IMG/VR virus record: IMGVR_UViG_3300006147_000007 | Reading direction: 5' to 3' (one strand) | DNA from: a virus | Lineage: Duplodnaviria > Heunggongvirae > Uroviricota > Caudoviricetes | Length of the DNA: 22,130 bases | Part shown: positions 1-22,130 of the stretch, one piece after another | Numbering within the stretch: position 1 is the stretch's first letter | How the letters are laid out: each line of letters begins with the position of its first letter | Position numbers and translations under genes: made by a program | Notes under the pieces: generated by a model | What the model was told of the DNA's origin: nothing | Databases searched by the model: none | The model's input: the letters and a program-made list of their open reading frames with translations, nothing else

Positions 1-115
1 TGAGAGTGCTGAAGGCTCTCCTAAAATGTCATCATTTATGTAGATGCTACGAACCTCTCAACACTTAATATGGAAGTTGTCAGCCTATTATAGTTTTGGT
101 CATTACTATTTTAAT

Positions 116-144
116 TTGACAATATATGGGATGTTTTGTAGAAT
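116..144 (+). promoter_or_regulatory. sigma70/sigmaA promoter of type I toxin mRNA
   Basis: TTGACA (116-121), 17-nt spacer, TAGAAT (139-144). The predicted start near 151 coincides with the 5' arm of a long-range fold-back. Confidence 0.8.
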
Positions 145-274
145 AATAAGTGCAAGCAGCATCCAACGTTTCATTTTGGCTAGATGGACGGTTAGGCGGT
201 TGAGTCACGTCAGAACAGCGATGTTCTGTTAATCTTATAAATGCCCTTGCTAAGAAAGGAGGGTGATAAAAGAA

Positions 275-394
275 GTGACATTTGTTGTTGAATTTATTAT
301 TGGAATTCTTGGCAGAATAGTAAGTGGCTTGTTTACAACTTACATAGTACGCCTTGTAGATAAATTTACGCACAAAAATGACCGCCATGAGTAG
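275..394 (+). CDS. 39-aa hydrophobic membrane peptide, type I toxin (Fst/Ldr-like)
   Basis: RBS AAGGAGGGTGA then GTG; MTFVVEFIIGILGRIVSGLFTTYIVRLVDKFTHKNDRHE*: one hydrophobic helix plus a charged tail. Not in the ORF track. Confidence 0.75.
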   Translation: MTFVVEFIIGILGRIVSGLFTTYIVRLVDKFTHKNDRHE

Positions 395-412
395 TATGCG
401 GTCACTTTTGTG
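371..412 (-). terminator. hairpin terminator of antisense RNA (possibly bidirectional)
   Basis: TGACCGC (379-385)/GCGGTCA (398-404) stem extended by CACAAAA/TTTTGTG. A U-tract follows the inner stem on the minus strand. It overlaps the toxin 3' end. Confidence 0.75.
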
Positions 413-502
413 TTAATATTCATTTATTAGCCATATACACCACATATAGGCTCAACCGTCTAACGGATGCTGTTTTGCTTTTTATATAGAATCTTTTCTA
501 TA
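371..502 (-). ncRNA. putative antisense antitoxin RNA (~130 nt)
   Basis: Lies between a convergent promoter (509-537) and the terminator hairpin; complementary to the toxin C-terminal codons and 3' UTR. Ends approximate. Confidence 0.6.
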
Positions 503-508
503 CTCATT

Positions 509-537
509 ATCTTAAATCAATCCACATGTATTGTCAA
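509..537 (-). promoter_or_regulatory. promoter for antisense RNA
   Basis: Minus strand: TTGACA (537-532), 17-nt spacer, TAAGAT (514-509). Confidence 0.7.
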
Positions 538-601
538 TAATAAATGTTACGCAAGTGCGAATATATTCAAATACCTCACTTGAAATTGGAGATTTATTGG
601 G

Positions 602-1624
602 TTAAATAAATGCCTCATCGGATTCGTCAATTTCGTCATTGCGAATAATATAGTGATTCTTGGTGGTGCTTACATCGTTATGACCTAACAATTTTTGTGC
701 AACCTCAGCAGATTTGTGTTCATAAACTACTAGATTAGTTGCTCTCGATTCTCGGAACTGGTGCGGATGGCAACGTCTACCAATGATTTTTTCAAATTTT
801 TTGCACCAACCATTAAATGTATCTTCACCAACCTGCCTAGTTTGACCGTTTTTATATTTTACAACAAACATATATGGACAATCATCTTCACCACGAACCT
901 CCAGCCATTTTTTCATCCATTGCATAGCATCTTCGCCAAATTTTAATTTTCTTGGCTTGCCAACAACAGATGCTCCTTTACAACGAATAATATGAGTTTG
1001 ATATGATTTTGAAATTGCCTCTTTTTCATTTCCATCTTCATCGACAATTTTTATTTTTCTTTCTTTTGCTGGGTAATCAACTACTTCTTTTAAAAGCTGT
1101 CTTGATTCGGCACGTCTACATCCAGTTGAATATGTAAAAACCAAGTAAGCTAATTTTTGCCATTCTTCACGTTTCTCTAATTCTTCACAGAGCATAATAT
1201 ATTCATCTGGTGTAAGCGGTTCTTTGGGGTATACATTTCCCGTTTTTACTACTTTTAATCCGACTGTGAAATTGCGGAACGTAGGATACTCCTCTTCGTA
1301 CATCATCATTACATAATTACAAAATGAGCTAACACTTGACTTTTTAAATTTGATAGCAGAATCAGATAAACCTCTGTTTGTGATCCAATTCAAATATCTT
1401 ACATATTCTTTCTTTTTTATATCAAGAAAACTTTTATTGTTAAGATTTTGTTTAACCCAATAGAAAAATATTCGTAATCCAGATTTGTAAGCAATCTTTG
1501 TTTTGATGGCTAACTCTGTTTGATTATCAAGATATTCTTGTACCATGTTCCGATTAAATTCAAGAACTTCAGACCACATTTCATCAGTTATATCATCACT
1601 GCGTTTGGCATTTTTCCCATCCAT
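602..1624 (-). CDS. tyrosine recombinase (XerC/D-like, phage integrase family)
   Basis: Catalytic set R (TGCRRAE), H-x-x-R (HQFR), H (LLGH), Y (TKNHY). Start moved from 1642 to ATG at 1624 (MDGK) after the RBS-like GAAGGAAGTGA. Confidence 0.9.
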   Translation of the reverse strand: MDGKNAKRSDDITDEMWSEVLEFNRNMVQEYLDNQTELAIKTKIAYKSGLRIFFYWVKQNLNNKSFLDIKKKEYVRYLNWITNRGLSDSAIKFKKSSVSSFCNYVMMMYEEEYPTFRNFTVGLKVVKTGNVYPKEPLTPDEYIMLCEELEKREEWQKLAYLVFTYSTGCRRAESRQLLKEVVDYPAKERKIKIVDEDGNEKEAISKSYQTHIIRCKGASVVGKPRKLKFGEDAMQWMKKWLEVRGEDDCPYMFVVKYKNGQTRQVGEDTFNGWCKKFEKIIGRRCHPHQFRESRATNLVVYEHKSAEVAQKLLGHNDVSTTKNHYIIRNDEIDESDEAFI

Positions 1625-1676
1625 AGTCTCACTTCCTTCCATGTAAAAAGGAAATAACTATGACGAGTCACTTCCC

Positions 1677-2465
1677 TTATTCAAGTTTTTTGATAAATCT
1701 ATCTTTTAGCATTTGTTCAATCTGCTTATATGTAAAATCCATACTAATTAATCCTGTAACAATAGTTTCAACCTCTTCAACTTTCCTTAATTCTGATTCA
1801 GAGAAACTATCTCTTAATGCATCATTAGTTTTGACATTTCTTGCAGTTCTTAAAGTTTTTGCATCACATCCAAATAAAATCTTGTAAATCATATTTGTAT
1901 AATTTGGATATGCAAATTTTTTATGTTTACTTTCTGGTATGTATTTTGAAATAGCAGAAGTCATACGTTTTCTTTCAATGATTCCAACTTCGCGTTGAAT
2001 TGCCCATGACTTCCTATCAATCTCGGTCTTTTCTTCAATATTAAGAAGATAATTTCTGATTTTTGTAGCCATAAGATTACTGGTCATTAACATTCCTATT
2101 CTTAATAAAGATCTCTTAGTGAGGATAGTTAAAGACCTTGTTTTAGAACTTATTTTGTCAGGTTCATTTGAACCTTGCAAAATTTTTTCTTTAAAATTAT
2201 CAAGTTCTGTGCCTGTTAAAATAATCATACCATCAGATTCAAATTCTTCACGATTCCGCTTAATTATGGTTTTGACGGAATCAAGACTACATTCATAATA
2301 ATTTGCAACTTGTTGTGTTGTAACTACCATATCATTAGTTAAATATGGAACAACTTTTAACTTGTCTAAAAAGTCATACGAAATAGCATCTAATGTTTCA
2401 TTTCTAAGCGTTTTACTTTCTGTATAAATTAATTCTTTATCACTTTGATTTTTCATATTTTTCAT
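1677..2465 (-). CDS. phage antirepressor-like DNA-binding/regulatory protein
   Basis: N-terminal TTQQVANYYE...IIKRNREEFESDG segment and C-terminal YPNYTNMIYKILFG...LRDSF segment recalled from phage antirepressor-type modules. Start placed after GGAGGA. Confidence 0.6.
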   Translation of the reverse strand: MKNMKNQSDKELIYTESKTLRNETLDAISYDFLDKLKVVPYLTNDMVVTTQQVANYYECSLDSVKTIIKRNREEFESDGMIILTGTELDNFKEKILQGSNEPDKISSKTRSLTILTKRSLLRIGMLMTSNLMATKIRNYLLNIEEKTEIDRKSWAIQREVGIIERKRMTSAISKYIPESKHKKFAYPNYTNMIYKILFGCDAKTLRTARNVKTNDALRDSFSESELRKVEEVETIVTGLISMDFTYKQIEQMLKDRFIKKLE

Positions 2466-2663
2466 GAAAGAATCCTCCATATTGTTTTCTATTTGTTGAT
2501 TATATGTAGAGATAAGGGATATCCTTGTAATTCTCTTTACCTGCCTAACTGACAGACCATAAATTATTTACATTACATATTTCTCCAAACAAATAATACT
2601 TACACTCTATTTCCTAAGTGCAAGCCTTTTCATAAAACTCTGATTAAATATCAGATGATAAAT

Positions 2664-2810
2664 TTAATTTTTCAACTTTTCCAGTAAATCTCTCACAATA
2701 ATTTCCTCTCCAATAGAAACACACTGATCTAAACGATAGAAGAGCAGTTCTTTAAGAATTGTTAACTCGTCATCTGTGAGAACTACAGATTTTACAATTT
2801 CGTCATACAA
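2664..2810 (-). CDS. small hypothetical protein (48 aa)
   Basis: RBS GGCGGTGA, TTG start, MYDEIVKSVVLTDDELTILKELLFYRLDQCVSIGEEIIVRDLLEKLKN*; directly downstream of HU. Not in the ORF track. Confidence 0.6.
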   Translation of the reverse strand: MYDEIVKSVVLTDDELTILKELLFYRLDQCVSIGEEIIVRDLLEKLKN

Positions 2811-2832
2811 TGTTGTTCACCGCCAGTCTAGA

Positions 2833-3108
2833 TTAAGCTTTTACAGCATCCTTTAAAGCCTTACTAGCCTTAAACTTGGGAGATTTAGAAGCCTGGATCT
2901 GAATGGATTCACCTGTTTGTGGGTTTCTACCAGTTCTAGCAGCACGTTCTACAACCTCGAATGTTCCAAAACCTGTAATGGAAACTTTATCTCCGTCAAC
3001 CAATGTATCAGCAACAATATTAGTAAAAGCAGTCAGTGTCTTTTCTGCGTCCTTTTTAGAAAGTTCTGCTTTCTCAGCCATAGCTGCGATCAATTCTGTT
3101 TTATTCAT
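2833..3108 (-). CDS. hup: histone-like DNA-binding protein HU (SPbeta YonN-like)
   Basis: MNKTELIAAMAEKAELSKKDA...GFGTFEV..RAARTGRNPQTGE..I.ASKSPKFKASKALKDAV: canonical HU signature. Confidence 0.97.
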   Translation of the reverse strand: MNKTELIAAMAEKAELSKKDAEKTLTAFTNIVADTLVDGDKVSITGFGTFEVVERAARTGRNPQTGESIQIQASKSPKFKASKALKDAVKA

Positions 3109-3143
3109 ATATTTTTATTCTCCTTGCAATTTCTAATAAAATA

Positions 3144-3164
3144 GGAGAGTAACACATACTCTCC
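3144..3164 (-). terminator. intrinsic terminator-like hairpin upstream of hup
   Basis: GGAGAGTA-5nt-TACTCTCC followed by TATTTTATT on the minus strand. Confidence 0.6.
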
Positions 3165-3224
3165 AATACATATGTTTGTGTCTTTGTCAGCCTAAATATA
3201 ATAAGTAGGTCACTCGTACCTGCT

Positions 3225-3536
3225 TTATTTTGTCGCTCTCTTATTTGTAGAAGATGAAATCTGTTTTATGTTTTTCATAAGCTGAATATTATCATTAATC
3301 ATTAGAGCTAATGCCTGATCTGCTGTGAACCCAACAGAAACATAAGCATCATACATATTTTTCTTTGTTTTAGCCACAACTGTAGGATATTCTGTATTAT
3401 TTGAATAATCCTTATATACTTCAACTACTTCTTGTGCCAAATCATATACCATAGGTTTGTATTTATTGATATATTCCTTGATTACAGGAACAAACATTTC
3501 TGGTTTACTCATTAACAGCTCTAAAATTTTATCCAT
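3225..3536 (-). CDS. hypothetical protein (103 aa)
   Basis: RBS AAGGAGA, ATG, in operon orientation; no recognised motif. Confidence 0.8.
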   Translation of the reverse strand: MDKILELLMSKPEMFVPVIKEYINKYKPMVYDLAQEVVEVYKDYSNNTEYPTVVAKTKKNMYDAYVSVGFTADQALALMINDNIQLMKNIKQISSSTNKRATK

Positions 3537-3564
3537 ATTTATATTTTCTCCTTAAAATTAGTAT

Positions 3565-4914
3565 TTAATTGATTACTACATTAAATGTAGAATCCAAACC
3601 ATTTTCTTTATCCCATAGGAAACATGTACATTTCCTTATAGCACCAACATATCCTGAATTATGATGCCATGCATCTGTGCCTGTAACAGAAGATAGGTTC
3701 CTTATAATTATTCCGCCATCCTCAGTAACTTGTTCACTATGTAAATGCCCCAAATGTAATTCTCTATAAACACTGTCGCCCCACATTTTAGCAGCTTCAA
3801 CTTGCATAATTTTTTCAATGCGTTTCTTTTCTTTATCTCCGTGAGCAAAACCAACAAGACATTTCCCAAATTGTATATATTTCCTTGGTGAAGTTCCAAG
3901 ATCAATAATTACATTCTCATTATTATGGAAATAGCACCACAAAGACATTAATGCATGATAGCTTGAAAGAAAATCATGGTTTCCTTGTACACAAAATACT
4001 TCAATGGGTGCTTCCAACTCTTTTGATAGTTTATTGATTCCATCAATAAGTAACAATACACCATTTTTAAACAAAGTTTGATGTTTAACATCTGTGTCCT
4101 GTGGAGTACCACTTGTTGTTGTAGACGCAGCTACATCGTAATGAAAAAAATCATTACCAATCGGGAATATAATTTTTTCGATGTTTGTACCTTTTAAACG
4201 AGAGATACAGGTGTCAATAACTTTATTAAAACAATTTCTAGCAATTTGAGTATTGTATTCGTCTTTAACAATATCTGGCGTTGATAGTTTGCCTAAATGC
4301 AAATCAACAATAGGAAGTTCAAACATATAACCACTTTTCTTTTCATATTTTTTTACAATAGGAGATGAATATGTATTAACTAATTCTTCATAAAATTCTT
4401 TAATCTCATCTAAAGAAATATCTGTTCTTGGTTTTACAACAATCTTGCTAGAATATAATTCCTGAATACCATCTTGTTTACTGTATACATTCCAAATGTT
4501 GTTTCTTGCTGAAACTAATTCCCATTCTTTAATATCAAATCCATGTGCTTGTAATAGACTTGCTGGATTTTTCAACTCGTTTTCTGTAATGGAAATTAGT
4601 TTGTTGCTTGTAAATGTACCATCTTTATTGATAGATTGTTCTGATTTATAAGCAGATTTTGCTTTTTCGACATCTGATATAGAAGATGAGAGGGATTTAT
4701 TTTTGAAATATGCTGATCTAAATGAGCCACCAAAAACACTACCGTTTGCCTTTCTGATAGTGTCTGAATTTAGTTTGATGCCATATTTATCTTTTATCTC
4801 TGACCAATCAACATCAATTGAACCATCTTGCTTCATATCTATTTCACGACATGCAGCCTCATAAGTCTCTGGAGTTAATCCGTATTTTGCTAGTTCTTCT
4901 ACAAAATTTTTCAA
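3565..4914 (-). CDS. calcineurin-like metallophosphoesterase (SPbeta YonJ-like by position)
   Basis: Metal-binding motifs DLH, GND, GNHD, HGD, GHLH in the correct order; adjacent to a YonK-like gene. Confidence 0.85.
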   Translation of the reverse strand: MKNFVEELAKYGLTPETYEAACREIDMKQDGSIDVDWSEIKDKYGIKLNSDTIRKANGSVFGGSFRSAYFKNKSLSSSISDVEKAKSAYKSEQSINKDGTFTSNKLISITENELKNPASLLQAHGFDIKEWELVSARNNIWNVYSKQDGIQELYSSKIVVKPRTDISLDEIKEFYEELVNTYSSPIVKKYEKKSGYMFELPIVDLHLGKLSTPDIVKDEYNTQIARNCFNKVIDTCISRLKGTNIEKIIFPIGNDFFHYDVAASTTTSGTPQDTDVKHQTLFKNGVLLLIDGINKLSKELEAPIEVFCVQGNHDFLSSYHALMSLWCYFHNNENVIIDLGTSPRKYIQFGKCLVGFAHGDKEKKRIEKIMQVEAAKMWGDSVYRELHLGHLHSEQVTEDGGIIIRNLSSVTGTDAWHHNSGYVGAIRKCTCFLWDKENGLDSTFNVVIN

Positions 4915-4932
4915 ATGTACACCAACTTTCTA

Positions 4933-5145
4933 TTATTCATCCTCTTCGGGAAGTTCATCTTCTGATTTAACAGAAATAGAAAAATCTACTGGTTTTCCTA
5001 AAAACGATTTTAAACATTCGGCAATAGTAATTTCTTCTTCTACTTTATCATTCATATATGTAATAGCTGTCCCGTCGTCTGATAGTACACCTTTTACTGA
5101 AACTTTATCTGTAATAGTTCTTGTTTTCTTTAACTGATTTGCCAT
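4933..5145 (-). CDS. yonK: YonK-like small acidic protein
   Basis: 70 aa with SVKG...L.SFLGKPVDFSISVKSEDELP pattern recalled from SPbeta YonK; synteny with the RNAP, phosphoesterase and HU genes. Confidence 0.65.
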   Translation of the reverse strand: MANQLKKTRTITDKVSVKGVLSDDGTAITYMNDKVEEEITIAECLKSFLGKPVDFSISVKSEDELPEEDE

Positions 5146-5264
5146 AAAATTTTCCTTTCATGAATAATTTTTTTATTATAAATCCTATATGTTTTGTAAA
5201 TTTGTTGGGCTTTTGACGATGAGCCTGGCAACGGAGGTCTATTTGTACTAAACAGACAAAATAA

Positions 5265-5338
5265 TTGCGGAGGCAGGACACGATCCTGCATACTCTTGGG
5301 CATGAACCAAGTGAACTTCCTTTGCTCGTCACTCCGCT
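5265..5338 (-). tRNA. atypical tRNA-like RNA, anticodon CAU (Met/fMet-like, possibly degenerate)
   Basis: AGCGGAG-TGAC-GAGC-AAAGGAA-GTTC-A-CTTGG-TTCATGC-CCAAG-AGTAT-GCAGG-ATCGTGT-CCTGC-CTCCGCA-A. All four stems pair; 1:72 mismatch; no encoded CCA. Confidence 0.7.
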
Positions 5339-5354
5339 ATAATAGTTACAAGAA

Positions 5355-5393
5355 CAAATGACGATACCGCTAGAATAGCAGCACCGCCACCTG
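5355..5393 (-). other. 17-bp G-U-rich RNA hairpin
   Basis: CAGGTGGCGGTGCTGCT-ATTCT-AGCGGTATCGTCATTTG: 17 contiguous pairs, 6 of them G-U, so it folds fully only on the minus strand. Confidence 0.7.
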
Positions 5394-5438
5394 TATAAGA
5401 AATGAATATAAGAATACCTATAATCTTAAATATTTTAA

Positions 5439-5833
5439 TGTAGCTATTACAGCCATGTACAAACCTAATCGTCAATTACACAACACGAATAAAACTTTAT
5501 CATGGATTTTATCAAATTTTAGTAATTATGATTTAAACTTTATAAATAAAGAATTTTGACAAGTGAGTTTTAAGTTTTAAATGCTGAATTTTGAATTTTT
5601 ATCATCATCTGTATTTACATAAATACTATGAGTAATATTTGATTTTAGTTTTACTCAATCTTTATATGTAAATTAATTATCACCATTTGATAAATTAATT
5701 CAATAATGTAATTTTCTATTACATATTCTTTTAGAATATTTAGTAGAAAGCATTAAACTTTCATTTTGTTTTTTACCTATGATGTCCTGCATAGGCGACA
5801 GGATGTAAGTTTTAGGTTTTCGTAATAACTACA
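5439..5833 (-). ncRNA. putative ~395-nt structured ncRNA with repeated heptamers
   Basis: 12-bp end-to-end helix (5822-5833 with 5439-5450), nested helices 5812-5819/5461-5468 and 5807-5814/5490-5497, pseudoknot 5776-5803, several internal hairpins, about 12 AAARYYY heptamers. No long ORF. Confidence 0.65.
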
Positions 5834-5848
5834 ATGTAATACAAAATT

Positions 5849-6481
5849 TTAGAAATCTACTTCAATGAAAGTTGTTGCATTACTTAAAACCAACTGGGAA
5901 TCAATATTACTCTTGAATCCCTCAATATCAGCTTCCAGAGCAAGCATTTTATCAAAAATACCAATTGGATCAATAAATTCATATTCATTTTTAGAACGGT
6001 AGGGCTTCTCGACTGCCTCTTGATCCTCTTTAGAGAGTTGTTTAGTTGAGTCCCTCCCCACTAAAGTAGAGATAAGTTCATCGACTTTATTATCTACTTT
6101 TTTATTTTCTTTATCAATAGTTGCAATGGCAGAAGCATATTGAAGTTTCATTGCATTAAGTAATTCTTCTTCGTATTCGATAGAATTTTTACGTTCAATT
6201 CCCTCTGCTCGCGTCATTGTTTTTTCATTTACAGTAATGATAGTTTCTGCGTTAGACTTAACGATAGCAGACTTTAACGTATTTCTATTTGCGATTAAAT
6301 CGGTAATGGACTGGTGTGATGCTTTTGCGCGTTCATCAAACTCATCTCTACTTACAATACCAACTTTATCGGATGACTTTTTAGTAGCTCCACAAAATTT
6401 AGCATGTTCAATTGCTTTTCGGATTTTTGAATCATACAATTTTAACTCGTTAAGTGCTTCTGTAATACTAATTTTTCTCAT
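5849..6481 (-). CDS. conserved-looking alpha-helical/coiled-coil protein (210 aa), possibly related to DIP1984/DUF6847-like helical hairpins
   Basis: RBS AAGGAGAG; ITEALNELKLYDSKI N-terminus, TMTRAEGIERK middle, IDSQLVLSNATTFIEV C-terminus. Family link is from memory and unverified. Confidence 0.8.
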   Translation of the reverse strand: MRKISITEALNELKLYDSKIRKAIEHAKFCGATKKSSDKVGIVSRDEFDERAKASHQSITDLIANRNTLKSAIVKSNAETIITVNEKTMTRAEGIERKNSIEYEEELLNAMKLQYASAIATIDKENKKVDNKVDELISTLVGRDSTKQLSKEDQEAVEKPYRSKNEYEFIDPIGIFDKMLALEADIEGFKSNIDSQLVLSNATTFIEVDF

Positions 6482-6656
6482 TTCAATTCTCTCCTTTATC
6501 TCAACTAATATATTCTACCTACAGTTAGTATTTCTCTTTTTCAAATTACCATAAATGATAAAATTTTATTGCCAAATTACTTTGTTTTCCATATGTGATA
6601 TATACGAAACAAAAAATGGTCACAAATATTGAAGTTACAATAAAAAATGAGATTTT

Positions 6657-7496
6657 CTATTTCGCTATTCTGTATTTATATGCTATTTTTCTCTTTCGTT
6701 CACGCTCTTTTATTTTTGCACATTTTTCACAATATAATCGTTTGTTTCCAGTTTTTTCTATTATTGCACCACATTGTTTACAACGAGAATATTTTTTATG
6801 ATCTCTAATTCCGTAATATTTTTTTTGCCATTTTAAAATTTCCCCTTCTAAACTTTTGCATATATATCCAACATAAAAGTTGTCTTCAGTAAGAAAATTT
6901 AACACAGTAACAATTTTCGTTTTATCTTCGTATTCTCCTATGAGTTTACAATTATCAAAACATCTTCTTAAAAATTCCTCAATGATTTTCTTATATTCAT
7001 TCCAAGATAAAGACATTTTTTCTTTTTGCAACTTCACTTTTACTTTTTCAGCTTTATCTATTGCATCATCTATAAGTTCTGTGACGGTATCAGCATTCAT
7101 ATCAATTCCGGAAATCCATTGATAATATAATTTCTTTGAAGTTTTTAACAAATCCATATATTCTTTTCCTAAAACAACTTCTTTATCAAAGTATCTAGTA
7201 TATATATTATTTATCTTCTGTCTAATAATTGATTGCCAATTTTCTTCCTTAGTCATTGATTTATAGTATGTATACTCAATATCTGACCAAGTATCAAAAA
7301 CTTGTCCAATTTCTGTTTGCAATAAATCTTTCCTAACATTAAATCTTATTGACTTTTTATATATTCTCCGTTTATTATCTGAAGACCAGATAGAAGAGCA
7401 GAACGATTTAAAAATCTCGTCCTTTTCTTCTTCTTTTTTTGATTCTTTGTAGTCTTCTATGATTTCATACAAAAATAAATCATCACATTTGTATAT
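6657..7496 (-). CDS. hypothetical protein with C-terminal Zn finger, translationally coupled to the RNA polymerase
   Basis: CKQC-x13-CEKC followed by a basic helix. Start proposed at ATA 7496 (6 nt after AGGTG); the track's GTG at 7505 has only 2 nt of RBS spacing. Confidence 0.8.
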   Translation of the reverse strand: MYKCDDLFLYEIIEDYKESKKEEEKDEIFKSFCSSIWSSDNKRRIYKKSIRFNVRKDLLQTEIGQVFDTWSDIEYTYYKSMTKEENWQSIIRQKINNIYTRYFDKEVVLGKEYMDLLKTSKKLYYQWISGIDMNADTVTELIDDAIDKAEKVKVKLQKEKMSLSWNEYKKIIEEFLRRCFDNCKLIGEYEDKTKIVTVLNFLTEDNFYVGYICKSLEGEILKWQKKYYGIRDHKKYSRCKQCGAIIEKTGNKRLYCEKCAKIKERERKRKIAYKYRIAK

Positions 7497-8205
7497 AACT
7501 TTCACCTACCTCAAATTCATAATATTTACCAAGATATTCATAAGAATCATTGGTTTTATATGGAACCTCTTGTATTGAAACATTTCTTTTAGGATTTGTA
7601 TTATTCCTCAAATTATTAATGATGTAATCACCATAACCAGCCCATGCAAAGGATTTACTGATAGAGATAGAAGAGTATGAAACTTTGATTACATAGTTTG
7701 CAATCAATTCTTCATCTATTTGTACTTCATCTAATATACGTTTTCTGTATTCTTCAACAACGACATCCATATTAAATTTGTAACTCTCATCATTTGATTT
7801 TTCTCTATGTAGGTTTATATGCATTCTAATTTCGTCAGCATACTGATTTACATATCTTCTACACACCTTCATTATTTTTTTGTTAGATAAGTCCAGATCA
7901 TTATTGATAATCAAGCATCTGGTATCAACCAAGTTATTTACATTATTATCCCAAATGATATTCTTCTTTTCCCACGTACAAATATAATCGCACAATTCAT
8001 TCATAGGAGAGGGAGAGTGATAAGCATTTAACTTTATTTTTTCCTCTTTATTCTCTATCTGCTTATTTTTTTCATTTAAAGTTTTGTATGTTTTAAGTTT
8101 TGAAGGATAGTTATAAAGTAAAAAATATGGTAGCTGCTTTAAGTGCTTTCTCAATCCACTGTTCATTTGCCAACGAAATCCCGTTTTAAGAAAATCAATT
8201 TCTTT
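7483..8205 (-). CDS. yonO: YonO-like RNA polymerase, exon 2 (240 aa)
   Basis: Open frame extends upstream of the track's Met to KEIDFLKTGFRWQM, starting right after the intron's terminal G and completing the FQG|KEID..KTG motif. Confidence 0.85.
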   Translation of the reverse strand, partial: KEIDFLKTGFRWQMNSGLRKHLKQLPYFLLYNYPSKLKTYKTLNEKNKQIENKEEKIKLNAYHSPSPMNELCDYICTWEKKNIIWDNNVNNLVDTRCLIINNDLDLSNKKIMKVCRRYVNQYADEIRMHINLHREKSNDESYKFNMDVVVEEYRKRILDEVQIDEELIANYVIKVSYSSISISKSFAWAGYGDYIINNLRNNTNPKRNVSIQEVPYKTNDSYEYLGKYYEFEVGESYIQM

Positions 8206-8365
8206 CCTTTATACCCTCGGTTTCCCGATATTTATTAGGGGAGTAGACCATATCTTCATCCTATTAGGATGTGCAGCACTTCCAAATAAGGAATTTCACC
8301 TTAAATGTACTTCCTTGCGGAATGGTCGTTGTACCTTTCTCTGTTAGAGACTTGGCACAGGATTG

Positions 8366-9157
8366 TCATATTGCCTTTAATTTTTTATCTTCTAAGAATT
8401 GATCCCAACCTTCAGGTCTTACATGTTTCCATCTTCGATCACTCATAATTCCAGAATAAATATATTTATATGGAATTTTGTATTTTTCTGAAATATCACT
8501 AACACTAATTCCATTAATCATATCAATTTTAACTTTTTCAATTATTTCTTCTGTATATTTTGCTGTTTTCTGCTTACTTCCTTGATTTGCTATTCTACAT
8601 TTTTCTCTATGCTCTTTTGAAATTGGTTTACCTTTTTTAGATTCACTTAAATGTTTTCTATGCTCTTCAGTTTTAACATAACCCTTATGAGACTCTGATA
8701 TAAGTTTTTTAGTCTCTTCGCTATGCCTTTTACCTAGCATATTTATTCTATTTTTCTCACCGATTTTCCTTTTTGATTCATCTGACAGTGGAACCATTTT
8801 ACACTTCTCTCCACCAGTTGTTAGATTAAAACCGTTTTCAAAAGTGTTAAATTCTTTAATATATTTTTGTTCTAACTTGTCTAATGTTTCTTTTGTTATA
8901 TTTTCTTTCTGTATTAACTCAAAACTTTCTATTGGATAAAATTTAAAATTTTCCTCACCATATTTATTCCAAGCATTTTGAAGATAAGTATTTGAATGAT
9001 GATTATTTTTTAAATTCCATTTATGAAATATCCATCTTCTATAAAAGTTTTCATATGTCTGTCCAATATACTTTGTTTTTGTCTTTGTACATTCAATACA
9101 ATATATACCATAGTGCTGACGTTGATATTTAATATCTGTAAAATTTATATCTTGCAT
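8366..9157 (-). CDS. intron-encoded GIY-YIG homing endonuclease with NUMOD3-like repeats
   Basis: YGIYCIEC...KYIGQT motif, ETLDKLEQKYI, repeats KRHSEETKKLISESHKG and EEHRKHLSESKKG. Start set to ATG 9157 after GAGGAGGA. Confidence 0.93.
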   Translation of the reverse strand: MQDINFTDIKYQRQHYGIYCIECTKTKTKYIGQTYENFYRRWIFHKWNLKNNHHSNTYLQNAWNKYGEENFKFYPIESFELIQKENITKETLDKLEQKYIKEFNTFENGFNLTTGGEKCKMVPLSDESKRKIGEKNRINMLGKRHSEETKKLISESHKGYVKTEEHRKHLSESKKGKPISKEHREKCRIANQGSKQKTAKYTEEIIEKVKIDMINGISVSDISEKYKIPYKYIYSGIMSDRRWKHVRPEGWDQFLEDKKLKAI

Positions 9158-9176
9158 TAAATTCCTCCTCATAATT

Positions 9177-9253
9177 ATTATACAATAGTTGGTATCAACT
9201 TGTCAACAACTAATTGATATCAACTTGACAACAACTTGTGATAATGCTAAAAT
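9177..9253. promoter_or_regulatory. back-to-back promoters with two 23-bp operator-like repeats inside the intron
   Basis: Minus: TTGACA (9206-9201), 18 nt, TATAAT (9182-9177). Plus: TTGACA (9225-9230), 17 nt, TAAAAT (9248-9253). Repeats GTTGGTATCAACTTGTCAACAAC (9188-9210) and ATTGATATCAACTTGACAACAAC (9213-9235), 20/23 identical. Confidence 0.85.
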
Positions 9254-9275
9254 CGTTATCAAGGAGGTGAGATAA

Positions 9276-9434
9276 ATGCCAGCAGGTAAAGTAGCACCAC
9301 ATAATACTCGTACTAATATAACAATTTCAAAAGAACTAAAAGCTAAACTAGAAGAGTTAGCAAAACAACAAAACAGAAGTTTTAATAATTTAGTTATTTC
9401 AATTCTTAAAGATTATGTTGATAACACTCATTAA
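9276..9434 (+). CDS. 52-aa ribbon-helix-helix (Arc/CopG-like) regulator, antisense within the intron
   Basis: RBS AAGGAGGTGA; MPAGKVAPHNTRTNITISKELKAKLEELAKQQNRSFNNLVISILKDYVDNTH*: beta-strand TNITIS, helix, RSFNNLV helix. Not in the ORF track. Confidence 0.88.
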   Translation: MPAGKVAPHNTRTNITISKELKAKLEELAKQQNRSFNNLVISILKDYVDNTH

Positions 9435-9451
9435 AATGGGTGTTATTTTTT
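9421..9451 (+). terminator. intrinsic terminator of RHH transcript
   Basis: ATAACACTCAT-TAAA-ATGGGTGTTAT 11-bp stem followed by a T-run. Confidence 0.75.
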
Positions 9452-9588
9452 GGCAACTTAGATTTTCCCTGTTAGCCAGATTATTAATTGTCATTTCCTA
9501 CAACTACTAAGCGTTAATCTGACACCATAGATTTCTATGTTCACTGCATTTGCTTATATACATTACTGTATATAGGGGCTAATATTTA

Positions 9589-11496
9589 ACCCTGAAAAAT
9601 TCTAAGCAACGACGAATAATTTGAATATAATTCTTTTATATCCTCATTAGTTGTATATCTGTTTTCGATGCTTGTTGCTACGTTTGTTATCTCACCGATC
9701 CGGTTATCCCTAGTCATAACTTCATACTCTATGATATTTTCTTTGGTGTATGGTTTTGATTGAGCTGTGACCTTATCCTCTACATCAAGAATAATATGTT
9801 TATCAATTTTAGAATCAATAACTATAGGTTCATCACACAATAAGAAAATGTCTCCATCGCAGTCGGCTCCACCCTGTTGTGGAAGAGATACATCATACAT
9901 ATTAAACATTACAACATCTTGGTCTTTGAAACAGTCAAACCATCTACTGATAATATCATTCTTGGTAATTTTAACTTTGTTTACCTCTGATGGATCTACC
10001 AATGGTGAACGAAGAGAAATAATATCACCACAATCAAAATTACCACTATATATTTCTCTTTCACCCAAGCAACCAACAGGTTCTTCGCCAACTGCATATT
10101 GTAAATATCCAATCATGTCACCGACACCAACATGATAAAAACCTGAGCAATAAATTTTTCCGACTTTTGCTTCGTCAATAGATTTCTTAAGTTTTCGATA
10201 TATAAACTGCTTTACAGCCGGATCTTTCAGCATGACATCATTGATTAAAGCAGCTTCAAGATATTTACTCTCTGGCTCGTATCCATCGGTATCCATGATA
10301 CCCATGAACTTATAAGTGTAAAACTTATCCCCTTTTATTATCTTTTCAAATAGAGCAGTAGTATATTTCGCTAAAGTTATAATTTTCCCATCATTATTAC
10401 TGTCAAGAATATCATAGTTACTTACAGATTTATTTTCATAAGCGTCAATGTATTTTTGATTCCATAGATCCAAACATTGTAAATATTGAAAATTCATTCT
10501 GGTATATTTGTTTAGGTATTTTACGTGATGACTATATTTACTGATCCCAAGTTTGAATTCATATTTCCTAACGGTATTCATATATTCAGTCCAAGCATTA
10601 TCACCGTACTTTTCTTTAAAAATTTTGTGTCCTTTAAACATAGAAATATTCCAAATACAATCAATCATGCTGATAGGGTGCTTTGTACCATAAATATCTG
10701 TAATGTATTCATATCCCCATTCTTTAAGTATCTGCCTAAATGGAACATAAACAGAATATCCCTTAATAAATGGTAAACGAACTTGAGTTCCAATTACATT
10801 ATAATCAAGTCCTAGTTGTGCACTGACATTTTCCATAAAACCATGTTCATGACAGCCGCATCCATCAAAAGGGGAAATTTTCAAATCCTTATATCCCTCT
10901 TCAATTTCTCTTGACTTATACTTTTTTGTTTTGCCAGTCTCTTTATCTACAAATTCCTTTTCTCTTTCAACAACATACTTGATTAGCTGATTTTGCAAAG
11001 TCTTTTCATATTCTCCAATAATTACAATATTTGGCATATAGTCTTTAATCAGAATACAGGAACTAAAAGGTAAACATCTTTGAGCTTCGTACTTTGAAAT
11101 TACACATTTGTCAATTTTAATATCCATTTGTGTAACTATATATAACTCATCAAAAATTGAATCACAAACAAAAGCAGTAATACCATCTTTGCCTTGTGAA
11201 GCAGATTTACCAAAACGCGAATAATGAATACCATTATATATGAAACCAACATCAAGTATATGTCTCAGATATTCTTCCTGTTTAGGATTTTTCTTTGCAA
11301 CCACCAGTAAAATTTCTTTGATATGTGATGAAAAATGTCCACGAAGTCTTTCAATCTGATCAAATAATGGGCAGTTCCCCTGAGCAATCAGAAATTCTTT
11401 TTCGATTTCTGTGGTTCTATCTATGTTTACGTTATAGCTTTGGCGGATAATTTCCTTAATTGGAAGTTTAACTAGCGTATACTGTGTATTATTGAT
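9589..11496 (-). CDS. yonO: YonO-like single-subunit (cellular RdRP-like, two-barrel) RNA polymerase, exon 1 (636 aa)
   Basis: Motifs SPFDG, TQVRLPFIKG, LRSP, catalytic GADCDGD. The frame is open to 11502, 66 codons upstream of the track's GTG. Start proposed at ATC 11496 after GGAGGTGA. Spliced product 876 aa. Confidence 0.88.
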
Positions 11497-11986
11497 TGCG
11501 AATCACCTCCAAAGCTTCGGTCTGCCACTCATTAATTTCGTCCTGAAATTCTAAAATACGATCATAATATTTTTCGTAACCTTTAAAATATATACATGGA
11601 CTTTTTAATTCTTGTTTGTTTCTTTCCATTTCACATGTAAAGAAATTGAAAATATCTGGTTGATATATACCATAATCTAAAATTTCACCCTCAAACAATT
11701 TTTCCATATAATATTCTTTTTTCTTGTCTTGGGACATCTTACAAGTATTCATAGTATCTGACATTAAACTTTTAATAAAAATATCCAATGACGCATCATA
11801 GCCATCTTTCATCTTTCCTCGTTTAATTTTATGTAAAGTTCCATCAAACTCTTCAAATACAGTTGTATGGCATTTTTTACAAATCAATGTAAAATAATTA
11901 ATAGTATCAACCAATACTAATTTCTTACCACATATGGGACACCTTTTTATTTTACATTGAATACTTGGTATACTAATTGTTCTCAT
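11489..11986 (-). CDS. hypothetical protein with N-terminal Zn ribbon
   Basis: CPICG...CKKC; RBS GGGAGG. Confidence 0.75.
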   Translation of the reverse strand: MRTISIPSIQCKIKRCPICGKKLVLVDTINYFTLICKKCHTTVFEEFDGTLHKIKRGKMKDGYDASLDIFIKSLMSDTMNTCKMSQDKKKEYYMEKLFEGEILDYGIYQPDIFNFFTCEMERNKQELKSPCIYFKGYEKYYDRILEFQDEINEWQTEALEVIRNQ

Positions 11987-12014
11987 AATTATCCTCCCTA
12001 TGAAATTTCTATTT

Positions 12015-12236
12015 TTAATTTTCCATCATAGTCTTCACTTCATATCCAAGCCATTCCAATAATTCCTTTATGTCAAGAAAGCAATCAGAATGTCTATATT
12101 CACCATCCTGATTATCAATGTAATTTTCTCCTTCATATATTCCATATCCACAGTAAGAGCAGTAGTTTCTTGCTGTAACAGGATACCAATTTGGACATTG
12201 TGAATGGCAAGGTGTCTGCTTACATATGCTACAAAT
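12015..12236 (-). CDS. 73-aa Cys-rich small phage protein
   Basis: (M)CSICKQTPCHSQCPNWYPVTARNYCSYCGYGIYEGENYIDNQDGEYRHSDCFLDIKELLEWLGYEVKTMMEN*. ATT start overlaps the upstream TAA, 7 nt after GGAGGTG. Not in the ORF track. Confidence 0.75.
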   Translation of the reverse strand: MCSICKQTPCHSQCPNWYPVTARNYCSYCGYGIYEGENYIDNQDGEYRHSDCFLDIKELLEWLGYEVKTMMEN

Positions 12237-12670
12237 TATGCAACACCTCCTATATCATATTTCTCTATTCTTTCATGCACATATCCATCATTTGTTGTAT
12301 AGTAGATATCCCTAATTCCTAAATCTTTAATAGCTGCCATACAGGAAGGACATGGACGCGATAGTCCATATGGTCGATCCTTCCTGATTCGATATATGTA
12401 CAGCTTTACTCTGGAGAAATTAATATCCAAGTGTTTGATGGAATTAATGCAACTGATCTCGGCGTGAAGTTTTGGCAACATCATATCTGATTGCTTGCGA
12501 TACTTGTTGTAAAACTTTTGTGTAGGATGAGTCTTATTACAATTGCATCCAATTCCAATAATGGTTCCTTGATATACAGCAACACATCCAATATGAGTCT
12601 TATAGTAATCAGATACCATAGCAGCTTGTCTCGCTTTATCAAAATATTTATAATCGTTTTTTGTTAGCAT
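12236..12670 (-). CDS. Zn-dependent cytidine/dCMP deaminase-fold protein
   Basis: HAE (LHAEISC) and PCxxC (RPCPSC) motifs. Confidence 0.88.
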   Translation of the reverse strand: MLTKNDYKYFDKARQAAMVSDYYKTHIGCVAVYQGTIIGIGCNCNKTHPTQKFYNKYRKQSDMMLPKLHAEISCINSIKHLDINFSRVKLYIYRIRKDRPYGLSRPCPSCMAAIKDLGIRDIYYTTNDGYVHERIEKYDIGGVA

Positions 12671-13013
12671 TTATCCTTTCTTCCTCGAATAGTTCGTTTC
12701 CTCTATCAAAACATTTGATTTCGTATTCATAATGTTCAATACAGTCATCAAAATAATTTTGTGATAATAAAGATGATACATATCGTAGTATTTCAGTTTT
12801 TATTGTTTTTCTGTCTCCTGGGAATGTTATATGTTCCTTGTTCAAAGTTTCAATTGTTGCATATTTCTCAATAGTATTTTCTTTAATATAAAATGTCATA
12901 TTATATCTTTGAGACCCATGATTGTACTTTGCATCTGCACGAACCCAATAACCATTTTCTAAATCAATATCTAATGTAAAATCACTTGTTTTTATGTATC
13001 GTAATCTTTTCAT
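12648..13013 (-). CDS. hypothetical protein (121 aa)
   Basis: Coupled ORF with RBS AAGGAG. Confidence 0.75.
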   Translation of the reverse strand: MKRLRYIKTSDFTLDIDLENGYWVRADAKYNHGSQRYNMTFYIKENTIEKYATIETLNKEHITFPGDRKTIKTEILRYVSSLLSQNYFDDCIEHYEYEIKCFDRGNELFEEERINANKKRL

Positions 13014-13213
13014 TGTTCTTCATTCTCCTTCATTCTTTTATTTCTAGCTTCTTCATTTTTTCTGCATTGTTCATCAAATTTCAAGTCGGATTCAATTCGT
13101 TTTGCAATATTACGGCTGCTATAGTGGGCTGTATCAAAATCTGACGGATAGATAATTCCTCCGAAATGAGAATTTGGGTTGTCATAATCATATCTTGTGT
13201 TTTCAGATGTCAT
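13010..13213 (-). CDS. hypothetical protein (67 aa)
   Basis: RBS AAGGAGA; 4-nt overlap with the next gene. Confidence 0.7.
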   Translation of the reverse strand: MTSENTRYDYDNPNSHFGGIIYPSDFDTAHYSSRNIAKRIESDLKFDEQCRKNEEARNKRMKENEEQ

Positions 13214-13261
13214 GTTCTAATATAATTTTCTCCTTTTCTTTCATTTTGTAGTTGACGCATT

Positions 13262-14032
13262 TTATAATATTTCTATTTGCTTTTGTATTTCATTTGAATA
13301 ATCATAATCAGTATCTACTTTCTGATTTCCATTTTTGTCTCTTATAAAATGTCTATAATCAGCAAATACCTTTGGCATAGTAATGAATCCATATTTCTTT
13401 TCTTCTTTTTTATATCTAATCCTTTTTCCTTCTCGGTGCTTAATAATATTCATTACATCTAATATTTCTACAATCCTTGATATATAACGTTCAGATAGTC
13501 CAATGTCCTCTGTGATTTTTTGATATAGCCGGTAGCAGCATAGTGGTTTATTAGGATTTCGATTCATATTTACACGCAGGTAGGATATGAGTAATAAGAT
13601 ATAAGCTGAAGACATTCTTGCTAAATCAATGTCTATACCTTTTAATTCTTCTTTGAAATTTAGAATTTTCTCTAATTCATCAAAATAGATAATTCCAAAA
13701 TTATCTGGTACATCAAATTTCTCTGTATTAATTTTGATATTGTAGTAATCAGTTGAGTTTTTCTTCTCTTTTGCTAATCTCTCAAAATCTGGACAAGATT
13801 CAAAATATCCATAGTGGGAGAGTAATTCTAATACTTCAAGATATTTGTGATTTATCTTTCCATCATGGTAATTTGGTTTCAGGTGTGACCAGTGGCACAG
13901 TTCTGAAATACTAAATGCCACTGTATCATCCAAGGCTCTGCGAGAACACAGGTAAGCAAATATGATTACACGCTTGTCACCAATGTCTTTGTTGTATATT
14001 ATTTCTCGTGGTATCTTTACATAGTTAGGCAA
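13262..14032 (-). CDS. hypothetical protein, probable tandem winged-helix DNA-binding protein
   Basis: N-terminal YVKIPREII...VIIFAYL and internal ITEDIGLSERYISRIVEIL HTH-like segments; TTG start after GGCAGGTGA. Confidence 0.65.
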   Translation of the reverse strand: MPNYVKIPREIIYNKDIGDKRVIIFAYLCSRRALDDTVAFSISELCHWSHLKPNYHDGKINHKYLEVLELLSHYGYFESCPDFERLAKEKKNSTDYYNIKINTEKFDVPDNFGIIYFDELEKILNFKEELKGIDIDLARMSSAYILLLISYLRVNMNRNPNKPLCCYRLYQKITEDIGLSERYISRIVEILDVMNIIKHREGKRIRYKKEEKKYGFITMPKVFADYRHFIRDKNGNQKVDTDYDYSNEIQKQIEIL

Positions 14033-14044
14033 ATGATCACCTGC

Positions 14045-14926
14045 CTATGCTACAAAAAGTTCACAAGCTATTTTTAGTAAAACATCTCCATCACCGACTT
14101 CCTGAACCAAATACATGATTCTACTTGGTTTATCATATTTATAATTTGGATGTTCCTGTAAAAACTTCTTTGTCCATAAATCGTATTTCTTTAACCAATC
14201 TTTGTGGTCAACTTCATAGCGTTTGTAAATCATTCCCCATTTTTTAGGATTATAATTTTTCCTTTCTCCTCTATCTACACCACAGATAAATCCAATTTCT
14301 TCTTGAAAGTTTTTAATTTCTACTTCAGATAAGTGCTGTTTTGATTCATTAAACTGTTTTTGCTTCCTAATATATCTGTCAATAGAATTTTGCAAATCCT
14401 GTGAATTATTAATAAGAAATTCTAAAACATCTTTAGAAAATGTAATTGCACCATCCGTCACATGAATATATTCCTTTATTTCAGAATTGGAATTACCAAA
14501 GTTATCTGAAATTTTATATGTATTACGGATACGATTGATTTTCAAGTCTAAAATGTCATTCTCATATAAGTAATACTTGAAACTTGTTTGATCTAAATAA
14601 TTAAATCCATCTAAAGAATTGCAAATTTCTTTATAAGTTAATGTGTCAGGTAATTCTGATTTTGCTTTTTGTGTTGCAAGATTCTCTTGTTCCTGCTGAT
14701 TTTTCCATGCTTTAAATTCAACCAAATCGGAATTCATGTGCTTTACAAAATCCCACACCTTATTGATTTCTTCACCAACTGAAGATTTTAGATCAGTAAA
14801 ATCCATCCCCAAAGCTATAACATCGCTTTTGTTTTTATCTGTTTTTTCAGAAAGCTCATTCTGTCTTTCATTTAATAAAGCAATTTCTGTATCATAGTTC
14901 TTTTCCTTAGTTCCAAATAATCCCAT
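14045..14926 (-). CDS. hypothetical protein with N-terminal coiled coil
   Basis: 293-aa ORF coupled to its neighbours; no recognised motif. Confidence 0.8.
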   Translation of the reverse strand: MGLFGTKEKNYDTEIALLNERQNELSEKTDKNKSDVIALGMDFTDLKSSVGEEINKVWDFVKHMNSDLVEFKAWKNQQEQENLATQKAKSELPDTLTYKEICNSLDGFNYLDQTSFKYYLYENDILDLKINRIRNTYKISDNFGNSNSEIKEYIHVTDGAITFSKDVLEFLINNSQDLQNSIDRYIRKQKQFNESKQHLSEVEIKNFQEEIGFICGVDRGERKNYNPKKWGMIYKRYEVDHKDWLKKYDLWTKKFLQEHPNYKYDKPSRIMYLVQEVGDGDVLLKIACELFVA

Positions 14927-16077
14927 TAAATTTCCTCCGTTTCGATATCAATAATATTTTCTCCATTACTTTCTTCTCCAATATAGGAAAGCATTGTTAA
15001 GTACCAGTCATTTAACATAGATAAGGTATTCAAAAAATTTTTCTTCAAAATTTCATTACTTTTTACAGCAAATATATAAGACTGATATTTTATTGGTGCA
15101 AGACGACTTTGTAGTAGTTTTGATAATTCATTATTCAGTTCAGTTATTTGTACAGTAGCTTGGAATGTGTTATAATCACCATCTGGTTCTAGTCCCATAT
15201 GTGTAAGTTTTTTCTTTACTTCCATATATTCATCAGACTGTGATTTATATTGAGCAGCAAGTTCATCGGATATCTTTTTCTGCGATTCTAATATCTTATT
15301 CTCTTTTTCAAGTTTTTCTTTCTCTATTTTTAAGGTAGATATTTTTTCTGCTGATGAATTAGAAAATTTTAAATCTTTGTTTTCTTTTTTTAACGATTTA
15401 ATTTCATCAATATATTTTTTGGCTTCTTTTTTTGTTATTTTCTTTGTAATATCCATTGATGATATTAATTCTCGTTGTTCATCGCTGGTTAAATTTTTTA
15501 TAATAGCAAGAGCCGTATCTTTAGTAACAATTCCTGTATCAACTAAATCTTCCAACTCAGGTATCATACTGGCCATTCTCATGTAATTATTCATAGTTTG
15601 CCTTGTAATATTGTATGAATCAGCCAATTCAATTTGGTTAGATGGAATATTAGGATTTGTAATTGTCAAAAGTTTTGCTTTTTGCTCATATTGGTTTGAT
15701 CCGTTTCCACCACGTTCAAATCCATAATATTTATTTAAAAAAATAAAACATCTACCAAGTTTGACTGGATTAGTATTACCCAAAACCCTTTGGCGAAGAT
15801 TAGATTCAATAAGATCCTTAATTTCTTTTTCTTCATTTTCATATTGAATCATTTTGTAAGACACCTCATTAATTCCAAGTACAATGCAAGCACGAATCCG
15901 TTGATGTCCACTAATAATTATTTTTCTATCATTAATAGTGATTGCATTCGTAACACCAGAAGTGCTGATTGATTGTAAGAGAGAATCCCAAGCATCCCCC
16001 TCCATATCGTCAAAATAATAATTGTTTTGTGGATGGGGTTTAAGTTCTGAAGTTTTAATTTTTCCTTCTAAATCCAT
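14926..16077 (-). CDS. ParB/Srx N-terminal domain protein with HTH and coiled coil
   Basis: LKPHPQN, SGHQRIRA (GxxRxxA-type motif), NLRQR, QIELADSYNITRQTMNNY HTH. Start at ATG 16077 after GGGAGG. Confidence 0.85.
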   Translation of the reverse strand: MDLEGKIKTSELKPHPQNNYYFDDMEGDAWDSLLQSISTSGVTNAITINDRKIIISGHQRIRACIVLGINEVSYKMIQYENEEKEIKDLIESNLRQRVLGNTNPVKLGRCFIFLNKYYGFERGGNGSNQYEQKAKLLTITNPNIPSNQIELADSYNITRQTMNNYMRMASMIPELEDLVDTGIVTKDTALAIIKNLTSDEQRELISSMDITKKITKKEAKKYIDEIKSLKKENKDLKFSNSSAEKISTLKIEKEKLEKENKILESQKKISDELAAQYKSQSDEYMEVKKKLTHMGLEPDGDYNTFQATVQITELNNELSKLLQSRLAPIKYQSYIFAVKSNEILKKNFLNTLSMLNDWYLTMLSYIGEESNGENIIDIETEEI

Positions 16078-16808
16078 GTTAATTCCTCCCATCCATATGT
16101 TTCTTTTCTTTTAGTGTATTTTTCATACATATGAATTAACTTATCATAAGATGATTTTGAATAATTTTCTTCTAACCATTGTGTTATATTGCTTATATCT
16201 GTTCCGTTACAAAAATGGGATATAAATTTATGTATTACTGTATGACAATTAGGACAAAGGCAAGTTATATTATCCAAAGAATTATCGCCACCTTGTTGTA
16301 AAGGCAATATATGGTGAATTTCAAGTAGTGGCACTAAATTGAATTTACAAATTTCACATTGTCCATTATAGTAATCAATAATATTTTCTTTGTTCTTTGC
16401 AATATCCTTCCTATAATTATTAACAACAATATCTCTTTGCTTTTTGATTTTTTGCTCACGCTTTTTAAATACTTTCTCAATTTCACTAATAATTTCACAC
16501 CTTCTTATTAGAGAAGGTATTTCTTTAACTCTATTCAAGTTAGAAAGTAACATATTTAGAAAAACATCTTCTTCGTCATCATATTCGTGTATATCAGCCA
16601 AAATAGTTTCAATTCCAAGTTCTTTAGCAGCTCTTACCCGTTGATGTCCTGATACAATAACCATATTTTTAGTTACTACAATAGGTTCAATAATTCCCGA
16701 TGATTTGATAGATTCTAAAAATGCTTCCCAAGAATCACCTGTAATATCATCAAAAAACTCATTGTTACGTGGATGTGACTTTAATTCATTAATATTGATC
16801 TGTTGCAT
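16068..16808 (-). CDS. ParB/Srx domain fused to HNH endonuclease
   Basis: LKSHPRN, SGHQRVRAA; C-terminal CEIC...EIHHILPLQQGGDNSLDNITCLCPNCH. Confidence 0.88.
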   Translation of the reverse strand: MQQININELKSHPRNNEFFDDITGDSWEAFLESIKSSGIIEPIVVTKNMVIVSGHQRVRAAKELGIETILADIHEYDDEEDVFLNMLLSNLNRVKEIPSLIRRCEIISEIEKVFKKREQKIKKQRDIVVNNYRKDIAKNKENIIDYYNGQCEICKFNLVPLLEIHHILPLQQGGDNSLDNITCLCPNCHTVIHKFISHFCNGTDISNITQWLEENYSKSSYDKLIHMYEKYTKRKETYGWEELTWI

Positions 16809-16958
16809 TTGTACTTATAGAAAATTCCTTTCTTTCATAAAATTATTTATAGTTACACAGAACAAAACTCGTTCTAACTTGTATTTCTGCATTTCAAATA
16901 TAAAATCACCTCGATTCTTTCATAAAAATGGATTCCTATATAAATTCTCTCAACTGCG

Positions 16959-17015
16959 TTTAGGTCTGCTACTGAAGACCCAAATACAAATCTTTTCTTC
17001 ATTTGGGTCTGCTAC
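16959..17015. repeat. direct plus inverted repeat cluster upstream of ParB genes
   Basis: TTT(A/G)GGTCTGCTAC at 16959-16972 and 17002-17015; AGACCCAAAT (16976-16985)/ATTTGGGTCT (17001-17010) inverted. Confidence 0.7.
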
Positions 17016-17172
17016 AGAGGTCATTTTGTGTCAGTCAATATCTAAATAGACTCATATTATCAAGAGAAGATATATTACAGCGCAATTTACTTTCGTAAAT
17101 TACTCTGTAAAAAACTTTTTGGTTGTTATTGGTTGTTTTAATAAAATATATTTGTGGTGATGATTATATAAT

Positions 17173-18018
17173 TTACTTCTCCAAATCATTTTCAATTTTT
17201 GCAGCTAATTCATCAAATTTATTTCTACTCTTATTACAATCAGTACCATCAGCCATATGTAACTTCTCCATAATAGAATCCAGTGTTAATGTAAACATAT
17301 CTCTGATATCTCTGTAATGATTGATTACATCAAGTACTTCTACTTTAATATCTGAGTCTATACAAAATTCACATCTATACAGATCTGTATATTCATTGGT
17401 TTCAATGTTATAAGTATCTTCTGTTTCTACGATAACGAGATGTATTATATTAGGTAATGATAATTTCTCATCTGAGTTATCATTTACATAAGATAGAAGA
17501 GTATTAAGTTTCCTAAATGTATTACTTTTCCAGCGTGAATATTTCTTTAGTGGTAATTTCTTCTTATTGGACTGATCTTCTAACTTGGATAACCGGATAT
17601 CCATAGAGGTTAGTAATTCTATTAATTTTTCATTGACTTCATTATTAGGATTAGATTGTAATCTCTTCGTAGCTGCTTTTAGTCCTTGCTCACATGCGAT
17701 GAAATATTTACGTGCTTCTTGTCCACGTTCATTTTTCACTGTCATAGATAACTGCTTTGCAAAATCTGACGTAAGTTTATAATCTGTCGTAAGTCTACCG
17801 CCAATTTTGGGGTTTTCACTCTCAAAGCGAAAAGGTATATAATCAATTCCTTCAGTAGCAAAAGGGTTATTTAATATATTTCGTTTACACCATGCAGAAT
17901 AATGGCTGAGATTTAAACCTAAAAATTCATATAAATTTCTTAGTGTTGTCATTCCGTTCTCATCAATTTTCAATGCAATTTCTATCGGTGTCTGAGATAA
18001 TGTATCGGTTTTAGTCAT
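17173..18018 (-). CDS. AntA/AntB-family phage antirepressor
   Basis: TTLRNLYEFLGL..Y..WC..NI..N.FA.EG.DY and DYKLTSDFAKQLSM...GQEARKYFIACE. True start uncertain. Confidence 0.85.
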   Translation of the reverse strand: MTKTDTLSQTPIEIALKIDENGMTTLRNLYEFLGLNLSHYSAWCKRNILNNPFATEGIDYIPFRFESENPKIGGRLTTDYKLTSDFAKQLSMTVKNERGQEARKYFIACEQGLKAATKRLQSNPNNEVNEKLIELLTSMDIRLSKLEDQSNKKKLPLKKYSRWKSNTFRKLNTLLSYVNDNSDEKLSLPNIIHLVIVETEDTYNIETNEYTDLYRCEFCIDSDIKVEVLDVINHYRDIRDMFTLTLDSIMEKLHMADGTDCNKSRNKFDELAAKIENDLEK

Positions 18019-18360
18019 GGTTTCTGGTAAAGTAGTGTTTGTTTTTGCTATGTTATTTTTAGTGTTTTTGTCATTCTCATAATGTGTTTATCTCCTTATA
18101 ATTTGTCTTGTTATATGTTTCCGATTAATACTTCTACATTTTTATATGAAATACTTCTCAAAATTTTTTATCTATATTTTTGACCAGTAGAGTAGTAAAT
18201 GTTAAATAAATTCTAAATAATGTAAAATATACCCCCTTTACTTATGTGCATACTGAAGTATGACTATTTTTGGATTTTAACAAAATATCTAATATTTTAA
18301 TGGATATTTATTATTTTCTGCATTTGATAAAAGAGTAGCTGTGATTTTCAAGAATAAAAA

Positions 18361-18384
18361 TAAGACAGATAAAAATCTGCCTTA
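18361..18384 (-). terminator. intrinsic terminator after DUF3825 gene
   Basis: Minus strand TAAGGCAGAT-TTTT-ATCTGTCTTA followed by TTTTT. Confidence 0.7.
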
Positions 18385-18421
18385 TAATTAAGAGCTATTA
18401 TGTTTTTTATTTTACTGAAAA

Positions 18422-19387
18422 TCATGGATTTAACCAGTTGCTTTCTGGTTTGGCTATCAATCGGGCATTGTTATATGCCATATCAAGAGTTAAACAGGTA
18501 TGTCCCTGATAACAAGTCTCCGTTTTTGTTACGGCAATAGCTATATCCGGTTTGTTATCAGATAATAAACACAATGGTAGTAGTAACTGGATTTTGCCAT
18601 CATAATATTGTGGGATTGCTAATTTGTAATTAGAAGATACACGTTTTTTCATTGTATCTATTGCTCCATTAAGAATTGTGACCATATTTGCACTGTTTAA
18701 AAATTCTTCCGGTAGTCTATTTTTGTTCCTATCATCATCAAGAATGTGTTTATATTGCACGTCTATAGGATAGTTCCAATTAAATAATAACAATTCTGGA
18801 TTTTCAAAATAATTTGCACGCTCAGGTCGTTCCGTGACTCCCATACTACTTAATTCATACCCAGTAAGAAAGGATATTTCTGAACCTGACTGATATGCAT
18901 ATATTAATTCATAATATTTTGTAAATAGTCCTGTATTAAAAAGTGCATAATCTTGTCCAAATACTATATTTCTTTCGGATTGTAGTTTATTATATGTTTT
19001 AACTATGTAATTTGCAAGTATGCCTTTATTTGGATATGTTTTATTTGACCATAACTCAGTGGCTGCTATGGAAGACAATTGTTCTGTATAATTATTCCAA
19101 TTTACATTGAAAAATGCCATATATCTATATTCCTCCGATTGCTTAAATGCTTTTTCTATTATAGCATATTTTTGGGAGATATGAAAAAATGTTTTTTCTG
19201 TTTCTAATTCTCCATGATATACTTCATATGAATTTATATCATCAGATACAATGCGGTCATAATATTTTATATCAGAAAGTTCTTGTACTCTATTGTATGC
19301 TTCTTTTGAGTTTTTTGCATGTATAAATGCAATATAATCATAATTGTATCCATATGATTCTGTCACTGGTATTAGGTATGTATTCAT
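18422..19387 (-). CDS. DUF3825 domain-containing protein
   Basis: LFNTGL, PERANYF, YKLAIPQYYDGKIQLLLPLCL, TCLTLDMAYNNARLIAKPESNWL recalled as DUF3825 motifs; RBS GGAGGA. Confidence 0.8.
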   Translation of the reverse strand: MNTYLIPVTESYGYNYDYIAFIHAKNSKEAYNRVQELSDIKYYDRIVSDDINSYEVYHGELETEKTFFHISQKYAIIEKAFKQSEEYRYMAFFNVNWNNYTEQLSSIAATELWSNKTYPNKGILANYIVKTYNKLQSERNIVFGQDYALFNTGLFTKYYELIYAYQSGSEISFLTGYELSSMGVTERPERANYFENPELLLFNWNYPIDVQYKHILDDDRNKNRLPEEFLNSANMVTILNGAIDTMKKRVSSNYKLAIPQYYDGKIQLLLPLCLLSDNKPDIAIAVTKTETCYQGHTCLTLDMAYNNARLIAKPESNWLNP

Positions 19388-19520
19388 AATTTTCCTCCGT
19401 TTTTGATAAAATAATTGATTATTACATTATATACTTCTCTTTTTAAGTAATAAAAACTTGGAAATTATAAATCTATCTGAATCATGGTGTAGGAAATGTA
19501 ATAAATTTTGTGCTGCAAAT

Positions 19521-19796
19521 AAAATGAGTTCGGTGAGAGAGTGAATTTGAATGGATATTATGAGTCTGAAAGCATTGATTTTACTGGTTTTTTTGATTGT
19601 TTTAAGAGCAAATTTCTGGTAAAAATAGTGTGAAATTCCCTTATTAAAATTAAAATTTTTAGTTTGTTCGAGAATGTCTAGTGTTTATAAGGGTTTGTAG
19701 GGATTTTTTGATGAATTTTTATTGTTTAAAAAATTTTAAAAATGAAAAATGCTAATAAAATAAGGTGTCTACCGAACCTAACACCGAACTCATTTT
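19521..19796. repeat. 15-bp perfect inverted repeat pair
   Basis: AAAATGAGTTCGGTG (19521-19535) and CACCGAACTCATTTT (19782-19796); extra ACCGAAC half-site at 19771-19777. Confidence 0.75.
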
Positions 19797-20068
19797 TATG
19801 CATTTTTATATTGATAATGAAATTTTTAAGTTGAGGTGTGAGTAGAACAGATAGGGCGTTTTTATTAATTAGTAACTTAGTTTAAAATGTAAACATACCC
19901 CCATACAATACACTATATTGAATATGCAATATTATTGATAATTTTGTATATAAACTTGATTTTTGTATATTTTTACAACTTATTTACAATTTGTATTATG
20001 TATAAAGATGCAATGACTAGTGCGTAACAAAGATTATTTATGTACTATTTAATTAAATTACAAAATAT

Positions 20069-20145
20069 AATTTGAAAATGATTTTCAAATTGAGTAATGT
20101 AATATAAAAATCAGTTCGATATAAAATGAAAATGGTTTTCAAATT
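20069..20145. promoter_or_regulatory. two palindromic operator-like sites
   Basis: AATTTGAAAAT-G-ATTTTCAAATT (20069-20091) and TGAAAATGGTTTTCAAATT (20127-20145; 18/19 identical to the first). Confidence 0.5.
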
Positions 20146-20738
20146 CAAAAATATTTTACACAATATCAACACAAAAATACACATTTTACACAAACGCCTA
20201 ATAATTTTTATGTATAAAAAATCATAGAAAATGTATAGAATTATTCCGCTCGTATCTATACACATACATACTATCATTCTAACCAACAATCTATATCCTA
20301 TAATAGTAAAAAACTAAAGCATTATCAACCATCACAAATTTATCTCTTACCGACTCATTAATTACAATGAATAATCTCATATACAATAAGAATGATTTTC
20401 TCTAAAATACCACAAAACATATAACCCTTATCAATTTGTCTATAAATATAAAAAACGCCTTAAAATCGAAAATACACAAGCACAGCATACAATAATAAGT
20501 AGTACAATTATATATTAGTAGTTAAATCCCTTATTCAACTAACTTTACCCATTTCTGTATATCATTTAATACCTATACATAAACTATTATAATATTACTA
20601 TGTAATCTTAATATATTGAAATACTCTTATAAAATACCATCATGACATATTACTTTACATTCTCCAATCAATTTATTATAATGTTTATAACAATAACTAT
20701 TAACCATAGCATACTAATCCAACAAGGGTGGTGATAAT

Positions 20739-20921
20739 ATGACAGAAAAAGAAATGATGCAAAGAAATATTGAAGAGTTTGTACAACTCCAAAATTATAT
20801 GTTACTTGCTGAAAAAGAATCCGAAGTATACCAAGCAATGAAAATAAGATATAATGCATTAAAGGTTATATTGACATCCTCTGGCATTAATCTTACAGAA
20901 ATTGATCGTATTAAAGAGTAA
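20739..20921 (+). CDS. small hypothetical protein (60 aa)
   Basis: RBS GGTGGTGA; MTEKEMMQRNIEEF...LKVILTSSGINLTEIDRIKE. Confidence 0.85.
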   Translation: MTEKEMMQRNIEEFVQLQNYMLLAEKESEVYQAMKIRYNALKVILTSSGINLTEIDRIKE

Positions 20922-20964
20922 TTAATATTTTGTATAACATAATTATTATGAAAGGAGTGATATT

Positions 20965-21141
20965 ATGCCAACAACTGAAAAGGAATATAACGGTTATTTG
21001 TTTGACCAACTTACTTTGTTAGAAGATATAGAAAGAGTGGCAAAACAAACAAATGCTATTGAAGTATTGAATGAAATAGCAATTAAGCGCAAACAGATTG
21101 AACGCAAATTATACCAGCAACCGCCATTAAAAAGCGAATAA
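20965..21141 (+). CDS. small hypothetical protein (58 aa)
   Basis: RBS AAGGAGTGA; MPTTEKEYNGYLFDQLTLLEDIERVAKQTNAIEVLNEIAIKRKQIERKLYQQPPLKSE*. Not in the ORF track. Confidence 0.8.
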   Translation: MPTTEKEYNGYLFDQLTLLEDIERVAKQTNAIEVLNEIAIKRKQIERKLYQQPPLKSE

Positions 21142-21160
21142 CAATTACTCCTACAATAAT

Positions 21161-21205
21161 AAAGGTGTATAGTAACTTCTATAAGTAGTTGTTCTATACA
21201 CCTTT
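21161..21205. terminator. bidirectional terminator between convergent genes
   Basis: AAAGGTGTATAG (21161-21172)/CTATACACCTTT (21194-21205). Confidence 0.75.
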
Positions 21206-21210
21206 TTAGA

Positions 21211-21354
21211 TTATTCTTTTCTTTCACTCTGTGGCTTTGGTTTATACTGCTCGTCACCTGATTCAATATAAAGCACAAAGTCATTGATTTCTTTTTCAGT
21301 CCATCCGGCAGCACGTAAACCTAAAAGTAATCTTGCAACCTCAGTCATATTCAT
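21211..21354 (-). CDS. small hypothetical protein (47 aa)
   Basis: RBS AAGGTGTGA; MNMTEVARLLLGLRAAGWTEKEINDFVLYIESGDEQYKPKPQSERKE*. Not in the ORF track. Confidence 0.85.
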   Translation of the reverse strand: MNMTEVARLLLGLRAAGWTEKEINDFVLYIESGDEQYKPKPQSERKE

Positions 21355-21426
21355 ATTATCACACCTTTCTGTTAATTGCATGAGTTAATAGCTGTAATTA
21401 TATTGTATTATTTATAATAGTAACAG

Positions 21427-21654
21427 TCAATGGTTTTCATCATCAATATAAAATCCCTTACTATCTAAATCCGCTTTGATTAATCCTTTGATATAGCTAT
21501 TGGCACTCTGTCCAGTTTGGGCAAGGTATGCTTTTATTCTCAAGCCTTCCTCACGTTCTAATCGCTTATATGATACAGCTAAATTTATACTATCTTTATT
21601 ATATTTATTAATTGCTTTTAACATACTTTCACTTGTTTTCTTTTCTTTCTCCAT
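21427..21654 (-). CDS. small RHH-like DNA-binding protein
   Basis: KAINKYNK...INLAVSY (strand) ...IKAYLAQTGQSANSYIKGLI (helix pair); RBS GGGAG. Confidence 0.7.
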   Translation of the reverse strand: MEKEKKTSESMLKAINKYNKDSINLAVSYKRLEREEGLRIKAYLAQTGQSANSYIKGLIKADLDSKGFYIDDENH

Positions 21655-21732
21655 GTTCTAAACTCCCATCTGTATTTTATTTATATATGTATATTCTATT
21701 TTTTTGTGTTTTATAAAATTTTTTATCTTACT

Positions 21733-21882
21733 ATAATATCACAAATAAGTAAACCTATCAATTAGATATTGTGCATAATAAACAAATAGGTAAACCTATA
21801 CGCTTATACAAATTGTGCATACCGCTAAACATAAGTAAACTTATAAAAATCTATTGCAATATAAGTAAACCTATGTTATCAT
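21733..21882. promoter_or_regulatory. divergent promoters with four palindromic operators ATA(A/G)GT-AA-AC(C/T)TAT
   Basis: Operators at 21745-21758, 21786-21799, 21831-21844, 21861-21874. Minus promoter TTGATA (21761-21756), 17 nt, TATTAT (21738-21733). Plus promoter TTGCAA (21854-21859), 17 nt, TATCAT (21877-21882). Confidence 0.8.
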
Positions 21883-22104
21883 CATATACAAGTTAAGCAA
21901 CAAACACATCAAACAAAACAACACAAACGGCAATGCTCTAAAGTGTAAGGCTCAGCAAACTCACAAAAGAGATAGCCACACAAGTCCTAAAGCTGCTTGA
22001 CTCATTGCACCTTGATAATTGAATAAGGACTTTACACCTATTACATAATCTGATAAGATTAAGTTGTAACAATCAGTACAGATTATATGAAAGTGGGTGA
22101 TTGT

Positions 22105-22130
22105 ATGCCAAACGGTGCAGAAATTATAAA
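22105..22130 (+). CDS. 5' fragment of a gene running off the window (MPNGAEII...)
   Basis: RBS GTGGGTGA then ATG; only 8 codons visible. Confidence 0.55.

What the first reader, a model, noticed from the sequence alone, without database searches (positions are those of the whole stretch)
5439..6481. Candidate protein + large structured ncRNA system: helical protein gene followed by a ~395-nt end-closed RNA
Seen: 15 nt after the stop of the 210-aa helical protein, a minus-strand element begins whose ends pair in nested order. P1 is UGUAGUUAUUAC (5833-5822) with GUAAUAGCUACA (5450-5439), 12 bp. P2 is AAACCUAA with UUAGGUUU. P3 is UAAAACUU with AAGUUUUA (P2 and P3 share 5' bases, so they are partly alternative). 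CCAUG (5505-5501) can pair with CAUGG (5457-5453) as a pseudoknot. Inside are further hairpins (AUAUUCU/AGAAUAU, AUGUAAU/AUUACAU, UUAUCA/UGAUAA, AUUUACAUA/UAUGUAAAU enclosing UGAGUAA/UUACUCA). No long ORF. Inference: a processed ncRNA that partners the upstream protein (RNP scaffold or filament, sponge, or an RNA-antitoxin-like arrangement). I do not recognise it as a named RNA family.
Basis: partly seen in the sequence, partly recalled or inferred. Interest (0 to 1): 0.88.

Follow-up and report, generated by a model that had tools for sequence, protein, structure and literature searches.

The report
Phage protein with cognate structured RNA
A 395-base folded RNA gene sits right behind a small helical-protein gene in this gut-bacterium phage, and the same uncatalogued protein-plus-RNA pair recurs in very different large phages, including T5 relatives, so it is a real, conserved two-part module whose job is still unknown.

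Summary
Window 5439-5833 (minus strand) is a real structured non-coding RNA, 15 nt after the stop of the 210-aa gene (5849-6481).

- **Structure:** the closing stem P1, the CCAUG/CAUGG pseudoknot, a 3' hairpin and a variable-domain hairpin all keep pairing through compensatory or G-U changes.
- **Linkage:** the protein (phrog_1491, mislabelled "tail fiber") has relatives in 723 phage records. In 17 of 18 lineages with enough DNA, an RNA of the same plan lies downstream.
- **Shared plan:** P1 of 9-14 bp with a different sequence in each lineage, GAAAAC after P1, a tandem 7-nt repeat array, then AAAAUCC plus a pseudoknot strand whose partner lies 45-50 nt on, just before P1's 3' strand.
- **Homology:** models built without a lineage find that lineage's RNA (E 2.5e-4 to 1.6e-16).
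- **Not catalogued:** no Rfam 15 family matches, and I found no paper.
- **Protein:** it folds confidently into an elongated helical structure resembling DUF6847 (PDB 3kdq). A homodimer prediction passed its controls.

Best reading: a stable RNA that partners this protein, in phage tRNA/RNA islands. Binding and function are untested. This scan reported the same family earlier on other DNA (T5-like, Bacillus and soil phages).

The parts
5849..6481 (-). Gene for the 210-aa helical protein (phrog_1491 family, widely mislabelled 'tail fiber protein')
   Evidence: PHROG match E 5.9e-60 over the full length. No Pfam, NCBIfam or PADLOC family. tblastn finds it in 723 phage records, and there are 2249 clusters at 50% identity. 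AF2 model pLDDT 96.1. Best solved match is 3kdq, VIA Z 11.3.
5439..5833 (-). Structured ncRNA, 395 nt, from the first base of P1 to its last
   Evidence: Fold z -3.59. Conserved in 12 distinct close relatives. A model built without any Lachnospiraceae sequence hits window 5444-5603 on the minus strand at E 4.7e-12, the best hit in the whole window. No Rfam family.
5822..5833 (-). P1 5' strand (UGUAGUUAUUAC), followed by the family motif GAAAAC
   Evidence: Canonical in 131 of 132 cells among close relatives. In 13 lineages P1 is 9-14 bp with unrelated sequences and almost all canonical pairs.
5439..5450 (-). P1 3' strand (GUAAUAGCUACA)
5812..5819 (-). P2 5' strand (AAACCUAA).
   Evidence: Invariant in close relatives, 90 of 91 cells canonical, no covariation. 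The pairing is plausible but not proven.
5461..5468 (-). P2 3' strand (UUAGGUUU)
5785..5803 (-). Hairpin CCUG/CAGG
   Evidence: U-A, C-G and U-G at one pair
5602..5784 (-). Variable domain with lineage-specific hairpins and indels
   Evidence: Alignments A2 and A3. RNA length ranges from 321 to 409 nt among close relatives. One hairpin has compensatory changes in L003 and L006.
5551..5600 (-). Core of the tandem 7-nt repeat array (about seven units of the type AAAAYUC). Weaker periodicity continues towards 5531.
   Evidence: Invariant U and A recur every 7 columns across 13 sequences from 9 lineages. Mean identity at lag 7 is 0.43 and at lag 14 is 0.40, against 0.22-0.25 at lags 3-5 and 0.305 +/- 0.054 in shuffles, over 15 sequences.
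5501..5505 (-). Pseudoknot 5' strand (CCAUG), preceded by the family motif AUAAAAU
5453..5457 (-). Pseudoknot 3' strand (CAUGG), followed by CU and then P1's 3' strand
   Evidence: In 15 sequences the two strands are 5-6 bp and all canonical. They read AUG/CAU, CAGA/UCUG, UGG/CCG, CUAGA/UCUAG, UUG/CAA and others. They start 45-50 nt apart in 14 of the 15.
5469..5488 (-). 3' hairpin (UCGU / 12-nt loop / ACGA) inside the pseudoknot
   Evidence: 48 of 48 cells canonical, with two both-sided changes. By eye, a hairpin of different sequence stands at this place in the other lineages.
5356..5392 (-). G-U-rich hairpin of about 15-16 bp followed by a U-rich tract. It is terminator-like and lies between the RNA and the tRNA.
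   Evidence: Read. The stem keeps pairing through many changes in L001, L003, L005 and L006. The consensus terminator scan did not list it. In other lineages a canonical terminator hairpin with a U run follows the RNA.
5264..5339 (-). tRNA-Met (CAU) directly downstream. It gives context and is not necessarily part of the module.
   Evidence: ARAGORN and Rfam tRNA at 34.1 bits. Close relatives carry Asn, Ile, Lys or Met at this spot.

Best explanation
The finding is a two-gene phage module: a gene for a small, elongated, probably dimeric helical protein (phrog_1491), followed on the same strand by a gene for a stable, roughly 300-400-nt structured RNA of an uncatalogued family.

Shown:
- The RNA's ends are locked by a long stem, P1.
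- Its 3' part forms a compact pseudoknotted core (pseudoknot plus an enclosed hairpin).
- Between a variable 5' domain and this core lies an array of six to ten tandem 7-nt units.
- The architecture, its conservation and its linkage to the protein gene hold across distant phages.

Inferred:
- The RNA accumulates as a discrete molecule, bounded by P1 and a following terminator-like hairpin.
- It works together with the protein as a ribonucleoprotein.
- The repeat array is the most likely multivalent binding platform, for this protein or for a host factor.

Guilt by association only: the module sits in or beside phage tRNA/RNA islands, next to tRNAs, a Ro60-like TROVE gene, a T4-type RNA ligase, a ProQ-like gene, and Y-RNA-like and drum RNAs in different phages. 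I therefore place its action in phage-directed RNA or tRNA metabolism during infection.
For: (1) The RNA is real.
- Covariation and strand-specific G-U pairs occur in P1, the pseudoknot, the 3' hairpin and other hairpins.
- The fold z-score is -3.59.

(2) The same architecture appears in distant phages.
- P1 is 9-14 bp, differs in sequence in every lineage, and is almost entirely canonical.
- The pseudoknot strands covary and start 45-50 nt apart in 14 of 15 sequences.
- P1's 3' strand starts within 6 nt after the pseudoknot's 3' strand.

(3) Homology is statistically supported. In leave-one-lineage-out nhmmer, the best hit in each of 16 left-out loci falls on the expected RNA, with E from 2.5e-4 to 1.6e-16. 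For this window E is 4.7e-12.

(4) The RNA is linked to the protein.
- It lies downstream of the protein gene in 13 of 14 phage lineages: the window's group, D-1873, LC76P1, PVP-SE1, phiPsa374, T5_ev219, AR1086-1, Bc431v3, AG74, DU_PP_V, AM1, KLEB27-3 and SNUABM_37.
- It also lies downstream in all 4 metagenomic lineages with enough DNA.
- In KLEB27-3, three annotated ORFs and a terminator-like hairpin with a U run lie between the gene and the RNA. That argues for a trans-acting RNA and against a 3' UTR.

(5) The heptad periodicity is family-wide.

(6) The protein.
- The AF2 model has pLDDT 96.1.
- The homodimer prediction supports binding but does not show it. The score is 0.70 and the best of 3 controls is 0.01.
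- That mark was reached by 20 of 30 proteins solved as pairs of one chain and by 1 of 23 proteins solved as single chains.
- The runs agree in at least 98% of contacts, and the partner's pLDDT is at least 90.

(7) RNA-related neighbours appear repeatedly.
- tRNA arrays.
- A ProQ-like gene.
- A TROVE gene.
- A T4 Rnl1-type ligase.
- A YrlA-like RNA.
- A drum RNA.
Against: - There are no expression, processing or binding data. Everything rests on comparative sequence analysis.
- A two-fold symmetric dimer does not obviously read direct repeats on a single strand, so the repeat array may bind something else.
- One metagenomic relative (L067) has two tandem RNA copies behind a single protein gene.
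- One viral contig (L018) shows only the RNA's 3' half, with an unrelated ORF running into it at the contig end.
- In Aeromonas phage LAh_9 I could not recognise the RNA.
- Conserved gene order alone can also reflect shared regulation.
- My automated P1/pseudoknot detector was unspecific: 117 of 210 shuffles passed. The lineage calls therefore rest on manual reading plus the nhmmer test.
Confidence: 0.6

Rival explanations
1. The RNA works on its own, like the ROOL and GOLLD RNAs of phage tRNA islands (for example as a self-assembling RNA particle). The adjacent protein is linked only through co-transcription, or the RNA regulates the protein's synthesis.
For: The genomic setting matches that of ROOL and GOLLD: phage, near tRNAs. 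No protein partner is known for ROOL. A tandem RNA duplication sits behind one protein gene in L067.
Against: ROOL and GOLLD are not tied to one protein family. Here the same protein family precedes the RNA in 17 of 18 lineages while every other neighbour changes. The RNA is smaller and has a long unstructured repeat array, which suits a binding platform.
Confidence: 0.17
2. The repeat array is a decoy or sponge for a host RNA-binding factor or nuclease. The phage protein only folds, stabilises or delivers the RNA.
For: There are six to ten evenly spaced single-stranded units with invariant U and A. The predicted two-fold dimer fits direct repeats poorly. Anti-host functions are common in phage early regions (general knowledge).
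Against: The family spans hosts from Bacillota to Pseudomonadota, so the target would have to be universal. No candidate was identified and there is no direct evidence.
Confidence: 0.12
3. It is a cis-acting leader, processing or antitermination element for the downstream tRNA gene, or a 3' UTR of the protein's mRNA.
For: In this window's group a tRNA always follows within about 100 nt. The RNA starts 15 nt after the stop codon.
Against: A terminator-like hairpin separates the RNA from the tRNA. In T5_ev219, phiPsa374, AR1086-1, DU_PP_V and AM1 the next annotated feature is a protein gene, not a tRNA. In KLEB27-3 the RNA lies about 1.5 kb from the protein gene, behind a terminator-like hairpin and three annotated ORFs.
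Confidence: 0.05
4. It is a type III toxin-antitoxin-like pair in which the repeat RNA neutralises the protein.
For: A protein gene lies next to an RNA with tandem repeats.
Against: The gene order is reversed relative to ToxIN. The units are 7 nt, not about 36 nt (ToxIN details are from my own knowledge). The protein shows no nuclease fold and no PADLOC match. The pair sits in lytic phages such as T5 relatives.
Confidence: 0.03
5. It is a DNA-level element (an origin, packaging site or inverted-repeat mobile element) and not an RNA.
For: 12-bp terminal inverted repeats and AT-rich short repeats.
Against: The helices keep G-U pairs that would be C-A mismatches on the other strand. A pseudoknot covaries. 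P1 changes sequence completely between lineages while staying paired. There is one copy per genome in the four bacterial genomes checked.
Confidence: 0.02

Closest known systems
ROOL (RF03087) and GOLLD (RF01998) large ornate RNAs
   Same: They are large structured ncRNAs of unknown function, encoded by phages and prophages, typically beside tRNA genes.
   Different: There is no sequence or structure match: none reached E 10 in the window region, and none reached E 0.1-1 in 12 related loci. This RNA is shorter (about 290-410 nt against about 580 and over 800). It carries a tandem 7-nt array. It travels with one dedicated protein family, whereas no protein partner is known for ROOL.
Ro60 (Rsr) with Y RNAs (YrlA and others)
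   Same: A phage or bacterial protein is encoded next to its RNA. The RNA's 5' and 3' ends form a long closing stem. The setting is near tRNAs. In two relatives the module even lies beside a TROVE gene or a YrlA-like RNA.
   Different: The protein is not a TROVE/vWA ring but a 210-aa helical protein. The RNA does not match YrlA. There is no tRNA-like domain in the window's copy.
Oligomeric proteins that read evenly spaced short RNA repeats (TRAP with GAG/UAG repeats, HutP with UAG repeats)
   Same: Evenly spaced short single-stranded units with invariant bases suggest multivalent binding by an oligomer. This is an analogy only. The TRAP and HutP details are from my own knowledge and from an earlier scan note.
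   Different: The unit is 7 nt. The array is embedded in a large closed RNA and not in an mRNA leader. The protein has another fold and is predicted to be a two-fold dimer, not a ring. No attenuation target is evident.
DUF6847 / DIP1984 family (PDB 3kdq), for the protein
   Same: It is the best structural match. VIA-align gives Z 11.3 with 150 of 152 residues aligned, well above the next row at 7.7. Foldseek gives E 9.7e-3. Atlas DUF6847 clusters score TM 0.50 and 0.44.
   Different: The rmsd is 7.5 A at 13% identity. There is no Pfam hit at E 0.01. The profile search against PDB sequences gives E 0.094. DUF6847 proteins are about 150 aa, cellular and of unknown function, so the match says nothing about function.
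RAGATH-27 RNA (RF03100)
   Same: The first 85 nt share a short string around CGAAAAC...AAACU with the family consensus.
   Different: The score is 19.2 bits against a gathering score of 76.1, with E 6.5. The family's only helix is not matched. No RAGATH-27 above the cut-off was found in 151 genomes of the family of L002's host.

Membership tests
ROOL RNA (RF03087) | Match to the Rfam covariance model at or above its gathering score | tested here: not met
   No match at the gathering threshold in the window. No match at E up to 10 in 5150-5950.
ROOL RNA (RF03087) | Phage or prophage location near tRNA genes | tested here: met
   tRNA-Met lies about 100 nt downstream. Phage genes surround it.
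GOLLD RNA (RF01998) | Match to the Rfam covariance model at or above its gathering score | tested here: not met
   No match. The RNA is 395 nt, whereas GOLLD RNAs often exceed 800 nt.
RAGATH-27 (RF03100) | Score at or above 76.1 bits, including the family's hairpin | tested here: not met
   19.2 bits, E 6.5, hairpin not matched.
tmRNA / RNase P RNA / group I intron | Detection by ARAGORN (tmRNA) or by the Rfam models | tested here: not met
   ARAGORN finds only tRNA-Met. No such Rfam match at E up to 10.
Type III toxin-antitoxin (ToxIN-like) | Antitoxin RNA of tandem repeats of about 36 nt upstream of an endoribonuclease toxin gene | tested here: not met
   The RNA lies downstream and the units are 7 nt. 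The protein has no PADLOC match and no nuclease fold among its structural matches. The defining features are from my own knowledge.
Ro60 / Y RNA | TROVE-domain ring protein as the partner | tested here: not met
   No Pfam family for the 210-aa protein at E 0.01. The model is an elongated helical structure.
phrog_1491 (the protein) | Full-length profile match | tested here: met
   E 5.9e-60, residues 1-209 on profile positions 2-210 of 211.
Tail fiber protein (the name carried by phrog_1491 and many records) | Similarity to a characterised tail fibre, or placement in a tail gene module | tested here: not met
   No tail-fibre structure appears among the top matches. The neighbours are tRNAs, nucleases and small early genes, not tail genes. 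The label looks like propagated annotation.
DUF6847 / DIP1984 (PF20935) | Pfam profile match | tested here: not met
   No Pfam hit at E 0.01.
DUF6847 / DIP1984 (PF20935) | Same fold as PDB 3kdq | tested here: inconclusive
   VIA Z 11.3 with 150 residues aligned but rmsd 7.5 A. Foldseek E 9.7e-3, TM 0.42/0.55. For helical models, Z below about 13 may reflect only a common arrangement.
The protein-linked heptad-array RNA family (unnamed, defined here) | P1 closing stem, heptad array, AAAAUCC plus a pseudoknot strand, its partner 45-50 nt downstream followed by GGCU and P1's 3' strand, located downstream of a phrog_1491 gene | tested here: met
   The leave-one-lineage-out model hits window 5444-5603 at E 4.7e-12.

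The most novel reading that the evidence does not exclude
The pair is an undescribed class of viral ribonucleoprotein machine. Several copies of the helical protein dimer assemble on the 7-nt repeat array of a pseudoknot-locked scaffold RNA. The particle then acts on tRNAs or other RNAs of the infected cell, for example by shielding or helping to repair phage and host tRNAs attacked by anticodon nucleases.
Probability: 0.07. Interest if true: 0.9.

Novelty: new variant of a known kind. Interest (0 to 1): 0.7.

Why it matters
Large structured RNAs of unknown function are rare in bacteria and phages, and each one found so far has led to new biology. This family is widespread: the partner protein occurs in 723 phage records and in 2249 clusters at 50% identity. 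It is present in relatives of the classic model phage T5, and it comes with a dedicated protein. That gives an immediate handle for pull-downs, structures and genetics.

Three practical consequences follow.
- Hundreds of "tail fiber protein" annotations are probably wrong.
- The roughly 400-bp "empty" gaps behind these genes are RNA genes.
- The recurring company of tRNAs, Ro60-like, RNA-ligase and ProQ-like genes points to an unexplored layer of phage RNA biology.

Tried and rejected
- **Phage-collection DNA searches:** megablast and blastn of the region found nothing. The RNA is too diverged for DNA search.
- **Own genome:** no genome is held for this window.
- **Rfam:** no family at gathering or E-value thresholds on the window and 12 related loci.
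- **RAGATH-27 lead:** dropped. The window scores 19 bits, and no member above the cut-off was found in 151 genomes.
- **Exact-pattern scans:** they also brought chance matches (L010, L013, L016, L017 and most metagenome hits), which nhmmer rejected.
- **Protein alignment as a locus query:** The search for related loci with A4 failed because the alignment is too diverse.
- **Full-length covariance model:** not built. The alignment exceeds the 400-column limit and a model of this length would exceed the calibration time allowed. I used nhmmer profiles and my own pair counts instead.
- **The count of structure pairs:** not used, to avoid typing a 428-character structure string. Pair counts were computed in Python.
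- **Automated detector:** my P1-plus-pseudoknot detector passed 117 of 210 shuffles and was discarded as evidence.
- **Multi-lineage alignment:** MAFFT aligned the 3' half well but not the 5' ends, so P1 across lineages was tabulated by hand.
- **Protein searches:** no PDB sequence relative for the single protein; a weak 8bjw coiled-coil match with the profile (E 0.0011); nothing informative in AlphaFold Swiss-Prot, NCBIfam or PADLOC.
- **Literature:** seven searches found no description of this RNA or protein. Look-ups in the supplements of two candidate-RNA catalogues gave nothing relevant: none are held for one, and the other gave only an unrelated terminator hairpin. The RNA may still be an unnamed entry in such catalogues.
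- **Aeromonas phage LAh_9:** the 605-nt gap did not show the RNA's hallmarks.
Full report
**Setting**

The window is AT-rich (about 30% G+C) and nearly all of its genes lie on the minus strand. It looks like a large temperate phage or phage-plasmid of a Lachnospiraceae host.
- It carries an integrase, an ORF6N regulator and an Mre11/SbcD-like exonuclease.
- It also carries a GIY-YIG homing endonuclease, a dCMP deaminase and two ParB-like genes.
- One 572-aa protein matches the RdRP family PF05183.

The closest relatives of the target gene lie in Lachnospiraceae, Roseburia and Eubacterium plexicaudatum genomes. The finding covers the 210-aa gene (5849-6481) and the ORF-free stretch behind it. 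A tRNA-Met gene follows at 5264-5339.

The 395 nt fold better than every one of 100 shuffles, z -3.59.

I collected 12 distinct copies from four bacterial genomes, viral contigs and metagenomes. The proteins are 68-80% identical across the four genome loci. The RNA's first 60 nt or so and last 170 nt or so are almost invariant, and the middle carries indels, giving lengths of 321-409 nt.

Pair counts:
- P1 is canonical in 131 of 132 cells, with U-G/U-A/C-G alternation.
- The pseudoknot is canonical in 53 of 55 cells, with A-U changing to U-A. L001 has CCUCU/AGAGG.
- The 3' hairpin is canonical in 48 of 48 cells, with two both-sided changes.
- The CCUG/CAGG hairpin shows U-A, C-G and U-G.
- P2 is invariant, so there is no evidence either way.

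The many G-U pairs fix the strand: this is minus-strand RNA and not a DNA inverted repeat.

**The key result: the protein and the RNA travel together across distant phages**

tblastn finds the protein in 723 phage records, all below 60% identity. They include T5-like phages of Salmonella, Escherichia and Vibrio, rV5-like phages, and Pseudomonas, Bacillus, Lactococcus, Clostridium and Clostridioides phages. An exhaustive search finds 2249 clusters at 50% identity, almost all of 200-215 aa.

In each record I opened, the gene is followed by an unannotated gap. The one exception, KLEB27-3, is described below.
- Most gaps are 360-600 nt.
- The gap is 1233 nt in Clostridium phage D-1873.

A profile of the window's RNA hit the gaps of Lysinibacillus phage LC76P1 (E 5.9e-7) and Clostridium phage D-1873 (E 3.8e-5).

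Reading the gaps showed one common plan:
1. A closing stem P1 of 9-14 bp, with unrelated sequence in every lineage and almost all pairs canonical.
2. GAAAAC or a close variant right after P1.
3. A variable domain.
4. A tandem 7-nt repeat array.
5. AAAAUCC followed by a 5-6-nt strand. Its complement starts 45-50 nt further on in 14 of 15 sequences.
6. That complement is followed by GGCU and then, within 6 nt, P1's 3' strand.

The pseudoknot strands read AUG/CAU, CAGA/UCUG, UGG/CCG, UUGGG/CCCGA, CUAGA/UCUAG, UUG/CAA, ACUG/UAGU, CUG/CAG, UAG/CUA and AAG/CUU after the CC/GG pairs. This is compensatory change throughout.

**Statistical test of homology**

I built nhmmer profiles of the last 200 nt, leaving out one lineage at a time, and searched that lineage's whole locus on both strands.
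- In all 16 cases the best hit fell on the expected RNA, with E from 2.5e-4 to 1.6e-16.
- For this 22-kb window the best hit was 5444-5603 on the minus strand, at E 4.7e-12.
- That model held no Lachnospiraceae sequence.

**Counting the linkage**

- The RNA lies downstream of the gene in 13 of 14 phage lineages. In Aeromonas phage LAh_9 I could not recognise it.
- It lies downstream in all four metagenomic lineages with enough DNA.
- A fifth contig ends after the RNA's first 130 nt, which begin with a P1-like strand followed by CGAAAACC.
- In Bacillus phage KLEB27-3 the RNA is about 1.5 kb away, behind a terminator-like hairpin and three annotated ORFs.
- In the Erwinia jumbo phage it follows a Y-RNA-like element.

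Several lineages have a hairpin with a U run, resembling an intrinsic terminator, right after P1's 3' strand: AG74, phiPsa374, Bc431v3 and KLEB27-3. In this window a G-U-rich hairpin of 15-16 bp with a U-rich tail (5392-5356) occupies that place and covaries among close relatives. These facts fit an independent, trans-acting stable RNA better than a UTR or a tRNA leader.

**The repeat array**

The multi-lineage alignment has invariant U and A columns spaced exactly 7 apart over five units. Sequence identity peaks at lags 7 and 14 (0.43 and 0.40). It is 0.22-0.25 at lags 3-5, and shuffles give 0.305 +/- 0.054. This was measured over 15 sequences. In the window the core of the array is 5600-5551. 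Evenly spaced single-stranded units suggest a multivalent binding platform. What binds them is not known.

**The protein**

No Pfam, NCBIfam or PADLOC family matches. The "tail fiber" name comes only from PHROG and record annotation, and nothing supports it.
- AlphaFold2 with 60 diverse relatives gives pLDDT 96.1: long helices with small sheets at the ends.
- The only solved structure that stands out is 3kdq, a DUF6847/DIP1984 protein of unknown function. VIA Z is 11.3 with 150 residues aligned at rmsd 7.5 A, and Foldseek E is 9.7e-3.

The homodimer prediction supports binding but does not show it.
- The score is 0.70 and the best of 3 controls is 0.01.
- That mark was reached by 20 of 30 proteins solved as pairs of one chain and by 1 of 23 proteins solved as single chains.
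- The runs agree in at least 98% of contacts, and the partner's pLDDT is at least 90.

A two-fold dimer does not obviously fit direct repeats, which keeps the sponge and RNA-only rivals alive.

**Context and function**

The module sits in or next to tRNA arrays in these phages:
- PVP-SE1, Bc431v3, AG74 and KLEB27-3;
- D-1873, AR1086-1 and AM1;
- the Erwinia jumbo phage and this window.

Other neighbours in single lineages are a ProQ-like gene, a T4 Rnl1-type RNA ligase, a TROVE/Ro60-like gene, a YrlA-like RNA and a drum RNA. In T5_ev219, D-1873 and this window a metallophosphatase-type (Mre11/SbcD-like) or recombination exonuclease gene follows a few genes downstream.

I therefore place the module in phage RNA or tRNA biology. 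This is inference from neighbours only.

**Comparison with known systems**

ROOL and GOLLD share the setting (phage, tRNA islands, unknown function). They share neither sequence, size, structure model nor a protein partner. Ro60/Y RNA shares the logic of a protein encoded beside an end-closed RNA but not the protein fold. TRAP and HutP are analogies for reading spaced repeats. Type III toxin-antitoxin pairs differ in gene order, repeat size and protein type.

No Rfam 15 family matches in the window or in 12 related loci. Seven literature searches and two supplement look-ups found no description.

**Earlier notes of this scan**

The same family was reported before on other DNA: T5-like phages, a Bacillus phage and a soil phage. 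A later check on those reports says "part of it fell", without saying which part.
- I therefore avoid "always": exceptions are KLEB27-3, LAh_9 and L018.
- I claim only the one pseudoknot that I could verify.
- I keep the bold functional reading at low odds.

**Verdict**

This is a real, conserved and apparently uncatalogued RNA gene, genetically coupled to a protein of unknown function. Partnership as a ribonucleoprotein is the best reading (about 0.6). The function is unknown.

Noticed in passing
window 5264-5339; L001-L006, L018, L028, L033, L036, L037: The tRNA gene right after the RNA's terminator-like hairpin differs between close relatives (Met, Asn, Ile-UAU, Lys) while both flanks stay conserved. 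It looks as if tRNA cassettes are swapped at one fixed slot.
   Followed up: partly
window 9586-11304 (-): A 572-aa protein matches Pfam RdRP PF05183 (E 2.8e-11) and phrog_8308. To my recollection this is the family of YonO-type single-subunit RNA polymerases of SPbeta-like phages.
   Followed up: no
L018:1-455: In one viral contig only the 3' half of the RNA is present. An unrelated ORF (104 aa visible, no PHROG match) reads into it from the contig end. This is either an ORF inserted in the variable domain or a truncated RNA.
   Followed up: partly
L067:2159-2476 and about 2645-2813: One metagenomic relative carries two tandem copies of the RNA behind a single protein gene. nhmmer gives E 7e-16 and 3.4e-14.
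   Followed up: partly
L054:5407-5514 (Clostridium phage D-1873): A drum RNA (RF02958, 47.7 bits, above its gathering score of 43) lies in the same unannotated 1.2-kb gap, about 430 nt after the heptad-array RNA.
   Followed up: no
L066:2116-2219 (Erwinia phage pEa_SNUABM_37): A Y-RNA-like element lies between the protein gene and the RNA. It matches YrlA (RF02553) at 41.9 bits and E 3.1e-6, below the gathering score of 69.
   Followed up: no
L072:1-1053; L070:1-129; L063:803-1099: Genes for a TROVE (Ro60-like) protein, a T4 Rnl1-type RNA ligase and a ProQ-like RNA chaperone lie just upstream of the module in three different lineages.
   Followed up: no
L068: about 2165-2255: The variable domain of one relative's RNA contains what looks like a tRNA 3' half: GGUUCGAAUCC followed by an acceptor-like strand ending in CCA.
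   Followed up: no
window 8366-9172 (-): A free-standing GIY-YIG/NUMOD3 homing endonuclease gene lies in the early region.
   Followed up: no
phage records: Many of the 723 records, including RefSeq entries for PVP-SE1, phiPsa374, T5_ev219 and AM1, call this protein 'tail fiber protein'. None of the records opened annotates the RNA behind it.
   Followed up: partly

Follow-up and report, generated by a model that had tools for sequence, protein, structure and literature searches.

An Arc regulatory cassette akin to those of IS605/TnpB transposons in the P5 loop of a group I intron in a phage yonO-like gene

The yonO-like gene and its intron

The window, i.e. the whole stretch of 22,130 nt of phage DNA under study, contains a gene for a YonO-like single-subunit RNA polymerase on the minus strand. 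This gene is split by a group I intron (9588..8206, minus strand) of 1383 nt, which comprises a core of 307 nt and an insertion of 1076 nt in the P5 loop. Exon 1 (9589..11304, minus strand) matches the Pfam family RdRP (PF05183, 2.8e-11) and PHROG 8308 (3.7e-49), and the terminus of its product, ...LLRIFQG, agrees with intronless homologs. Exon 2 (7483..8205, minus strand) opens with KEIDFLKTGFRW and is over its full length ~90% identical to the C-terminal part of intronless homologs of 811-889 aa. Three of these homologs (P0122, P0126 and P0237) read uninterrupted over the predicted junction, with ...SSLLRIFQG followed directly by KEIDFLKTGFRW. This sets the end of exon 1 at 9589 and the start of exon 2 at 8205 and, consequently, the intron at 9588..8206. 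The intronless alleles came from a large protein collection; a tblastn search of the phage collection with exon 2 yielded no match. Alleles with and without the intron coexist at ~90% identity, which is compatible with mobility. In a literature search for a yonO group I intron, no relevant paper was found. In sequence records, polymerase genes of the yonO type with this intron appear as separate hypothetical proteins.

The 5' part of the core (9452..9588, minus strand) was delimited by sequence reading, alignment and alifold. P1 is formed by GGGU and GCCC and has a U.G pair at the 5' splice site, where GGGU is followed by UAA and faces UUAGCCC. The 5' part further comprises the P2 hairpin, the 5' strand of P3 (GCAGUG) and that of P4 (ACAGGGA, 9472..9466). 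The arms of the P5 stem are GUUGCC (9457..9452) and GGCAAU (8375..8370), and the 3' arm consists of the final codons of the endonuclease gene (K-A-I-stop). A stem with these arms in the P5 region had been proposed in the preliminary description of the locus, and both arms are present. The 3' part of the core (8206..8375, minus strand), which was delimited by Rfam alignment, sequence alignment and alifold, contains the 3' strand of P4, P6, P7 (GACCA/UGGUC), P7.1, P7.2, the 3' strand of P3, P8 and P9. It ends with ...AAAGG, the terminal G being nt 8206. With the insertion removed, consensus folding by alifold recovered P1, P2, P3, P4, P5, P6, P7.1/7.2, P8 and P9, and compensatory differences compared to the SPbeta-type intron are found in P2, P3 and P5.

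Rfam Intron_gpI (RF00028) matches 8224-8467 on the minus strand with 29.6 bits (E 3.6e-5). This is below the gathering score of 50, because the covariance model is unable to span the P5 insertion, and a scan of the whole window at the gathering threshold gave no match. Even a known copy of the intron escaped detection when ten loci were pooled and scanned by E-value. For this reason, we relied on sequence anchors and on our own consensus fold. At the sequence level, both the intron and the precise position of its junction are firm; self-splicing with a P5 loop of 1076 nt and convergent transcription is predicted.

The window also encodes an integrase and Ant-like proteins, and one intronless allele sits in a Lachnospiraceae chromosome. 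Both observations make a lysogenic setting plausible.

Genes in the P5 loop

The insertion (8376..9451) carries a terminator, a small regulatory gene designated arc, a bidirectional promoter with operators and an endonuclease gene. The latter (8366..9157, minus strand) encodes an I-TevI-like GIY-YIG homing endonuclease of 263 aa. A GIY-YIG endonuclease gene had been described here before and was confirmed by Pfam GIY-YIG (30.3 bits, cut-off 22.6) and NUMOD3 (28.3 bits, cut-off 20.4) as well as by a match to PHROG 314 (1e-37). An alignment with the catalytic domain of I-TevI (1MK0, 1LN0; 4e-5) reveals that the GIY and YIG motifs and the Arg, His, Glu and Asn residues are retained. The start codon is likely ATG 9157, which is preceded by AGGAGG, rather than the start at 9172 in the ORF list. 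Between the window and 10 copies of the intron lineage, pN/pS of the endonuclease gene is 0.18-0.34 and <1 in all pairs.

The arc gene (9276-9434, plus strand) is antisense to the intron and encodes a ribbon-helix-helix (RHH) protein of 52 aa. The assignment to the Arc/CopG-like proteins made in the preliminary description is borne out by Pfam RHH_5 (29.8 bits, 4.8e-7, cut-off 26) and by PHROG 582 ('Arc-like repressor'). The predicted structure (pLDDT 76) comprises an extended N-terminus and two helices (19-31 and 36-51), and 287 homologs were found. In comparisons of the window with 11 lineage copies, pN/pS of arc amounts to 0.13-0.51 and is <1 in all pairs; judged by these ratios, purifying selection acts on Arc at the protein level.

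The arc transcript would end at an intrinsic-terminator-like hairpin with a T run (9420..9451, plus strand). The hairpin (9420-9447) has a 12-bp stem, a stability of -12.5 kcal/mol and a z-score of -3.96; its loop contains the arc stop codon, it abuts the P5 arm, and the T run extends to 9451. A hairpin with a T run is also present 3' of arc in TnpB-linked and in free-standing cassettes. A terminator of the antisense transcript ahead of the ribozyme core had been proposed, and the hairpin and T run are present. The arc terminator was not among the calls of a simple terminator scan.

The arrangement is constant in the intron lineage. In 15/15 copies, the insertion measures 1085-1093 nt and neither arc nor the endonuclease gene is disrupted; the P5 arms of the relatives are GUUGC and GCAAU or GCGAU. 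An Arc-less version of this lineage was sought among the 15 copies, and all carry arc. By contrast, arc was found in 0/89 more distant introns that share the P4-J4/5 word. In this class of introns, P5 loops often hold just an endonuclease gene.

Promoters and operators

Two promoters lie back to back between the genes, and they are the two best sites within 8100-9700. The endonuclease promoter (9177..9206, minus strand) consists of TTGACA, a spacer of 18 nt and TATAAT and matches the consensus at 12/12 positions. Such a 12/12 site appeared by chance in 23/3000 shuffles. The endonuclease promoter is kept in the relatives. The arc promoter (9225..9253, plus strand) with TTGACA, a 17-nt spacer and TGcTAAAAT matches at 11/12 positions and has an extended -10 TG; the arc ribosome binding site AAGGAGGTG is located 5 nt upstream of the ATG. 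These sites agree with the back-to-back near-consensus promoters proposed earlier.

The promoter region contains two tandem repeats (9186-9210 and 9211-9235) that are 88% identical. In each of them, a palindromic core is followed by a -35 hexamer. The core of the first repeat, O1 (TTGGTATCAA, 9189-9198), is situated in the spacer of the endonuclease promoter, and that of the second, O2 (TTGATATCAA, 9214-9223), upstream of the arc -35 box. Two repeats with palindromic cores and one -35 box each had been described previously; their length has to be corrected from 23 to 25 nt. All other parts listed in the preliminary description are likewise present in the intron, with small corrections only. 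The exact operator word occurs nowhere else in the 22-kb window. In 81 distinct regions upstream of arc genes, the motif TGrTAyCA was found 132 times, mostly inside the nuclease promoter, compared to 0.014 per 170 nt elsewhere, which corresponds to a >100-fold enrichment.

Arc cassettes beside other nucleases

Arc relatives with 55-75% identity are paired with genes for TnpB, two types of GIY-YIG proteins, HNH proteins and methylases, and those with 55-73% identity are encoded divergently from different nucleases. The partners at the pooled Arc loci comprise 29 TnpB, 30 short GIY-YIG, a cluster of 4 HNH and 2 HNH singletons, and the I-TevI-like GIY-YIG cluster with eight members consists of seven intron copies of the window lineage and L029. 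Phage contigs show the Arc family head-to-head with TnpB, GIY-YIG or HNH genes and with the same TGrTAyCA operator/promoter layout. Arc from the window is 60-73% identical to proteins encoded divergently from OrfB_IS605/Cas12f-TNB genes, and downstream of Arc-linked tnpB genes, parts of RAGATH-18 guide RNAs were detected.

A search for introns and free-standing GIY-YIG genes with a divergent RHH gene had been recommended in the preliminary description. Other Arc-GIY-YIG pairs (L029 and L072) were examined for introns: no intron was found, and neighbouring genes leave no room for one, so that these pairs are free-standing.

The homology to TnpB-linked cassettes extends from the protein to the DNA. 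Up to the nuclease -10 box, the promoter-operator DNA of the intron copy L102 and that of the TnpB-linked locus L022 share 91% identity, whereas the nuclease leaders of both loci (32%) are unrelated. The mobile piece appears to be a cassette of promoter, operators, arc and terminator that is swapped at the nuclease -10 box. The view that a unit of two genes had invaded the intron is supported only in part: Endonuclease genes alone are common in P5 loops of this intron class, and the nearest relatives of the window endonuclease (39%) are genes of SPbeta-type yonO introns without Arc.

Similarities to and differences from known systems

The Arc switch is known from IS605 elements: according to a 2026 preprint, their bidirectional promoters are bound by Arc, and the tnpB promoter is repressed by it (Moon et al., bioRxiv 10.64898/2026.09.24.754181). 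Binding and repression were demonstrated only for the Arc homologs from P. xylanilyticum and C. botulinum; certain homologs did not bind specifically, autoregulation was only proposed, and homing endonucleases were only listed among the neighbours of Arc (10.64898/2026.09.24.754181). In the IS605 system reported by Moon, Zedaveinyte, Wiegand and Sternberg as in the window, the genes of a small RHH protein and of a selfish nuclease diverge from a bidirectional promoter whose elements carry motifs, and the promoter-operator DNA matches its counterpart in one TnpB-linked cassette at 83-91% identity. However, the partner in the window is a protein-guided GIY-YIG enzyme, and tnpA, tnpB and omega-RNA are lacking. 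Furthermore, the cassette resides in an intron loop, while that of IS605 is located between transposon ends.

An Arc-like ORF in IStrons, which are group I intron elements, and Arc genes adjoining homing endonucleases have been reported (Zedaveinyte et al., Science 2024; 10.1101/2023.11.20.567912). Hence, the novelty that the preliminary description attached to a dedicated regulator gene inside an intron is not supported (10.1101/2023.11.20.567912). Like the window, IStrons, represented in our survey by the loci L201-L207 and L106, have an antisense Arc-like gene in a group I intron between ribozyme sequence and nuclease gene. In contrast, IStrons carry their cargo, which encodes TnpB and a guide RNA, behind the complete ribozyme core and between transposon ends, whereas the cargo in the window splits the core at the P5 loop and encodes a GIY-YIG nuclease, and its mobility would be classical homing. 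Within 8206-9588, no TnpB or TnpA ORF and no match to RAGATH or omega-RNA was found. Classification of the intron as an IStron was rejected, as it has neither tnpB nor omega-RNA and carries its cargo in the P5 loop instead of after the core.

Two phage systems resemble the proposed control. The immI region of P22 comprises Arc with the promoters Pant and Pmnt, and this RHH repressor is made early after infection. Its operator occupies the interval from the -35 to the -10 box in a strong promoter with a divergent partner, and a burst of expression is followed by shut-off. P22 and the window share an RHH repressor and an operator in a promoter spacer and differ in the target, which is an antirepressor in P22 and a nuclease in the window. 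I-TevI, encoded by the td intron of T4, represses its own late promoter. In both cases, an intron encodes a GIY-YIG enzyme, and a protein from the same intron represses, or in the window would repress, its promoter. The window differs from the T4 intron by a separate, dedicated repressor gene and a host-type promoter.

Related introns reside in SPbeta-like Bacillus phages. SPbetaL5, BUCT083, Goe11 and Goe14 have a yonO intron, and in their GenBank records the parts are annotated as separate proteins. The core is homologous to that in the window (~81% identity in the 3' core), interrupts the same gene at a comparable site near the 3' third and carries a GIY-YIG/NUMOD3 gene (39% identity) in the P5 loop. 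At the position of the P5 stem, the SPbeta-type intron has an unrelated 15-bp stem, and it lacks arc, promoter and terminator. Its endonuclease ORF starts ~40 nt past the P5 arm without a promoter and must, therefore, be read from the yonO transcript.

Proposed mechanism and alternative explanations

We propose, with a probability of about 0.75, that an Arc regulatory cassette of the IS605/TnpB type was captured in the P5 loop of a homing-endonuclease group I intron, which interrupts the yonO-like gene of a temperate phage of Lachnospiraceae. The cassette would provide the nuclease with a promoter and with Arc as a brake. The anatomy of the intron, its conservation and the homology of protein and promoter-operator DNA to TnpB-linked cassettes are the observations behind this proposal; for DNA binding and repression by the window Arc, we infer from the published IS605 work that both would occur. 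A consensus host-type promoter of its own would free GIY-YIG expression from yonO transcription. Arc dimers would occupy the two TTGrTAyCAA operators, of which O1 is placed in the spacer of the endonuclease promoter and O2 abuts the arc -35 box. Binding would silence the nuclease promoter and probably the arc promoter, too. Repression of both promoters had been postulated previously: For the nuclease promoter, Arc homology and the shared layout support this assumption, while for the arc promoter, autoregulation is only a proposal from the IS605 work. Since O2 does not cover the arc -35 box but lies upstream of it, its effect on arc could be neutral or even that of an activator site. Just at the border of the ribozyme core, the terminator would halt antisense transcription of arc. 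Speculatively, endonuclease might be produced in a brief burst when the phage DNA enters an Arc-free cell, and the lysogen would then be silent. Silencing would also keep exon 2 and the genes downstream of it free from transcription by the inserted promoter.

The close kinship of the cassette DNA with TnpB-linked cassettes might also be expected if arc were a non-functional relic of an Arc-TnpB element since lost, or a phage immunity-type or general regulator, that exerts no control on the endonuclease. This is improbable: O1 lies within the spacer of the endonuclease promoter, the exact operator words are missing from the other 22 kb, the arrangement is constant in 15/15 copies across 19-21% Arc divergence, and no remnant of tnpB or omega-RNA was found in the intron. 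Alternatively, convergent transcription or the antisense arc RNA might disturb yonO transcription or intron folding, so that the late polymerase would be controlled and endonuclease control would be secondary. The geometry would permit this, as arc is antisense to the pre-mRNA, ~160 nt would pair with the P5 loop and the arc promoter faces the yonO transcript. The conserved terminator, however, would end arc transcripts exactly at the P5 arm ahead of the ribozyme core, the same cassette is found at intergenic sites without any intron, and purifying selection acts on the Arc protein sequence, which makes an effect at the RNA level quite improbable.

Highly improbable is a toxin-antitoxin-like addiction module in the intron, in which Arc would be an antitoxin-like inhibitor that binds the GIY-YIG nuclease directly. 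RHH proteins are commonly type II antitoxins, the best match among solved structures by sequence is the RHH antitoxin EndoAI (4me7, E 0.024), Arc has weak Pfam matches to FitA, VapB and HicB, and a proposed archaeal RHH-TnpB toxin-antitoxin pair provides a precedent (PMC10691335). Yet, arc and the endonuclease gene point away from each other under separate promoters instead of forming an operon, and Arc is a bare 52-aa RHH domain without a C-terminal toxin-binding tail. A type II toxin-antitoxin pair was rejected for the divergent genes and the missing tail. Moreover, the partners of Arc have unrelated folds, and the constant element is the DNA operator.

Beyond the capture of the cassette and its action as a brake, Arc cassettes might be portable pulse generators that are traded among TnpB, GIY-YIG and HNH nucleases by recombination at the -10 box. 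Here, such a cassette would retime homing, with the endonuclease firing at entry into an Arc-free cell and later being silent in the lysogen. This extension is tentative and rather doubtful. If it were true, an intronless yonO gene in a co-infecting phage or a resident prophage could be cut before the lytic/lysogenic decision.

Significance

As a rule, expression of intron-encoded homing endonucleases is attributed to the transcript of the host gene or to phage late promoters. The nuclease of the intron described here has a consensus promoter to itself and a putative repressor dedicated to it, which would be borrowed from RNA-guided transposon nucleases. New is the location of the cassette in the P5 loop of an intron that is otherwise of the ordinary type with an endonuclease gene, while the Arc switch itself is known from TnpB transposons. 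As the general principle has already been published, the gain in knowledge is incremental. One small regulatory module would serve rival classes of selfish DNA, and it may be housed in a ribozyme loop without destroying the intron. This intron may be a natural test case for the timing of selfish nucleases in temperate phages.

Group I intron in the yonO-like gene

The AT-rich phage DNA of the window encodes a tyrosine integrase and two Ant-like anti-repressors (602-1642, 1677-2480 and 17173-18018) as well as ParB-like nucleases, which points to a temperate phage or prophage as its source. The YonO-like gene is present as two minus-strand ORFs: one of 572 codons (11304..9586) with similarity to the Pfam RdRP family and to a YonO-like PHROG, and its continuation (8166..7483). 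They flank a minus-strand GIY-YIG/NUMOD3 ORF and the plus-strand 52-codon RHH ORF arc (9276-9434). Searching longer proteins with exon 2 yielded hundreds of uninterrupted homologs (811-889 aa, ~90% identity) that span the junction as ...SSLLRIFQG|KEIDFLKTGFRW. This reading places the end of exon 1 at 9589 (GGU) and the start of exon 2 at 8205, so that the intron comprises 1383 nt (9588..8206, minus strand). Its 5' splice site is a U.G pair and its last nucleotide is G. An intronless yonO allele resides in a 3.19-Mb Lachnospiraceae chromosome beside an HTH_3 repressor and an M78 peptidase.

The Rfam group I model matches 8224-8467(-) with 29.6 bits (E 3.6e-5). This is under the gathering score, because the model must force the 5' half of the intron into the endonuclease ORF. 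For the 3' core (8207-8337), identity with introns of SPbeta-like Bacillus phages is ~81%, and the P7 halves GACCA/UGGUC are found. A consensus fold of 11 distinct intron copies, in which a tetraloop was substituted for the large loop, gives P1, P2, P3, P4, P5, P6, P7.1/7.2, P8 and P9; in P2, P3 and P5, this lineage differs from the SPbeta type by compensatory changes. Judged from alignment and fold, this is a genuine group I intron with precisely defined ends.

The preliminary description had correctly placed the insertion in the P5 loop: GUUGCC (9457..9452) pairs with GGCAAU (8375..8370), and the 3' arm is formed by the final endonuclease codons. A homologous group I intron, which carries a GIY-YIG gene in P5, also interrupts yonO in several SPbeta-like phages, e.g. 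in Bacillus phages SPbetaL5 (L002:1401-5202) and BUCT083 (L003:1402-5217), whose records list the two exons and the endonuclease as three separate proteins. There, a different 15-bp stem occupies the P5 position, likewise around the GIY-YIG gene. A wider survey covered 89 more distant introns with a common P4-J4/5 word. Where the P5 region was measurable (~60 introns), its length was 15-28 nt in some and several hundred to ~1200 nt in the others, with 24 cases above 500 nt. Most of these long regions carry a sense-strand ORF starting 19-75 nt past J4/5. None of the 89 introns contains an Arc homolog. Thus, an endonuclease gene in P5 is usual for this intron class, whereas a ~290-nt arc cassette ahead of it is unusual.

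Architecture and conservation of the arc cassette

The RHH gene, the promoters and the repeats described earlier within the intron were all recovered, although the two repeats with palindromic cores measure 25 nt and not 23 bp. The best two sigma-70-type sites within 8100-9700 stand back to back. The predicted endonuclease promoter (9206..9177, minus strand) consists of TTGACA, an 18-nt spacer and TATAAT (12/12), and the predicted arc promoter (9225..9253, plus strand) of TTGACA, 17 nt and TAAAAT with TG (11/12). In shuffled controls, a 12/12 site occurred in 23/3000 and two sites of at least 11/12 in 46/3000. Downstream of either promoter, a strong ribosome-binding site and an ATG come within ~20 nt, which moves the endonuclease start from 9172 to ATG 9157.

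The promoters are set in the tandem repeats (9186-9210 and 9211-9235, 88% identical). The palindromic cores of the repeats, the putative operators O1 (TTGGTATCAA) and O2 (TTGATATCAA), are the sole exact operator-word matches within 22 kb. O1 lies entirely within the endonuclease-promoter spacer, and O2 adjoins the arc-promoter -35 box. The repeats differ mid-hexamer (TTGTCAA at 9200-9206, TTGACAA at 9225-9230). Through this single change, the -35 box in repeat 1 faces the opposite strand, and a direct duplication thereby gives divergent promoters. An operator-like GTTGATAACA is present at 9417-9426, within the arc 3' end and the terminator stem, and one-mismatch sites are found at 7919-7929 (exon 2) and 8399-8409 (endonuclease 3' end). 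Away from the promoter region, the number of such words is within chance expectation. At the arc 3' end, a terminator-like hairpin (12-bp stem, -12.5 kcal/mol, z -3.96), which a simple terminator scan did not detect, carries the arc stop codon in its loop. Its T run extends to 9451 and adjoins the P5 arm.

The exon 1-arc-endonuclease-exon 2 layout recurs in 14 further metagenome contigs, with Arc 79-96% identical to the window's protein. No broken arc or endonuclease ORF was found among the intron copies. Compared to the window, arc has a pN/pS of 0.13-0.51 and the endonuclease gene one of 0.18-0.34. The endonuclease retains every catalytic residue of the I-TevI catalytic domain, and the predicted Arc structure, an extended N-terminus and two helices, has RHH topology. 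Both genes look functional. Pairwise comparison of window 8366-9434 with L004-L010 and L102-L105 gave a pS of ~0.5 for the endonuclease gene vs. ~0.2 for arc in the same pairs (>2x), which suggests mosaic histories or an extra constraint on arc DNA.

An apparently mobile Arc module with exchangeable nucleases

The window's Arc is one of a large family of proteins with 50-54 aa (287 matches). In phage contigs, a 71%-identical relative is encoded divergently from tnpB at numerous distinct sites, and relatives divergent from TnpB genes also occur in Clostridium phage c-st and elsewhere. When IMG/VR matches and further loci with a divergent upstream ORF were pooled, arc was paired with TnpB in 29 cases and with a short GIY-YIG protein in 30. 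HNH enzymes are the partner in a cluster of 4 and in 2 singletons, and an I-TevI-like GIY-YIG cluster (n=8) comprises L029, an IMG/VR locus, and seven copies of the window's intron lineage. Methylase or other genes are occasional partners. Across 81 distinct 170-nt arc-upstream regions, the word TGrTAyCA was counted 132 times vs. 0.014 times per 170 nt elsewhere in the loci; it lies mostly within the nuclease-promoter spacer and in one group forms 11-nt-period arrays. The free-standing short GIY-YIG loci L072-L101 (phage contigs of mostly ~40-80 kb, nearly all from one sample) carry TGATACCA/TGGTATCA words next to arc in arrays of three plus two at 11-nt spacing, i.e. one per helical turn, a layout that differs from the window's two 25-nt repeats.

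Homology between cassettes extends from the nuclease -10 box across both operators and the arc promoter into arc. The promoter-operator segment is 91% identical in L102, an intron copy, and L022, a TnpB-linked cassette, but the nuclease leaders only 32%. Homology ending at the -10 box points to promoters, operators, arc and terminator as the mobile module, and the alignments indicate that the nuclease gene is swapped at this box. The window's endonuclease shares 39% identity with Arc-less SPbeta-type intron enzymes and 29% with an Arc-linked free-standing one, suggesting that the cassette joined an endonuclease already residing in the intron. The two-gene invading unit proposed previously is only partly supported; what moves seems to be the cassette.

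A dedicated regulator gene inside an intron is no longer novel: an Arc-like RHH ORF within IStrons and Arc homologs beside TnpB, homing endonucleases and other mobile elements were reported (Zedaveinyte et al., 10.1101/2023.11.20.567912; Science 2024). Using ChIP-seq, reporters and mutants, Moon et al. (10.64898/2026.09.24.754181) showed that the bidirectional promoter of IS605 is bound by Arc, which represses the tnpB promoter, and again listed homing endonucleases among Arc neighbours. The literature search gave no paper on a yonO intron, and none describing an Arc cassette in P5 of a conventional intron with an endonuclease gene. Some TnpB-linked arc loci (L201:3157-3620, L202, L203, L204, L205, L206/L207, L106:4163-4658) contain a conserved non-coding stretch of ~500 nt (460-560 nt) 5' of antisense arc, which is 70-86% identical between insertion sites and carries the group-I core words CAACGACUAU ... 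GAUAUAGUCU, with a RAGATH-18 guide-RNA part downstream of tnpB. Such units look like IStrons, although Rfam RF00028 gave no match to these stretches.

Proposed function of Arc

Repression of the endonuclease promoter by the RHH protein, as originally suggested, is supported by homology. We assign a probability of roughly three in four to the reading that Arc dimers on O1 and O2 block this promoter and probably limit arc, too. Arc could instead inhibit the endonuclease directly as a protein, which is less likely given the gene arrangement and the diversity of partner folds. An effect of the cassette on yonO at the RNA level is also less likely, as the terminator is conserved and the Arc protein is under purifying selection. 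Likewise, a bystander regulator is less likely, as operator words are found at the cassette alone. Under promoter repression by Arc, a host-type promoter independent of yonO would likely allow a burst of endonuclease upon entry into an Arc-free cell, followed by silence in the lysogen. The entry burst is drawn by analogy to P22 Arc. Silence would also avoid transcription of exon 2 and downstream genes from the inserted promoter.

Taken together, the comparisons identify the cassette as a form of the known Arc brake of TnpB elements. What is new is where it sits: a classical homing intron, which splits a phage RNA polymerase gene, houses it in its P5 loop.
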